From the NCBI GenBank assembly GCA_963805855.1, contig CAWDVW010000005.1, forward strand, positions 64,001 through 128,000: a stretch of DNA of 64,000 nt, in the 5' to 3' direction. The notes under the pieces are model-generated. The model had not been told where the DNA came from. It saw nothing but the letters and a program-made list of their open reading frames with translations, and made no database searches. Both the position numbers and the translations under genes were made by a program. Of the stretch, positions 1 to 64,000 are shown in pieces. Every line of letters begins with the position of its first letter. Position 1 is the stretch's first letter. The stretch is from Candidatus Dadabacteria bacterium. Its GTDB lineage: Bacteria > Desulfobacterota_D > UBA1144 > Nemesobacterales > CSP1-2.

Positions 1-84
1 AAAAAAGCTTAGGTGCGACATGTGAGTCCTTACTCAGTGCCGAGAAAATACCTAATGATTCAGGTACGCGTAACACGCACTACG

Positions 85-114
85 TTGCTTTAATTAATGA
101 AGATGTGATAGAAT
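85..114 (+). promoter_or_regulatory. Putative sigma70 promoter of lipoprotein copy 1 (TTGCTT-18bp-TAGAAT, extended -10 TGn)
   Basis: TTGCTT at 85-90 and TGa-TAGAAT at 106-114; almost the same element is conserved upstream of the paralog at 1550-1579. Confidence 0.55.
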
Positions 115-160
115 TTGTTGATGTCAGTTCTCCATAAAAAATTCTATGGGAGGTACGTAT

Positions 161-895
161 ATGTGTAAAAAGTATAAGAATCTTTTACTTGCTTTTGTTG
201 TAGCTGTCCTGCCTTTCTTCATCGTCGGTGGATGCAACAGTAGCAGTGGTGGAGGAGGAGGCGGGGGGTGCCCCGAGACAAACGTGGGTATTGAGGTTTG
301 TGACCCCGACACTGGTGGCCCTTTTTCGATAATTATCGACAATGGGTTCTTCCCGGTGGTGGTGGGTAGCCAGAGCGTGCTTGAGGGCGAGGACGACCAG
401 GGAGTAATGGTTCGAATTGAATCCTCTGTTCTTGACGAGACTGAAGACATCGCTGGCGTGACCACACGCGTCGTGGAGGAGCAGACTTTCGAGGATGATG
501 AGCTCATTGAGGATACCCGGGATTTCTACGCCCAGGCGCCGGATGGCACAGTCTGCTACTTCGGGGAGGACGTGGATATATTCGAAAACGGTGAACTCGT
601 TTCCCACGAAGGCACGTGGCGAGCCGGGAACGGTAATCTCCCTGGAATCATCATGCCTGCCAATCCTCAAGCCGGAATGGTGTTCAATCAGGAACTTGCT
701 CCCGATGTTGCGGAAGACGTCTCTAGCATTACCGAACTAGGTGAGACTATCGATGTTCCGGTGGGAATGTTCAGTGATACGGTAAGCGCTGAGGATTGCA
801 ATCCATTCGACGGCACAAAGGACCGCAAGGTTTATGTTGATGGAATCGGCCTGGCGATCGACGAGTTCGCGGAATTGGTCGAGTTTAATCCGTAA
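161..895 (+). CDS. Hypothetical acidic lipoprotein (paralog 1)
   Basis: ORF 146..895; ATG at 161 follows GGAGGT; hydrophobic signal ending in lipobox-like VGGC, then Ser/Gly linker; clearly similar to 1622..2404. Confidence 0.8.
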   Translation: MCKKYKNLLLAFVVAVLPFFIVGGCNSSSGGGGGGGCPETNVGIEVCDPDTGGPFSIIIDNGFFPVVVGSQSVLEGEDDQGVMVRIESSVLDETEDIAGVTTRVVEEQTFEDDELIEDTRDFYAQAPDGTVCYFGEDVDIFENGELVSHEGTWRAGNGNLPGIIMPANPQAGMVFNQELAPDVAEDVSSITELGETIDVPVGMFSDTVSAEDCNPFDGTKDRKVYVDGIGLAIDEFAELVEFNP

Positions 896-915
896 AACTG
901 TGAAACCGTAAAATC

Positions 916-1040
916 GGGGACAGACACTATTTATTTTGCTTTAACTATACTGATCATGAGAAATGGATCAATAAACTGAAGATTCTCAGTTCAATTTAGC
1001 TGACCTTGTTACCTAGATGTTAATACAAGCATCTGTTCCC
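916..1040. mobile_element. MITE-like ~125 bp element, copy A (ends GGGGACAGACAC...ATCTGTTCCC)
   Basis: Colinear similarity over its whole length to 9317..9442; imperfect terminal inverted repeats. Confidence 0.65.
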
Positions 1041-1060
1041 TTTTCTTTATTTCGTTAAGG

Positions 1061-1257
1061 CTCAATGCCAATCACCCCGATTATTGCAGCAAAGACTGCT
1101 TAAAGGCAAAGGAGTGGACACCACTTGCACCGGGTGACGTCGAGCACAAATATTATGCCGAGAACACCGCTTCTGACATAGGGAATAATGTGCTAACTGA
1201 AGAACTCAAGGGGACAAACGGTCCGGAGTGAGCTGGTCGATGTAAAAACAGGTAAAA
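1061..1257 (+). pseudogene. C-terminal remnant of a third, more divergent member of the lipoprotein family
   Basis: Translates as DCLKAKEWTPLAPGDVEHKYYAEN..IGNNVLTEELKG, then after a frameshift TVRSELVDVK; resembles paralog C-termini (DTVSAEDCNPFDGTKDRKVYVDGIG...ELVEFNP); no start or N-terminus. Confidence 0.5.
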
Positions 1258-1549
1258 CTAACACCGGAGACTGTCCAACTACTTTCGACGATGCCCTGGG
1301 TTTCCTTTGCGACGAAGATAATTCACCTCATCGGATGAATTGTGTGAGTCCCTAACAGGCTGATTATTCCCCAAGAATGTCGGGAAAGAGCAAGAAGAGT
1401 AAACGAGGCAACAAACAACGAGTAGTTTTAATATGTTATTTGGTCCTGGAGGTGCCGGCAAGTGAAGAAACTTAGGTGTGTGATAGGTGGATCCTGATTC
1501 AATACGGAGAAAATACAGCATGATTTAGGTACGCCTCACATCCACTATC

Positions 1550-1579
1550 TTGCTTTAATAAATGAAGATGTGATAAAAT
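1550..1579 (+). promoter_or_regulatory. Putative sigma70 promoter of lipoprotein copy 2 (TTGCTT-18bp-TAAAAT)
   Basis: Duplicate of 85..114 with TGa-TAAAAT. Confidence 0.55.
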
Positions 1580-1621
1580 TAATGTCAGTTTTCCATAATA
1601 AAATCTTATTGGAGGTGATGT

Positions 1622-2404
1622 ATGCATAGGAAGTATAATGAGCTTTTACTCGCTTTCATTGTGAGCACCTTATCCTTGTTTATAATCACTGGGTGTAACG
1701 ATAATAATGCTGGAGGGGGCGGCGCGTGCCCAGATACCAACGTGGGTATTGAAATTTGCGACCCAGAGACGGGTGGCCCGTTCAAGCTAGTGATCGACAA
1801 CGGATTTTTCCCAGTGGTGGTGGGAAGTGAGAGCGTGCTTGAGGACGAGGAAGGTAATGCCCGATTAGAGATCACTGTTCCGGGTGATACAGAAGAGGTC
1901 GCAGGGGTAGATACACGCGTCCTCGTCGAGACAGAATTCGACAATGGTTTACTAATTGAAGTCTCCCGAAACTTCTTCACTCAGGTGCAGGAGGGATCGC
2001 CAGGCGCGGGCACTGTCTGCTACTACGGCGAGGATGTTGACATCTGTGATACAGGTCTTGAACCAGACGGGAATGGTGGGTTTCTTTGCGACGGTGAAGA
2101 GCCCGCTCACTCTGGTGAATGGCGCGCCGGAGTGGACGGTGCTATTCCGGGGATTTTTATGCGAGCTGACCCAGAAGTCGGCGATGTATACAATGAGGAA
2201 ATCGCTCCCGATGTGGCGGAAGACATTGCTGAAGTGACAGATATAGGAGATCCTATCGAGGTTCTGGATGAAATCTTTTTCGATACCCTAACAACACTGG
2301 ACTGCAATCCGCTCACACGTGAACCAAGGGACACCAAGGTTTATATCAACGGCATGGGGATTGCACAAGACGCGGATCTGTTTTTGGTCGAGTTTAATCC
2401 TTAA
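1622..2404 (+). CDS. Hypothetical acidic lipoprotein (paralog 2)
   Basis: GGAGGT SD; lipobox-like ITGC; shares CPxTNVGIExCDPxTGGPF, IDNGFFPVVVGS, VCYxGEDVD, WRAG, APDVAED and LVEFNP with paralog 1. Confidence 0.8.
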   Translation: MHRKYNELLLAFIVSTLSLFIITGCNDNNAGGGGACPDTNVGIEICDPETGGPFKLVIDNGFFPVVVGSESVLEDEEGNARLEITVPGDTEEVAGVDTRVLVETEFDNGLLIEVSRNFFTQVQEGSPGAGTVCYYGEDVDICDTGLEPDGNGGFLCDGEEPAHSGEWRAGVDGAIPGIFMRADPEVGDVYNEEIAPDVAEDIAEVTDIGDPIEVLDEIFFDTLTTLDCNPLTREPRDTKVYINGMGIAQDADLFLVEFNP

Positions 2405-2525
2405 AATCTCAAACTGTGAAATTGTAAAACCGGGGGCAACATCCGTTGTCCCCTTCCCGTTCGGCTATATAAGCTTTTAACAAGAGGTGTCTTGGCACCT
2501 TTACCCACTAAAGGTGGTGATTTAT

Positions 2526-5500
2526 CTAATTATCCTTATTCTTTCTCACCCGCAAAAGCATAATAAGAACCGGCAGCACAATGAGGACAAGGGGAAGTTG
2601 AATAATGAGACCTGAGATTATGGCGATTGCCAGAGGTTGCTGCATTGCGGAGCCTTGCCCTATGGCAAGCGCGAGTGGCATAAGGGCAAGAATCGTTGCA
2701 AAAGTAGTCATTGCGATAGGTCGCATCCGGTTTCTACCAGCCATTATAAGTGCCATGCACTCATCCAGGTCTTCGGGCAAATCATAATATTCGGAGACAT
2801 AAAATATGGCAACTTCCGCTACGATTCCGACGATCATGGTCATACCCATCATAGAAGAAATATTAATCTCCGTCCCTGTAAGCCATAAACCTATAAACAC
2901 GGCCGAGATGGCAACTACCGGTAGAGATAAAATTGCCAGAGCAACGCGAAAGCTTTCATACAGAAATAAGAGAAGGAGGAAAACCAGAAGCACCGCCGCC
3001 ACGAACACGGCAATCAGACCGGCGAAAGCAATTCGCTGCTGAGCATAGAGCCCGCCTAAATCGTAATAAACTGTTTTAGGTAAAAGACCCTGAGTCTTAA
3101 TGACCATTTTGACATCCGTTATTGTAGAGCCAATGTCGCGACCGCTGATGCGCCCTGTCACAGCGATCATCCTCTTAAGATCATAACGGTTGATTTGGGG
3201 CTGCCCGGTTATAATCTCAGCGGAGCCTATCCGTCTGAGGGGAAAGAGATGACCGTCGGGCGCTCGCATTAGTATGCTCTTTACATCCAATTCAGTGCCA
3301 CGCGCATCCTTCGGAACCCATACCCTAACCCCCACGAGCTTGGGATCGCGTTCTACCTGAGTCGTAACTACGCCACTCAAGTACCCAGAAATTAACTGCG
3401 TGACGGACTCTGGATCCACCCCTTCGAGTGCAGCCTTAACCCGATCCACCTTGATGTCAAGTGTGTCACCTGCTATGACAATTCCGCTATTAACATCCAC
3501 AACACCGGGAATTTTCCCGATCGCTTCGGCAACCTGAGGCCCCAGTTTGCCAAGCAACTCGCCGTCATCGGAATATAGTTTTATCTCTATCGGCTGCGGC
3601 ACGCCCGTAAGATCGCCGATTAGATCTTCCATTAACTGCGCTAGCTCAATTTTCAGACCGGGAATGGAGTGCTCCACCCGTGTTCTTACATCGTCCATAA
3701 CATCTTCTATACTTCGCCTGGGAAATGGTTTGAGACGCACAAAGAAGTCGCCCTCGTTGGCCTCGGTGAGGAATCCTCCAAGAGCCAGTCCGGTGCGGCG
3801 AGAGTAAGTATCCACCTCAGGAGTTGATTGAAGGATTAATTCAACCTTTCGAAGCAAGCGGTCCGTTTCGGTAAGAGACGTTCCTGAGGGACTTCGATAA
3901 TCAAGGATGAATCCGCCTTCATCCATTCGAGGCATAAACCCGGAACCTGTATTTTTGTAGCTGAGCCAGCCCAGAAGAACCAGTGGGGCAATGCCCAGCA
4001 GCACCAACCAGGGCTGCTCTAGTATACGTCTCATCACTGATTCATAAGCTCCTTTAATCCTCTCCGTTAATACTCCTTCCTCCTTTTGTTCGGCGTCCTT
4101 TTGGGTCAGCAAGTGAGACGCTAAAAGCGGTATGGCTAACCACGCAACGAAGAAGGAAATTAAAAGGCTCGCCGCCATGGTAAGCGACAAGGCTTTGAAA
4201 AAGGCACCAGTAACTCCGGAAAGCAAGGCGAGCGGTGCGAAAATGATGATTGTGGATGCTGAAGACCCGGCAAGCGGTTTGGTAAACTCCCTGACGGCTC
4301 GCATTATTGTGACTTGAGACTCTCCCGTACTCCCTCGCAACCTTCGAGTGATGTGTTCAACCATGACAATGGTGTCATCTATTATAAGTCCAACCGCGGC
4401 TGCCATACCGCCCAGGGTCATGATATTAAAGCTCATATGAAATACATAGAGAATAAGTACGGTTGCAGCTAGGACACTGGGCACCGAAACCAAGGCTATC
4501 AAGGTGATCTTTAAGTCACGAAGGAAAATAAATAGGACTAATGAAGCGAGAACAATACCGATCAGTATCGCATCGCGTACGCTGCCAGCGGAAGAGCGAA
4601 TCAAGTCGCTCTGGTCATACCAATTGGCGATTTTTATATCTTCAGGTAACTGTTTCTGAAAATCAGACAGCTTTTCTTTGACAGTTCCGGCTATCTGAAC
4701 TGTATTGCCACCTGGTTGCTGGAAAATCTGGAAGATTACCGCATCGTGACCCTCTGCTGTAATGCGAATCCACTGAGGAGCCGCCTCACGGCTTACCGTT
4801 GCAACATCCTCAAGAAGCACAATTCCATTTTCCCCGGAGCGCAATACGGTCTCACGAATTTGAGACATGCTCAGAAAGCGTGTATCGGAGACAACCAAGT
4901 AGAGTTTATAGTGATCTTCCAGCTTACCCACAGCGGTTATCACGTTAGCGGCCGAAAGCGCATCGGCAACATCTTTCAGTGATAAGCCAAAAGAATAGAG
5001 ACGAGCTGGATCCACAGTTACCCTGTACTCTTCTTGCTCACCACCCAGGACTCCCACATCGGCAACTCCTTTAACCGTTAACAGCAGTGGGCGAAGCTGG
5101 TAAAGTGCGATATCGCGAAGCTCGATCAGAGAGTGGGTATCAGAAGTCAGACTATAAGCGATAACGGGAAAGATGGTAGGATCCATTCGCCTTACTGTAA
5201 AACTAGTTCCCTGGGGGAGGCTGGCAAGCATCTGATTCATTGCTGACTCGACTTGCAACCTAGCAGCAACCATGTCGTCCTTCCAATCGAAGTCAATCAA
5301 GATCTCTGAGCTTCCGCGGCTTGTAGTGGAACGTACGTTTAATACGCCGGGAACGGCACGCACGGATTCTTCGACCGGCCAGGTAACCTCAACAGCCATC
5401 AGTTCTGCTGGACGATCTCCGGCGTCGAGATTTACCTGCACCCTGGGGAAAATCACACGTGGAAAAAGAGCGACAGGAAGGCGAAATCCAATTGCGACCC

Positions 5501-5573
5501 CAAACAATGCTAATAATGAGAGCAAGAAAAGAATCGACCGACGATGCGAGTACATCCACTGAGTGATAGTCAC
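2526..5573 (-). CDS. RND efflux transporter permease subunit (AcrB/CusA/CzcA superfamily)
   Basis: 1015 aa; FPRV, GLIIDDTIVMVEH, FMPRMDEG and RMRPIAMTT motifs; two large periplasmic loops. Confidence 0.93.
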   Translation of the reverse strand: MTITQWMYSHRRSILFLLSLLALFGVAIGFRLPVALFPRVIFPRVQVNLDAGDRPAELMAVEVTWPVEESVRAVPGVLNVRSTTSRGSSEILIDFDWKDDMVAARLQVESAMNQMLASLPQGTSFTVRRMDPTIFPVIAYSLTSDTHSLIELRDIALYQLRPLLLTVKGVADVGVLGGEQEEYRVTVDPARLYSFGLSLKDVADALSAANVITAVGKLEDHYKLYLVVSDTRFLSMSQIRETVLRSGENGIVLLEDVATVSREAAPQWIRITAEGHDAVIFQIFQQPGGNTVQIAGTVKEKLSDFQKQLPEDIKIANWYDQSDLIRSSAGSVRDAILIGIVLASLVLFIFLRDLKITLIALVSVPSVLAATVLILYVFHMSFNIMTLGGMAAAVGLIIDDTIVMVEHITRRLRGSTGESQVTIMRAVREFTKPLAGSSASTIIIFAPLALLSGVTGAFFKALSLTMAASLLISFFVAWLAIPLLASHLLTQKDAEQKEEGVLTERIKGAYESVMRRILEQPWLVLLGIAPLVLLGWLSYKNTGSGFMPRMDEGGFILDYRSPSGTSLTETDRLLRKVELILQSTPEVDTYSRRTGLALGGFLTEANEGDFFVRLKPFPRRSIEDVMDDVRTRVEHSIPGLKIELAQLMEDLIGDLTGVPQPIEIKLYSDDGELLGKLGPQVAEAIGKIPGVVDVNSGIVIAGDTLDIKVDRVKAALEGVDPESVTQLISGYLSGVVTTQVERDPKLVGVRVWVPKDARGTELDVKSILMRAPDGHLFPLRRIGSAEIITGQPQINRYDLKRMIAVTGRISGRDIGSTITDVKMVIKTQGLLPKTVYYDLGGLYAQQRIAFAGLIAVFVAAVLLVFLLLLFLYESFRVALAILSLPVVAISAVFIGLWLTGTEINISSMMGMTMIVGIVAEVAIFYVSEYYDLPEDLDECMALIMAGRNRMRPIAMTTFATILALMPLALAIGQGSAMQQPLAIAIISGLIIQLPLVLIVLPVLIMLLRVRKNKDN

Positions 5574-6673
5574 TTAGAAACCTCGAATTTTACGGCCATA
5601 TCATTCTTGAGCTCATAATTACCAAGAATTACCACCGGGTCCCCGGGCTCGATATCCGATCCAATAACTTCGACTTCTTTGCCGTTCTCAAGACCAATTT
5701 GTACTGAGTGCTTTACGGCTCGATCATTCTTTACAGTAAACATTTGATAATGATCCTCTTCAGGGAGAACCGCGGCCCGGGGAACAATTAATCCTGTGGA
5801 GGAGGCGATTGTGATTTTGCCTACTGCAAATTCACCCAGAAGGAACGTGGTAGATTTGGGTAAAGCTTCGGGAAGGGTAACAAAAACATCAACCAGGCGT
5901 GTATCGGGATTAACCGCATTCGAAATTTTACGGATTTTGCCCGTGACTCCTGCTGATTCCGGAACATTTACGGGAGATAGCGAAACGTCCTGGCCTGGCT
6001 TTACCTGTTCTACATCCTCAGGCTCAACGCCCAAAAGAATCTCAAGGCGGTTTTGAACCACGATATCTACAAGTGTGCCTCCAACAGGAACTATAGAACC
6101 CTCCTGAACGTAGACCTTTTTAATCAAACCTGTAACATCGGCCTGCAATTTTCTGGGACCGTTGATGCCGCGCTCATTTATACTCTTAAGATTTAGCTGA
6201 GCCTGCCGGAATGACTGCTTTGCCTGCGTGAGTTGATCGTTGTTCGCCAACTTAAGATCAAACAGCCGCTGAAAATGCTCGAGACTCTGCTTGGTCGATT
6301 CATACGTATTTCTCGCCTGTTCAAGTTGAAGATAAGTATCGGGGCTGGGCTCGATTTCAAGAAGGGCTTCTCCCTTTGCAACCACTTGTCCGTCTGTGAC
6401 CATAACATTCAGCACCCGACTCTCAAATGCAACAGAAATGGTTTGGAGCGCGCCCGGAGCCGGTATAGCAACTCCGTATACAGTAATGGTCTCCGTAATT
6501 GTCCCCTTCCTGATTGGAACAGTTTTTATTTGGGCTATGGGTTCATTCGAATTCAGCTCTTGGAGATCATCTTTAACGAGGTTTTGACTGTTTTCATGGG
6601 AAAGCCACCAATACAGAACTACGGCCAAAACGACCAAGAAAGCAACTTTGGTGTACGGGGGAAGTCTTTTCAT
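5570..6673 (-). CDS. RND periplasmic adaptor (membrane fusion protein)
   Basis: ORF 5570..6739, likely start MKRLPPY at 6673; N-terminal TM, lipoyl-like VTDGQVVAKGEALLEI, C-terminal VPRAAV...VQIG. Confidence 0.9.
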   Translation of the reverse strand: MKRLPPYTKVAFLVVLAVVLYWWLSHENSQNLVKDDLQELNSNEPIAQIKTVPIRKGTITETITVYGVAIPAPGALQTISVAFESRVLNVMVTDGQVVAKGEALLEIEPSPDTYLQLEQARNTYESTKQSLEHFQRLFDLKLANNDQLTQAKQSFRQAQLNLKSINERGINGPRKLQADVTGLIKKVYVQEGSIVPVGGTLVDIVVQNRLEILLGVEPEDVEQVKPGQDVSLSPVNVPESAGVTGKIRKISNAVNPDTRLVDVFVTLPEALPKSTTFLLGEFAVGKITIASSTGLIVPRAAVLPEEDHYQMFTVKNDRAVKHSVQIGLENGKEVEVIGSDIEPGDPVVILGNYELKNDMAVKFEVSK

Positions 6674-6677
6674 TTGG

Positions 6678-8090
6678 TCAGGCCCCAAACTCCGCGCTAT
6701 CGAAGTATCGCCCGGCGGCAATTTCCAGAGCAACCGCAAGGTCAGCTAGTGTCTGTTTCAGCTTAAAAACATCTATCTGCTTCAAAATTAATTCGTTTCG
6801 GGCATTGTAGTAGCTAATAACGTCGGCATTACCTTCCTGAAAGGCCTTGTAGTAGGTTCCGACGAGTGTTTCTAAGGTTTTTACAGTCTCCTGAGTTGTA
6901 TCTATTTGTCGGTTGACCCATTGCATATCTGCAAGAATAGTTGCGATATTAGATTGAGTTTTGTAAACACGGTCAACGTATTCGTCAAATAGCTGCTTTC
7001 GAGTTGCCCTCTCGATAGCGATGTGCCCCTGATTGCGATCGAAAACAGGTAGATCAATTGTTATGCCGAAACCAGAGGTTACGACGTTACCCGTATCACG
7101 CAATTGAGAAAACCCAATATTAACCCTCGGGAACTGGGCAAGTATAGCTGCTCTCAGGCGGGATTCCTGGCTCTCGTAACCCCATTTCAATGCCAGAAGA
7201 TCCAGACGGCGGTCTTCTATTCCATCCAGAATGCTATTAACGGATGGATTCTTTTTAAAAAAAGGTGGCTCAATCCCCTTCTGAATTGGAACTATTTGTT
7301 CTGGAGGAAACCCGATTGACTGATTGAACGCAATACGTTCGTCTTCTAATTGTTGCTCAATTTGTTGCGCGGATAACTGGATGATTTTGAGCGCCGACTC
7401 CGCCGCTGATAGATCGATTATGGTCATATCTCCGAAGTCCACAGCCTTTTTGATAGCCTCCACATTTTCCAGAAGCCCCTTTTCCCCTTCCTTTGCAACA
7501 TCAAGTTGATTTTTAAGAAAGTACAAACGGTATACATGCTGCTTGGCACCCTCGGACACCTGCCATTCCTGCCATGCTACATCAAGATCCACCGATGCCG
7601 CATTAGACTTTGCTGAATCAATTTCGGCCCATCGCGTGATTAGGAACCTTATATCCCAACTGAAGACGAGACCAAAGCCATTAACAGTACCCATGGTCGT
7701 ACCTCCCGTGGGGAAATCCATCCCGTATGAAACCTGCGGGTTGGGTAGAATGCCAGCCTGGAAAAGTTGAGCCGCAGCTATTCCCCTTTTGTCACGAACA
7801 GCACGCAGTTCAGTATTTGCTATAACAGATAGGACTGCAGCTTCGTCTGGCGAGAGGCCATCACTCTCGTCGAAATTGAGGGGCTTTAATATTGGATGTT
7901 TTATTGTACGGGCATCGACGCGGAGGACATCTACGCTGGGAGGTTTGAGCGCTTCTGAAACGGTGGCTTTGTCTAGAGGCATTGGATGGTATGTTGTACA
8001 ACCTTCCAATACAAGTAAAGCTATTGCGATTAAACCGGAGTAGTGACGACCCCCAACAGTCACGCGAAGAAAGAGTTGAAAATAGTTCAT
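6678..8090 (-). CDS. TolC-family outer membrane efflux protein (lipoprotein type); start uncertain
   Basis: ORF 6678..8201; lipobox-like LEGC; LPNPQV, LPVFDRNQG and ALEIAAG motifs; upstream of MFP and RND. Confidence 0.85.
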   Translation of the reverse strand: MNYFQLFLRVTVGGRHYSGLIAIALLVLEGCTTYHPMPLDKATVSEALKPPSVDVLRVDARTIKHPILKPLNFDESDGLSPDEAAVLSVIANTELRAVRDKRGIAAAQLFQAGILPNPQVSYGMDFPTGGTTMGTVNGFGLVFSWDIRFLITRWAEIDSAKSNAASVDLDVAWQEWQVSEGAKQHVYRLYFLKNQLDVAKEGEKGLLENVEAIKKAVDFGDMTIIDLSAAESALKIIQLSAQQIEQQLEDERIAFNQSIGFPPEQIVPIQKGIEPPFFKKNPSVNSILDGIEDRRLDLLALKWGYESQESRLRAAILAQFPRVNIGFSQLRDTGNVVTSGFGITIDLPVFDRNQGHIAIERATRKQLFDEYVDRVYKTQSNIATILADMQWVNRQIDTTQETVKTLETLVGTYYKAFQEGNADVISYYNARNELILKQIDVFKLKQTLADLAVALEIAAGRYFDSAEFGA

Positions 8091-8475
8091 CAATAGAGAT
8101 CGCCAATGCACTTCTTCAATATATAACGTTCCACTCTCTTTCCGGTACGATAAGACGGAATATGTGCGTGTAATAATGAGCCTTATGAGTGGCACCAGCA
8201 CACAGAAAAAAGAAAAATAAAACTAAGCAGCATAAAAAATACGATAAACTGAACATTATTTCAATCACCTATAACCTGAATTGCCGAGGTCGCATTTCGG
8301 TTTTCGCTCTAGACTGTGCATGCCCAAGATCCTATAAGTTCGCTTTATAATATAACTTGGGAATATTACAAACGCCTTTCCCGAACATTACATTTTGGAA
8401 AGCACACTAAGTAAAACCAAGCGGTAGGATCAGCGTCGAGATTGGAAGTTCGGGGAAAATTGCGTAGAAATAAAT

Positions 8476-9294
8476 TTACCATGAAAAAGTAAGTAGTAAA
8501 CCCGCTCCATTTCCATCCGTGTAAGGAACAACATGGAACCTGCTGTAACATTCATTTTTATGAATCTTTGCGATTCCCCTTCCGATCGCCGTGCCCAGAG
8601 CAGCTCCGAATATCACGTCTGATAGAAAATGTTTGTTATCCGAAATGCGTGAGAATCCCACGTATCCGGCAAATAGGTATAGCGGTATCCCCGCATAATG
8701 ACCATGCATCGAATCGATGGTCGAGGCCAGGGCAAAGCTCCCTGATACGTGGCCTGAAGGGAAAGATGAGCTAAATCGATTACCGCTTCCATCGGGTCTT
8801 TCCCTCCCTACAGAGACCTTAATGATGCTTGTCATGACTGCCGTTATAATCTCCGCCTCGATAAGGGCTCTACCAGTTTCAGCAACACCCTTATTCTTTG
8901 AAATTACTCCCAGAGTATAGGTCGAGAGCGCAATCGCAGCTAATGTAAATGCACTTCCTCCTATGTTTCCTATATCTCCGAAATCCCCTAATACGCCCTT
9001 AACATCCCCCTGTATGTCATTGTCGGCACCGGTTTGAGAAAGAGCTATAGCACCTCCGGTCCCTGCCCCAAGGATAGCAAGATTCCATCCCAAGAAGCTA
9101 TTCCTTGTTCCAACCAGCAAATTTTTCGGAAGCGTTTTATAAAAGTAAGTTGTGAAATTTCCTTCTTCATTCCTTTGAGCCCAGACCTCTTCCGACTTAG
9201 CATTGAGCGTAGAAAACAGAAAAATGACGATTAAAAGGCCTATACCGGATTTCCTTGTTACTCCTAAGGAACTGTGCACGCTTTTATCACTCAA
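8476..9294 (-). CDS. PAP2-family phosphatase with signal peptide
   Basis: KxxxxRERP, SFPSGH and SRISDNKHFLSD: the three PAP2 motifs. Confidence 0.88.
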   Translation of the reverse strand: MSDKSVHSSLGVTRKSGIGLLIVIFLFSTLNAKSEEVWAQRNEEGNFTTYFYKTLPKNLLVGTRNSFLGWNLAILGAGTGGAIALSQTGADNDIQGDVKGVLGDFGDIGNIGGSAFTLAAIALSTYTLGVISKNKGVAETGRALIEAEIITAVMTSIIKVSVGRERPDGSGNRFSSSFPSGHVSGSFALASTIDSMHGHYAGIPLYLFAGYVGFSRISDNKHFLSDVIFGAALGTAIGRGIAKIHKNECYSRFHVVPYTDGNGAGLLLTFSW

Positions 9295-9316
9295 TCCTTG
9301 AACACGTTTTAAAACC

Positions 9317-9442
9317 GGAGACGGACACTTCTTAATTTGCGTTTACTATTCTGACCATGAGTAATGGACAAATAAACTGAACCCCCTTAAGTTCAGTTTA
9401 TTTGAGCATATCACCTAAATGTTAATACAAGTGTCTGTCCCC
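9317..9442. mobile_element. MITE-like ~126 bp element, copy B, with internal 14-bp perfect hairpin
   Basis: Ends GGAGACGGACACTT / AAGTGTCTGTCCCC; internal CAAATAAACTGAAC..GTTCAGTTTATTTG (9369-9404); homologous to 916..1040. Confidence 0.65.
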
Positions 9443-9447
9443 TTATA

Positions 9448-10716
9448 CTATATCTCCAGTTTCTTGCCTTTCGTCTCCGGGAATGTCCAGATCCATGCAC
9501 CAGTGAGCAGAGCAAAGAGAGCAGCAAGAGATATACCGCCTCCGAGTCCATATTTCTCGGCAATCACGGCTATAATCACCGGAGTGAAAAACTGCACTCC
9601 TCGGGCTAAGTTGAAGGCTGACCCCATTGCCGTATTCCTGATTGCCGTCGGGAATACTTCAGAGAAGAGAGGACCATAGCCCCCAAACATCCCTGTCCCG
9701 AATCCAACCAGGAACATAAAAGCCAGGATAATAGGTGGGTAGAGTGCGATCGCATACCACAACAAAGTAATCATTATAAGCCCCACTGCCATAATACAAG
9801 AATAAACCGTATAGGCGGGTCTCCTGCCAAACCTGTCGGCGACGAAGCCAAACGTGAAGTAACCAAGAAAACCACCCAGTTGAGTCACCAGCATCCAAGC
9901 AGCTGATTTGGCAATAGAAAATTGCCTCTGCTGATGGAGGTAGCCGGGGAGCCAGGAGTAGGTAAACCAATATGCCGACATATCAAATATTGCCAGGACA
10001 AGGGACAGAATAAACATTTTTCTGTGCGCTCTCGAGAATAGAATGGAAAATTTACCACGCTCCTCATTCGCAGCCGAACCCTTCGGTAGAACTCCCTCGT
10101 CAATCAATCTCTTCCTCCTCAACCAGATGTCCGACTCAGGCAATCTTTTCCTGACAATGATTACAAGTAAAGCGGGCAACACGGAAATAAAAAAACAAAT
10201 TCTCCAACCAATAACGGGCTCAACAAATCCACCAACAATTGATGCTAGGGCAATGCCAATTGGAGCGCCCGTCTGCATAAATGCCCCGTATCTGCCCCGC
10301 ACTTTTGGGGGGAATGTCTCTCCGACATAGGTCTGCCCTGTGGCCCATTCACCTCCGACACCCAATCCGGTAATAATTCGAAATACCATCAGGAGCTCAA
10401 GGTTCGAAGCAAGTCCGCTCAAGAAAGTCCCAATACTGTATGTTAAAATCGTCCATTGAAGCACACTCCTCCGGCCATAGCGATCCGATAGGAATCCAAA
10501 GATAACGCCCCCAACCGCGGTTGCCGCCAAAGACGCACCTAGAACATACGAAAGCGTCAAATTGGAGAAATGCATTTCCTTTCCTATGGGGATGAGAAGA
10601 AAGGTAAAAAGGATTAGATCATAGAAATCAAAAATCCATCCCGCCCAACTTAGTAGAAGGATTGAATAGTGCTGGCCTGTAGGCTTCTCATATTCGTTTA
10701 GTAATATCTTTTCCAT
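9448..10716 (-). CDS. MFS transporter (aromatic acid/sialate-type organic anion symporter)
   Basis: GWIFDFYD, SDRYGRR, GLGVGGEW, ETFPPKVRG, DRFGRR and FPETKGK motifs. Confidence 0.9.
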   Translation of the reverse strand: MEKILLNEYEKPTGQHYSILLLSWAGWIFDFYDLILFTFLLIPIGKEMHFSNLTLSYVLGASLAATAVGGVIFGFLSDRYGRRSVLQWTILTYSIGTFLSGLASNLELLMVFRIITGLGVGGEWATGQTYVGETFPPKVRGRYGAFMQTGAPIGIALASIVGGFVEPVIGWRICFFISVLPALLVIIVRKRLPESDIWLRRKRLIDEGVLPKGSAANEERGKFSILFSRAHRKMFILSLVLAIFDMSAYWFTYSWLPGYLHQQRQFSIAKSAAWMLVTQLGGFLGYFTFGFVADRFGRRPAYTVYSCIMAVGLIMITLLWYAIALYPPIILAFMFLVGFGTGMFGGYGPLFSEVFPTAIRNTAMGSAFNLARGVQFFTPVIIAVIAEKYGLGGGISLAALFALLTGAWIWTFPETKGKKLEI

Positions 10717-10726
10717 CTAAGAAAAT

Positions 10727-10881
10727 GGGGACAGAGTCCAATTGTTAGTGCATGAGCATAAAATCATTCCTAAATCGCAGGGTTGTGAGAGCATTAACAA
10801 ATTCGCCGCCGACAATACAATCAACGATCCCCAAAAATGAAGATATTAGAGAGCCCCCTATTAAAGAAAAAGAGTCTGTCC
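10727..10881. repeat. Element with GGGGACAGA...TCTGTCC ends related to the MITE-like ends but with a different interior
   Basis: Shared terminal motif with 916 and 9317; fills the USP-MFS intergenic space. Confidence 0.4.
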
Positions 10882-10894
10882 ATAATCTATTGAT

Positions 10895-11815
10895 CTATGG
10901 TTTCAGAGTTAATACTGCACAGGGAGATTCTTGAACTACCTTTTCTGTTACACTCCCCAAAATAAGCCGCTTAACCCCCTTTCTTCCGTGAGAATTGATT
11001 ACTATTAAGTCAACGCTTTTACTAGATGCATACTCAACTATCGCGACCGCAGGATTTAGTTTCTGAGTCATCGCCGTGCTGATTTCTAATTTTTTGACCC
11101 CTTTTTTCTGAGTCCCGCGCCTCGCCTTTATCTCCTCAATCCTTTTTTCAAGTTCCTTAGAAGAATCCTCCAACAACAGTTCCATTACACTGGAATGAAT
11201 TCCATAGTCAGAATAGTCGTAGATGCTTAACTTGAAAACGTACATAACTGAAATATTGGCGTCTATCCTCTCCCCTAAGTCTATCGCATAGTTGATGGCA
11301 GAGTCTACCTTTTCATCTATGTCTAGTGGAACAAGAATATTACGTATATTCACCTCACTTTTTCCATCACGCTTCCTGACCGCCAGCACGGGTATACTGG
11401 ATTCTCTTAGGACTCTAAGCGTCGTGCTTCCGACGAGCATCCTATCTATAAGCCCGAGTCCTCGTTTCCCCAAAACTATGAGGCTTGCTTTCTCATTATG
11501 GGCAAATCTAACAATCTCCTTATACGGTTCTCCTTTTAAAATTTCTCCTCGAAAATTAAGTCCCTGACCACTCAGATCATCGGCAGTTGCAGCTAATCTC
11601 GCAGCAAAATCCCCTTCAGCCTTTTTTAACCACCCGTAGTGTTCGCTTTTAGGATCTGTAACGTAGTCATATATCAGTCTTTCAGGCATTTCAATCACAT
11701 GAACACCTATTATTTCTGAGTTGAATCTTTGGGCAAAAAATCTTGCATAGTTTAGAGCCTCCTCAGATTCCTTTGAACCATCGGTAGCCCAGATTATCTT
11801 TTCCATTTCTCTCAT
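10895..11815 (-). CDS. Universal stress protein, tandem USP domains
   Basis: KIIWATDGS, GKRGLGLIDRMLVGST, ILVPLD, SHGRKGVKRLILGSVTEKVV; ORF 10895..11854, likely start at 11815 after GGAGG. Confidence 0.92.
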   Translation of the reverse strand: MREMEKIIWATDGSKESEEALNYARFFAQRFNSEIIGVHVIEMPERLIYDYVTDPKSEHYGWLKKAEGDFAARLAATADDLSGQGLNFRGEILKGEPYKEIVRFAHNEKASLIVLGKRGLGLIDRMLVGSTTLRVLRESSIPVLAVRKRDGKSEVNIRNILVPLDIDEKVDSAINYAIDLGERIDANISVMYVFKLSIYDYSDYGIHSSVMELLLEDSSKELEKRIEEIKARRGTQKKGVKKLEISTAMTQKLNPAVAIVEYASSKSVDLIVINSHGRKGVKRLILGSVTEKVVQESPCAVLTLKP

Positions 11816-12026
11816 AAGGTTCGTCCCTCCCTGATACGGCCAAACACAACTCAAAAAACGCCGCGCTTAAACACGTTACCGCAATTTAATTTACACCTCA
11901 ACTGATACATACCCGTATCAATTGCAGTTAGCAAGATCTATGGGCGTCTTGCCTTAATCTTATACTATAAACTCGATTTATAATCCGGGAGTAAGTATGA
12001 GGTTGTCAGAATTTAGTTTTCAACAA

Positions 12027-12104
12027 AAATGGTGGAGGATGGAGGACTAAAGCCCTCCTCTACAAAAAAATCAAAACAATGTAGCGGCGACCTTTAGGTC
12101 GCCA
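12027..12104. repeat. REP-like doublet (GTAG class), copy 1
   Basis: GGAGGACTAAAGCCCTCCTCTAC (12041-12063) and GTAGCGGCGACCTTTAGGTCGCC (12081-12103) in inverted orientation; direct repeat of 17788..17864. Confidence 0.7.
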
Positions 12105-12498
12105 AGAACACCTCACTCAGCCAGTCGGGGATTGTAAATGTTACGTAAGTCAGCAACAGTATCTTAGATTTTAAATGGGCATTCAAAAAATTTCCAAAAT
12201 CAATTCCGGAAGCGTTAAAAAAAGATTTGGGGTTGTGGTTGGATTAAATATTTTTAGCTGTAGGAATTGATTTAATAATTCCTAATTTTTTGTAGCCCTC
12301 GATTTTTGTTTCTTTGTATCAAGACAAAGAAAAAAAATTAAACAATGGATTCCTGATAAAAAAGTTCGAGGATGACGGAAGAGTAAACTTCCAGTAAATC
12401 TATTATTTTTTGGATTTTGTCCACGAAATATCTAACATCTACAGGGGATGACAGAATACCGGATGCCCCCAAATTTTTGAACCAAAAGCGTATCAGGT

Positions 12499-14202
12499 TC
12501 AGGGCTGGCCCAAAGAGACCTTTCTTATTGGAACTGTTTCATTCATCATCGATCTTATCTTTTCTAACCCAACGCGGTCACAGAAGTCGCCAAATCTTTC
12601 ATCATTCATTGTCATATTTTTATACAAATCCAGTAAACTACCTATTCTATCAGCCAGTACCGAATCATCGACATGCTCTTCGAAAAGCTTATTAAGTCTG
12701 GTCCCCTCATAATTCCCACCGAGATAAATATTGTATTTATGAGGCGAAGTCCCTATGATTCCGATTTCAGCGATGGGCGGTCTTGAACATGAGTTTGGAC
12801 AACCACTCATGCGCATTTTTATATCTTCCTCTCCAAAACCCCTTTTTTCTAGCTCATCTATAAGTGATGGTAAATATCTCTCAGATTCCGCAAGAGCAAG
12901 TCCACAAGTAGGGAGTGCTGGACAGGCCATAGCATTGGTCCTTAGTCTAGAATATTCACTTTCTGTTTTAATCCCGTATCTTTCTAACTTATTTTTTAAC
13001 TCTCCTATTTTCCCCGTTGGGATATTAGTCAGCACGACATCTTGCAATGGGGTGAGCCTAATTCCAGGGCTGAAATTACGGACGATTTCACGGAGACCTT
13101 TTTTCATTTTACTTTCTTTTGTGTCTTTGATTCTTCCATTTTCGACGAATATACCTACATACCAGAGACCTTGTGTGTTTTGTTCGTGCCATCCCAGATG
13201 ATTTTCTATATTGCTAAGTTTCACAGGCTTTGGGTTTGAAAGTTTACGTCCCAGCCTCGTCTCGAGCTCATTCCTGACTCTTTGAACGCCCCATTCCTCT
13301 ACTACGTACTTTAGCCTCGCGTGTTTTCTGTCTGCCCTGTCGCCATGGTCTCTTTGAAATTCGACGATCCTCGTAACTGTGTCGAGTAGTCTTTCGGGTT
13401 CAACAAACGCTATCGGATCGCCGAGGCGAGGATAGGTCTTAGCCTGCCTGTGCGTGGTTCCCAGGCCTCCGCCAACCATTATATTGAATCCCAGCAGTCT
13501 TTCATTCAAGACGGGCACAATTCCAATATCGTGTGTGTGCACATCGATGCAGTTATCATCAGGATGCCCTATGCCGATTTTGAATTTTCTTGGAAGATAG
13601 GTTTTACCATAAATGCTTTCTGCCTCATCATCATCGGTTATTCGCTCGCCATTCACCCAGATTTCGTGATAAGACTTAGATTTAAAACTTAGCTCTTCAG
13701 ATATTAGTCTCGCCCATTTCTGAGTGTCAAAGCTTGATTCCTTCCTGATATCGGAAACAGGACAAGCAACCGTATTACGGTTCCCGTCTCCACAAGCACC
13801 ATAAGTTGAAATTTTTTCTGAATTTAGAAGTTGAATTGCTCTTTTGAGATTGCTTTTACCTACTCCATGAAATTGAATGTCTTGCCTTGTCGTAATGCGG
13901 AGGGTTCCATCGGCACACTGATCAGATATTCTATTCAGGACTTCCCACTGCTCTCCCGAAAGCTCTCCGCCTGGATGCTTGGTCCTTATCATGAAAATGT
14001 ATTTCTTATCTTTACCCTCTGTCTTAAGCGCCTGCCTCAGGTCTCTATCATCTTGCTGGTATATGCCGTGGAACTTTAGAATTTGATAATCTTCATGTGA
14101 AAAATGGTCAGTTTCTTTCCTGAGTTCTTCAGCGATTGAGCCACGTAAACCATTACTGTCTTCTTTGATGACTTCGACTTTAGATTTTTGAATACCGCCC
14201 AT
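12499..14202 (-). CDS. cysI: Siroheme sulfite reductase hemoprotein (CysI/Sir family), probably ferredoxin-dependent
   Basis: LKFHGIYQQDDRD, RITTRQDIQFHG, YLPRKFK, CPALPTCGLA and GCPNSC siroheme/[4Fe-4S] ligands. Confidence 0.9.
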   Translation of the reverse strand: MGGIQKSKVEVIKEDSNGLRGSIAEELRKETDHFSHEDYQILKFHGIYQQDDRDLRQALKTEGKDKKYIFMIRTKHPGGELSGEQWEVLNRISDQCADGTLRITTRQDIQFHGVGKSNLKRAIQLLNSEKISTYGACGDGNRNTVACPVSDIRKESSFDTQKWARLISEELSFKSKSYHEIWVNGERITDDDEAESIYGKTYLPRKFKIGIGHPDDNCIDVHTHDIGIVPVLNERLLGFNIMVGGGLGTTHRQAKTYPRLGDPIAFVEPERLLDTVTRIVEFQRDHGDRADRKHARLKYVVEEWGVQRVRNELETRLGRKLSNPKPVKLSNIENHLGWHEQNTQGLWYVGIFVENGRIKDTKESKMKKGLREIVRNFSPGIRLTPLQDVVLTNIPTGKIGELKNKLERYGIKTESEYSRLRTNAMACPALPTCGLALAESERYLPSLIDELEKRGFGEEDIKMRMSGCPNSCSRPPIAEIGIIGTSPHKYNIYLGGNYEGTRLNKLFEEHVDDSVLADRIGSLLDLYKNMTMNDERFGDFCDRVGLEKIRSMMNETVPIRKVSLGQP

Positions 14203-14287
14203 TCACTTAATCTCCCTGCTTCCTTGTTATCAAAGAAATCCTCATTCCGCAAACCAAAGCACCCAAATTAAGATGCCCAGAATGTTA

Positions 14288-14584
14288 TTATTTTTCGTAA
14301 GGCGGATTACTCACTATTTTTGTATCCTCTGGTGGAGTTCTTAAATCCGGAAATGCGTTTCTATTCTTCGCAATAAAATCTCTCCATTTATCCGGTAGCT
14401 CATCTTCATGGTATATAGCGTCAACCGGACAGGGATCGACGCATGCACCGCAGTCTATGCATTCTTCCGGATGTATTAAGAGTTGATCTGCGCCCTCGAT
14501 TTCATAAATACAATCTACCGGGCACACTGCAACACATGATTTGTCTAAGGTGCCTATGCAAGGTTCTGCGATTATATAAGCCAT
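14288..14584 (-). CDS. fdxA: FdxA-type (7Fe) ferredoxin
   Basis: C-x7-CVAVCPVDC and CIDCGACVDPCP motifs. Confidence 0.88.
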   Translation of the reverse strand: MAYIIAEPCIGTLDKSCVAVCPVDCIYEIEGADQLLIHPEECIDCGACVDPCPVDAIYHEDELPDKWRDFIAKNRNAFPDLRTPPEDTKIVSNPPYEK

Positions 14585-14762
14585 GAGTAACCCCCCTAAC
14601 GAAATTTTTAATTATTATTCTCAGCCCTTTATCAAGAGATTTCCTTCCATTTCGTTTCCTATCGCCTAAATTTAAAACCTACTTACATAACATTTCTTTT
14701 GCTTAAAAGCATCTCTCCGATGGTTAAGTCTTGATATCAGCATTTTGTTCTAAACTAAATCC

Positions 14763-15914
14763 CTACCCGCGAAAACCCTCTAGCGTTTCTCTCATGCTTG
14801 ATTTTGCAAGCTTCTCTATTGCTGCTTTTTCGATCTGCCTTATGCGCTCACGAGTAATCCCAAATTCCCTTCCAAGTTCGTCTAATGTGAACGTATCATT
14901 TCGATCTAGGCCATACCTCATCCTAAGTATCTCATTTTCCCTGGGAGTAAGAAGCGTTAAAGCATCCTTTATTTTCTCTTTAAGTGTTTCCCTATCAGAT
15001 ATCGAATCCGGGGCTGGTAACACCTCATCCACCATAAAATCGAGCAGTGTATTTTGCTCCGTTGCTATTATGGGTGAGTCCAGGCTGATAACATTTTTCT
15101 CCGCATTCAAAATCCTGTGTACAAGAGTGACAGGAATTTCTAATTCCCTTGCAATTTCTTCAGGAGTTAGTTTTCTTTTCATCTCCTTTTGAAGCATTGA
15201 GCATATTTTGTATAACTTGCGCGCTTCCTCCTGCAGATATACTGGCACCTTTATTGTCCGTGTCTGATCCATAAGCGACCTCCCTGTCGCCTGGTGTATC
15301 CACCATGAAGCATATGTTGAAAATTTACAGCCCATTCTGTGGTCAAACTTATCTACAGCTCTCATCAAGCCGATATTGCCCTCCTGAATAAGATCCGGTA
15401 GCGGTAGTCCCATGCCGACGTATCTCTTCGCGATACTTACAACTAATCTTAAGTTCGCTCTCACAAACCTATCTTTAAGTCTCTTTGCTGTTGCCGAGTA
15501 TACTTTCACTAAAGCTTTGAGAATATTCTCCTTGCTTGATCGCCTTTTATCCTTTCTGATTTTATGTCGATCCCCATTTCTGGAACTATTCTCTTCTTCC
15601 CTTCTTGATAACCTATCCTGCAGTGTCTTTATTTCGTCTATCTTTGATTGGCATTTCTTTATTGTTGCTGATATCTCTATCTCATCCCTTCGAGTAAGTA
15701 GCCGTTCACTTGCCATGACTTTAAAATAAGGGTAGAGGATTCTAAACTGCTCATCTAAAGTCCTATCCACTTTATCCGGGGAACGCGGTTGTTCGAGTTC
15801 GATCCCCTGTTTGGGCTCCACCATATCTGCCATGGTATCTTCGAGGTCAGAATATGTAAAAAAGCCCTCGCCTTCCCGAACAAACCCATTAAACTCTATC
15901 TCGTTTCTCTTCAT
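14763..15914 (-). CDS. RpoD/SigA-like sigma-70 factor, divergent paralog
   Basis: [64 protein letters not shown]. Confidence 0.92.
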
Positions 15915-15927
15915 CTTTTACTACCGT

Positions 15928-15960
15928 CCCAATTATTAGCAAGGATACCTAATAATTAGG
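15928..15960. promoter_or_regulatory. Pair of 13-bp palindromic candidate operators upstream of the sigma gene
   Basis: CCTAAT-A-ATTAGG (15948-15960) and CCCAAT-T-ATTAGC (15928-15940), 20 bp apart. Confidence 0.45.
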
Positions 15961-15998
15961 AATGCTAAATAAGTCCTCTAAATTTTTTTAGTTCATTC

Positions 15999-16631
15999 TT
16001 AACTCAGAGCCTCTTTGTAATCAGGGCACTCCATGTAAATTTCTTTTTCACTCAACAAAATATTTAGACACCTGCAGTAATGAGGTTTTTCCGATCCCGG
16101 ATACTTATTTGAGATAAAAAAACAACAAGATCTGCATACATCCATGGAAAATCCGTATCCTTTCTCTATGAGCTTCCTGGCTAATTTCATAAGAAGCTTA
16201 CCCAAAATCTCTTGTTCTTCGTGATTGAATTCCGAAATTAATTTTTCTATTTCTTTGCCAAAATTTTCAAATACGCTTATAGCCCTAATACCCTTGGGAG
16301 TCAAGCTTACCAAAACCCTTCTTTTATCATTTGATTTTCTGCTCCTGACGATAAATTTCTTGTTTTCCAGAGTATCAAGTATACCGCTTATAGTAGCGGG
16401 AGTGCATGTGAGGTGTTTTGCAAGTGTATTTACAGTAGCGGCGTCGGGTCTTATATATTTCAAGAACAAAAGTGACTGCACCTGCGTAGGCGTTAGATGT
16501 TTTGACTTGCTCTCATCCCACTGAAGGTGCTTTATAGCTTTGCCTATGGTGAACAGAGTCCGCGATATCTGAGCACTTACATTCCCCTGCCTGTATATTG
16601 GATCGAATATAGACTTATTTGATCCCGTCAT
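15999..16631 (-). CDS. MarR-family regulator with Cys-rich C-terminal extension
   Basis: LTPTQVQSLLFL...TISGILDTLENKKFIVR..DKRRVLVSLTPKG winged HTH; tail CRSCCFF...HYCRCL...ECPDY. Confidence 0.88.
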   Translation of the reverse strand: MTGSNKSIFDPIYRQGNVSAQISRTLFTIGKAIKHLQWDESKSKHLTPTQVQSLLFLKYIRPDAATVNTLAKHLTCTPATISGILDTLENKKFIVRSRKSNDKRRVLVSLTPKGIRAISVFENFGKEIEKLISEFNHEEQEILGKLLMKLARKLIEKGYGFSMDVCRSCCFFISNKYPGSEKPHYCRCLNILLSEKEIYMECPDYKEALS

Positions 16632-16652
16632 TTTGGATTCCTAAATACTTTT

Positions 16653-16681
16653 ATACTATCAAACCGCGACTAACGTGTCAA
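16653..16681 (-). promoter_or_regulatory. sigma70 promoter of marR (TTGACA-17bp-TAGTAT, extended -10)
   Basis: Minus strand TTGACA 16681-16676, 17-bp spacer, TGa-TAGTAT 16658-16653. Confidence 0.65.
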
Positions 16682-16793
16682 ACCTGGCGATATAAATTTA
16701 TCTATCTTAGGAGTAAGTGCCACTTCTCGAGAAAACCAAGGGTATTGCTTAGCTGAGGAATTACGCGCCCAAGCTAAAGGCTGCGATTCAACC

Positions 16794-17585
16794 CTACATC
16801 TTAACTGCCAGTAGAGAGATGCTTTTTACACCAAACTTCTTGCTAGCACCCCGGGCATTATCAGAGATGAATTGATACTGCGGATTATGCTGTACGGCCT
16901 CTACGCGCAGGCCCGCTGCTTCAATAGCCGCGCGGTAACTATCCTGTTGCATGGCGCCCCCGATGCAGGCCGCCCACAGTGTAGTATTGCACGTGATACC
17001 GTCCGGAAGTTGCATCTCGGTTACGATGTCCGAGATCGTAAGGCGTCCGCCAGGTTTCAGCACCCTTCGAGCCTCCTGAAAAACCTTTGCTTTGTCGGGG
17101 GCAAGATTGATCACCCCGTTGCTGATTACGGCATCGAAGCTCTCGTCTTCGCAAGGGACAGCATCTATGTAGCCCTTGAGATAGGTGATGTTATTGAATC
17201 CCGCCCGGTCACGAAGGCGCTCCGCCTTGGAGCGCTGTTCATCAGTCATGTCGACTCCTACCACTCTGCCACTCTGTCCCACCTTCAAGGCGGCAACGAA
17301 TGTGTCCATCCCCGATCCACTGCCAAGATCAACTACGCTTTCACCCTCATTCAGCTTCAATAGATGGAAATAGTAACCGACGCCGGCAAACGAATCGATC
17401 GCTTCCGACGGGATCCGGTCAAGGTCTTCTGGTGAATAGCCCAATCTTTCCGCCATGGCGCGTCCCATCTCGAAGTGGAACTCTCCATGAGGGTTTACCG
17501 CAACATCGCGGTACATGTCCTTAACCTTTTGTTCCAGTTCAGACTCATTGATTGATTTAATAACGGCATCTCTTTTTGCAGCCAT
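16794..17585 (-). CDS. SAM-dependent methyltransferase, ArsM-like
   Basis: VVDLGSGSGMD, GVDMT, FDAVISNGVINL, VLKPGGRL and WAACIGGA motifs. Confidence 0.85.
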   Translation of the reverse strand: MAAKRDAVIKSINESELEQKVKDMYRDVAVNPHGEFHFEMGRAMAERLGYSPEDLDRIPSEAIDSFAGVGYYFHLLKLNEGESVVDLGSGSGMDTFVAALKVGQSGRVVGVDMTDEQRSKAERLRDRAGFNNITYLKGYIDAVPCEDESFDAVISNGVINLAPDKAKVFQEARRVLKPGGRLTISDIVTEMQLPDGITCNTTLWAACIGGAMQQDSYRAAIEAAGLRVEAVQHNPQYQFISDNARGASKKFGVKSISLLAVKM

Positions 17586-17787
17586 ATTCCCCTCCTGTAA
17601 CTTTGATAAGAACTCCTTGTTTCTCTTCTTCCAAACCGCTAACCACTTATTATACAGATTTTCTCTTTATTATAAACCGAAACATCCCACCCACGCCAAG
17701 GACACGTCATGTATACCGGGTCCAAGATTCCTACAGTAGAGGGAATCTTCGCACCGCCACGCAGGGATAGAAAACCCCGCTAGTAGG

Positions 17788-17864
17788 AAATGATGTAGGA
17801 TGGAGGACTAAAGTCCTCCGCTACGAAGAATCATAATAATGTACCGGTGACCTTTCGGTCGCCA
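17788..17864. repeat. REP-like doublet (GTAG class), copy 2
   Basis: GGAGGACTAAAGTCCTCCGCTAC (17802-17824) and GTACCGGTGACCTTTCGGTCGCC (17841-17863). Confidence 0.7.
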
Positions 17865-18153
17865 CCCATACCCCAATGAGACATTCCGAGATGCGACATT
17901 GTCATCCTTCGACCTGGCTCAGGATGTCCGGGTTCAGGCGTTCCCGTCCATGTAACTCAAGGATAGGGATGCAGACCACGGGTCTGTCCTTAACCTTATA
18001 CTATGAACGCCATTTACAATCCGGTCATAAGAACGGGGTTTTTAGAATCTATCTTTCAAGGAGTTCAAGCAGCTATTTGCGCGACTTTTCTATCCCAAAT
18101 GGTATAAAGTTTAGCACTGACCCCAAAGACGTTTTAAAATTATGGGAGAGAAA

Positions 18154-18226
<73 letters not shown>

Positions 18227-18380
18227 AAGCAAATAATCCGAATATTTGATTATTAGCTAAATAAAACACATAAAAATAATTTGAATAATTGGGGCTAATT
18301 TTACCCAAACGGTATTTTGTTGCAAGCCAATTTAGGTCTAATTTGTAGCGATTGGATTAGATATGGGACAAAAATTACAG

Positions 18381-18433
18381 AAAAAAAAGGAGCAGGGCTA
18401 ACCTTGTAAATTATTACTAGCCGCCCTGCCCCT
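18381..18433 (-). terminator. Possible intrinsic terminator downstream of the porin gene
   Basis: AGGAGCAGGGC...GCCCTGCCCCT stem (long loop) followed by a U-run on the minus strand. Confidence 0.4.
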
Positions 18434-18485
18434 GCCCACGCAAAAGAGGTATGGAGAGATGAGTACGTGGTTTCCGTTTTTATCC

Positions 18486-19901
18486 TTACAATTCAGGCGC
18501 TGATTCCACCGTTTTTTCCGGCTCGAACTCGCCTGTATCAAACCAATAAAGAAGCTGTGCGGATAATTCATATTGATTCTTATTTAACTCCCCATCCTTC
18601 CTCAGGAAGTAAGGCTCATTGGCCCAATCCCATCTGAACTCTCCTCTCACTTCTAGGTTATCTAGATACTTACTGCCAATTGCAAGACCCTTAAATGGTC
18701 TTACCGCAAGCGTTGGCGTCAACTCGAAGAATTTCGTTGCAGATGAGTCGTTAGCAAATGTCCTGAATTGATTCCTATCCTTGAAGTACTCGCCCCTCAA
18801 AGTAAAATCCACCACATCTTTGTATAGATCAACTATTGCATAACCGGCAACTCCCCACCAGAAAGCCTGTTGATCGTTCAAGTCCAAATCAGCACTTGTG
18901 ATCCCCTGCTGCCATCCAAAGTCAGCATCAGCTACCAAAGTCAGTCTATCCATCAGTGTTACGGAGCCAACAACTGTCAACAGATTTCTCCAATCATCGT
19001 AAACAATTACATCGGGATCATCTTCAGATTCTTTTCCAAAATATCCCGTCAGTGCTACAGATGCCGCATTTAACCACGGAGTGATATCTTCCGTCCCAAG
19101 GGCGACCTGTGCTTCCAGTGTAAAATTCCCATCATCGTTCTTGACGGTATCCCACCCATTATTCATACCAAGATAAAAGTCAAGCGGACCGGCACCGTAG
19201 TGGGCTCTGATACCTGTGTGTGTAAAGGGTATGGCAAAACCAAAGAGTATTGAACGGCTGATATTAGGATCATTCCGTGCTTCGATAACCTCATAACCAG
19301 CGAGTGTAACAAATCTACCGGCATAAAAATCGATGCCGTTGCCCACAGGGGCAATCGCATGTATAAAGAGTTGATATGGACTTATCACATCGCTTTCCAA
19401 ACCAGCAGCAGACAATGGAGAAGCTTGTTCACCGAATAAAACATCGGCGCGAAAGCCTATCAAGTCCCAGACGTCATCACCGAGTACTGGATCTTTCGAA
19501 AGTGATAACGTAAATGCGTTGATGCTAAACTGGTTTTGATTCGGGTAAAGAGAACGTAATAGAATATCCTGGTCATTAGGTTGATGAAAAGCACCCTGAT
19601 AGGTGGTGTCCAAATAGAATCCGATTTTCAGGGATTTCCATAATTTTACGAGCGCATCGAGCTCTGTGTCATGTTCCTGCTGCTTTACATAGAGCTCTTC
19701 CACCCTTTTGTCATCAGCAGCTTTCTGTGATTCTAGTTGCTGAATCCTTTGTTTAAGTTCTTCATTCTCTCTCTGATTCTGTTCGATCATCCTTTTTAAG
19801 TCCTGTATCTCCTCTTTCATCGATTGTGCATGCGCTTTCAGACTCGACATCGGAAATAGAGGCAAAGCAATTATCAAGAACCATAATCTAAAAAGTTTCA
19901 T
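18486..19901 (-). CDS. Outer-membrane beta-barrel porin (OmpL-like/BBP2 type) with N-terminal coiled coil
   Basis: Signal peptide ending AHA, coiled coil, GRFVTLAGYEVI, NISRSILFGFAIPFTHTGIR, NGWD and RGEF motifs; downstream of amtB. Confidence 0.8.
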   Translation of the reverse strand: MKLFRLWFLIIALPLFPMSSLKAHAQSMKEEIQDLKRMIEQNQRENEELKQRIQQLESQKAADDKRVEELYVKQQEHDTELDALVKLWKSLKIGFYLDTTYQGAFHQPNDQDILLRSLYPNQNQFSINAFTLSLSKDPVLGDDVWDLIGFRADVLFGEQASPLSAAGLESDVISPYQLFIHAIAPVGNGIDFYAGRFVTLAGYEVIEARNDPNISRSILFGFAIPFTHTGIRAHYGAGPLDFYLGMNNGWDTVKNDDGNFTLEAQVALGTEDITPWLNAASVALTGYFGKESEDDPDVIVYDDWRNLLTVVGSVTLMDRLTLVADADFGWQQGITSADLDLNDQQAFWWGVAGYAIVDLYKDVVDFTLRGEYFKDRNQFRTFANDSSATKFFELTPTLAVRPFKGLAIGSKYLDNLEVRGEFRWDWANEPYFLRKDGELNKNQYELSAQLLYWFDTGEFEPEKTVESAPEL

Positions 19902-19937
19902 CTTGTCTCTCCTCCTCTTGCTTTATCAATTTTCTCT

Positions 19938-19982
19938 ATTGCCACCACCCTAATGAAAGGCGGATTTTAGGGTGGTGGCAAT
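19938..19982. other. Intergenic stem-loop with 16-bp perfect arms
   Basis: ATTGCCACCACCCTAA (19938-19953) / TTAGGGTGGTGGCAAT (19967-19982). Confidence 0.7.
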
Positions 19983-20031
19983 CGTTAAGGGTGTACTTCC
20001 TTTACTTTCATTTAATACGCTATTACCGATT

Positions 20032-21492
20032 TCATTTTGACACGCCAATCGATTCGCCCCTTTCAGCAACTCCCTGAAAGTCTGGATATGCTTCCATACC
20101 ATGCTCTCCGATATCGAGCCCGTAATGCTCTTCCTCCGGCGATACACGCACCCCCATAGTAACCTTTATTATCCCCCACCCTATCAACCCAACTCCAAGC
20201 GTGAACGCACCCACAGCCACCACTCCCACAAACTGCGCAAACAGAAGCTTCCCACCTCCCCCAAATAACAATCCATCTCCTGTTGTTCCAGGCATTATTA
20301 TGTCCTCCGCAAACAACCCAACCGCCAAGGTCCCCCATACACCGTTCATTAAATGCACCGTTAAAGCTCCTACCGGGTCGTCCAGCTTAACCCTGTCAAA
20401 AAATAACACTCCAAGGACAGCTAGCGCACCAGCTATCAGTCCTATGATCACCGAACTCCCGACACTCACGAATGCACACGGCGCTGTTATAGCCACAAGC
20501 CCACACAGACACCCATTCAATATCATTGACAGATCCGGCTTCCTGAGAAGTAACCAGGACACTATAGTCGCACTAAACGCCGCCGCAGCCGCAGCGCTGT
20601 TAGTCGTAACAGCTATCCTAGAAATATCATTCCACGCTGCTGCCATCGTGCTCCCCGGATTAAACCCGAACCATCCAAACCACAAAACGAACGCACCAAT
20701 AGTAGCTATAGTCATGCTATGGCCGGGTATAGGATGTACAGATCCGTCCTTCCCATATTTCCCAATCCTCGGACCAAGTACAATAACACCAGCCAGTGCA
20801 GCCCAGCCCCCTACTGAGTGAACAACTGTAGAACCCGCAAAGTCCCACATCCCGAGTCCCGCCAGCCAGCCCCCTCCCCAAATCCAGTGCCCAGTTATCG
20901 GGTACATTATCGCAATTATTATGAAGGAGAAAACTATGAATGACTTAAACTTTATCCTCTCCGCTACAGCCCCGGAAACGATCGTCGCCGCAGTCCCTGC
21001 AAATACAAGCTGAAAGAAAAACTTCGCCCACAGTGGCACTCCAGTCCAGCTTATCGCTGAATAAACACCCTGATAAGCTTCACCCGTCGCAGGACTGTTG
21101 TCGGCTCCACCTACAAATAGAAGCCCCTTTAACCCTAAAAACCCATTCCCATCTCCAAACATGATACCCCAGCCTATTATCCAAAACGCGAGTGAAGCAA
21201 TCGCAAAAACTATAAAATTCTTGGCCAGTATATTCACTGTGTTTTTTGCCCGACACAGACCCGACTCCACCATGCCGAAACCCAGATTCATAAAGAAAAC
21301 CAGAAATGCTGTAAACAGAACCCACACAGTGTCAGTCGCAATCTTTAAATCCGCTACCTGCTTCATAACATCTTCTAAACCACTTTCCTGAGCATGAACT
21401 CGAACTGAGCTTAGCAGCAGCAACAAAAACACCGATGATGGCACAACCATCATGTCCTTCACACTCCTTAATTTCAATGAATACCGCTTCAT
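20032..21492 (-). CDS. amtB: Ammonium transporter
   Basis: FFQLVFAGTAATIVSGAVAER, GHWIW, DFAGSTVVHSVGG, WFGWFGFNPGS, DDPVGALTVH; likely start 21492 after GGAGGA. Confidence 0.96.
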   Translation of the reverse strand: MKRYSLKLRSVKDMMVVPSSVFLLLLLSSVRVHAQESGLEDVMKQVADLKIATDTVWVLFTAFLVFFMNLGFGMVESGLCRAKNTVNILAKNFIVFAIASLAFWIIGWGIMFGDGNGFLGLKGLLFVGGADNSPATGEAYQGVYSAISWTGVPLWAKFFFQLVFAGTAATIVSGAVAERIKFKSFIVFSFIIIAIMYPITGHWIWGGGWLAGLGMWDFAGSTVVHSVGGWAALAGVIVLGPRIGKYGKDGSVHPIPGHSMTIATIGAFVLWFGWFGFNPGSTMAAAWNDISRIAVTTNSAAAAAAFSATIVSWLLLRKPDLSMILNGCLCGLVAITAPCAFVSVGSSVIIGLIAGALAVLGVLFFDRVKLDDPVGALTVHLMNGVWGTLAVGLFAEDIIMPGTTGDGLLFGGGGKLLFAQFVGVVAVGAFTLGVGLIGWGIIKVTMGVRVSPEEEHYGLDIGEHGMEAYPDFQGVAERGESIGVSK

Positions 21493-21532
21493 CCGACTTC
21501 CTCCTTTGAGAGGCATTTATATCGTGAATGGA

Positions 21533-21548
21533 TGCAATAGCTGTGCCA
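21533..21548 (-). promoter_or_regulatory. sigma54 (-24/-12) promoter of amtB
   Basis: Minus strand TGGCAC-AGCTA-TTGCA, near-consensus, about 40 bp upstream of the start. Confidence 0.8.
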
Positions 21549-21644
21549 TGGAGAAGAAAGAATAGTAATTCCCTGTGTTCATTAGATTTGACACACGGAA
21601 TCAAGAGATGCCTGAAACAATTTACGGAAGGAGAAAATGTTTAC

Positions 21645-21682
21645 TGCCTAGAAATTAAGCATACGAGACCTTTAATTAGGCA
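21645..21682. promoter_or_regulatory. Two NtrC-like enhancer sites
   Basis: TGCCTAGAAATTAAGCA (21645-21661) and AGACCTTTAATTAGGCA (21666-21682), 21 bp apart and ~100-130 bp upstream of the sigma54 site. Confidence 0.55.
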
Positions 21683-21873
21683 GCCAGATATCGATTTAGA
21701 GCATTAAAATTTTAAATATATCGGTAGAATCAAGCCCCTCAGGAAATTGCGAGTATTATTGAGGATGGTTTAATTATTCAACACAGATATTGGAATTTTT
21801 TTAAATATTATCTTGCGACACTACATACAATTTCTTAAAACAATTCGGCTTTTCCGCATTAAATTCTCCAGGG

Positions 21874-23247
21874 CTATTCAACTTCCAAACTCTTACCCCT
21901 AGTTTCAGGGAATGTTAATACCACAATCGCAGCTAAAACTGAAAATGCAGAAACTGTGACAAGAGCGGATCCATAGCCGTATTTTGCTGCTAAGAAACCG
22001 ACCAAAGGAGGGGCTACAGCTGAAACTCCTCTTCCAACGTTATAACAGAAACCCTGCGCAGTCCCCCTTGCGCGCGTAGGAAAAACTTCGGAGAAAATAG
22101 CGCCAAAGCCCGAATAAAATCCTGTGCCAAAAAAGCCGACAAAAAAACCGATAACAATAAAAGCGAACAATCGACTCACGTTAAAAAAATCAGCCAACTT
22201 TGTTACATGACCAAACAAATAGACAACAATTGCCATAGCAAGAAGATAAAAAACAAAAACCGGCCTCCTCCCAAAACGATCACTAATCCAACCAAATGTG
22301 TTGCAACCTATAAAAGCACCTATGTTTATAGGAATAATCCAAACAAAGCCCTTTTGACCAAACCCCACACCTCCCTCTTCAATTGGTTTTGCGATAAACT
22401 GGGGTATCCAGAAATAAAGACCCCAATAGGCGATCATGCACAGGCTTGTAAGGATGGTGGCAGAAACAGTATATTTCAAGAGATCGGGCTTGAAGATTTG
22501 ACTAAGCGTAAAACCACCAGATCCCTTTTTTAATTTCCCCTCTTTACGCATTTTCGAAGTTTTCTTCCAAATTTCAGGCTCTTCAAGATGTCTCCTAATG
22601 TATAAAACCAGAAGCGCAGGGGTGACACCTGCAAAGAAAAGGATCCTCCAACCAATATTGACACCATCCATATTCCCAAAAATAGGGACATGGTAAATGA
22701 CGCCCCTTTCAAAATACGGGATGATTAGAGTGGCGAGGAATGCCGCTAGTATATATCCTATCGCCCAACCGCTTTGCACCAATCCAATTCCCTTACCTCT
22801 ATGCTCCCTGGGCCACGTCTCAGCGACCAGAACTTCACCTGAAGCCCATTCTCCCCCCATACCCAGACCGAGAAACACACGGCAGGCCAGCAAGAAAGTT
22901 ACATTGGGAGAAAAACCGCTGAGTCCGGTGAACGCCGAATATATGAGTATTGTATAGGTAAGAGCACGAACTCTGCCTATATAATCGGATACTATCCCAA
23001 ATAACGCCCCACCAAACGCAGAAGCAAACAGGGTAACCGAAAAAAGAGTTCCTACTTCTGGAGGTGATAGATTAAATATTATCGCAATTTCTTCAACAGC
23101 AAAAGCAAAAAGCAGAAGATCCATTGCATCAAGAGCCCAACCGAGAAATGCGGCTAAAAAAGTTCTCCACTGGTGATTATTTATATCTTTATACCAATCT
23201 AATAGACCCGGCCTTGGTGGGCTAAATTCTGTTAGCTGATTACTCAT
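21874..23247 (-). CDS. MFS transporter (same subfamily as 9448..10716)
   Basis: GWALDAMD, SDYIGRV, GMGGEW, ETWPREHRG, DRFGRR and FPETRG motifs. Confidence 0.9.
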   Translation of the reverse strand: MSNQLTEFSPPRPGLLDWYKDINNHQWRTFLAAFLGWALDAMDLLLFAFAVEEIAIIFNLSPPEVGTLFSVTLFASAFGGALFGIVSDYIGRVRALTYTILIYSAFTGLSGFSPNVTFLLACRVFLGLGMGGEWASGEVLVAETWPREHRGKGIGLVQSGWAIGYILAAFLATLIIPYFERGVIYHVPIFGNMDGVNIGWRILFFAGVTPALLVLYIRRHLEEPEIWKKTSKMRKEGKLKKGSGGFTLSQIFKPDLLKYTVSATILTSLCMIAYWGLYFWIPQFIAKPIEEGGVGFGQKGFVWIIPINIGAFIGCNTFGWISDRFGRRPVFVFYLLAMAIVVYLFGHVTKLADFFNVSRLFAFIVIGFFVGFFGTGFYSGFGAIFSEVFPTRARGTAQGFCYNVGRGVSAVAPPLVGFLAAKYGYGSALVTVSAFSVLAAIVVLTFPETRGKSLEVE

Positions 23248-23378
23248 AATTCCCTCTCCGATAACAGTACAAGCAAAAATTCCATTCGACCATCCTACTA
23301 AATTTAAACTTTCGTGTCAATGACTCTTTTAGGGCTGTTGACTTGAAGATGTTATAGCGTTAAATTGTAAGGTAAGAG

Positions 23379-24680
23379 ATGAATAAAAGATTGTTATACA
23401 TCGAAACTTATGGTTGTCAGATGAATGAGTACGACTCTGACAGGATAAGGAAATGTATTGATTTAGAGATAACTCAGGATCCCGGAGAAGCCGATGTTGT
23501 TATCATCAATTCCTGTGCCATAAGACAAAAGGCTGATCAAAAGGCTTTCAGCAGTTTGGGAAGATTTAAGCACTTAAAAGCCAAGAACTCTAATCTAATA
23601 GTGGGAATTGCCGGATGTGTCGCTCAACTCTACGGAGATCAGCTCCTGAATAAGATCCCACATCTGGACTTCGTGTTGGGACCACGCGCAATTCCGAGAC
23701 TACCTGAACTCATAACTCAGATTGAAGACGAGAAAAAGAGGGGTGTCGAAACATCACTCGATTTAGAAGAGATTTTCGAAGTCGAACCTTATCATGAAAA
23801 TGGAAAGGTATCCGCATTCGTATCTGTGCAGCAAGGCTGTAATAAGGTGTGCTCTTACTGCATTGTGCCCTTTGTGAGAGGAAAAGAAATAAACAGGCCA
23901 TTAAAAGATATATTAAATGAAGCAACAAACTTAGTCACAAAAGGTGTAAGAGAAGTTACTTTTATAGGACAAACCGTGAATTCGTGGAAGGCCGACGGTT
24001 ACAAATTTGGCGATCTATTAAGAAAGATTGCGGAAATAGAAGGATTGCTTAGAATTCGCTTCACAACGTCATACCCCCGTGATGTGACTAAAAAGATGAT
24101 CTATGCCATGGCTGGGGCTCCAAAGGTATGTCGCCATATTCACCTTCCGGTTCAGTCCGGCTCAAACAGGATATTGTCGATGATGAAAAGAACTTATACA
24201 AAAGAATCATATTTAGATATAATAAGAACATTAAGAGAGTCGATCCCCGATATTGCAATAACAACAGATGTGATAGTCGGATTCCCTGGGGAATCGGAAA
24301 AGGATTTCGACGAAACCCTGGAGTTGATCAAAGAAGTGGAATTTGACACCAGCTTTTCTTTCAAATTTTCGCCGCGACCCGGAACACCAGCGGCCGAAAG
24401 CAACGAATTCGTACCAGAAATCATCTCAAACGAAAGATTGGCTATGGTACAAAAAATTCAAAGTGAAATCACAGTTCGCAAGAATCAAAAAAAGGTTGGA
24501 ACTTTAGAAGAGGTTCTGGTTGAGGGTGAAAGCAGAAATGATCCATCTTGGCAGTCTGGCAGGAACACCCATAATCAAGTAGTTAATTTCCCTGGACCAC
24601 TTAGCCTAAAAGGAAAAATAGTAAATGTGCGGATCTCTGAAGGTCTACAAAACTCCCTCAGGGGAGAATTGTTACAATAA
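23379..24680 (+). CDS. miaB: tRNA methylthiotransferase MiaB
   Basis: ETYGCQMNEYDS, NSCAIR, GCVAQ, CNKVCSYC radical-SAM motif, C-terminal TRAM domain. Confidence 0.95.
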   Translation: MNKRLLYIETYGCQMNEYDSDRIRKCIDLEITQDPGEADVVIINSCAIRQKADQKAFSSLGRFKHLKAKNSNLIVGIAGCVAQLYGDQLLNKIPHLDFVLGPRAIPRLPELITQIEDEKKRGVETSLDLEEIFEVEPYHENGKVSAFVSVQQGCNKVCSYCIVPFVRGKEINRPLKDILNEATNLVTKGVREVTFIGQTVNSWKADGYKFGDLLRKIAEIEGLLRIRFTTSYPRDVTKKMIYAMAGAPKVCRHIHLPVQSGSNRILSMMKRTYTKESYLDIIRTLRESIPDIAITTDVIVGFPGESEKDFDETLELIKEVEFDTSFSFKFSPRPGTPAAESNEFVPEIISNERLAMVQKIQSEITVRKNQKKVGTLEEVLVEGESRNDPSWQSGRNTHNQVVNFPGPLSLKGKIVNVRISEGLQNSLRGELLQ

Positions 24681-24699
24681 CAACTAACGGAGGTGTATC

Positions 24700-25176
24700 A
24701 TGATATTCGAAATGAAAGTCTCTGGCATAGCTTTAGATCCTTTTACAAACAGCCCAATTGTAATTCTCAAGGATCTCTCTGGAGAAAAAATACTTCCAAT
24801 CTGGATAGGCTTTATGGAAGCCAGTTCAATTGCAATGGAGCTTGAAAAAACACCAAGGGTTAGACCTTTAACGCACGACCTTATGAAAAATTTGTTGGAA
24901 AACTTGAATTTTTCTGTTTCAAGAGTCGAGGTAACTGATTTAAGAAACGACACGTTTTACGCAGAAATACATATAAAAAGGGAAAGCGAGGAATACACTC
25001 TAGATTCAAGGCCCAGCGATGCAATAGCCATTGCACTCAGGACAGGTTCAAGCATTTGGGTCAAAGACGAGGTTTTTGAAAAATCCAAGAAATTGGATTT
25101 CGATGAGAGTAAAGAAAAACTTACTGATCTTCTCGAGAAGATTCCACCAGGCGATTTTGGAAAATATAAGATGTAA
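24700..25176 (+). CDS. Bifunctional nuclease family protein (DUF151)
   Basis: LPIWIG, RPLTHDL and DSRPSDAIAIALR motifs. Confidence 0.9.
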   Translation: MIFEMKVSGIALDPFTNSPIVILKDLSGEKILPIWIGFMEASSIAMELEKTPRVRPLTHDLMKNLLENLNFSVSRVEVTDLRNDTFYAEIHIKRESEEYTLDSRPSDAIAIALRTGSSIWVKDEVFEKSKKLDFDESKEKLTDLLEKIPPGDFGKYKM

Positions 25177-26565
25177 TTATGAGTTTGCTTGAGATGTTTT
25201 AATTTCATGCTTTGATAACCTGTATCGTAGCGAACGCATTGATATACCGAGTCTTTTTGCCGCTTCCGTTTTGTTCCCCTTGCTTGCTTTTAGAGCATTA
25301 TCTATCAATTGCTTTTCGACATTATTGAGTACGGAAACCAAACCCATCTTTGAACAGTTATCGGTATCAAACTCCACCAAGTTTTTTCCATAAAAAAGAT
25401 TCGGTAATGTCTCGGGCAGAATCACATTAGTGTTTTCAAGCGCTATACACCTCACTATTATGTTTTCAAGCTCTCTTACATTTCCAGGAAACTGATAGCT
25501 CTCCAATATGCTAAGTGCAGTACGAGAAATATCATGAATATCCTTTCCCATCTCCTTCGAATGTTTATTAATGAAATGCAAAGCTAATAACGGTATATCC
25601 CCCTCACGTTCTCTCAAGGGTGGAAGTGATATCTTTATAACATTCAGTCTGTAGAACAGATCCTCGCGAAATTTACCATTTGATACCTCTTCCTCAATTC
25701 TCTTATTTGTAGCTGCAACCACTCTAATGTCAACTTTAGCATACTCAGATCCTCCCAAGGGTCTGATCCTTTTATCCTCTATTGCCCTCAGAAGCTTTAC
25801 TTGAAGGTGTAGCGACAAATCGCCGATCTCATCCAAAAAAATGGTGCCACCGTCGGCAACCTCGAAAAGTCCCTTTTTATCTCTAAGGGCTCCGGTAAAG
25901 GCTCCTCTTCTATGACCGAAAAGCTCACTCTCGATAAGGTACTCGGGAAGCGCACCACAGTTAACAGGGACGAACGGACCACCATGCCTTATCCCAATAT
26001 GGTGTATCGCCACAGCGACAAGCTCTTTACCCGTTCCGCTCTCGCCAGATATTATAACGTTTACATTCAGCTTTGATACTCTGTTAATAAGGTCGAAGAC
26101 CCTGAGCATGGAAGAACTATTGCCAATTATATGCCCAAAGCCGTATTTTCTCTCCATTTCCTTTTTCAATCTTAGACATTTGCGACTGTTCTTTTTCTTT
26201 TCAAGTGCCTCCTCTATTACCTTTTTCAATTCATTAATCTTGAACGGTTTTTCAATATAGTCGCAGGCGCCAAGTTTCATTGCTTCTAGAGCAGTTTCGT
26301 GTGAGGCGTATGCCGTAATCATTATTACGCTCGTTTCGGGGCTCTTTTCGTTGATTGTTCTCAGCACGTCTATCCCATTTATGGTTGGAACTACGATATC
26401 AAGAACAGCTAAGTCGTAAAGATTATTTTCCATCCTGTTAATCGCTTCATTACCGTCTGCCACAGTTTCAACCATATAGCCACTTTTGTTAAGTGCCATG
26501 CCCAGGAATTCTCTTATGCCCGGTTCATCGTCCACTACTATGATCCTGCTCGGTTCATTCCCCAT
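25177..26565 (-). CDS. pilR: sigma54-dependent response regulator, PilR-like
   Basis: Receiver (VVDDE, MITAYAS), GESGTGKE, GAFTGA, Fis-type HTH ending SLRYRL; follows pilC; likely start 26565. Confidence 0.85.
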   Translation of the reverse strand: MGNEPSRIIVVDDEPGIREFLGMALNKSGYMVETVADGNEAINRMENNLYDLAVLDIVVPTINGIDVLRTINEKSPETSVIMITAYASHETALEAMKLGACDYIEKPFKINELKKVIEEALEKKKNSRKCLRLKKEMERKYGFGHIIGNSSSMLRVFDLINRVSKLNVNVIISGESGTGKELVAVAIHHIGIRHGGPFVPVNCGALPEYLIESELFGHRRGAFTGALRDKKGLFEVADGGTIFLDEIGDLSLHLQVKLLRAIEDKRIRPLGGSEYAKVDIRVVAATNKRIEEEVSNGKFREDLFYRLNVIKISLPPLREREGDIPLLALHFINKHSKEMGKDIHDISRTALSILESYQFPGNVRELENIIVRCIALENTNVILPETLPNLFYGKNLVEFDTDNCSKMGLVSVLNNVEKQLIDNALKASKGNKTEAAKRLGISMRSLRYRLSKHEIKTSQANS

Positions 26566-27041
26566 GACTCGTCTCCGAATTGCGCAATCTGCTACCAATC
26601 CTTGATAGCCTTATTAATTTGATCCCTCAAGTATCAACTCAGGAAAGCAATTTAAAAACAACAAGATGACTAGAACCCATAAATATTATAGCTAATAGAA
26701 ATCTAAAAGTGCTCAGTTTTAATCGTTAATCAAAATTTTAGGGTCTGGGGCAAGTCGAAGGGCATAAGATTGGCTACAGGCATTAATCTTGGTCAAGGAC
26801 ACCCACTTTAGTCATGGATGATATTTCAAGACATTTTTATACTGAATAGAGAATGTAGCGACCGCTTCCACCGAACGGACATCATTCTCCCTTGTCGCTG
26901 AGTTCAGGTTGGACTCATTTCAGGCTCAGGGCGAAGTACAGTGCTTTACAAAGGCAAGGCGATAGCATGTAATCACCAGATTATTGTCCTAATGGCTTTT
27001 TTAGTGCTTTAGCAATCTAGATGGAAATTGCAATTCAAAAA

Positions 27042-28259
27042 TCAAGAAGCAAGTGTTGAGATAAGATGGAACATTGGTAGATACATAGCAATTACAATAA
27101 CCCCTACAGTAACTCCCAAAAATACGATGATTGCAGGCTCGAGCGCTGACATTAAGGCGGCTATGGCAACATCGACTTCATCGTCGTAAAAATCACCAAT
27201 CTTGTTAAGCATTTCTTCTAAACCGCCAGTTTGTTCTCCAACAGAAATCATCTGAACCACCATCGGTGTAAATATCTGAGGCCTTATTGAAAGCGGCTGG
27301 GCAAGCGTCTGTCCCTCGCTCACGCTCTTCCTCGCTTCCAGTATTGCCTCTTCAACGACTATATTACCCGATGCCTTTGAAGTTATTTCTAATCCATCCA
27401 AAATCGGAATACCCCCAGCTATAAGCGTAGCCAACGTCCTGGAAAACCTTGCAATAATTATTTTGAGCCTTAGGTCTCCCACTATCCACAGTTTTAGGAG
27501 AAAATTATCCAACATCCTCCTCACCCTGATCGAACGGCGATAGAGTAGGACTATCAATGTTGAAATAACTATAATTGATCCTATAATGAAGAGTATATTA
27601 GTCCTTGCAAAAAAACTGATGTTAATAACATACTGAGTAAGTACAGGAAGGGTCGTCCCCAAATCTTTGAAGACCTCAGCAAATGTGGGTACAACAAATA
27701 TTATTACAAGAGAAAGCACGAGTATAGCAACCAGTATTACAATCGCCGGATAAATTAAGGCACCCTTAACTCTTCTCTTAATCGCCTCCATCTTCTCTAA
27801 GTAAATCGCAAGTCTCAGAAGCACTATATCAAGGACACCACCCGCCTCGCCTGCCCTCGCCATGTTCACATATAGACCATCAAAAGCATTTGGATGCTTT
27901 GAAAGTGCATCGCCAAAAGCTGAACCACTTTCAACTTCTTCCTTAATCAAGGATATTATATTTTTAAATTTCGGGTTATTTTGTTGAGCGGATAAAACTT
28001 CTAACGACTTGACGAGCGGGAGCCCAGCGTCAATCATTGTAGCCAACTGCCTCGTAAAAACAACTAATTCTCTTGTCGAAACTCCGCCCAGCTGAATGTT
28101 GAAACTAAGAAATTTTCCCTTTTCCTTAACCCTGCTCGGTATGGGCTTAACCTGCATTTGCCTTAGGCGAGCAAGGACAGCAGATTTGCTTGGAGCTTCC
28201 ATCTCACCCTTCTGAATTTTCCCTCTTACAACTCCTTCCCAAGCGAAAACAGGCATCAC
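27042..28259 (-). CDS. pilC: Type IV pilus platform protein PilC
   Basis: FTRQLATMIDAGLPL, AGEAGGVLD, VGEQTG and AMYLPMF motifs. Confidence 0.95.
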   Translation of the reverse strand: MMPVFAWEGVVRGKIQKGEMEAPSKSAVLARLRQMQVKPIPSRVKEKGKFLSFNIQLGGVSTRELVVFTRQLATMIDAGLPLVKSLEVLSAQQNNPKFKNIISLIKEEVESGSAFGDALSKHPNAFDGLYVNMARAGEAGGVLDIVLLRLAIYLEKMEAIKRRVKGALIYPAIVILVAILVLSLVIIFVVPTFAEVFKDLGTTLPVLTQYVINISFFARTNILFIIGSIIVISTLIVLLYRRSIRVRRMLDNFLLKLWIVGDLRLKIIIARFSRTLATLIAGGIPILDGLEITSKASGNIVVEEAILEARKSVSEGQTLAQPLSIRPQIFTPMVVQMISVGEQTGGLEEMLNKIGDFYDDEVDVAIAALMSALEPAIIVFLGVTVGVIVIAMYLPMFHLISTLAS

Positions 28260-28294
28260 TAAACTCCTATAATTCGAGATCTCTCTGAATAATT

Positions 28295-29392
28295 TTAACG
28301 TCTAGCAACTCTTTCAGGCCTACCAACAGACCGTTCAGCAAGTACCCTCTTTAACTCATCTGGCTCCTGTGTCTTACCCATCGCATCCTCATATGTTATC
28401 AGATTCCTGAGATATAAATCAACCAGGCTTTGATTCAGTGTCTGCATTTTCCACTTTTCCTGGCCAATCTGTTGTTGTGAATATATTTGGTGGACCTTAT
28501 CCTCTCTTATCAGGTTCCTTACTGCGGGATTAGGCACCAACACCTCAACTCCTAGAACCCTCCCACCCCCAATCTTTGGGATAAGCGTCTGACAAAAGAT
28601 TCCCTCTAATACAAACGAAAGCTGAGCCCTGATCTGTGACTGTTCATGCGGAGGAAATACATCTATTACTCTGTTTATTGTCTGTACTGCCGTGTTTGTA
28701 TGTAGCGTAGCGAGGGTTAGATGGCCGGTTTCTGACAGAATAAGAGCAACTTTGATTGTCTCCAGATCTCTCATTTCTCCAATCAGAATTACGTCCGGAT
28801 CCTCTCTCAAGACGCTCCTTAGAGCATTGTTAAAACTCTTTGTATCACTACCAACTTCCCTTTGATTGACTATGCAATTCTTGTGAGAGAAGATATACTC
28901 TATCGGATCTTCAATTGTCACAATGTGTTCGTGCCTCTCATCGTTGATCTGATCAACCATTGCTGCAAGCGTAGTAGTCTTTCCGGATCCCGTAGGACCG
29001 GTAACGAGTATTAGACCCCTTGGCTTCCTCAAAAGCTCGGATGCGATAGGGGGGAGGCCCAGTTCTTGAAGATTTCTGATTTTTATCGGCAGTAACCTAA
29101 AGGCTCCCGACATTGCCCCCCTCTGCGTATAAATGTTCCCCCTAAACCTTCCTAGCTCCTCAATGCCGAAAGAGAAATCAAGTTCCCAGTTCTCTTCTAA
29201 CCTATGTTTCTGTGCATCGGTAAGAATACTGTAACACAAATCCTTTGTTTCTGAAGGCGTGAGTGGTGGATGTCTCACCGGTACAAGCTTGCCATCTATC
29301 CTCAACATAGGAGGGGCACCAGCCGTCAAATGGAGATCGGAAGCCCCGTTTTCGACAACTACCTTTAATAGCTCATGAAATTGTACTGCCAT
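28295..29392 (-). CDS. pilT: Type IV pilus retraction ATPase PilT
   Basis: ASDLHL, GPTGSGKTTT, EDPIE, REDPDVILIGEMRD and AVRNLIRE motifs. Confidence 0.96.
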   Translation of the reverse strand: MAVQFHELLKVVVENGASDLHLTAGAPPMLRIDGKLVPVRHPPLTPSETKDLCYSILTDAQKHRLEENWELDFSFGIEELGRFRGNIYTQRGAMSGAFRLLPIKIRNLQELGLPPIASELLRKPRGLILVTGPTGSGKTTTLAAMVDQINDERHEHIVTIEDPIEYIFSHKNCIVNQREVGSDTKSFNNALRSVLREDPDVILIGEMRDLETIKVALILSETGHLTLATLHTNTAVQTINRVIDVFPPHEQSQIRAQLSFVLEGIFCQTLIPKIGGGRVLGVEVLVPNPAVRNLIREDKVHQIYSQQQIGQEKWKMQTLNQSLVDLYLRNLITYEDAMGKTQEPDELKRVLAERSVGRPERVARR

Positions 29393-29404
29393 AGCAACCC
29401 CCTT

Positions 29405-31156
29405 TTAATTATCATTAGCTGTGTTTCTTACGACCTCGTCAACGGTAGTTATTCCCTGCTTGAGCTTGTTGAGAGCGCTTTGCCTTAGTGTCTTCATTTT
29501 CTGTCTCATTGCTTCGCGTTTGATTTCGTATGCCGAAGCACCGCTAAGTATAAATCCCTTAAGGTCTTCTGACATAGTCATTACTTCGTACACCGCTATT
29601 CTTCCACTATAGCCTGTCCCCAAACATTTTTTGCAACCATTATCCGACTTTTTATAAACTTTACAATCCGAAGCCTCCTTCGGTGGTACGCCCAAATCGA
29701 TAAGCACCTGAGGCGAAACATCGTACTCAACCCTACAGTCCTTACACACCTTTCTTACCAGCCTTTGAGCCACAACTGCATTCAAAGAGGCTGTAACCAG
29801 AAATGGCTCCACACCCATGTTAAGAAGTCGCGTAATAGATGACGGTGCGTCATTTGTGTGAAGTGTCGAGAGCACAAGATGCCCGGTAAGTGCCGATTTA
29901 ATGGCTATCTCTGCAGTTTCATAATCTCTGATCTCACCCACGAGTATCACGTCTGGATCCTGTCTTAGGAACGATCTTAAACAAGAAGCGAACGTAAGCC
30001 CTATATTATCGTTGACTTGAACCTGGTTTACTCCAGGAAGGCTATACTCAACAGGGTCTTCAGCCGTGGAAATATTGACTTCCGTGCTGTTTAGTTCCAT
30101 CAGGCTTGAATACAAAGTGGTTGTTTTACCACTTCCTGTCGGCCCGGTTATCAAAACCATTCCAAACGGTTTAAATATGGATTGTCTAAAGTCCGTCAGT
30201 TGTTCTTCATCATAACCCAGCTTGGTTAAGTCGAGCTGAAGCGATTCCTGATCAAGTATCCTCATAACCGCCTTTTCTCCAAAAAGCGTGGGTATGACCG
30301 AGACTCTGAATTCTACATTTCTATCCTTTCCAAATTTAATTCTTATTCGTCCATCCTGAGGAAGTCTGTGTTCAGCAATGTCTAAATCCGCCATTACCTT
30401 AATCCTCGACGATACCGCATTTCTAAGCTTTGTGGGTGGCCGCATGATGTCATAAAGAACACCATCGATTCTATATCTTATCCTGTAATCCTTTGAATAA
30501 GGTTCTATGTGAATGTCACTCGCACCCCTTCTCAGCGCATCTAAGAGCAGGTGGTGTACAAGCCTAATTACGGGTGCCTCACCCGAAGCCCTTTCCAACT
30601 CCTTAACATTTATACCTGCGTCAACATTGAAGTCTACAGAAATATCTTTAAGGTCACCAATTAGCTTGTCTACGTCTTTATATGTTTCCTCACTGCGTCT
30701 TCTTTCTTCCCATTCCCTTTCAGACCCGTAGTATTCGTGTATTGATTTTTCTATTGCACGTTCAGTGGAGACTACAACTTCGATACTTTGACCTGTGGCA
30801 AATTTAATTTCGTCTATTGCAAAAATATTTGAAGGGTCAGACATCGCTATGACTAGAGTAGAATCGGTATGATTTATCGGTATAAGATTGTACTTCATAG
30901 CGGATTCTCTTGAGACATATTTTAGCGCTTCCAGGTCAATATCAAAATTGTCTAGATTAATCGCCGGCACACCATATCGCTTACTCAGGTGTGCGGCTAA
31001 CTGATATTCATCAATATAGCCCATGGTTAGAAGCACGTCGCTCAATCTATCACCGCTTCTTTTCTGCTCTTCAAGGGCTTCTTGAAGCTGGTCCGGACTA
31101 ACCAACTCTTCCTTTAAGAATATGTCGCCTTTGAGAATGTCTTTTTGCTGCTCCAT
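29405..31156 (-). CDS. pilB: Type IV pilus assembly ATPase PilB
   Basis: ASDIHIEP, RLPQDG, GPTGSGKTTT, LRQDPD and tetracysteine motif. Confidence 0.95.
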   Translation of the reverse strand: MEQQKDILKGDIFLKEELVSPDQLQEALEEQKRSGDRLSDVLLTMGYIDEYQLAAHLSKRYGVPAINLDNFDIDLEALKYVSRESAMKYNLIPINHTDSTLVIAMSDPSNIFAIDEIKFATGQSIEVVVSTERAIEKSIHEYYGSEREWEERRRSEETYKDVDKLIGDLKDISVDFNVDAGINVKELERASGEAPVIRLVHHLLLDALRRGASDIHIEPYSKDYRIRYRIDGVLYDIMRPPTKLRNAVSSRIKVMADLDIAEHRLPQDGRIRIKFGKDRNVEFRVSVIPTLFGEKAVMRILDQESLQLDLTKLGYDEEQLTDFRQSIFKPFGMVLITGPTGSGKTTTLYSSLMELNSTEVNISTAEDPVEYSLPGVNQVQVNDNIGLTFASCLRSFLRQDPDVILVGEIRDYETAEIAIKSALTGHLVLSTLHTNDAPSSITRLLNMGVEPFLVTASLNAVVAQRLVRKVCKDCRVEYDVSPQVLIDLGVPPKEASDCKVYKKSDNGCKKCLGTGYSGRIAVYEVMTMSEDLKGFILSGASAYEIKREAMRQKMKTLRQSALNKLKQGITTVDEVVRNTANDN

Positions 31157-31407
31157 AATATCAAGATTACTTTATTTAAATATTACTCTCCAAATTAAAA
31201 AATATCTAAGAAATAAAGATTCGTTTGTCAATAATCACTCTTTCTATTATACATTAAAATCAAAAAAATGTTCGATAAAAACAAATTCACAAAAACAATA
31301 AATCGAAAAAAGACCTCCGTTGGATTCATCTATACAGACCTAGGTTAATCTATCGTTGAGGATTTCTCTTATTGAACCGATTATGATCTCAGGTAGTATT
31401 AAGCGCT

Positions 31408-32742
31408 ATGTCATCCGCCGGGAATGTTACAGTCATCGGTGCTGGTTTGGCAGGATCCGAGGCAACATATTATTTAGCAAAGCATGGCATCAAAGTAAAG
31501 CTCTTCGAAATGAGACCAAGAGTTTTTACACCTGCACATAACACATCACTTTTCGGAGAGCTTGTTTGCAGCAACTCTTTCAAATCAAGTTCATTGATAA
31601 ATGCCAGTGGAGTACTGAAAGAAGAAATGAAAAAACTAGGCTCAATAGTTATGGAAGCTGCCGAGATGACCAAGGTTCCCGCTGGTCAAGCCCTGGCTGT
31701 TGACCGAGAAAAGTTCTCAGACTATCTAACAAAAAAGTTGCGACAAAATCATCTGATCGAAATTATTATCGATGAGGTAAACGAAATTCCTCCCACAAAT
31801 GAAGGGCCCGTAATTATAGCCACAGGACCCCTTACTTCAAATAATTTGACTCAAAGGATACTTCAGCTCACCGAATCGGAAAATCTTTATTTCTACGATG
31901 CTATATCTCCCATAATAGACGCGGAATCAATTGACCTCTCAAAGACATTTAAGGGTTCGAGATACGGGAAGGGGTCTGATGAAGAGGGTGATTATTTGAA
32001 CTGTTCTTTAAACGAACAAGAATACGATAAATTTGCGGATGAAATTATAAATGCGCAAAAGGTAGAAATCCGGGATTTTGAAAAGGAAATATATTTTGAA
32101 GGCTGCCTACCGATTGAAGTTTTAGCCCAAAGGGGTAAAGACTCATTGCGATTCGGCCCAATGAAACCTGTGGGTCTAATCGATCCACGAACAAAAAAAA
32201 GACCTTATTCGGTAATCCAACTCAGGAAGGAAAATAACTCATCGTCAATGTACAGTATGGTAGGATTTCAAACCAAGCTCACATATCCTGAACAGAGAAG
32301 GATTCTTACGTTAATACCGGGACTAGAAAATGCGGAGTTCCTGAGATACGGTAGCATTCACAGAAATACGTTCGTAAACTCACCAAAGGTTCTTCTTCCA
32401 AGTCTTCAGATAAAAGGGAATGAAAAAATGATGCTTGCTGGTCAAATAGTAGGAGTTGAAGGATATGTTGAATCAGCAGCCATGGGTCTACTTGCTGGAA
32501 TTAATGCCTTGAGAATCGTGAAAGGTTTAAAAACCGTCGTTCCTCCACATGAAACGGCTATCGGATCCTTGATAAGGTATATCACTGACCCGAGCACAAA
32601 AGAATTTCAGCCAATGAATATAAACTTTGGTTTATTTCCAAAGGCAGAGATTGGCAAAACAAAGTCAGACAGGAGAAAACTTATCGCGGAAAGGGCAATC
32701 TCTAAACTATGCGAGTTTAATCAAAATTGCCAGCTAGGTTGA
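31408..32742 (+). CDS. trmFO: FAD-dependent tRNA (uracil-54) methyltransferase TrmFO
   Basis: GAGLAGSEA, ELVCSNS, FYDAISP, FEGCLPIE, GSIHRNT and GVEGYVES motifs. Confidence 0.96.
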   Translation: MSSAGNVTVIGAGLAGSEATYYLAKHGIKVKLFEMRPRVFTPAHNTSLFGELVCSNSFKSSSLINASGVLKEEMKKLGSIVMEAAEMTKVPAGQALAVDREKFSDYLTKKLRQNHLIEIIIDEVNEIPPTNEGPVIIATGPLTSNNLTQRILQLTESENLYFYDAISPIIDAESIDLSKTFKGSRYGKGSDEEGDYLNCSLNEQEYDKFADEIINAQKVEIRDFEKEIYFEGCLPIEVLAQRGKDSLRFGPMKPVGLIDPRTKKRPYSVIQLRKENNSSSMYSMVGFQTKLTYPEQRRILTLIPGLENAEFLRYGSIHRNTFVNSPKVLLPSLQIKGNEKMMLAGQIVGVEGYVESAAMGLLAGINALRIVKGLKTVVPPHETAIGSLIRYITDPSTKEFQPMNINFGLFPKAEIGKTKSDRRKLIAERAISKLCEFNQNCQLG

Positions 32743-32817
32743 CCTTGATTATTTAATATGTTTCTTAAGGTAATATGATGAGCTATAGCTCAACTAATTT
32801 TTCATTATGTCATTAAT

Positions 32818-33705
32818 ATGAATTTTCAGGATTTGATACTGAAATTGCAGATTTTTTGGTCAAAGAAGGGTTGCATAATACTTCAACCATATGACATTGA
32901 AAAAGGCGCAGGAACTTTCCATCCCGCCACATTCCTCAGGTGCCTAGGTCCCGAGCCCTGGCGCGTGGCGTATGTTGAACCTTCGAGAAGGCCTACCGAC
33001 GGAAGATACGGGGACAATCCCAACAGGCTTCAACACTATTATCAGTTTCAGGTGATTATAAAACCCTCTCCGAGTAACATACAAGATCTATATCTGGACA
33101 GTTTACGATCCGTTGGTATAGACCCACTTATGCATGATATAAGGTTCGTGGAAGATGACTGGGAATCTCCCACGCTGGGTGCATGGGGATTGGGTTGGGA
33201 GGTTTGGCTTGATGGAATGGAAATAACTCAATTTACATACTTCCAGCAGGCAGGTGGAATTGATTTAAAACCAATTTCTGCAGAAATCACTTACGGTACA
33301 GAAAGAATAGCCATGTATTTACAGGGTGTGGAAAGCGTTTTTGATCTGGAATGGACCAAGGATGTAACATACGGAGAAATCCATCATCGAGATGAAATTG
33401 AATTTTCAAAATACAATTTCGAAGAATCAAATCCGCAAATGTTAAGAGAATTGTTTGATATGTTTAAATCTGAATGTGAGCAGCTCATTGGGAAAAATCT
33501 GCCAATCCCTGCCTACGATTACTGCTTAAAATGCTCGCACACCTTCAATCTTCTGGACGCACGGGGTGTAATTGGCGTAGCCGAGCGTGAAAATTATATT
33601 GGAAAGGTTCGAACCCTCGCAAAGATGTGTGCTGAGTCTTATTTAAGGGAAAGAGAAGATTTAGGGTTCCCACTTTCTAAAAACAACCCATGGGAAAAGA
33701 ATTAA
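32818..33705 (+). CDS. glyQ: Glycine--tRNA ligase alpha subunit
   Basis: [42 protein letters not shown]. Confidence 0.98.
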
Positions 33706-35780
33706 TATTTGAAATAGGAACAGAAGAGATACCTGCGAGATTTATGGAGGCCGCTATCCGGGACCTGAAGAGTGTTACGGAGCGGGAATTAAAGGAAAAT
33801 CTTCTAACCTATAAAGACATCAGTACATACGGAACTCCCAGGAGATTGATTCTAAGGGTCACCGATCTTTCGGATATTCAAACGGATAGGTTAATTGAAG
33901 TAGTTGGTCCCCCAAAGCGGATCGCGTTTGATAAGGATGGTAAGCCAACGAAGGCAGCAATTGGATTTGCACATGCCCAGGGCGTAGGTGTAACTGATTT
34001 AGTAATCTCGGACGGAGAAAGAGGTGAATTTGCTGCCGTAAGAAAAACGGTCAAGGGCGAGAAAACTGAGAAGATATTAAAGCATCTTCTCCCAAAGATC
34101 ATAAAAACGGTTTCCTTTAGAAAATCTATGAGATGGGGCGAAGGGGATGAATCTTTTGTAAGACCAATCAGGTGGATCCTATCTATTTATGGTGGAAAGC
34201 TTATTAAATTCAGATTAGATGGCATCGTAAGCGGATCAAAGACTCAGGGACATAGATTTATGTGCAAAAAACCATTTCGTGTAGAGAATTGGAACCAATA
34301 CAGTAGTGAGCTAAAAAAGAGGTTTATCGTCTTCGACCAGGAGGAAAGAAAGAAAATTATCCAAGAGGGTATAGAGCTCAGAGCTAGCGAAATTGGAGGG
34401 ATACCGGCACACGACAAGGAATTACTCGAGACAATATCCCATCTAGTTGAGTACCCGACCGTGCTTAGAGGAACTTTCGACAGGGATTTTTTAAAACTTC
34501 CCACAGAGGTTTTAATAAGCGTAATGAAAAATCAACAGAAATATGTTCCTGTCCTCTCCACAGCCATTGATGATCAGAAACTTCTTCCATATTTCATTTT
34601 TGTTTGTGGTACACCAGTGAAAAACGAAGAAGTTGTTATTAAGGGCAATGAAAGGGTTATCAGGGCCAGATTCCAAGACGGCCGCTTCTTTTTTGAAGAA
34701 GACCTAAAGTCTCCACTCTCTTCGAGGTCGGAGAAGTTAAAAAACATGGTTTTTCTCTCAGGCCTAGGCACATATTATGACAAAACGCTACGTATGGAAG
34801 AATTTGTTGAGCAAATTGGAAACAGTCTTGGATTTCAAAATACGATTAACGACATAAAAAGGGCGGCAAGGATATCAAAAGCGGATCTTACTACAGAGAT
34901 GGTCTTTGAATTCCCGGAGCTCCAGGGGATAATGGGTAAATACTATGCGTTGCTTTCCGGAGAGAATAAGGAAGTTGCAGAAGCAATAGAGGAACAATAT
35001 ATGCCAGTTGCACGTGAGGGAACTCTTCCCGCGTCAAAATATGGAAGTATACTCAGCATAGCGGATAAGGTAGATAACATCGCTGCAAACTTTATTACAG
35101 GACACATCCCCACAGGGACTTCTGACCCTTATGCACTCAGAAGACAGGCAATTGGGATAATAAATATAATTCTTTATCAGGAATTCCATCTAAGCTTGAA
35201 AGAAATTTATGACTTAAGCCTCAACCTGTTCCGGAATCAACAAAAAATAAAAGACCCCTCAAAAATCGACGAGATTTTGCCCGAAATCCTGGGCTTTATG
35301 GTCGAAAGGTTTAGAAACCTGATGCTATCCGAGGGTAATCCAAACGACGTAGTAGATTCGGTAATTTCATCAGAATGTGACGACCTGGTCGACACCAAAT
35401 ATAAGATTGAAGCCCTCTCAGAATTCCGCAAGGAATCCGATTTTAATTCGCTTGCCATTGCCTTCAAGCGAGTGTTCAACATCCTGAAGAATCAACCGAG
35501 GAACAGCTTTGATTGCGAACGATTAATCGAACCCGCTGAAAAATTACTCTTTAGAAATTATTCAAATATAATAGTGGAAGTGGAAAAAAGCCTGTCTGAG
35601 CGAAACTATATAGATGCCATCTTAAAAATGAGGGGTTTGAAAGAACCAATAGACAAATATTTCGACGAGGTACTGGTCATGGATAAGGATGAGGAAATCA
35701 GAAGGAATCGCATCTCCATGTTATGGGCGATAAGGGATCTTTTTTTCAAACTAGCGGACTTTTCAAAAATTAACACTTAA
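33690..35780 (+). CDS. glyS: Glycine--tRNA ligase beta subunit
   Basis: [26 protein letters not shown] and DPYALRR motifs. Confidence 0.97.
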
Positions 35781-35824
35781 AAAACAAGATAAACAACGAC
35801 AAAAATTAAATATACGCTGAAAAC

Positions 35825-38587
35825 ATGGGAGAAAAATTGACTATGACTAATAAGAGGAAAAAGTATCTCTATTTCTTCGGAGATGGTAAAGCAGATGGAA
35901 GAGGAAATATGAAGGATTTGCTTGGGGGTAAGGGGGCAGGACTCGCAGAAATGTCAAGTATCGGGATACCAGTTCCACCGGGTTTTACTATCTCAACTGA
36001 TGTTTGTCGTATGTTCAATGAAAACAGAAAGCGAATGCCTCGGCAGATAAAAAGTGAGATAGAGGAATACCTTAAAAGACTAGAAAAACTATCCGGAAAA
36101 AACTTCGGTGATCCAGAGAACCCGCTTCTGGTTTCAGTACGTTCCGGTGCTAGATTCTCAATGCCGGGTATGATGGACACCATCTTAAACTTAGGGCTTA
36201 ACGACATCAGTGTTCGGGAGCTTTCGGTCAAAACAGGAAATCCGAGATTCGCTTGGGATGCGTATAGAAGATTCATTCAGATGTTCAGTGATGTTGTTTT
36301 AAGGATTAAAAAAGAAGAATTTGAGGAAATTCTAGAGACGGCGAAGCAAAAGTATAATTGTAAGTCTGACGTAGAACTAACAACCCAAGCAATAAAGGAT
36401 GTTGTTACAGTATATAAAAGGCTTGTGAAAAGGAAAACGAAAAATGAATTTCCCCAAAGCCCTAAATCTCAGCTATTTAGTGCGATAAATGCAGTATTCT
36501 TATCCTGGAACAATCCGAGAGCAGTATTCTATAGAAATCAATACGGAATCTCAGATGAAATTGGAACAGCGGTAAATGTGCAGGAAATGGTCTTTGGGAA
36601 CATGGGTGAAAATTCAGGTACCGGTGTAGGCTTTACCAGAGATCCTGCATCAGGAGATAACCAGCTCTACGCTGAGTACCTGATGAATGCTCAGGGTGAG
36701 GATGTTGTAGCAGGTATAAGGACTCCCAAGCGCCTGGAAAGTTTAGAGCATGATATGCCTAAAGTTTATAAGCAGTTGAGTAAAACTGCAAAGGCTTTGG
36801 AAAGTCATTTTCGTGACATGCAGGATTTCGAATTTACACTTGAGGGAAATAGACTATACATCCTTCAGACTCGCACCGGGAAAAGGACAGGAATAGCGGC
36901 CTTAAGAATCGCCCACGACATGGTAAAAGAGAATTTAATTACAAAGAAGCAGGCTATCCTTCGAATCGATCCTGAGCATATTGAACAATTCTTATTCCCG
37001 ATTTTTGACCCTGATCAAAAAAAGAATTTCAACTTACTCACAAAAGGCCTTTCTGCATCGCCCGGCGCTGCGGCAGGCAAAGTAGCCTTCGACTCAGAAA
37101 CAGCTGTAAAAATGAGTAAAAGGGGAGAGCGTGTAGTCTTGGTTCGAAAAGAGACTAGCCCTGACGACATTCATGGTATGGCGGTTTCTCAGGGCGTACT
37201 CACAGCCAGAGGGGGACGCACAAGTCACGCAGCAGTTGTGGGAAGACAGATGGGTAAGGTTTGTGTAGTTGGAGCGGAAGAGTTAATTGTGGACGATGAG
37301 GAAAGGCAATTTAAATCACGAGACTCTGTTATTAAAGAAGGAGATTTCATATCCATTGATGGTTTTGAAGGAGACGTGTATTCAGGTGATATTCCGGTAA
37401 CTTCCTCTGAGGTCATCCAAGTCGTAGAAGGAAAGCTAAAACCCGAGCAATCTGAAAAATACCGTATATTTTCTACAATACTTAAGTGGGCTGATAAGAT
37501 AAGAAAACTTAGTATAAGGGCTAACGCTGATACGCCCCACGATTCGAAGATAGCAGTAAATTTCGGCGCTGAAGGCATAGGCCTTTGCCGCACCGAGCAT
37601 ATGTTTTTCCAAGAAGACAGAATACCAATAATGCAGAGTATGATACTTGCCAGAACTACAAAGGAAAGGGAAAAACTTCTTGAAAAATTACTCCCTATGC
37701 AAAAGGAAGATTTTAAAGGAATATTTCGTGAAATGAGTGGCTATCCAGTAACGATAAGGCTCCTTGACCCCCCTCTCCACGAATTCCTGCCAAGAAGAGA
37801 AGAACTAATGGTAGAAATTAGAGAACTCGAGCTAAAAAAGAAAAAACCTAAGATAATAAAAGAGCGTCAAAAGCTTCTTGAGAGGGTCGAAGAACTACAC
37901 GAATTTAATCCCATGCTCGGTCTTCGCGGTTGCAGGCTGGGAATTCTAATGCCAGAAATAAGCCGAATGCAAGCGAGAGCAATAATAGAGGCGGCTTGCG
38001 AGGTTGATGAGGAAGGAATTAAGGTTATACCGGAGATCATGGTCCCTCTGGTAGGAATGCTCACCGAGATAAAAGCTCAAAAGGACATTATTGTGGAAGT
38101 CGCAGAATCGGTCATGGCGAAGTATAAAAGACGGATCAAATACTATGTCGGCACTATGATCGAGGTCCCTAGAGCGGCGACTGTAGCCGATGAAATCGCA
38201 ACAGAGACAGATTTTTTCTCTTTTGGAACAAACGACCTGACCCAAACGACTTTCGCTTTTTCACGTGATGACGCCGGGAAATTCATAAAGGCCTATACCG
38301 AAAAAACCGTGACAATCAATGGAAAACAGGTAAAAATTCTAGACAAAGACCCATTTTCAACACTTGATGTGAATGGGGTCGGCACACTGATCCAGATGGC
38401 AATCGATAAGGGCAGAAAAGCTAAGCCAAATCTAAAACTTGGCATATGCGGAGAGCATGGGGGTGACCCGGCCTCAATTGATTTCTGCCATATAGTTGGA
38501 ATGAACTATGTGAGCTGTTCTCCCTACAGGGTTCCAATTGCAAGACTTGCAGCAGCAAGAGTTGCATTAACAATTAATAAAGTATGA
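35825..38587 (+). CDS. ppdK: Pyruvate, phosphate dikinase
   Basis: LLGGKGA, SMPGMMDT, GGRTSHAAVV, GLCRTEHM, FSFGTNDLTQ and GICGEHGG motifs. Confidence 0.98.
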   Translation: MGEKLTMTNKRKKYLYFFGDGKADGRGNMKDLLGGKGAGLAEMSSIGIPVPPGFTISTDVCRMFNENRKRMPRQIKSEIEEYLKRLEKLSGKNFGDPENPLLVSVRSGARFSMPGMMDTILNLGLNDISVRELSVKTGNPRFAWDAYRRFIQMFSDVVLRIKKEEFEEILETAKQKYNCKSDVELTTQAIKDVVTVYKRLVKRKTKNEFPQSPKSQLFSAINAVFLSWNNPRAVFYRNQYGISDEIGTAVNVQEMVFGNMGENSGTGVGFTRDPASGDNQLYAEYLMNAQGEDVVAGIRTPKRLESLEHDMPKVYKQLSKTAKALESHFRDMQDFEFTLEGNRLYILQTRTGKRTGIAALRIAHDMVKENLITKKQAILRIDPEHIEQFLFPIFDPDQKKNFNLLTKGLSASPGAAAGKVAFDSETAVKMSKRGERVVLVRKETSPDDIHGMAVSQGVLTARGGRTSHAAVVGRQMGKVCVVGAEELIVDDEERQFKSRDSVIKEGDFISIDGFEGDVYSGDIPVTSSEVIQVVEGKLKPEQSEKYRIFSTILKWADKIRKLSIRANADTPHDSKIAVNFGAEGIGLCRTEHMFFQEDRIPIMQSMILARTTKEREKLLEKLLPMQKEDFKGIFREMSGYPVTIRLLDPPLHEFLPRREELMVEIRELELKKKKPKIIKERQKLLERVEELHEFNPMLGLRGCRLGILMPEISRMQARAIIEAACEVDEEGIKVIPEIMVPLVGMLTEIKAQKDIIVEVAESVMAKYKRRIKYYVGTMIEVPRAATVADEIATETDFFSFGTNDLTQTTFAFSRDDAGKFIKAYTEKTVTINGKQVKILDKDPFSTLDVNGVGTLIQMAIDKGRKAKPNLKLGICGEHGGDPASIDFCHIVGMNYVSCSPYRVPIARLAAARVALTINKV

Positions 38588-38642
38588 CGTAGCAAGCAAA
38601 ATGGAATTCACGAATTAAGAATGACGATCACAATTTCATATT

Positions 38643-39455
38643 CTACTGCTCTAATGGTTTGTTAATCCTCTTAATACCCGTAGCTTTTCCACTTTCGCAG
38701 TGTATATCGATTATTATTCCATTAAGCCATATATTTTCCTCTGCCGGCTCCAGCCTCTGAGGCATGAGAGTCAGAAAACGTTTGATCGATTTTTCCCTAT
38801 CCATCCCGATCACAGAATCCATGGCTCCCGTCATCCCCACATCTGTAATATACCCCGTTCCATTCGGAAGAATTCTTTCATCGGCAGTTTGAACGTGTGT
38901 ATGTGTACCAACTAACGCACTTATCTTTCCATCCAGATACCAGCCAAAAGCTATCTTTTCTGAGGTCGCCTCGGCATGAAAATCCAAAATTATTATATTT
39001 GTTTCATCCTTTAATACCTCGATCAACTTCAATGCCGAAGTGTATGGATTTTCATAAGAATCCATAAAGAGTTTTCCGCAAAGGTTTAAGACTCCGACCT
39101 GCCTTCCATGATTATCGTTGAATACTCCGTGCCCTCTTCCCGGGGTCGAGCCAGGGTAATTAGCTGGACGAAGTATTCTCGGCTCGCTATCAACATAAGG
39201 TATGATCTCTTGCTTGTCCCAAATATGATTTCCTGATGTGAGGATATTTACTCCGCAGTCAAATAGGAATTCAGCTATCTTGGGAGTAATCCCTCTGCCG
39301 GCAGCCGCATTCTCGCAGTTCGCAATCACAAGATCAATTTTATGTTGTTCCATTAATTCGGGAATGAGCGCCTTCACGGCCAGTCGTCCGGCCTTGCCAA
39401 CAATATCCCCAATAAAAAGAATGGAGCAGTCCATTCTAGCTTCAATCTTTTCCAT
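38643..39455 (-). CDS. ymdB: YmdB-like metallophosphoesterase
   Basis: GDIVG, NCENAAAG, TSGNH, DFHAEATSEK and GTHTHV motifs; follows rny. Confidence 0.92.
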   Translation of the reverse strand: MEKIEARMDCSILFIGDIVGKAGRLAVKALIPELMEQHKIDLVIANCENAAAGRGITPKIAEFLFDCGVNILTSGNHIWDKQEIIPYVDSEPRILRPANYPGSTPGRGHGVFNDNHGRQVGVLNLCGKLFMDSYENPYTSALKLIEVLKDETNIIILDFHAEATSEKIAFGWYLDGKISALVGTHTHVQTADERILPNGTGYITDVGMTGAMDSVIGMDREKSIKRFLTLMPQRLEPAEENIWLNGIIIDIHCESGKATGIKRINKPLEQ

Positions 39456-39513
39456 GAATATTCAGAAATTACTGACAGCGTGACTTGAATATATTACTGA
39501 ACTTTATGCTTAC

Positions 39514-41070
39514 CTAGTTTGCATATGCCGTAGCGCGCACTTCCCTTATTACGGTTATTTTAATTTGTCCCGGAAATGCAACCTCTTTCTCAATCTTTTT
39601 AGCGATCTCATGAGAAAGCAAAACGCCCTCTTCGTCATTCACCTTTCCACTCTCAACAATGACCCTGACTTCTCTACCCGCCTGGATAGCGTAACACTTT
39701 TCAACCCCTCGAAAAGAACCGGCAATACTCTCGATCTCTTCTATTCTTTTTACATATGCTTCATATGTCTCCCTCCTTGCCCCCGGTCTCGCCGCAGAGA
39801 CTGCGTCTGCCGCCTGAACAAGGATTGGCAAAATAGCCTGTGGTTGAGGATCATGTGCCTTGGCAACAGCTTCAATAACCTCCGCGGGCTCTTGGTACCT
39901 CCTAACAATTTCTTCTCCTATTTCTACGTGAGAGCCCTCAACCTCATGATCAAGCGCCTTTCCGATGTCATGTAGGAGACCCGCCCTTCTCGCCAGTTTC
40001 TCATTATAGCCAATTTCTGCCGCCATTACTCCGCATATGAAAGCCACCTCAAGGGAATGGCTCAATATATTTTGTGAAAAGCTTGTTCTGTATTTCAATT
40101 TTCCTACGAGCTTTACAAGCTCAGGGTGCATGTTGTGAGCACCTATATCAAAGACAGCTTCCTCTCCCGCCTTCTGAATCTCCTTTTCAATTTCGGCTTC
40201 AACATCACTCACAACCTCTTCGATTCTAGCAGGATGAATCCTTCCATCCGATATAAGAGATTCTAACGCCAGCCTAGCGATCTCTCTTCTTATAGGGTTC
40301 AACGAGGATATTACCGCAGTCTCAGGCGTATCATCTATAATAATATCCACACCAGTTCTAGACTCTATTGAGCGTATATTTCTACCCTCACGGCCTATGA
40401 TCCGTCCCTTCATATCATCACTTGGAAGGTTCACGACCGAGATTGTCTTTTCGCTCGTATATTGTCCGGCGTATCTTTGTATAGCAAGAGCAACAATATC
40501 CTTTGCTCTTCTTTCTGAAGCTTGTTGCAGCTCTTCTTCTATCTGTTTTAGCTTCTTTGCAGATTCATGCCTGGCTTCGTCTTCTATGATATTAATAAGC
40601 TCATTTTTTGCCGCATCCCTGGTCATGCCAGCTATATTCTCGATCTTCCTTTTAGCATCCTCAATAATCATGTTTAGTTCTTTTTCTTTGTCCAAGATAG
40701 ACTTTTCTTTTGTGGAGAATTCCCTTTCCTTTTTACTCACTTCCAACTCTCTTCTCTCAAGAGATTCGAATTTTCTATCTAAATTATCTTCGCGATTCTG
40801 AAGCCTATTTTCCATTTTAGAAAATTCTTTGTGTTTCTCTCGCGATTCTCTCTCAATCTCAGATTTTGCCTTTTCTTTAATCTCCCGAGCTTTAAGCTCA
40901 GCTTGAATCTTAAGTGTCTCACACTCTTTTCTTGCAGCCTCTAAAATTGTCTGAGCTTTTCCCTTATCCTTCCCAGCATTCCTTTTCTCCAAGGTTGCTC
41001 GTAACAAATAATAAAGAACAACACCCATTACAAATCCTGATACAGCTGACCCAATTATCCATTCAATCAT
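39514..41070 (-). CDS. rny: Ribonuclease Y
   Basis: N-terminal TM, coiled coil, KGRIIGREGRNIR KH domain, LHDIGK HD domain; likely start MIEWII at 41070. Confidence 0.96.
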   Translation of the reverse strand: MIEWIIGSAVSGFVMGVVLYYLLRATLEKRNAGKDKGKAQTILEAARKECETLKIQAELKAREIKEKAKSEIERESREKHKEFSKMENRLQNREDNLDRKFESLERRELEVSKKEREFSTKEKSILDKEKELNMIIEDAKRKIENIAGMTRDAAKNELINIIEDEARHESAKKLKQIEEELQQASERRAKDIVALAIQRYAGQYTSEKTISVVNLPSDDMKGRIIGREGRNIRSIESRTGVDIIIDDTPETAVISSLNPIRREIARLALESLISDGRIHPARIEEVVSDVEAEIEKEIQKAGEEAVFDIGAHNMHPELVKLVGKLKYRTSFSQNILSHSLEVAFICGVMAAEIGYNEKLARRAGLLHDIGKALDHEVEGSHVEIGEEIVRRYQEPAEVIEAVAKAHDPQPQAILPILVQAADAVSAARPGARRETYEAYVKRIEEIESIAGSFRGVEKCYAIQAGREVRVIVESGKVNDEEGVLLSHEIAKKIEKEVAFPGQIKITVIREVRATAYAN

Positions 41071-41071
41071 C

Positions 41072-41653
41072 TCATGTCCCTCCATCCCCCCCGGCGCAAC
41101 TGACAATACCAAGTTCCGTAATCAAGTATCCCATGCCCATGTCGAATTTCGAAACAGGGATCGAATCTTGGATCTGAAAACTATAAGCCAATGCAATTCT
41201 TTTCTCTCTATTTAGTAACTTGGTTGAACGGTCGTAGTATCCTTTTCCGTACCCTAACCTCGCACCAGCAAGGTTAAAAACCAGTCCCGGAATGATTACT
41301 AGATCAAGGTCTTCAGTTAAGATCGAGGGGGAATTTTCATTTGGTTCAGGAATCCCAAAATTTCCTGATTTAAGACTTTCTGTGCTATCTACCTCGTGGA
41401 AACTCAAAAAATACCCATCTACCCGAGGATAATAAACTTTCTTACCACTTTCAGTAGCATTTTTAAAAATTCTACACGTATCTACTTCGTTTTTTATCGG
41501 AAAGTAAAGAGCTATACTCTTAGCTAGCTTATAACAGGGAAGTTGAATAAGAAAGTTTGAAACAACTTCGCTTTTTTCATCAACTTCATCTTGACTCAGA
41601 CATAACCTAGCTTTCAAAAACTCGCGACGAATCCGCGCCTTAACAATACGAAT
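41072..41653 (-). CDS. ygfA: 5-formyltetrahydrofolate cyclo-ligase; start uncertain, possibly ATT
   Basis: NEVDT, FGIPEP, DLVIIPG and RLGYGKGYYDR motifs; homologous region begins at IVKARIRREF; called ORF start 41863 overlaps zapA. Confidence 0.88.
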   Translation of the reverse strand: MRIVKARIRREFLKARLCLSQDEVDEKSEVVSNFLIQLPCYKLAKSIALYFPIKNEVDTCRIFKNATESGKKVYYPRVDGYFLSFHEVDSTESLKSGNFGIPEPNENSPSILTEDLDLVIIPGLVFNLAGARLGYGKGYYDRSTKLLNREKRIALAYSFQIQDSIPVSKFDMGMGYLITELGIVSCAGGDGGT

Positions 41654-41711
41654 GCAGCAATCCTCTTCCAGTGAATTAGGTAATGGCGATCTAACTCCCT
41701 CTGAAACACAA

Positions 41712-42068
41712 TTATTTGAAAGTCTCCTCTCCCTCTTCCGTTGATTTTGTCCCCACTCCACCTTCACCTTGAGTAACAAAGGTTTCAATAGATTTAAGAG
41801 AATTATCCAACATTTCAACCAGGTTATTTGATTTTTGTTCAGCACGATTTTTAAACTCCTCAAACTCTCTTTTCAATCTGAAATACTCATCTGCTATCTT
41901 GAGAGTAGCAAGAAGAAATGGTCGAGGTGCAGATACGGTATCTTCCCCAGGCGATGCTTCTCTTAGTTTCTCTTCTAAGTAAGCGGCGATTTCACTCACG
42001 TAATCATCATCGGCATCTGTCTTTATAAAATAATCTTTATTGAATACGCTTATCTTCATTCGCCTCAT
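41712..42068 (-). CDS. zapA: Cell division protein ZapA
   Basis: ISVFNKDYFIK..DDYVSEIAAYLEEKL..LATLKIADE plus coiled coil; synteny. Confidence 0.85.
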   Translation of the reverse strand: MRRMKISVFNKDYFIKTDADDDYVSEIAAYLEEKLREASPGEDTVSAPRPFLLATLKIADEYFRLKREFEEFKNRAEQKSNNLVEMLDNSLKSIETFVTQGEGGVGTKSTEEGEETFK

Positions 42069-42278
42069 TTAAGCCTCTGACCTACTTATATATAATTCTA
42101 CTTTCTCAATTACCTTTTCTAACCTTGAATTTGCTTCTTGCCTGCCCTTTTCAAGGTCTTTTATACTTTCCCGAAGCATTCTAACTTCTTCTAGTAGTTT
42201 TCGATGCTCCTCGGTCATTTTCTTCTCTCTTGAAATTGCTTCTTTAATTCTACTCTCAAGAATATCCATTGATTTCAT
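42069..42278 (-). CDS. Short coiled-coil protein, ZapB-like
   Basis: 69 aa all coiled coil, directly upstream of zapA. Confidence 0.7.
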   Translation of the reverse strand: MKSMDILESRIKEAISREKKMTEEHRKLLEEVRMLRESIKDLEKGRQEANSRLEKVIEKVELYISRSEA

Positions 42279-42345
42279 GATATTAGTAGAACAAGTTTAA
42301 ACTTATCTTGAATTTTTTGCAAGTTGTGTAACCATTATCTTAAAA

Positions 42346-43419
42346 ATGATAGAAGCCGGACTGTTAAAGCGTCTCGATGAAGTCGAGAAAAAGTATTTGG
42401 AAATTGAAAAATACCTTAGTAATCCGAGTTTAACCCCCTCTGAAATACATCGTTATTCCAAAGAGCGCTCAGAATTGGGGGAATTGGTCGAGATATATAG
42501 AGAATACAAACAAACCTCGAAAGAAATTGAAGAGAACAAAGCTTTAATCTCGGATAAGGAACTGGGGGAGCTCGCGCGCGAAGAGATAATAGCGTTGGAA
42601 AGAAAGCTTCAAATCCTGAACGATAAGATGCAACTTATGCTTCTACCAAAGGATCCAATGGATGATAAGAACGTATTTCTAGAAATCCGTGCCGGGGCTG
42701 GTGGTGGAGAAGCGGCCTTATTTGCGGCCGACCTTCTCAGAATGTACTCCAGATACGCGGAAAGGAATGGATGGAAAACAGATATACTAAGTATAAACGA
42801 GACAGGAATCGGCGGGATAAAGGAGGCAATTGTCGCAATTGAGGGGGAAAGGGTCTACAGCAGACTAAAATATGAAAGTGGAGTACACAGGGTGCAGCGA
42901 GTACCAACCACGGAGGCGGGAGGAAGGATTCACACCTCTACTGCGACCGTAGCCGTTCTCCCTGAACCTGACGATGTCGAGGTAAATATTGATACCAGGG
43001 ACTTAAAGATCGACACTTACAGAGCCTCTGGCCCCGGAGGCCAGCATGTTAATAAGACTGATTCGGCAATAAGAATAACCCATATTCCCACCGGAATAGT
43101 TGTGCAATGCCAAGAGGAGAGGTCTCAACACAAAAATAGAGCTAAGGCAATGAGGATGCTGAAGGCTAAGCTTTACGAACTGGAAGAATATAAACGTCAA
43201 AATGAGATTTCATCCATTCGTCGTAATCTTGTCGGAAGTGGCGATAGGAGTGAAAAGATAAGGACCTACAATTTCCCGCAGGGTAGGATTACAGACCATA
43301 GAATAAAACTTACCCTTCATAAAATCGACACGATCCTGGATGGCGATCTAGAAGATTTAATAGATCCTTTGGTCAATTACTACCAATCCGAGAACCTCAA
43401 ACAAATTTCCTATCAGTGA
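42346..43419 (+). CDS. prfA: Peptide chain release factor 1
   Basis: GVHRVQRVPTTE (PxT), GGQ motif, RTYNFPQ. Confidence 0.97.
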   Translation: MIEAGLLKRLDEVEKKYLEIEKYLSNPSLTPSEIHRYSKERSELGELVEIYREYKQTSKEIEENKALISDKELGELAREEIIALERKLQILNDKMQLMLLPKDPMDDKNVFLEIRAGAGGGEAALFAADLLRMYSRYAERNGWKTDILSINETGIGGIKEAIVAIEGERVYSRLKYESGVHRVQRVPTTEAGGRIHTSTATVAVLPEPDDVEVNIDTRDLKIDTYRASGPGGQHVNKTDSAIRITHIPTGIVVQCQEERSQHKNRAKAMRMLKAKLYELEEYKRQNEISSIRRNLVGSGDRSEKIRTYNFPQGRITDHRIKLTLHKIDTILDGDLEDLIDPLVNYYQSENLKQISYQ

Positions 43420-43514
43420 TTATTATATAGATTAAAGACACATACCAAATTCACGCTTACTTTTCATTTAAGTTGTTTATTGTGATAGAATATTTCGAAA
43501 ATTAAAAAATAAAA

Positions 43515-44327
43515 ATGGCTTGGCAATGGATAGTTCCGGTATTTTATTTGATTTCATCTGTTTTCTATTGCGGCTACCTTTGGACAAAAAACCCCAGGGT
43601 ATCTGTTTGGGGATCAGCAGCCGTCAAGATCGGATTAATCAGCCAGTCCATCATTCTTCTTACTCTCTTATTACAGGGGACCCCCCTGGCCGGCGGTCTT
43701 GACAGATCTCTTTATTTCTTCTCCTGGTTTATCACGTTAGTCTATACAGTGTTACAGTCAAGAATAAAGGCCGATATCATTGGGGCATTTGTCGCTCCGC
43801 TCAGCCTAATCATGACTTTACCTTCGGTGATTCTTCCAGAAGGGATCATTCAAAATGATCCCTCGTTAAGAAACCCATGGATCGTGATTCACATAGTACT
43901 AGTCTTTCTTGGGGAAGCATTGTTCACAGTCGCGTTCATCGCTGGATTGTTGTATATCTTCCAAGAGCAGAGAATAAAGTCAAAGCACCTTGGAAGCTTC
44001 CTAAAAAAATTACCTTCATTAACAACCCTTGATAAAATAAACCACGTCTGCCTCCTAATAGGTTTTCCGTTAATAACTATAGGACTGGCTCTTGGTTTAC
44101 TGTCTGCTAAGATTGTATGGGGTGATCAATGGGATTGGGGACAGAAAGAAACTTGGTCTTTGATTACATGGTTTCTCTACGCAATTCTAATTCATGGAAG
44201 ACTGGCCTCGGGGTGGAAAGGTAAGAAAGCTGCAATAGGAGCTGTGTTAGGATTTGGCATTATCCTCTTTTCCTTTATCGTAATTGGTTATATAGCACCA
44301 GGCAAGCATGATTTTTTGGGAAGATGA
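43515..44327 (+). CDS. ccsA: Cytochrome c biogenesis CcsA/HemX-family membrane protein
   Basis: Multiple TM helices, WIVIHI, LPSLTTLD, WGDQWDWGQKETWSLITW tryptophan-rich motif, C-terminal GKH. Confidence 0.85.
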   Translation: MAWQWIVPVFYLISSVFYCGYLWTKNPRVSVWGSAAVKIGLISQSIILLTLLLQGTPLAGGLDRSLYFFSWFITLVYTVLQSRIKADIIGAFVAPLSLIMTLPSVILPEGIIQNDPSLRNPWIVIHIVLVFLGEALFTVAFIAGLLYIFQEQRIKSKHLGSFLKKLPSLTTLDKINHVCLLIGFPLITIGLALGLLSAKIVWGDQWDWGQKETWSLITWFLYAILIHGRLASGWKGKKAAIGAVLGFGIILFSFIVIGYIAPGKHDFLGR

Positions 44328-44587
44328 TAACAAACCGTAACATTCTAAAAGTCCAGTAAATAGTATAGAGGCTGAAAGAGGCGATCCACAACCTATACAT
44401 CTGTACGCTATGAAGCAATACCGGTAAATAGTAATTCACGAATCATACGCCCCAACGTTGCATTAAAACATCATACTACTGACTAACTAAGCAAAGAGCC
44501 TCTAGCCTTTAATTATGTGTATTTATCAGGTAAGTTTAATTTATTAATCTAAATCACTTGGTGATGAAATAGCAAGGAAGCAATATC

Positions 44588-44947
44588 TTGTCTGAAAAAA
44601 GCAAGCAGGCAAAGCCATTCTATTTAAGCTATTTTGAGAAGCTTTATGAATCTTGGGAGATATCTGCTGAAAAAGCACTAACATTATGGTTTCATAATCC
44701 TCTGTTCAGCAACTTTATGGATAGGGCCGTTGAAAAATCACTCGAATTTAAAGATTACACTCAAGAAATCATCGATAAGACTTTAAAATATAGATTGTTT
44801 CCGATAGACAATGATTTTGCAAAACTTACAGATTCAATCGGGAACTTAGACGAGAGGCTATCCGAGCTGGAAGGCAAAATTGTAAAAGTAAAAAAGACAA
44901 ACATCAAAAAAAAAGTGAAATCAAGGCGACGGAGGAATAGAAAGTGA
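44588..44947 (+). CDS. Short PhaE/PhaR-like protein with basic C-terminal tail
   Basis: TTG start after AGGA; YFEKLYESWE...NPLF...EKSLEF similar to next ORF; coiled coil; tail KKTNIKKKVKSRRRRNRK. Confidence 0.6.
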   Translation: MSEKSKQAKPFYLSYFEKLYESWEISAEKALTLWFHNPLFSNFMDRAVEKSLEFKDYTQEIIDKTLKYRLFPIDNDFAKLTDSIGNLDERLSELEGKIVKVKKTNIKKKVKSRRRRNRK

Positions 44948-45393
44948 CTAATGAGAATATGGAATATGGAGAGTACTACAAGAAATTCTATGACATTTGG
45001 GAAAAGTCTATGTTAGAAGCCTTAGATATCTGGAAAAAAAATTTAGATAAGACTATTATGAATGAAGGTGATAAACCGATAGACTTCAGTAATGTTGAAT
45101 ATTACAAAAAATTCTATGAAACCTGGGAGAAATCTACCTCTGAAGCACTAGAGAAATATATCAATAACCCACTATTTGCTCTAAATATAGGGAAGACTAT
45201 TGAGAAGTCATCCGAGCTCAAAAAATACTTTGATGAGGTTATAGAGAAAAGTCTTAAAAACGTTCGTCTACCGTCGAAGAACGACATAGACAGGATTCAT
45301 AACGCAATTAACAGTATCGAAGCAAAGATAAATGACCTTTCCGAGATGGTAGAGGAACTGAAGAGTTCAAAAATGCCATCAAAAAGGAAGTAG
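44944..45393 (+). CDS. PHA synthase partner subunit, PhaE/PhaR-like
   Basis: LKNVRLPSKNDIDRIHNAINSIEAKINDL resembles the PhaE/PhaR C-terminal motif; upstream of phaC. Confidence 0.75.
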   Translation: MTNENMEYGEYYKKFYDIWEKSMLEALDIWKKNLDKTIMNEGDKPIDFSNVEYYKKFYETWEKSTSEALEKYINNPLFALNIGKTIEKSSELKKYFDEVIEKSLKNVRLPSKNDIDRIHNAINSIEAKINDLSEMVEELKSSKMPSKRK

Positions 45394-45558
45394 AGATATT
45401 ATTTGTCATTCGATAATCAAAAATTAAATTTCTAATTCGTTGGAATTTGCCGCTAAAACATTAGACATAATTAACTTAGCAACAATGTCTGAATTGCTTT
45501 AAGGTAGGCCGGTGGTAATATTCTGAACGACTCAAAAGAGAAACTGGAGGTTTTTAAA

Positions 45559-46635
45559 TTGATGTCATCAAATTATATAAATGAGCTTATGCAAGAGGCA
45601 GAAAAAATAAAACAAAAGGTCTCTAAAGCAATAGATATAGCTCTCATTAACCCACCAGAAATAAATGTTGGTACCACTCCGCATGAAGTTGTATTCACAG
45701 AAAACAAGCTGCGTCTACTCCACTATTATCCTACCGCGGAAAAGACCTACCCCGTGCCTCTTGTCATGATATTTGCCCTCGTGAACCGACCGTATATACT
45801 GGATTTAAAACCAGGCAGAAGCATAGTTGAAGTCTTACTCAATAAGGGTATTGACATATATATGATTGACTGGGGTGTCCCTGGCGATGAGGATAAGGAC
45901 CTCAATCTAAATCACTATATAAATAGATATATATATAAAGTAATCAATAAAGTTAAAAAGATCTCGGGTGCCGATAAGGTTAGTGTTTTAGGGTATTGCA
46001 TGGGTGGAACGATGTCTGCAATGTATACCGCACTCCATCCAAGAGATATTAAAAACTTGATCCTTTTGGCTGCGGGAATTGACTTTAAGGTTGAAGGCAC
46101 ATTAAACCTTTGGGGTGACAAGCCCAACTTCGATGTGGATAAATTTGTGGATGCGTTCGGAAATGTTCCGCCCGAATTTCTTCAATCAGGTTTTCTTTTT
46201 ATGAAACCCGTCCAAAATCTGGTATCCAAATATGTGAATTTTTTTGAAAACATAGAAAATAATAACTTCATCGAAAACTTCCTGGCAATGGAGAAATGGT
46301 TAAATGATAACATCCCGGTTGCAGGGGAGGTTTTCAGAGAGTTTATAAAGTACTGTTATCAGGAAAATCTACTCGTTGAAAACAAACTCAGAATAAATGG
46401 CAAGATCGTTGATCTCAGTAAGATCAAGTGCTCCGTTCTGAATCTAATTGCCGAGCATGATCATCTTGTACCACCGAAATCAAGCATGGCCTTCAATGAT
46501 CTAATATCCAGCAAAGACAAAGAAAGCATCGTTTACCCGACGGGCCACATTGGGATGTCTGTAAGTAGCAAATCACTGAGGGACTTGTGGCCCAGGGTTG
46601 CTGATTGGTTGATTGCTAGATCAAAATCCGATTAA
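45559..46635 (+). CDS. phaC: Polyhydroxyalkanoate synthase PhaC, class III/IV size
   Basis: GTTPHEVV, ALVNRPYILDL, GYCMGG lipase box, AEHDHLVPP Asp, GHIG His; 358 aa. Confidence 0.95.
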   Translation: MMSSNYINELMQEAEKIKQKVSKAIDIALINPPEINVGTTPHEVVFTENKLRLLHYYPTAEKTYPVPLVMIFALVNRPYILDLKPGRSIVEVLLNKGIDIYMIDWGVPGDEDKDLNLNHYINRYIYKVINKVKKISGADKVSVLGYCMGGTMSAMYTALHPRDIKNLILLAAGIDFKVEGTLNLWGDKPNFDVDKFVDAFGNVPPEFLQSGFLFMKPVQNLVSKYVNFFENIENNNFIENFLAMEKWLNDNIPVAGEVFREFIKYCYQENLLVENKLRINGKIVDLSKIKCSVLNLIAEHDHLVPPKSSMAFNDLISSKDKESIVYPTGHIGMSVSSKSLRDLWPRVADWLIARSKSD

Positions 46636-46734
46636 CTTTATAATTTACATGACTTCTTATTAACGCTTATGTACCTTTAGGGTTCATCAATCCTTTGAGT
46701 ACATTTGGCACAAAGAATATCATAAATCAGCAAA

Positions 46735-47493
46735 TTAAATGTAGTGACCGCCGTTGATTCTTAGAGTCACGCCTGTGATCCAGCTCGCTGCCGGCGAACA
46801 AAGATACAATACTGCAAGGGCAATTTCTTCAGGTGTCCCAAATCTACCCAATGCAATCTGACCCCTTATTTGATTCCTAATGTCTTCTGGCACCGTACCA
46901 AGCATGTCTGTTTCTATAAACCCAGGGGCTATAGCGTTTACACGAATGTTGTTTCTTGCGAGCTCTCTTGCGACACTCTTCGTAAATCCAATTATTCCAG
47001 CCTTTGTTGAGGCATAGTTGGCCTGACCAACGTTGCCCATCTCTCCTATGATGGACGAAACAGAAATTATTACCCCGCTGTTTTGGGCAATCATAGGCTC
47101 AAGCACGGCCTTGGTACAATTAAATATGCCGGAAAGATTAGTCTGTATAACCTCGTTCCACTGTTCTGAACTCATTCTGCGGAGCGTCCTGTCTCTGTTC
47201 ACACCGGCGTTATTTATCAATACATCGACCTTCCCGAAATGATTCATAACAGCCCTGCCAAGGTTTTGCGCTTGCTCGAACTTTCCAACATCTGCACGAA
47301 CAGTAACGCACTTTCTACCCATCTTTTCAATCTCTTTCTTCACCTGGTCAGCGTGTTTATCGCTCCTTGAATAATTCAATAATATATCAGCACCAGCTTC
47401 AGCTAAAGCTAGAGCAATTGCCCTACCTATGCCCCTAGAACCTCCAGTTACGATTGCAACCTTGCCTTTCAAATCAGTTAATTCCTCAATCAT
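46735..47493 (-). CDS. phaB: Acetoacetyl-CoA reductase / FabG-like SDR
   Basis: TGGSRGIG, NNAGVNRD, NYASTKAG and INGG motifs; convergent with phaC. Confidence 0.8.
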   Translation of the reverse strand: MIEELTDLKGKVAIVTGGSRGIGRAIALALAEAGADILLNYSRSDKHADQVKKEIEKMGRKCVTVRADVGKFEQAQNLGRAVMNHFGKVDVLINNAGVNRDRTLRRMSSEQWNEVIQTNLSGIFNCTKAVLEPMIAQNSGVIISVSSIIGEMGNVGQANYASTKAGIIGFTKSVARELARNNIRVNAIAPGFIETDMLGTVPEDIRNQIRGQIALGRFGTPEEIALAVLYLCSPAASWITGVTLRINGGHYI

Positions 47494-47807
47494 GCTGTTA
47501 CCTCCTCGGGATTGTAAAAGTTACGCTAAAAAGGATATAGATTTTTAACTCTTAAATAAATATTTGTCAAATATTACGGAATTAATCATCGAATGGGCAT
47601 TTTGGGTTCCTATCATTTTTAATTTCAAGAATCCCTTAAACTGGATGGCATCATAGTATTCGATGAAACTACCCGAGATAATTTTCGGTTAAGCTAACCT
47701 TAGGTAATGCATACTGGCGTCCCCTGTAATTTATCAAAAAATTTGTTATATTCCAGTATGATGGAAATGCGGATTTACTCAAAAAATTGATTACGAGAGA
47801 AGGTAAC

Positions 47808-48674
47808 ATGAATAATTTTGTTAAGTCTCACGGACTTGGTAATGACTACGTTGTATTGGATCAGGCCAAAATATCCTTTCAACTAACTCCCGAATCAATA
47901 AAGCTTATCTGCAACAGAAATTACGGAATAGGATCCGACGGAATCCTCCTACTTGTCAAATCTAACAAAGCGGACTTTGGACTAAAAATCTTTAACCCAG
48001 ATGGTACGCCCGCAGAAAAGAGCGGCAATGGTCTCAGAATTTTTGCCAAATTCCTTTATGAGCACGGTTACACACACAAACACAATTTAACTATTGATAC
48101 TCCGGGAGGCATCACAGCCGCAGAATTGGAGATAAATAACGGAAAAACCGAATTTGTAACAGTGGAGATGGGCAACGCAACATTCCAAAGCAAACTAATA
48201 CCAGTTGAAGGCGAAGACAGAGAGGTGGTCGATGAAGAGATGCGAATCGATGGTGAGATTCTTAGGATCACTGCAGTCTCAGTTGGAAACCCCCATTGTG
48301 TTATTTTTACAGATCAACTCGATGAGGGTTATGTTAGAAAACTCGGCCCTGCTATTGAAAATCACCAAATGTTTCCGAACCGAGCAAATGTTCAGTTTGC
48401 AAAGGTGCAATCTAGAGACAAAGTAGAAATACTCATCTGGGAACGTGGTGCAGGTTATACACTGGCATCCGGAAGCAGCTCCTGCGCTGTGGCTGCGGCT
48501 TCTGTTAAAAACAATTTCACAGATAGATCCTTGCGCGTTCTAATGCCTGGTGGAGAACTCCAAATCGAAGTGAGAGATGACTGGTCAATCAGAATGAGAG
48601 GCTCAGTTGAAGAAATTTGCAGTGGAACAATCAGTGAGGAGCTAATCTCAAAACTATCCAATCTCCCAAAATAG
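47808..48674 (+). CDS. dapF: Diaminopimelate epimerase family protein with Ser/Ser active site
   Basis: KSHGLGNDY, GIGSDG, NPDG, GNPHCV, WERGAG; EKSGNG and LASGSS where CGNG and ACGTG are canonical. Confidence 0.85.
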   Translation: MNNFVKSHGLGNDYVVLDQAKISFQLTPESIKLICNRNYGIGSDGILLLVKSNKADFGLKIFNPDGTPAEKSGNGLRIFAKFLYEHGYTHKHNLTIDTPGGITAAELEINNGKTEFVTVEMGNATFQSKLIPVEGEDREVVDEEMRIDGEILRITAVSVGNPHCVIFTDQLDEGYVRKLGPAIENHQMFPNRANVQFAKVQSRDKVEILIWERGAGYTLASGSSSCAVAAASVKNNFTDRSLRVLMPGGELQIEVRDDWSIRMRGSVEEICSGTISEELISKLSNLPK

Positions 48675-48700
48675 GTATAATCAAGGCTGCTAACTTAAGA

Positions 48701-49951
48701 ATGTCAAGAATCCTCCTAACAGCAAGTACGATATTACCAATTTCATCCCCTCCGATAAAAGAAGGTGCATTATTAATAGCGGATGGAAAGATTAAAGAAA
48801 TTGGTCTAAAGACAAAGCTAACAAAAAGATTTCCTCGTATAACTAATATAGAACTCGGGAGCGGAATTTTACTTCCCGGATTTGTAAATGCACATACCCA
48901 TCTTGAACTGGGATGGATAAGGAGTAGGATAGGACATTTCAATGGGTTTATTGGATGGCTCGAACAAATTATAAGGGCAAAAAAGATAGACACGACTAGG
49001 GAAGAAATTGAAAAATCAACTAGAAACGGCATCAAATCACTGATTGTAAATGGTGTAACCACGGTAGGTGAAGTTTCTTCGTTTGGAGGCATCGACAAAC
49101 CCATACTCAAAAAATCTGGTGTCAGAACGGTCTTATTCGTAGAACTATTTGACAGGGATGAAGATTTTTTCAAAGGCCTGAGATTTGAGCAAGAAGAACT
49201 CTTTGAAGAAAGACCTTTTCCACACGCTCCTTACTCTTGCTCGCCCAATTTTCTTAAGAAGCTCGCAAAATTTCAATGCAAGACAGAAATACCTTCGGGT
49301 ATACACCTTGCCGAAAGTCCAGATGAGGTAAAATTTTTAAGGGGCTATAAAAACGGGTTCGAACAGCAAATATTCCCTTTAATTGAGAAAGACAACTTTC
49401 ATCGGATTAAAGCTAAGTCGCCCTTCCAGTATTTAAAGAAATTAAGATCCTTTCATAAAACAAAGGTTACCACAGTGCACATGGTGCAGGTCCATCCTGC
49501 GGAAATTGAAGAAATTAAAAAAAGCGAGATCGGCGTGGTCTTATGTCCAAGAAGCAATTACTTTCTTAAAGTTGGTGTCCCCCCTATCAAACATTATTCT
49601 GAACTCGGCAGGATAGGGATTGGGACAGACGGTCTTTCAAGTAACTTCAACTTCGATTTCTTCGAAGAACTTAGATTTTTTTACCTTATTGCGAATAATG
49701 TAGCGGTAAGTGATGCACCGTTCTTTACAGTCTATGCGGCCACACTCGGCGGAGCAAAATCCATTTTTCTCGAACATAAGATCGGAAGCATTGAAAAGGG
49801 GAAAGATGCCGATTTAATATTTCTCGATACAGCAGACGACTATACTGATCCCTATCTCTCGGTATTATCATCCACGAACAAAGACTTAAAACTCTCTATG
49901 GTAAGAGGTAAAGTTATCTATTCAAAAAAAAAGGTCTGGAATACCATTTGA
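48701..49951 (+). CDS. Metal-dependent amidohydrolase, probable aminodeoxyfutalosine deaminase
   Basis: NAHTHLEL, HAPYS, HLAES and GTDGLSSN motifs; near mqnD/mqnA. Confidence 0.75.
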   Translation: MSRILLTASTILPISSPPIKEGALLIADGKIKEIGLKTKLTKRFPRITNIELGSGILLPGFVNAHTHLELGWIRSRIGHFNGFIGWLEQIIRAKKIDTTREEIEKSTRNGIKSLIVNGVTTVGEVSSFGGIDKPILKKSGVRTVLFVELFDRDEDFFKGLRFEQEELFEERPFPHAPYSCSPNFLKKLAKFQCKTEIPSGIHLAESPDEVKFLRGYKNGFEQQIFPLIEKDNFHRIKAKSPFQYLKKLRSFHKTKVTTVHMVQVHPAEIEEIKKSEIGVVLCPRSNYFLKVGVPPIKHYSELGRIGIGTDGLSSNFNFDFFEELRFFYLIANNVAVSDAPFFTVYAATLGGAKSIFLEHKIGSIEKGKDADLIFLDTADDYTDPYLSVLSSTNKDLKLSMVRGKVIYSKKKVWNTI

Positions 49952-51045
49952 GCGAAAAAATAAAGAAGCTTTTTGTATACGGCACACTCCTGAAGGGAGA
50001 ACCAAGAAACGCCTTTTTATGGGATAGCGATTTACTTGGATCCCTCGATATACCCGGCGAACTTTATATCACTGATATGGGATACCCGGCAGCTTCCTTT
50101 AACGAGAATCCACATCACCATGTAAGTGGAGAGCTTTACGAACTATCCTGGGATAAGCTTACCGACAAAATTATGATGCTGGACAAGATAGAAGGAATGG
50201 ACGATGGATTATTCAAGAGGAAGTTACTGAGAATTAATGGCCATAACTTTTTTACTTATGAAGCTGGAGAGGCATTGGATAGTTTTTTAAATAACAGATG
50301 CAAAATCAAATCGGGAAACTGGAGACTACAGGGATCTATAGCCAGGAGGGACCCAATTAAATTTGCTCTTGCCTTTGAAAAATCCTCCGAAAAAAGCTAC
50401 AGAGACTTTCCCACAAAAGGCACTTCGGGATCGATCCATGTGCGAGGAGTAGCTCCTATTCTTGTAACTGCACCACACGCATGTGCCCATGTTCGAATGA
50501 ATAAGCTCAAGAGTCAAGAAAAATTCACCGGGTCACTCACCGTTATAATTCACTCAATTACGGGATCCCATGTCCTGTACACCCACAGGGCTTCAGAAAT
50601 TGACCCAAATTTTTATGATGAGTCCCCATTTAAAAAGCAGATTGCCAGAATTGTAAAAGAATTCGGGATCGGATTTGTGCTCGACATTCATGGTACCTCA
50701 ACTGCTAAGACCGGGGACGTGTTTCCCGGAGTTGGCATCGACAAAGAATTTCTCCTTGGCAATGAATCTCTCTTAGACAAACTGGTCGAAGGTTCAGAAA
50801 GGTTTGGTATCAGACTTGGAAGTTCTAAAATTTTTCCTGCATCTCGTCAGATGACTGTGACCAAATTCGCTGCCAGAGAGCTCGGAATACCAGGCATGCA
50901 AATTGAGATCAGTGAACAGCTTAGGACGCCTGAGAGATTTCCTAAGCGCTTCGAGAAGTTAGTGAGATTTCTTGCGGACTTTTTGAGTAGAGTGCAAAAC
51001 CCTGCTAATTGTCCAAAATATCCAGCCTTGCCCTTTCACCAATAA
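49948..51045 (+). CDS. Fusion of gamma-glutamylcyclotransferase (AIG2/GGCT) and Zn-amidohydrolase-like domain
   Basis: N-terminal LFVYGTL..GEP, YPA, VSGELY, LDKIEG; C-terminal TAPHA..E, LDIHG, MQIEI. Confidence 0.7.
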   Translation: MSEKIKKLFVYGTLLKGEPRNAFLWDSDLLGSLDIPGELYITDMGYPAASFNENPHHHVSGELYELSWDKLTDKIMMLDKIEGMDDGLFKRKLLRINGHNFFTYEAGEALDSFLNNRCKIKSGNWRLQGSIARRDPIKFALAFEKSSEKSYRDFPTKGTSGSIHVRGVAPILVTAPHACAHVRMNKLKSQEKFTGSLTVIIHSITGSHVLYTHRASEIDPNFYDESPFKKQIARIVKEFGIGFVLDIHGTSTAKTGDVFPGVGIDKEFLLGNESLLDKLVEGSERFGIRLGSSKIFPASRQMTVTKFAARELGIPGMQIEISEQLRTPERFPKRFEKLVRFLADFLSRVQNPANCPKYPALPFHQ

Positions 51046-51838
51046 GCCCCTTTTCGTGCGCCTTAGCAAAGAGACACTCTAAAGCCTTTTTTCCCCTCTC
51101 CCCCATTTTCTTCGTAAATTCATTAACGTACATGAGCACAAACCTTTCGCCCAAATCCTTATTCATTCCCCTGCCGAATTGAAGCGCATACTCCAAGGCC
51201 TCATCTTTATGGGCGAGACCATATTCTATGCTTTCCTGATGGATCCTTAATACCTCACGCTCAATGCTCTCGCTAAAACCCCTTTTCACGACATTTAAGC
51301 CCAGGGGCAGTGGAAGAGAGGTTTCTTCGGACCACGATTTTCCTAAATCCAAGATTGATTTCAGACCATAGTCTCTATACGTTAGCTGACCTTCATGAAT
51401 GATAAGTCCAGCATCAACATGTCCATCTCTCACCGCATTAAATATCTTGTCAAAAGGAGATTCAACCGGGATAAATCCATCAGAAAAAATCCGAAGTAGT
51501 AAATATGCTGTCGTCAGCATGCCTGGGACAGCTATCCTTTTGCCCTCCAGGTCATTCATCATATCCCTTGCCACTACAATCGGGCCGTAACCTTCTCCCA
51601 TACTAGCGCCACATGAAAGAATCCTATACTTATCCTGTACCATAAGGTAGGTGTGAGCCGAAACCGCCGTTACTTCTAGCTCTCCTCTTAATGCCCTTTC
51701 GTTAAGGGACTGAATTTCCTCAATCACATGCACAAAATCTATCTTTTCTGACGATACGTTACCACTGGCAATTCCATAAAACATGAAGGCATCATCGGGA
51801 TCAGGGCTATGTCCAAGTCTCATAGTGATCTTGCTCAA
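51005..51838 (-). CDS. mqnD: 1,4-dihydroxy-6-naphthoate synthase MqnD
   Basis: HSPDPDDAFMFY, GEGYGP, IIHEGQLTY, LPLPLG and MYVN motifs. Confidence 0.93.
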   Translation of the reverse strand: MSKITMRLGHSPDPDDAFMFYGIASGNVSSEKIDFVHVIEEIQSLNERALRGELEVTAVSAHTYLMVQDKYRILSCGASMGEGYGPIVVARDMMNDLEGKRIAVPGMLTTAYLLLRIFSDGFIPVESPFDKIFNAVRDGHVDAGLIIHEGQLTYRDYGLKSILDLGKSWSEETSLPLPLGLNVVKRGFSESIEREVLRIHQESIEYGLAHKDEALEYALQFGRGMNKDLGERFVLMYVNEFTKKMGERGKKALECLFAKAHEKGLIGERARLDILDN

Positions 51839-51947
51839 GATTTGTTCTCCTTTTAGGATTCTAATTATACAATCACAATGCTTACCGATAGGTCGATCAT
51901 CTCTAATCTCTGGATATCCGTCTTAATGAGGAGTATACCGTTTATAC

Positions 51948-52739
51948 CTAATAAAATTTCAAATCTGAATTCTTTATATTGCCGACAATTTCTGACAGTA
52001 ATCCTCTGAAAGTGTTGATTCCTTCAATCTCCTTATCGCCCAGATCATAGTAAATTCTCTCAGTCAGATATCTATAGCAAATCTCCTCACTCAAGTTAAC
52101 TGTCTCTGCATAAGTTTTTGCAATTTTATCTATAAGATTAACCCCCACCGATTTAGCCGTCTGTAGAGCCTGGAGATTCTTTCCTAGATTTACCCCTTCC
52201 CGCACTGCGTATACTGCATAGACGAATGGAAGCCCCGTCTCTTTAGTCCATACCTCTCCAAGGTCAACCACCGTATAGCCGCTGGGAGGCGAATACCTGA
52301 TCCTGAGACCATCATTTCCTATGTACATACCTGCATCTACTCCATCCAAGAAACTGCCATCAGGAATTCTTTGAACATAATTGGGATTCACATTATTGAA
52401 TATCTCTAGAATAATTCTAAGAAGCGAGGACGAGCTTTGCGATCTCAAATCCACTGCCACGGTTTTTATCTCCGCAATGGACTTCTTTGACAACAATACT
52501 ACACTGGCCACCTCACCCCTCGACGATATTGACAGGTTCGGGACCATCCTATAGATATCTCTTTTAAGCAATTCAGCAACAGGAATTAGACCTAAATCAA
52601 CCTTCTCTTCTAATAGTAGAGTGGATAATCTGGACGGATTTTCATACACAATATCAAAATCATTTTTTACTAAACCTTCCTCTAAAGGGTACACAAGAGG
52701 CCTTACGTTCAAAAATGGGACAGCTCCGAGTTTGATCAC
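51948..52739 (-). CDS. mqnA: Chorismate dehydratase MqnA
   Basis: VPFLNVRPL, VASV, SQSS, IGND and DLGEVW..TGLPFVYA motifs. Confidence 0.9.
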   Translation of the reverse strand: MIKLGAVPFLNVRPLVYPLEEGLVKNDFDIVYENPSRLSTLLLEEKVDLGLIPVAELLKRDIYRMVPNLSISSRGEVASVVLLSKKSIAEIKTVAVDLRSQSSSSLLRIILEIFNNVNPNYVQRIPDGSFLDGVDAGMYIGNDGLRIRYSPPSGYTVVDLGEVWTKETGLPFVYAVYAVREGVNLGKNLQALQTAKSVGVNLIDKIAKTYAETVNLSEEICYRYLTERIYYDLGDKEIEGINTFRGLLSEIVGNIKNSDLKFY

Positions 52740-52878
52740 TTATAATCTCCAAAGTCTAGAATTTCTTATTGCCTATTATTACAAATGCAGGAGCGGCTTC
52801 CAGACGCGATTGGCATTTCGATTATTGTTTTTAACAGAAGAAGCAATACATTCTAAAAATTAATCTCCAAAACAATAA

Positions 52879-53637
52879 TTAAATTCTAATTTCTATCCCA
52901 TTTTCCTTTAAGTACTTTTTGGCTTCAGAAATTGAATATTCGCCATAATGGAAAATGGATGCAACCAACACAGCATCCGCTTCTCCCAAAGTAATACCAT
53001 CATAGAGATGCTTTAGATTCCCAGCGCCACCCGACGCAATTATCGGAATACCAACCGCTCTGGAAACAGCTTCAGTTAGTTTTAAATCGTATCCGTTTTT
53101 TGTACCGTCCATATCCATACTGGTGAGAAGTATTTCACCCGCTCCAAACGACTCCATTTCTTCTGCCCATGCGACAGCGTCAATTCCCGTTGGATTTCTA
53201 CCCCCATGTGTATAGACCTCCCACTTTGAATCTGAAACCCTTCTAGCGTCTATAGCAACGACAATACATTGACTTCCGAACTTCCCCGCAGCCTTTTTAA
53301 CAAATTCGGGTTTCTTAACCGCCGCTGTGTTAACTGCGACCTTGTCGGCACCGGCCAAAAGAAGGTTTCTTACATCCTCAAGGGTTCTTACACCTCCACC
53401 AACTGTTAGCGGTACGAAAACCTCGCTGGCGGTTTTTTTGACAACTTCTATCATTATATTTCTTTTCTCATGCGAAGCCGTTATGTCAAGAAAGGTAATC
53501 TCATCAGCCCCCTCATCGCTATAGCGCTTAGCAATTTCAACCGGATCACCCGCATCACGGAGATTAAGGAACTTCACGCCTTTTACCACTCTTCCGTCCT
53601 TAACATCCAGGCAGGGAATTATTCTTTTCGACAGCAT
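52879..53637 (-). CDS. hisF: Imidazole glycerol phosphate synthase cyclase subunit
   Basis: [35 protein letters not shown]. Confidence 0.98.
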
Positions 53638-53786
53638 CTTAAGGTGATTGTTGCTCCAGAATGGTAAGTCATATGTGAACTAGTAGGTTTTTCTTCTGAC
53701 TCCGTATTCTGGCTTGTGACTTTTACCTGTTATTTAATACAATTTAAAACTCAGTCTCTTTGTTTTTTGGTTTTGCATATCAGTCC

Positions 53787-54515
53787 TCAATAATCTGAAA
53801 ATCTTTTTATTGCTTCTCTTAGATCAATCTTACCACTGTAAATTGATTTACCAACTATGACGCCCAAAAGTCCCAACTTAGTTAGATTGGATAGTTTCTC
53901 CAAATCATTAGGGCATGAAATGCCACCCGAAGCAATTACGGGGATTGGAGAGTTTCTAACAAATTGCTCAACTTCATCAATATTAATACCCTCCAAAGTT
54001 CCATCACGGTCTATATCAGTGTGTACAACCAGAGAGATGCCCACCGATTTCAAATCATTCAGAAAAGATTGTAGATCGAAATCTACAGTTTCTTTCCATC
54101 CTCTTACTGAGATCCTCCTATTCCTTGTGTCGATCCCAACGGCAACCCGCCGTGGAAACCGTCTGTTAGCTTCAGTTAAAATTTCAGGTTTCTGAAGTGC
54201 AACAGTTCCCAGTATGACTCTATCCAGCCCTGTCTCCAAATATCTTTCAATGGTTTCAATATCCCTTATTCCGCCGCCTACTTGAACAGAGCATGAGACA
54301 GAATTCACAATTTCCTTTATTAATTCAAAATTTCTCGGTTTGCCTGAAAACGCACCGTCAAGATCAACCACATGTATGAGCCTCGCTCCACACTCCTCCC
54401 ACCTCGCAGCTACCGCCACCGGATCCTGAGAAAATACTGTTTCGGTCCCCTCCTCTCCCCTCAACAGCCTTACACATTTACCATCCTTGAGGTCTATCGC
54501 AGGAATGATAAGCAT
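53787..54515 (-). CDS. hisA: ProFAR isomerase HisA
   Basis: IIPAIDL..GKCVRL, HVVDLDGA, QVGGGIR, TDIDRDGTL. Confidence 0.97.
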   Translation of the reverse strand: MLIIPAIDLKDGKCVRLLRGEEGTETVFSQDPVAVAARWEECGARLIHVVDLDGAFSGKPRNFELIKEIVNSVSCSVQVGGGIRDIETIERYLETGLDRVILGTVALQKPEILTEANRRFPRRVAVGIDTRNRRISVRGWKETVDFDLQSFLNDLKSVGISLVVHTDIDRDGTLEGINIDEVEQFVRNSPIPVIASGGISCPNDLEKLSNLTKLGLLGVIVGKSIYSGKIDLREAIKRFSDY

Positions 54516-55154
54516 CTAAGGTTGCCCAAGAAATATCGCGAGATCATCTACAACTTCAATTACGCCCTCTTTCGCGAGTTGATTTGCCGTAACCCACTTT
54601 CCCTTACGCTTAAAAAATTTGCCGATTTTAGTAACGTTCTGAAGGAGTGTTTCTTGCGTCTCTGCATAATATGCCTCCCAAAGCCTTTCTCCGGTATTTG
54701 GGTTTATCAACTGAACACCAAAGGCGACAGAAGCCGGTGCACTTGTCCCCAATTCTCCACCTTCCCTCTCTCTAAACGTGGATATATTACCAATCAACAC
54801 TGAATCAGAGTTAAGGTTCTTCCCAACCTCCATAGCTAAATTCAGATAACCTAGCTCCGGATTTTCTTCGTTCAATTTTATAAATTCATCAGTCGAAGTT
54901 CCCAATGCGACAATAGTCTTTCCCTTGATCCTGTTACTCAATTCCTGATACAACTCGCTGGTCAAGAACCTGCTTCTTTCGGCAGGAATTTCGTCCCGAA
55001 CCACGGGATTAGTGAACATCGGGACGACTACAATTTTATGTATCTCGATTGGCTTTTTTGAATAACTGCCTTTTTCCGGTACAGTGCCGGTGCAAGATGT
55101 TAGATACACGCAAAGGGCCAAGATTAAATGAAAACGCCTGCTAACACTTCTCAT
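54516..55154 (-). CDS. Hypothetical lipoprotein (TolB-N/CsgG-like fold possible)
   Basis: Lipobox-like LTSC; KIVVVPM..., GKNLNSDSVLIG..F.ER.G...PASVAF. Confidence 0.7.
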   Translation of the reverse strand: MRSVSRRFHLILALCVYLTSCTGTVPEKGSYSKKPIEIHKIVVVPMFTNPVVRDEIPAERSRFLTSELYQELSNRIKGKTIVALGTSTDEFIKLNEENPELGYLNLAMEVGKNLNSDSVLIGNISTFREREGGELGTSAPASVAFGVQLINPNTGERLWEAYYAETQETLLQNVTKIGKFFKRKGKWVTANQLAKEGVIEVVDDLAIFLGQP

Positions 55155-55341
55155 TTCTCTATAAATATACTGGATTATGACGCTAATAAAAGAAGTTAAA
55201 CTAAACGGGTTTCAAACACAAAAATCCATCAAACCAATACATTGCATTTCCTTATTTGTTAAGGGGAAACTTTTAAGTTACGATTGCATCAACTTCCCAA
55301 AAAATCACTATTTAACTTACATTGGTTTATGCTTATCTAAA

Positions 55342-55659
55342 ATGAACCATGAACCTAAAAGATATATAGCTGACATCGAGATCCCCGAGGGCTTTGCAAC
55401 CATCGATTGCGAGGTGGAAGTATTAGACCCCCAAACAGATCAAGCTCGGATAACCCTCATATTGGCCAGTTGTTCTTACAAGAACGAAGAAACAGAACCA
55501 GTTCAAGGAAATCTCACCTTACGGGAGGAATTGGATTTGTTCCTGGAGGCTATTAGAATAACAGACCGAAAAGACCTTAAAGCCGTAATTGAAGAAGTCT
55601 TGAGGGAAGCTTACGGCAAAGAAGCCGATATAACAGTCAATAGCATTGATATGGATTAG
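55342..55659 (+). CDS. Hypothetical acidic protein
   Basis: 3' part of ORF 55177..55659 from MNHEPK looks coding; no family recognised. Confidence 0.55.
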   Translation: MNHEPKRYIADIEIPEGFATIDCEVEVLDPQTDQARITLILASCSYKNEETEPVQGNLTLREELDLFLEAIRITDRKDLKAVIEEVLREAYGKEADITVNSIDMD

Positions 55660-55745
55660 GAGAACTATCAAAGGTTTATATCTATTATTACCCGAGTAAC
55701 CCCATTAAAATTGAAAAACTGCATCTGAAAATTATAATAACGCTC

Positions 55746-56156
55746 ATGAAATACTGGCTTGTGAAGTCTGAACCATTCAAATACTCCTGGGATGATTTTC
55801 TTAAGGACGGTTGGACCTATTGGGATGGAGTCAGAAATTATCAGGCGAGAAACAATTTACAAAGCATGAAAACGGGAGATCTCGTTCTTTACTATCACAG
55901 CAATGAAGGATTAGAGGTCCTAGGAATTGCTGAAGTGATCAAGGAAGCATATCAAGACCCAACTACAGATGACGGGCGCTGGGTTGTAGTAGACTTAAAA
56001 TCTAAGGAAACCTTCAAAAATCCAGTCTCATTATCAGAGATTAAAACTGACAGACGTCTTAAAGACATAGCACTAATCAAGCAAACCCGCCTCTCAGTAA
56101 TGCCCGTTACAAAAAGAGAATTTAACGCCATAAAGTTAATGGGAATGGGAAAGTAA
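55746..56156 (+). CDS. EVE domain protein
   Basis: YWLVKSEP, WDGVRNYQARN, YYHS and RLSVMPV motifs. Confidence 0.95.
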   Translation: MKYWLVKSEPFKYSWDDFLKDGWTYWDGVRNYQARNNLQSMKTGDLVLYYHSNEGLEVLGIAEVIKEAYQDPTTDDGRWVVVDLKSKETFKNPVSLSEIKTDRRLKDIALIKQTRLSVMPVTKREFNAIKLMGMGK

Positions 56157-56276
56157 AATCATAATTATCTTTCTGCAATTGCGAGCACTTCGATTATACT
56201 CACAACAGGACAGGCTCTGAGTCGAGAAACAGTAGAGACTAAAGTCCTTCTCGACATGCTGCCGATTGTAATGGAA

Positions 56277-56310
56277 TATGTAGAGAACGCATATATGCGT
56301 TCTCTACATA
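56277..56310. repeat. Perfect 34-bp palindrome, REP-like (GTAG...CTAC)
   Basis: TATGTAGAGAACGCATA|TATGCGTTCTCTACATA. Confidence 0.75.
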
Positions 56311-56328
56311 AATCAACAAGCCCCGGGC

Positions 56329-56381
56329 TTGACAATTTTGTATTTGTAATTACCTTAACATTAAACTATTTAATGTTAAGG
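56329..56381 (+). promoter_or_regulatory. Promoter with overlapping 13-3-13 inverted-repeat operator for MarR
   Basis: TTGACA 56329-56334, TACCTT 56351-56356; CCTTAACATTAAA-CTA-TTTAATGTTAAGG 56353-56381. Confidence 0.65.
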
Positions 56382-56386
56382 GCAGT

Positions 56387-56839
56387 ATGGGTACAAAGTA
56401 TAAGGGGACTCAAAAGGAAATAAGGGCGCTAAACGCTTTTATCAATTTCATGCGGGCTGCAGACAGTGTAAGTTCAAGACTGTCTCGGTTACTTGCTAAG
56501 CATAGATTAACTACGAGCCAGTTCGGCGCGCTAGAGGCTCTATATCACCTTGGGCCACTCAGTCAAAACGATCTGGGGAGGAAGCTCCTTAAAACTAGCG
56601 GCAATATAACGATGGTAGTCGACAACCTTGAAAAACGAGCCCTCGTAAAAAGGGTTCGGAGCCCAGAAGACCGTAGATCAGTAAGCGTGACGCTCACTAA
56701 GGATGGGGGCAGGCTTATTGAAAGCATATTTCCACAGCATGTGGGGTCGATCGTTGCTGAGTTTGAAGTCCTAAATCCGGGAGAACAGGAAGTCCTTCGC
56801 CATTTATGTAGAAAACTCGGGAAGCATGAAAGGGACTGA
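56387..56839 (+). CDS. MarR-family regulator (MhqR-like)
   Basis: LTTSQFGALEALYHLGPL, TSGNITMVVDNLEKR, DRRS motifs. Confidence 0.92.
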   Translation: MGTKYKGTQKEIRALNAFINFMRAADSVSSRLSRLLAKHRLTTSQFGALEALYHLGPLSQNDLGRKLLKTSGNITMVVDNLEKRALVKRVRSPEDRRSVSVTLTKDGGRLIESIFPQHVGSIVAEFEVLNPGEQEVLRHLCRKLGKHERD

Positions 56840-56870
56840 ATGATAATAAACAAGACTAGAGGCAGAAAAA

Positions 56871-57575
56871 ATGATTAAGATAAGAAGACGCAGTGAAAGG
56901 GGACACACAAATTTAGGATGGCTCGACAGCTATCACACATTCTCATTCGGTGATTACCTCGACCCGGATCATATGGGATATCACAAACTCCGTGTTATAA
57001 ATGAAGATAAAGTGAAAGGTGGCGGCGGATTTGGGTCTCATCCCCACAGGGACATGGAAATTGTTACATATGTACTGGAAGGTTCTTTAGAACATAAGGA
57101 CAGCATCGGGAACGGTTCCGTTATCAGAAAGGGCGATGTTCAGAGAATGAGTGCAGGAACCGGAATAATGCACAGCGAGTACAATCACTCCGAATCTGAA
57201 CCCGTTCATTTTTTACAAATATGGATATTACCCAGGGAAAAAGGTATCAAGCCAAGCTACGAACAACGATCTGTAGATGCCAAAAGTGTAAAGGGCAAAC
57301 TTGGCCTCATCGCAACAGGAAATATAGGCAAGAAAGTTGATGCCCTGCACCTGAATCAGGAGGTTGCTATTTATATGTCCTCCCTCGAAATGGAACAACA
57401 GGTTAAACATACAACCGAGGCCGACCATCACCTTTGGGTTCAGGCTACCAGGGGCTCTCTAATCTTAAATGGTGAAATTTTGGAACAGGGAGACGGTGCG
57501 TCAATTTCGAATGAGCAAGGCATTGAAATTAGCACCAGCGATTCGGCTGAGCTCCTATTATTCGATATGGAGTAA
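56871..57575 (+). CDS. Pirin family protein (YhhW-like)
   Basis: WLDSYHTFSF, HPHRDMEI, HKDS, MSAGTGIMHSE and QIW motifs. Confidence 0.95.
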   Translation: MIKIRRRSERGHTNLGWLDSYHTFSFGDYLDPDHMGYHKLRVINEDKVKGGGGFGSHPHRDMEIVTYVLEGSLEHKDSIGNGSVIRKGDVQRMSAGTGIMHSEYNHSESEPVHFLQIWILPREKGIKPSYEQRSVDAKSVKGKLGLIATGNIGKKVDALHLNQEVAIYMSSLEMEQQVKHTTEADHHLWVQATRGSLILNGEILEQGDGASISNEQGIEISTSDSAELLLFDME

Positions 57576-57677
57576 TCTTTAAACTAAGCGCCAAGTAACA
57601 TTTTCCTTCTGAACTTGCATAGGATTCCAATATAATGTAATAAAAGGATATAACATATTAAAAAGGAGGATTGGCAA

Positions 57678-58703
57678 ATGAAATTCGGCATAGGATATTA
57701 CAGCCTTCAATCACATCCCCAGAGACCGAGGCCACATGAAGAATTATATGAAGAGATGCTAAAAGAGATCTCTATAGCTGATGAGATGGGTTTTGACTCG
57801 GCGTGGTTAACTGAACATCACTTTTTAGGCGATGGATACTGCCCCTCATTATTGATCGCAGCAGCAGCGATAGCGGCAAGGACCAAAAGTATAAGGATTG
57901 GCACCGGTGTCTTGTTAATGCCCCTCCATGACCCGATAAGAATTGCCGAAGATGCAGCTGTGGTTGATTTGATCTCCAAAGGGCGTTTAATACTAGGGAT
58001 TGGGCTTGGATACAGATTAGAGGAATTTGAAGGATACGGTAGATCGCTCAAAGAGCGAAAGGGACGAATGGAAGAAAGCATAGAGATTCTCCAGAAGAGC
58101 TGGTCTGACGAAGCTTGCAGCTTTAATGGCAAATACTATAAAGTAAAGAACGCAAATGTAACGCCCAAACCGGTTCAAAGACCTATACCTATATGGATTG
58201 GGGCATTTACAGAACCGGCTATAAGGAGAGCTGCACGGATAGGAGCCCCGCTTTACATACCGGCTATCGGGACTATACCTATAATAAAGTACTTATTTGA
58301 CCTTCATTCTTCCTTGCTAGAAGAATATGGAAGAAACCCCGGCGACTATGAAAAACCCATTGTTAGAGAATTCTATATCTCTGATAAAAAGAAGGAAGAA
58401 GTTTGGGAAGATATAAAGGAGTATATTACATACACTGCAAAAGGCTACGCTCAATGGGGAAGCATGGTCGATTACAGTGGAAATCTAATTTCGGATCCCA
58501 CTGACCCGATCATTTACGATATCGTCAAGGATCAGTCAATTCTAGGCACACCCGAAGAGTGTGTAGAAACTATTAAGGAATATAAGGAAAATCTGCCAAT
58601 TGATAACCTTATCTGCAGGTTTAAATTCCCTGGTATAAGTCATCAAGAGGCAATGAGATCAATGAAGCTATTTGTGGATAGGGTTCTTCCGGAGGTATCT
58701 TAA
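57678..58703 (+). CDS. Luciferase-like (LLM class) flavin-dependent monooxygenase
   Basis: GFDSAWLTEHHF, AIAARTKSIRIGT, PIRIAEDAAVVDLISKGRL, PKPVQ. Confidence 0.92.
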   Translation: MKFGIGYYSLQSHPQRPRPHEELYEEMLKEISIADEMGFDSAWLTEHHFLGDGYCPSLLIAAAAIAARTKSIRIGTGVLLMPLHDPIRIAEDAAVVDLISKGRLILGIGLGYRLEEFEGYGRSLKERKGRMEESIEILQKSWSDEACSFNGKYYKVKNANVTPKPVQRPIPIWIGAFTEPAIRRAARIGAPLYIPAIGTIPIIKYLFDLHSSLLEEYGRNPGDYEKPIVREFYISDKKKEEVWEDIKEYITYTAKGYAQWGSMVDYSGNLISDPTDPIIYDIVKDQSILGTPEECVETIKEYKENLPIDNLICRFKFPGISHQEAMRSMKLFVDRVLPEVS

Positions 58704-58774
58704 TAAAATACTCAAAATATGAGTGACTGTTTCCGATAGATCGTTCTAAAATATCGGGAATACCGATAGTAAAA

Positions 58775-59335
58775 CTATTTCTGCTTCCACTTTATATTGC
58801 AACCGATGCTAGGGTATTGCTCTTCGGTAACCGGTTTTCCGCTTAAGATATTGTCAAGCGCGTCCCTTATGTCCCTTCCCGTGACAGGCTTTTCATTTCC
58901 CGGCCTCGAATCATCCATCTGGCCCCTGTAAACACACCTTAACTCCTCATCAAAAATATAGAAATCGGGTGTGCATGTGGCATGATAAGCCCTGGCGATT
59001 TTTTGTGATTCGTCAAATAAATAAGGAAAAGGATAACCCAGCCTCTTTGCAACTGCCTTCATATTCTCTGGAGAGTCATCGGGATAGTTTTCTATATCAT
59101 TTGAACAAATAGCTATAAAAGATATCCCCTTAGGAATATAATCGTTGGCCAATTCAACCAACCCCTTCTGTACATGCTTAACATATGGACAATGATTACA
59201 GATGAACATAACGACGGTTGCAATATCAGACTTGAGTTCATGTAAACTAAGGTCTTTATCACCTATTACATCCCAAAGCTTAAAATCAGGTGCCTTTGTT
59301 CCAAGAGGTAACATGTTAGACGGCGTCAATACCAT
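58775..59335 (-). CDS. Thioredoxin/AhpC-TSA family protein
   Basis: APDF, FICNHCPYV, ATCTPDF, YRGQMDD, SIGCNIKW. Confidence 0.92.
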   Translation of the reverse strand: MVLTPSNMLPLGTKAPDFKLWDVIGDKDLSLHELKSDIATVVMFICNHCPYVKHVQKGLVELANDYIPKGISFIAICSNDIENYPDDSPENMKAVAKRLGYPFPYLFDESQKIARAYHATCTPDFYIFDEELRCVYRGQMDDSRPGNEKPVTGRDIRDALDNILSGKPVTEEQYPSIGCNIKWKQK

Positions 59336-59788
59336 TTTCTATCTCCTCCCATTTCGTCCTTTTAATCTGCTAAATTAACATTCCCATGATATCAATTAAT
59401 TTAGGATTTATCTCCTGAAGCATCGGATATGCACAGCACAATCTTTTATTACTTTACGCGCGCAACCCTGATTAGTCATTGTTAGATTCGAGCCTTCCTC
59501 TGAAATTAGGCGCTCCGGCTACTTACAATCTAACTAGGTTTTATAAGCTACAACCCAACAACAAAAAATAGTGAATCATTATTATACAGAAGAATTCCAT
59601 TTAGACCATTTACAAACATCGTCAACGTTTGAAAAAGATTACCAGCTTGGGATTGAACGATCTAGTTTGCATCGTTATTCATTACAATTTATTTATATTT
59701 GATTCCAGGCACATTTAAAATCGACTGCGTATTCGCTTTAAAGGTAAGCGTTTTTGACAAAATTCTTAGTTCAATTTATCGTATTCCA

Positions 59789-60742
59789 ATGCCGATGACG
59801 GACCGAGAGATCAAACTCGTCGACAAGATGCTGACCGGTGATCGGATTGCACTCGCAAGACTTATTACACTTGTCGAAAGTGACTATAACTCGATTCCCG
59901 AGATTCTTAAGCGAATTAATCCAAAAACAGGAAAAGCGTACATAATTGGAGTTACAGGTCCCCCCGGGGCCGGGAAAAGCACGCTGGTTAACGAGCTGGT
60001 CCAATCTTATAAAAAGGATGGCAAAAAAGTGGGAGTTATAGCAGTTGATCCTTCAAGCCCTTTTACGGGTGGAGCCGTGTTGGGAGATAGAATAAGAATG
60101 CAGGATCACTCACTGGACGAGAATGTATTTATCAGGAGTCTGGGAAGCCGAGGCAGTCACGGGGGGCTTTCAAGGGCAACTAAGGAGATAATTAAGCTTT
60201 ACGACGCATTTGGGATTGAAAACATTATTATTGAAACAGTAGGTGTGGGTCAAACAGAGCTGGATATCATAAAACTGGCAGATACGGTGCTTGTCGTACT
60301 TGTTCCGGAGGCCGGAGATGCGGTACAAACCATGAAGGCAGGGCTTATGGAGATTGCAGATATTTTTATTGTCAACAAAGCTGACAGAGCGGGCGCTGAA
60401 ATCCTGTCGAGAGAAATCAAATCTTTCATCTCATTAAAACCAGCGGATAGCAATTGGGACACACCTGTACTGCTCACAAGCGGCATTGGAAAACTCGGAA
60501 TCGACGAATTGATAAATGAGATTGACAGGCATAAGCTATTTCAAACCGAAACCGGATTGCTCAGTAAAAAGAGACAAAAGAGAATTGAGGAGGAATTCTC
60601 ACAAATTATATTGGAGATCATAGAAAAGAAGATTAATGAAAAGTTAAAGGATCATGAAATGGGAAAGGTTTTAAATCGAATCAAGAAGGGCGAGATAGAT
60701 CCATACGAAGCTGCCGAGCTCGTGATTTCACGAATATTGTGA
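59789..60742 (+). CDS. meaB: Methylmalonyl-CoA mutase-associated GTPase MeaB
   Basis: GPPGAGKST, AVDPSSPFTGGAVLGDRIRM, ETVGVGQ, KAGLMEIAD, NKAD; ORF called from 59699, start probably near MPMTDR. Confidence 0.92.
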   Translation: MPMTDREIKLVDKMLTGDRIALARLITLVESDYNSIPEILKRINPKTGKAYIIGVTGPPGAGKSTLVNELVQSYKKDGKKVGVIAVDPSSPFTGGAVLGDRIRMQDHSLDENVFIRSLGSRGSHGGLSRATKEIIKLYDAFGIENIIIETVGVGQTELDIIKLADTVLVVLVPEAGDAVQTMKAGLMEIADIFIVNKADRAGAEILSREIKSFISLKPADSNWDTPVLLTSGIGKLGIDELINEIDRHKLFQTETGLLSKKRQKRIEEEFSQIILEIIEKKINEKLKDHEMGKVLNRIKKGEIDPYEAAELVISRIL

Positions 60743-60994
60743 AGACGCTACCGACTCGAATCAGAAAGCTAGTACGGAGACAGCGGTTTGTCTATGTATC
60801 ATGAACCGAAACAGACACAAGATCGATGCCGTTAATTCCAACATTCGTGATCGAATATTTTCAAATGAAAATCATGAAATTTATTAAACTTGATTGGAGC
60901 AGAACGCGTCGGAAATATCTAATTCTGAAGAATCCCACATGGTATGTTAGCTGAAAGATTGTAGAAATAACGAAGGCTTTATTCAGAAGGTAAA

Positions 60995-61720
60995 TTGATG
61001 GATCCCTATATCATTTCTTTATTTTTTGCTCCGATATTCTTGTTGGCAAACCATTCTTATCGAGAGAATGATAAGGATTTATACCCTCATAAACGCTGGG
61101 AAATGGTTGAAACCCAGCTCATTCTTCGCGGAATAAAGGACTCTAAGGTAATAAAGGCGATGTTAAAAATTCCAAGGCATAAGTTTATTCCAGAAAAGTT
61201 CTGGGGTCTTGCCTACAACGATGCCCCTGTTCCTATAGGTATGGAACAGACCATTTCACAACCTTACATTGTTGCCTTAATGACACAACTTCTCGAGCTT
61301 AATGAGAAAGAAAAGGTTCTAGAAGTAGGCACTGGATCGGGTTATCAGACAGCAATTCTAGCTGAGCATGGTTGTGATGTATACACAATAGAGATTCACG
61401 AATCGCTATCACTGAACGCACAACAAATTTTAGACGAACTGGGATACAAAGATATCCATTTTAAAATAGGAGATGGTTATAGGGGGTGGGAGGAGTATTC
61501 TCCTTTTGATGCCATTATAGTGACGGCTGCCCCTAAGAGCACTCCCCAACCGTTAATCGATCAACTCAAGGAAGACGGTAGAATGGTTATACCGGTAGGA
61601 GATCTGTACCAAGAGTTATTACTCATTCGTAAAACTCAAAAGGGTATCAAGGAAACAAACATAACACCAGTCCGATTTGTCCCAATGACGGGAGAGGCTC
61701 AAAAAATGAGGAAGAACTAG
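60995..61720 (+). CDS. pcm: Protein-L-isoaspartate O-methyltransferase
   Basis: QTISQPYIVA, LEVGTGSGYQ, FDAIIVTAA, VRFVPM. Confidence 0.95.
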   Translation: MMDPYIISLFFAPIFLLANHSYRENDKDLYPHKRWEMVETQLILRGIKDSKVIKAMLKIPRHKFIPEKFWGLAYNDAPVPIGMEQTISQPYIVALMTQLLELNEKEKVLEVGTGSGYQTAILAEHGCDVYTIEIHESLSLNAQQILDELGYKDIHFKIGDGYRGWEEYSPFDAIIVTAAPKSTPQPLIDQLKEDGRMVIPVGDLYQELLLIRKTQKGIKETNITPVRFVPMTGEAQKMRKN

Positions 61721-61794
61721 GTTTAATAATGTTTTTGTAAAAGATTAGCCCTTTACCCATGGAATCAAGAATCAGATATGTCAAATTATCAATC

Positions 61795-62802
61795 TCAGAA
61801 GTCCAGGCTAACCAAATCTCCAATTTCTATTGGCCTCGCACTATCGACGATAAGTCCGGTTGATGTATTCTGCTCTACATTCAATACTACGAGCTTACCC
61901 TTCTTGGAAGGCGGAATAGTCACATCTTTGCGGGAATCAGGATCCCGCACGTTTCGGGGAAGCGTATAAATTGAAAAACTGTTTCCTGGAACAATAGAAT
62001 GTTCCTTTCCAAGATCGAGATAGACGATATTCCCTTGACCAACCACAGCTAAATCGTTTAAACTGGCAACCACAATCCCATTTGCTGCTTGAGCTCCCTT
62101 TTTAATTGTGACCTCATTCACAAATGGCTCGTGCGGTCTTATCCTTGCCCCACGTGTGATCTCTCTATAAGAATTGGTAATTTTAGCGGTTGACATCTTT
62201 TCCCCCAAGACATCGACGATCTCAATTTCTCCGAAGATGCCCACTTTATACCCTATTCTCCTACCTGTATATGGATGGAGAATCGGTTTCGACGTTCTAA
62301 ATACCGTGAATAGATCACCGCTTTGCACTCCGTCAGATCTTCCTACATTCGTATAAACAATGTCGCCGTCGGAGAGGAGAATCTTTGGCGGTTCAGAACT
62401 TAAAATCGTTCCCATATGCTCCCACTCATCCGGTGAAATGAAACCAACACTCCCTCCCATCGAGTAATAGTAAACGGGTGGTGGTGCTCCAACGTCTTTG
62501 AGTTGCTCCACTTCCACTTCAGGGTTAATCCTCACCACCGGTATCCCAGGTTGCTCGTATTCAGGCTTCAGAGAAAGCACTTGCCCCGGATATATTAAAT
62601 TTGGATTATCGATAAAGGAATTCAATTCCCACAATCGTGGCCATAAAAGTGGATTCCCGTAAAATCTTTTAGATATATCCCAAAGCGTATCCCCCGGGCG
62701 TACTACATAGATTGTTTCACCACCTTTTGGCTCGGGCAGATTACCCTGAGCAAAGGCCATTCCTCCGATAAATATGGCTGCAATGACCAGTCTAAAGTGC
62801 AT
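61795..62802 (-). CDS. LysM peptidoglycan-binding protein (TsaP-like)
   Basis: Signal peptide; YVVRPGDTLWDIS..FYGNPLLWPRLWELN..IDNPNLIYPG. Confidence 0.85.
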   Translation of the reverse strand: MHFRLVIAAIFIGGMAFAQGNLPEPKGGETIYVVRPGDTLWDISKRFYGNPLLWPRLWELNSFIDNPNLIYPGQVLSLKPEYEQPGIPVVRINPEVEVEQLKDVGAPPPVYYYSMGGSVGFISPDEWEHMGTILSSEPPKILLSDGDIVYTNVGRSDGVQSGDLFTVFRTSKPILHPYTGRRIGYKVGIFGEIEIVDVLGEKMSTAKITNSYREITRGARIRPHEPFVNEVTIKKGAQAANGIVVASLNDLAVVGQGNIVYLDLGKEHSIVPGNSFSIYTLPRNVRDPDSRKDVTIPPSKKGKLVVLNVEQNTSTGLIVDSARPIEIGDLVSLDF

Positions 62803-63293
62803 CCTCTCGAACCTCCTTTATGTTTTATAACATATTTTATAAGGAAATTAAACCAATTTCATCAATCATTATACAACATCTTAGTGAAGAAAATAATTAT
62901 CCGTATCCACGATTTGAAAAGTCATCAAGCAATGAGTTTTTATAAAGTTACTAATGATAAACTCTTTTAGTTAATAATTAAATAGGCAATTCAATCGGTT
63001 AACCCAACTTATCGATATTACGTATTTTGACATTTAATTTTGCAAAAAAGGTCTCCCCAATATAAATATTCCTTATATTTTTGGTGTATCAAAATTACAA
63101 TATGAAAATTCGAAACCTTTATATTTGTTAATCCCTCAAACAACCGCACGGCAACATTTAGAACAACCTAGATTACAAATAGTCTTATTTTCGAAAAAAC
63201 AAATATTAACCCTGAAAACATGTTAATATGCGTCATATAGTCTATAATGAATATACGTTTCAATACTGAACACGCCACTTATCCCTGAATTTT

Positions 63294-64000
63294 ATGAGCA
63301 CCCAAATCTATATCAATAAAACATATAATGAAACAAGAGCGGCAATAACCGAAAATGGGAATCTTGTGGAATTATATATCGAGAGAAAGTCAAGACCTCA
63401 ACTGGTCGGAAACATTTATAAAGGAAAGGTCGGAAACATTGTCCCCGGTATGCAAGCTGCCTTTATAGATCTTGGAATCGGGAAATCGGGATTTATTTCT
63501 GTCGAGGATGTTCAAGAAGACTCGTATTTTGAGTTTTTTTTAGAGGAAGAAGACCTTAAAACCAAAAAGAAAAAGAAAAAGAGCCTTATTCAGGATCTGC
63601 TTAGAGAAGGACAAGAAGTCCTTGTGCAATGCGTTAAGGAATTTTCGCTTGGAAAGGGGGCAAAACTCTCTACTAATATCGCAATTCCTGGTAGATATTT
63701 GGTTCTTCTTGGTACGGTCGATATGATAGGGATATCGAGAAGAATTAAAAACAGAGAAGAACGACAGAGACTCCTAAATCTTATAAAATCTGCAAAACCT
63801 GAAGGAGTTGGCTTTATAGCTCGAACAGCTAGTCAGGAGATCGATCAGGATGAATTAAAGCTTGATATGAACAATTTGATCGGATTTTGGAAAGCGATTA
63901 AAAAAAGATCAGAGGAAGCAAAATCACCTTCTCTACTCTACGAAGAGCCCAGCCTCTATATGAGAGTTACGAGAGATTTAGTCTCAGATAAAGGAACAAA
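63294..64000 (+). CDS. rng: Ribonuclease G/E family, 5' part only (runs off the window; absent from ORF track)
   Basis: MSTQIYIN..NETRAAITENGNLVELYIER..LVGNIYKGKV..IVPGMQAAFIDLG..EGQEVLVQ..KGAKLSTNIAIPGRYLV..GFIARTA. Confidence 0.93.
   Translation, partial: MSTQIYINKTYNETRAAITENGNLVELYIERKSRPQLVGNIYKGKVGNIVPGMQAAFIDLGIGKSGFISVEDVQEDSYFEFFLEEEDLKTKKKKKKSLIQDLLREGQEVLVQCVKEFSLGKGAKLSTNIAIPGRYLVLLGTVDMIGISRRIKNREERQRLLNLIKSAKPEGVGFIARTASQEIDQDELKLDMNNLIGFWKAIKKRSEEAKSPSLLYEEPSLYMRVTRDLVSDKGT

Follow-up and report, generated by a model that had tools for sequence, protein, structure and literature searches.

Thiol-based sensors of the MarR family, such as OhrR and MosR, act as repressors of oxidative-stress genes, with release triggered by cysteine oxidation, and in OhrR-type proteins the sensing cysteine lies inside the MarR core. 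The metal sites of the zinc-responsive regulators AdcR and ZitR are composed of His, Glu, and Cys, again within the core. ArnR is a winged-helix regulator whose C-terminal cysteines bind a [4Fe-4S] cluster; SufR is cited in the ArnR study as a [4Fe-4S] regulator of the same winged helix-turn-helix kind, and both are repressors whose DNA binding depends on the cluster (PMC12343034). A second report (PMC13002591) describes Rv0737, a Mycobacterium tuberculosis MarR protein that has ties to oxidative-stress phenotypes and binds the promoter of sigL-rslA.

Here we analyse a locus in a 64,000-nt stretch of Candidatus Dadabacteria DNA (C5:64001-128000; hereafter, the window) in which a MarR-family gene precedes a sigma factor gene. 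Like ArnR of Corynebacterium and SufR of cyanobacteria and actinobacteria, the MarR protein combines an N-terminal MarR/ArsR-like winged helix and a dimerisation helix with a short C-terminal Cys domain, in which conserved cysteines, and possibly a His, lie outside the reach of any family model. ArnR has three cysteines (179, 193, 223) where the present protein has four (C-x2-C-x16-C-x15-C); a family-model search detected no sequence kinship to SufR or ArnR and no match to a model of either. The protein shares the MarR fold with OhrR and MosR, and its wider tail family adjoins peroxidase and thioredoxin genes, but its conserved cysteines, unlike those of OhrR-type proteins, all lie in the added C-terminal module (OhrR model, 28.5 bits; cut-off 200). 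It resembles AdcR and ZitR in that a bound metal is proposed to set DNA binding, and ZitR is among its Foldseek matches, whereas its Cys4 module is C-terminal (AdcR model, 32.9 bits; cut-off 175). In acting directly on a sigma-factor operon, as its predicted operators suggest, it would parallel Rv0737, so the original prediction, which did not recognise the layout as a described system, needs qualifying: a MarR targeting a neighbouring sigma operon is already published (PMC13002591). The Rv0737 target is, however, an ECF sigma with its anti-sigma factor, whereas the sigma here is RpoD-like, has regions 1.2 to 4, and is not accompanied by an anti-sigma gene.

Organization of the locus

An open reading frame check of the window found, as predicted, four co-oriented genes on the minus strand, preceded by a promoter-like site:

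16653..16681, minus strand: marR promoter-like site, TTGACA, 17-nt spacer, TAGTAT, with TG preceding the -10 hexamer
15999..16631, minus strand: marR, 210 aa, MarR-family winged-helix regulator whose C-terminal tail has four cysteines
16002..16154, minus strand: MarR tail, residues 160-210, C166-x2-C169(C170)-x14-P-H184-Y-C186-x15-C202-P
14763..15914, minus strand: alternative RpoD-like sigma, 383 aa, regions 1.2, 2, 3, and 4, without region 1.1
14288..14584, minus strand: FdxA-type ferredoxin (fdx), 98 aa, lineage-specific cargo
12499..14202, minus strand: assimilatory sulfite reductase hemoprotein (sir, CysI/Sir type), 567 aa, lineage-specific cargo

The genes are separated by 84, 178, and 85 nt, in that order, and the spacers have no predicted terminator-like site on the same strand. 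The expected TTGACA/TAGTAT promoter is present at 16681..16653, where it matches 10/12 and scores best among the 12 promoter-like sites in 11800-17000; since this count equals the expectation from shuffles (12.0), the scan alone lacks significance. The promoter is instead backed by its position and its conservation, being identical in a locus of the same genus (L024), with TTGACA also found at the matching place upstream of marR in three further loci (L046, L040, and L044).

The sigma factor matches Pfam Sigma70 r2, r3, and r4 but falls under the cut-off of every RpoD/RpoS equivalog model (best NF004208, 299 bits vs 555). Its region 4.2 motif 'TRERIRQIE' is the same as that of the primary RpoD of the genome, and its region 2.4 differs ('WWIRQAITRS' in RpoD). 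The primary rpoD (527 aa) adjoins dnaG in the same genome, and the MarR-adjacent sigma is not the primary sigma. Nor is it a unique extra sigma: besides the primary rpoD the genome carries at least six further sigma paralogs of 390-446 aa. In a quick tree the MarR-adjacent sigmas were not resolved as one clade separate from the genome's own paralogs.

Conservation of gene order and the sulfite reductase genes

Full-length tail-bearing MarR relatives were found in 12 of 41 related genomes, and the tail profile matches 33 of 120 genomes of the phylum, with a single copy in each except for two in G007. Of 29 related loci, 26 have a same-strand sigma gene directly after marR (in the remaining three the contig ends within 315 nt of the marR stop), and this order is kept across three families at MarR identities down to about 50%. 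The marR-sigma half of the proposed marR-sigma-fdx-sir synteny is therefore borne out; the other half is not, fdx and sir following sigma in just one of 26 related loci, which belongs to the same genus as the window. By gene order, the conserved unit consists of two genes, a Cys-tailed marR and then an RpoD-like sigma; the four together are not kept as a unit.

These data bear on the possibility that all four genes make up one dedicated cascade, in which the tail senses sulfur, redox, or Fe-S status and frees a sigma factor that drives a ferredoxin-fed sulfite (or nitrite) reductase. Co-orientation, the gap lengths, and the terminator-free spacers would suit such a cascade, as would the linkage of sir to marR-sigma within family f1, where genera g1 and g5 show it and g6 retains a decayed fdx-sir remnant after sigma; the g5 locus has rhodanese-sir after sigma and thereby adds another sulfur gene. 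Moreover, sigma-R, SigH, and other sigma factors of the thiol-stress response induce cysteine and sulfur-assimilation genes. Nevertheless, of the 11 genera holding the tail, only 3 link fdx-sir to the marR-sigma pair, and the usual genes past sigma are others, namely a convergent lytB (18/26 loci) and a beta-carbonic-anhydrase-like gene (9/26). Orthologs of sir in other genera (59-69% identity) lie away from marR-sigma, on contigs other than the marR contig in G040 and G024, and the marine genus g15 has sir without a tail-MarR. Ferredoxin adjoins sir only in g1 and g6, with no fdx alongside sir in five other genomes examined; an operator scan of the locus found no site ahead of fdx or sir, and the wider tail family is accompanied by genes for defence against peroxide and NO rather than by sulfur genes. 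We consequently regard the single cascade as unlikely. A regulatory module of two genes, marR and sigma, is the explanation that we favour for the locus as a whole, with some reserve.

The sulfite reductase itself resembles ferredoxin-dependent Sir (CysI without CysJ): it scores 689.7 bits against NF010029 (cut-off 457) and only 207 bits against the NirA model, NIR_SIR and NIR_SIR_ferr both match and are duplicated, the C-x5-C and C-x3-C siroheme/Fe-S motif is in the sequence, and a ferredoxin gene lies alongside. There is nothing unusual about the enzyme; only its lineage-specific position behind a sigma gene is unusual. The best model for the ferredoxin is FdxA_Actino (109.3 bits, cut-off 125), and a 79% identical paralog is located at C6:150232.

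The reported absence of cysJ, cysH, cysDN, and cysG from the window agrees with searches of its own genome (93.8% complete), in which neither cysJ nor a cysG N-terminal domain was found and sat and cysH map to C5:601-603 kb, outside the window. The reductase is not the 'stand-alone' enzyme it had been called, since cysP, sat, and cysH (APS reductase) cluster elsewhere in the genome, about 520 kb from sir, and would supply its substrate; for making siroheme, the genome also encodes a uroporphyrin methyltransferase and a CbiX chelatase. Sir completes the cysP-sat-cysH pathway, and both fdx and sir are ordinary genes of sulfur assimilation.

The four-cysteine tail of MarR

The marR product matches Pfam MarR at 41.3 bits (cut-off 24.6), and its Foldseek alignments to MepR, ST1710, ZitR, and other similar structures span about 133-146 columns, leaving the tail uncovered. 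The tail likewise lies outside every Pfam, NCBIfam, and PDB sequence match, and while the AF2 model of the full-length protein has a pLDDT of 79, the tail is folded with low confidence (pLDDT 49-76 within that model and 55 when modelled alone). Across 49 aligned relatives, C166, C169, C186, C202, and H184, which sits two residues ahead of the third cysteine of the motif, are invariant. The CxxCC...CxC...CP pattern read from the original protein holds in these four cysteines; C170 is about 90% conserved and C188, the second C of 'CxC', is not conserved.

A tail-only profile recovered 165 clusters among 1.84 billion representatives, across phyla, and the tail marks an unnamed MarR subfamily. The exact spacing is kept in 69 of 94 full-length members of this wider family, all 13 plasmid-borne members keep the four cysteines, and Thermus members are without the His. 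In nine of 12 plasmid-bearing organisms examined, the tail-MarR gene is flanked by oxidative or nitrosative stress genes (by record names, thioredoxin, redoxin, TlpA, thiol peroxidase, catalase, globin, cytochrome P460, and Hmp), which makes redox sensing plausible. A redox- or metal-sensing role would fit this company in other phyla; the sulfur-status sensing once proposed for the MarR finds no support.

The tail could alternatively be a zinc site with a purely structural role, such as a dimer-stabilising Cys4 knuckle, with MarR answering a small organic ligand in the usual pocket as an ordinary ligand-gated repressor of sigma. Its four cysteines include a C-x2-C pair typical of structural zinc sites, a second C-x2-C (CKEC) occurs at the last tail position in many Dadabacteria members, and zinc-binding MarRs exist, ZitR among the fold matches and, weakly, AdcR among the models. 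We consider this rather improbable, as the thiol-peroxidase, thioredoxin, catalase, and globin neighbours noted above argue for a redox signal, and two isolated cysteines, the last followed by Pro, are nearer to known Fe-S regulators than to a two-knuckle ribbon. It overlaps in part with the sensing role that we prefer, because a Zn(Cys)4 site can itself be a redox switch.

Predicted operators of marR and sigma

A 15-bp palindrome, TTTAGGnnnCCTAAA, recurs around marR, and the following sites were annotated:

16631..16645, unstranded: operator O1, predicted, minus-strand sequence TTTAGGAATCCAAAA, 1 mismatch to TTTAGGnnnCCTAAA
15980..15989, minus strand: A7T3 tract directly past the marR stop, read from intergenic sequences
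15955..15969, unstranded: operator O2 in the marR-sigma spacer, predicted, minus-strand sequence TTTAGCATTCCTAAT, 2 mismatches
15939..15953, unstranded: weaker second site O2', predicted, minus-strand sequence ATTAGGTATCCTTGC, 4 mismatches, centre 16 bp from O2

O1 is situated after the -10 hexamer and before the marR ATG, and it overlaps both the AGGA ribosome-binding site and the initial A of that start codon. O2' was found among inverted repeats of the marR-sigma spacer, and 20 of 27 spacers likewise have a second site, with 2-3 mismatches, offset by 16 bp. Nearly all related loci have an A/T tract like A7T3 ahead of their intergenic operator, possibly an UP element or part of a promoter.

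Allowing up to two mismatches, 28 of 30 loci have the palindrome no more than 80 nt upstream of marR, and all 27 loci having a sigma gene carry it in the marR-sigma spacer, against 14 such sites in the remaining 350,525 nt of locus sequence; as the consensus was drawn from the same loci that were later counted, and these are relatives, the locus counts overstate independence. Rarity across five other genomes is a cleaner test: in these (~3 Mb each, about 15 Mb together) five of the six perfect copies of the palindrome lie at the marR locus, whereas a reversed control pattern gave three sites, all of them in a single genome. In four of the five, the genome-wide best match is the spacer operator. 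The window's own genome, where both local sites are imperfect, has nine sites with up to one mismatch, compared with about 10 expected by chance, and no wider regulon of palindrome sites is visible at this threshold.

The conserved palindrome before marR and before sigma suggests that MarR most likely represses both genes, in keeping with the original view that MarR gates the sigma; the conserved pair and operators place it above sigma in the regulatory chain. It is very unlikely that the neighbours are functionally unlinked, with MarR regulating only itself, the spacer palindrome a leftover, and sigma under independent control: although the promoter scan found no sigma-70-like promoter in the marR-sigma spacer, the spacer operator persists in every locus having sigma while the surrounding sequence has diverged, it is the best genomic site in most of the genomes tested, and the gene order is kept across families. 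That MarR acts by protein contact as an anti-sigma factor, its tail serving like the zinc motif of ZAS anti-sigma factors, is suggested only by gene adjacency and a Cys-rich tail and is extremely improbable, given that the tail is without the H-x3-C-x2-C spacing of ZAS proteins, that the conserved operators already suffice as a DNA-level mechanism, and that none of the 12 organisms from other phyla has a sigma gene adjacent to the tail-MarR (two have one within about 3 kb).

Proposed regulation

In the favoured two-gene module, a MarR dimer would bind the palindrome at O1, and at O2 with the weaker O2' 16 bp on, and predicted binding at both places implies that DNA-bound MarR holds down its own synthesis and that of sigma; comparative genomics makes this step very probable. 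The four invariant cysteines and the nearby His may hold a metal-thiolate centre, an Fe-S cluster or Zn, whose oxidation, nitrosylation, or loss would weaken the hold on DNA and so free the sigma gene. The motif and the gene company in other phyla leave such a switch evenly poised between likely and unlikely. The freed sigma, a group-2-like paralog with an RpoD-type region 4.2, would then redirect RNA polymerase to a regulon. Control of fdx-sir by the module, the weakest step, is doubtful; in this genus the two genes lie directly downstream with no predicted terminator between, and might be reached by read-through or through dependence on the sigma. Biochemically, they represent the ordinary ferredoxin-dependent final step of cysP-sat-cysH sulfate assimilation.

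Gene arrangement and conservation of the marR-sigma pair

The conserved element of this region is a module consisting of a gene for a MarR-family protein with a four-cysteine C-terminal tail, its operator as predicted by comparison, and a sigma factor gene, and this module is the real finding of our analysis. The original prediction had read four neighbouring genes as one redox- or sulfur-sensing cascade, in which MarR gates the sigma factor and the sigma factor drives the genes for a ferredoxin (fdx) and a sulfite reductase (sir). The genes themselves are as described there: all four are co-oriented on the minus strand in the region 12499-16681, and Pfam and NCBIfam scans of the open reading frames (ORFs) agree with the names given. 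Positions without a contig prefix refer to the window.

16681..16653, promoter-like sequence TTGACA-17-TAGTAT with TG before the -10 hexamer, the best promoter-like site of the region
16631..15999, minus strand, MarR-family protein, 210 aa (ORF and family scan)
15914..14763, minus strand, sigma-70-family protein, 383 aa (ORF and family scan)
14584..14288, minus strand, ferredoxin, 98 aa (ORF and family scan)
14202..12499, minus strand, siroheme sulfite reductase, 567 aa (ORF and family scan)

The intergenic gaps measure 84 nt (marR-sigma), 178 nt (sigma-fdx) and 85 nt (fdx-sir). The promoter had been called strong, and TTGACA-17-TAGTAT does top the region, but the number of promoter-like sites there equals the expectation from shuffling, so that the promoter scan alone proves little.

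Comparison across the phylum does not bear out the four genes as a single conserved unit. Full-length MarR relatives, tail included, are present in 12 of 41 related genomes, and a tail-only profile matches 33 of 120 genomes of the phylum; by family, the matches fall in f2 (24/33), f1 (6/14, the genome studied here apart) and f5 (2/2), with none in f3, f4, f6, f7, f8 (0/37) or f9 (0/19). Within the species-representative collection, a same-strand sigma gene directly follows marR in 26 of 29 loci, the remaining three loci ending no more than 315 nt past the marR stop, whereas fdx and sir follow sigma only in L024, a locus of the same genus. Two of the 26 MarR-linked sigma genes contain an internal stop. 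Elsewhere, sigma is followed by a beta-carbonic-anhydrase-like gene (9/26 loci), by a BtrH_N/DUF4872 protein (the two f5 loci) or by a 182-aa protein designated c11 (two f1 loci), and a convergent lytB is found in 18/26 loci. The CSP1-2 locus L046 has the order sigma-c11-rhodanese-sir. Another genus carries a decaying second copy of the module (L014, G007:C704, 1662-5762), in which marR is intact (75% identical), sigma is cut to a 125-aa ORF made up of the N-terminal 65 residues plus region 4, fdx is intact (87% identical), and sir is reduced to a fragment (residues 1-75), after which comes a 634-aa Sir paralog (31% identity). G007 also has an intact marR-sigma pair on another contig.

The c11 family (approximately 180 aa; no Pfam or NCBIfam match) was located at 8822-9370 of locus L023, at 4025-4600 and 8469-8771 of L021, and at C5:996460, C5:341956 and C6:92105 in the genome studied here. 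In two f1 genera it immediately follows the MarR-linked sigma, and in the related genome G010 it is found close to a second sigma copy; the three paralogs of the genome studied here are not beside sigma genes. One ORF of locus L016, c45, was dropped as a spurious, Arg-rich overlap frame.

Predicted operator of the MarR protein

When the sequences of all loci were compared, a 15-bp palindrome, TTTAGGnnnCCTAAA, was found both upstream of marR and in the marR-sigma spacer. Allowing up to two mismatches, it occurs in the 80 nt that precede marR in 28/30 loci and in the spacer of all 27 loci having sigma, with a weaker second site centred 16 bp further on in 20 of these 27 spacers; the remaining 350,525 nt of the same loci contain 14 such sites as background. 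Because the consensus was derived from the very loci counted, which are themselves relatives, a cleaner, genome-wide test was run in other genomes. The perfect palindrome occurs six times in five other genomes of approximately 3 Mb each. Five of these occurrences belong to the marR locus, where four fall in the spacer and one immediately precedes marR. With the reversed pattern as control, one genome gave three sites and the remaining four gave none. The sites predicted in the window are listed below.

16631-16645, O1, between the -10 hexamer and the marR ATG, over the AGGA ribosome-binding site
15955-15969, O2, in the marR-sigma spacer
15939-15953, O2', weaker, in the marR-sigma spacer

The direct regulon of MarR looks local, comprising marR and sigma, given that sites with at most one mismatch in the genome studied here are near chance level (9 versus approximately 10 expected) and that no operator site was found in front of fdx or sir in the window. 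No sigma-70-type promoter was recognised in the marR-sigma spacer; sigma is either read through from the marR promoter, with O2 as a roadblock, or transcribed from a non-consensus promoter of its own.

The MarR protein and its cysteine tail

The MarR protein matches PF01047 with 41.3 bits (cut-off 24.6) and PF12802 with 29.6 bits (cut-off 27). An AF2 model of the full-length protein (pLDDT 79) has a canonical MarR fold to approximately residue 156, followed by a less confident hairpin and helix. Foldseek returned a probability of 1.00 for MepR, ST1710, MarR, RovA, and MexR over approximately 133-146 columns, and the PDB fold matches of this model cover the MarR part only, stopping before the tail. 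The tail of this protein reads C-x2-C ... H-x-C ... C-P. Among 49 aligned relatives, C166, C169, C186, C202, and H184 are invariant. C170 is approximately 90% conserved; of the cysteines noted originally, C188 is not conserved. In many f2 members another Cys stands three residues ahead of the final tail Cys.

Taken by itself, the tail was modelled at pLDDT 55 and has no family match in Pfam or NCBIfam, leaving the module nameless in both. Its profile gave chance-level matches only against PDB sequences (E above 1), and its best ESM Atlas score, 0.84, is below the meaningful level; the whole MarR protein retrieved generic MarR clusters only from the same atlas. ZAS anti-sigma factors carry an H-x3-C-x2-C zinc motif, and a reading of the tail as such a motif was rejected, as its pattern lacks H-x3-C-x2-C and no anti-sigma family in Pfam or NCBIfam matches.

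Distribution and gene neighbourhoods of the tail family beyond Dadabacteria

When 1.84 billion representatives were searched with a profile built from the C-terminal 56 residues, 165 clusters (50% identity) matched at E 0.001 or better, most matches being proteins of approximately 200-225 aa with the tail at the C-terminus. MarR domains were identified in all ten members scanned and no family was placed on the tail in any of them; for three wider-family members, NCBIfam yielded generic MarR matches only, and the source names of the proteins read merely 'MarR family'. The exact spacing C-x2-C-x16-C-x15-C, with a His two residues before the third Cys, is present in 69 of the 94 listed proteins of 185-250 aa. 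The family occurs in Thermus, rhizobia, Sphingomonads, Bacteroidota, Nostoc, and Deinococcus. A MarR with such a tail did not turn up in our search of the literature, supplements aside; a 'MarR' match in PMC11928373 proved to be the surname Marritt.

A tblastn search of plasmid records with one wider-family member identified 61 records (Thermus 25, Ensifer 9, Paraburkholderia 6, and others). Neighbourhoods were surveyed in 13 plasmid records from 12 organisms, and the counts that follow rest on this sample rather than on all 165 clusters. The four tail cysteines are kept in 13/13 of the plasmid-borne proteins, and according to the records' own annotation, redox or NO-defence genes lie within a few genes of the tail-marR in 9/12 organisms. 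In Thermus, where the tail has a shorter loop (C-x2-C-x10-C-x15-C) and no His, a cytochrome P460 gene is directly upstream, msrA is nearby, and nir-type genes are present in one strain; on two Thermus thermophilus plasmids (loci L060 and L064) the tail-marR begins 9 bp after the cytochrome P460 gene. Plasmid pTT27 of strain HB27 has cytochrome P460 and then the tail-MarR gene. In Hymenobacter the same run of genes holds catalase, a tyrosine-coordinated heme protein, and protoglobin, and hmpA and an Rrf2 regulator are close by. Sphingopyxis and Sphingomonas have a universal stress protein upstream and a thioredoxin-like gene, then a redoxin, downstream. Other neighbours include thiol peroxidase, thioredoxin, MOSC, and globin (Nostoc), an Rrf2 regulator and a peroxidase-related enzyme (Deinococcus), TlpA disulfide reductase (Tistrella), and catalase with TlpA or a peroxidase-related enzyme, MOSC, and truncated hemoglobin (Pararhizobium and Rhizobium SL42), while the neighbourhoods in Paraburkholderia, S. 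fredii, and Spirosoma are uninformative. A sigma gene is adjacent to the tail-marR in 0/12 organisms and lies within approximately 3 kb in two.

These neighbourhoods, by a guilt-by-association argument drawn from plasmids only, point to a putative role of the tail family in oxidant or NO sensing. They do not point to sulfur, the neighbours being redox and NO-defence genes, and the proposal that the MarR tail senses sulfur gained no support. Cys-tailed MarRs form a wide subfamily of MarR proteins that carries no name and probably senses redox state.

The MarR-linked sigma factor and its paralogs

All three Pfam sigma-70 regions (2, 3, and 4) match the MarR-linked sigma factor. Its conserved N-terminal block (region 1.2) can be aligned with TIGR02997 from residue 63 onward, and region 1.1 is absent. 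It shares region 4.2 (TRERIRQIE) unchanged with the primary RpoD of the genome, and its region 2.4 departs at three positions from RpoD's WWIRQAITRS. Regions 1.2, 2, 3, and 4 together with RpoD-like promoter-recognition segments make it a group-2-like alternative sigma-70. The possibility that it is the primary (group 1) RpoD was discarded, as it scores below the cut-off of every RpoD/RpoS equivalog (best RpoD model NF004208, 299 bits versus 555; RpoD_Cterm, 269.7 versus 354), and a separate 527-aa RpoD-type sigma (NF004208 481.6 bits, RpoD_Cterm 348.4 bits) is encoded directly after dnaG (TIGR01391, 445.9 bits versus 283.6).

The genome (3.11 Mb in 9 contigs, 93.8% complete) also encodes no fewer than six other RpoD-like paralogs, 390-446 aa long and sharing 37-52% identity with the MarR-linked sigma (C5:944702, C5:835529, C5:4553, C6:308433, C3:28964, and C2:566447). 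Given these paralogs and the RpoD beside dnaG, the MarR-linked sigma is one of a paralog family and not the housekeeping factor; among the RpoD-like paralogs of this genome, it alone is preceded by a Cys-tailed MarR. In a quick tree of 32 sigma factors, from which the sequences of L039 and L037 (internal stop), L042 and L025 (cut by contig ends), and a pseudogene at C5:381999-383166 were left out, the f2-type MarR-adjacent sigmas form a clade (SH-aLRT 93), and those of f1 and f5 fall in an unresolved group with paralogs of the genome studied here. The pseudogene is a broken sigma copy of the same genome, which also holds two sigma-32-like genes of approximately 300 aa each. The RpoD-like set is unusually large for a 3.1-Mb genome.

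Ferredoxin, sulfite reductase and sulfur assimilation

The reductase exceeds the cut-off of the NF010029 sulfite-reductase hemoprotein model (689.7 bits versus 457; NirA 207.4), falls below the stricter cut-offs of TIGR02041 CysI (547.7 bits) and TIGR02042 sir (522.7 bits), and contains C-x5-C and C-x3-C, the pair that defines the siroheme/Fe-S motif. The ferredoxin is below the FdxA cut-offs (best family FdxA_Actino, 109.3 bits versus 125; FdxA_Protbact, 79.9 versus 135), and its translation has cysteines at C9, C17, C21-P and C43, C46, C49, C53-P that fit the 7Fe FdxA-type pattern, C-x7-C-x3-C-P plus C-x2-C-x2-C-x3-C-P. A ferredoxin paralog on contig C6 is 79% identical.

The original prediction described the reductase as stand-alone, which in the metabolic sense did not survive a search of the genome: the other steps of sulfate assimilation are encoded too, the genes for sulfate permease, sulfate adenylyltransferase (588 bits versus 387), and APS/PAPS reductase (288 versus 154) standing one after another at C5:599.7-602.7 kb. 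The genome also encodes a uroporphyrin-III methyltransferase and a CbiX chelatase. The reported absence of cysJ and cysG from the window extends to the 93.8% complete genome, in which neither cysJ nor the cysG N-terminal domain was found, nor dsrA above its cut-off. With the upstream genes present and no cysJ, the sulfite reductase and its ferredoxin complete an ordinary assimilatory sulfate reduction pathway, filling the otherwise missing final step, for which ferredoxin is the electron donor. Orthologous sir genes (59-69% identity) are found in the related genomes G040 and G024 on contigs other than that of marR; G012 also has sir on another contig, its marR contig ending right after marR, and the marine genus g15 has sir and no tail-MarR. 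The surroundings of sir were examined in five other genomes, none of which has a ferredoxin gene next to it. When the sigma-fdx and fdx-sir spacers of three loci were aligned, neither a promoter nor an operator convincingly common to them emerged. The ferredoxin and sulfite reductase genes are ordinary cargo, the sulfite reductase part being ordinary metabolism.

A distant NIR_SIR-type paralog at C5:31256-32962 (728-aa open frame, 25% identity to Sir) lies outside the window, approximately 45 kb before the four genes.

Proposed mechanism and relation to known systems

Conservation of the palindrome across loci argues strongly that MarR would bind O1 and O2 and thereby repress marR and sigma. 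The tail plausibly holds a metal-thiolate centre whose oxidation, nitrosylation, or loss would release the DNA. Expression of fdx and sir might conceivably follow the marR-sigma module in this genus: the spacers show no predicted terminator-like site on the minus strand, so that transcripts may run on into both genes. In actinobacteria, thiol-stress sigma factors increase the expression of genes for cysteine and sulfur assimilation, and such a role would give a rationale for the capture of fdx and sir.

Tentatively, and at rather less than an even chance, we propose that the C-x2-C-x16-C-x15-C tail marks a new multi-phylum MarR class that senses oxidants or NO via a metal-thiolate centre (an Fe-S cluster or a Zn(Cys)4 redox switch) at the end of the MarR dimer. 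Under this proposal, peroxidase, thioredoxin, catalase, and globin genes would be switched directly in most phyla, the sensor would be wired before an RpoD-like sigma in Dadabacteria to form a two-tier redox-to-sigma cascade, and fdx and sir would have been captured in this genus, so that sulfide supply for cysteine and Fe-S repair would rise with the stress response. The cascade interpretation overall is partly supported.

Redox- or metal-sensing MarRs, Fe-S winged-helix sensors, and MarR-to-sigma circuits are each already known singly. The closest mechanistic relatives of the tail-MarR are ArnR and SufR, which PMC12343034 describes as winged-helix regulators whose C-terminal cysteines bind a [4Fe-4S] cluster; MarR sensors that work through thiols, OhrR among them, come near as well. 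The 13 NCBIfam matches include no model of SufR or ArnR, and because no sequence link was found, we do not claim membership in the ArnR/SufR or OhrR groups. For a MarR acting on a sigma operon there is a published precedent in Rv0737, which acts on sigL-rslA (PMC13002591).

The tail family has culturable, genetically tractable hosts, for example Thermus thermophilus, and the tail module is common, so that limited biochemical work could establish a new type of sensor. To our knowledge, Dadabacteria have no cultured members; the marR-sigma pair supplies a first concrete regulatory circuit for them, with a predicted operator, and offers a handle on the abundance of RpoD-like paralogs in their genomes.

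Flanking features

Directly upstream of marR lies a gene for an ArsM-like SAM-dependent methyltransferase (16794-17585, minus strand), a neighbour kept in the same genus only, which scores 224.7 bits with an arsenite methyltransferase subfamily model versus a cut-off of 263. An Rfam scan of 11000-18500 found no riboswitch or other RNA family except one tRNA (RF00005, 71.7 bits; 18154-18226, minus strand), located between the methyltransferase and an OmpL-like porin gene. Beyond the sir stop, approximately 640 bp (11855-12498) extend to a tandem-Usp gene and contain no minus-strand ORF of 50 aa or more and no Rfam family match. This gap carries several short inverted repeats, one operator-like site with two mismatches (12093-12107), and, just ahead of the Usp start, a terminator-like hairpin (11875-11862). 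A second, ordinary MarR gene without the Cys tail lies at 56387-56839 (plus strand; approximately 150 aa), and its match at C5:120501-120824 is 37% identical to the tail-MarR over residues 45-152.
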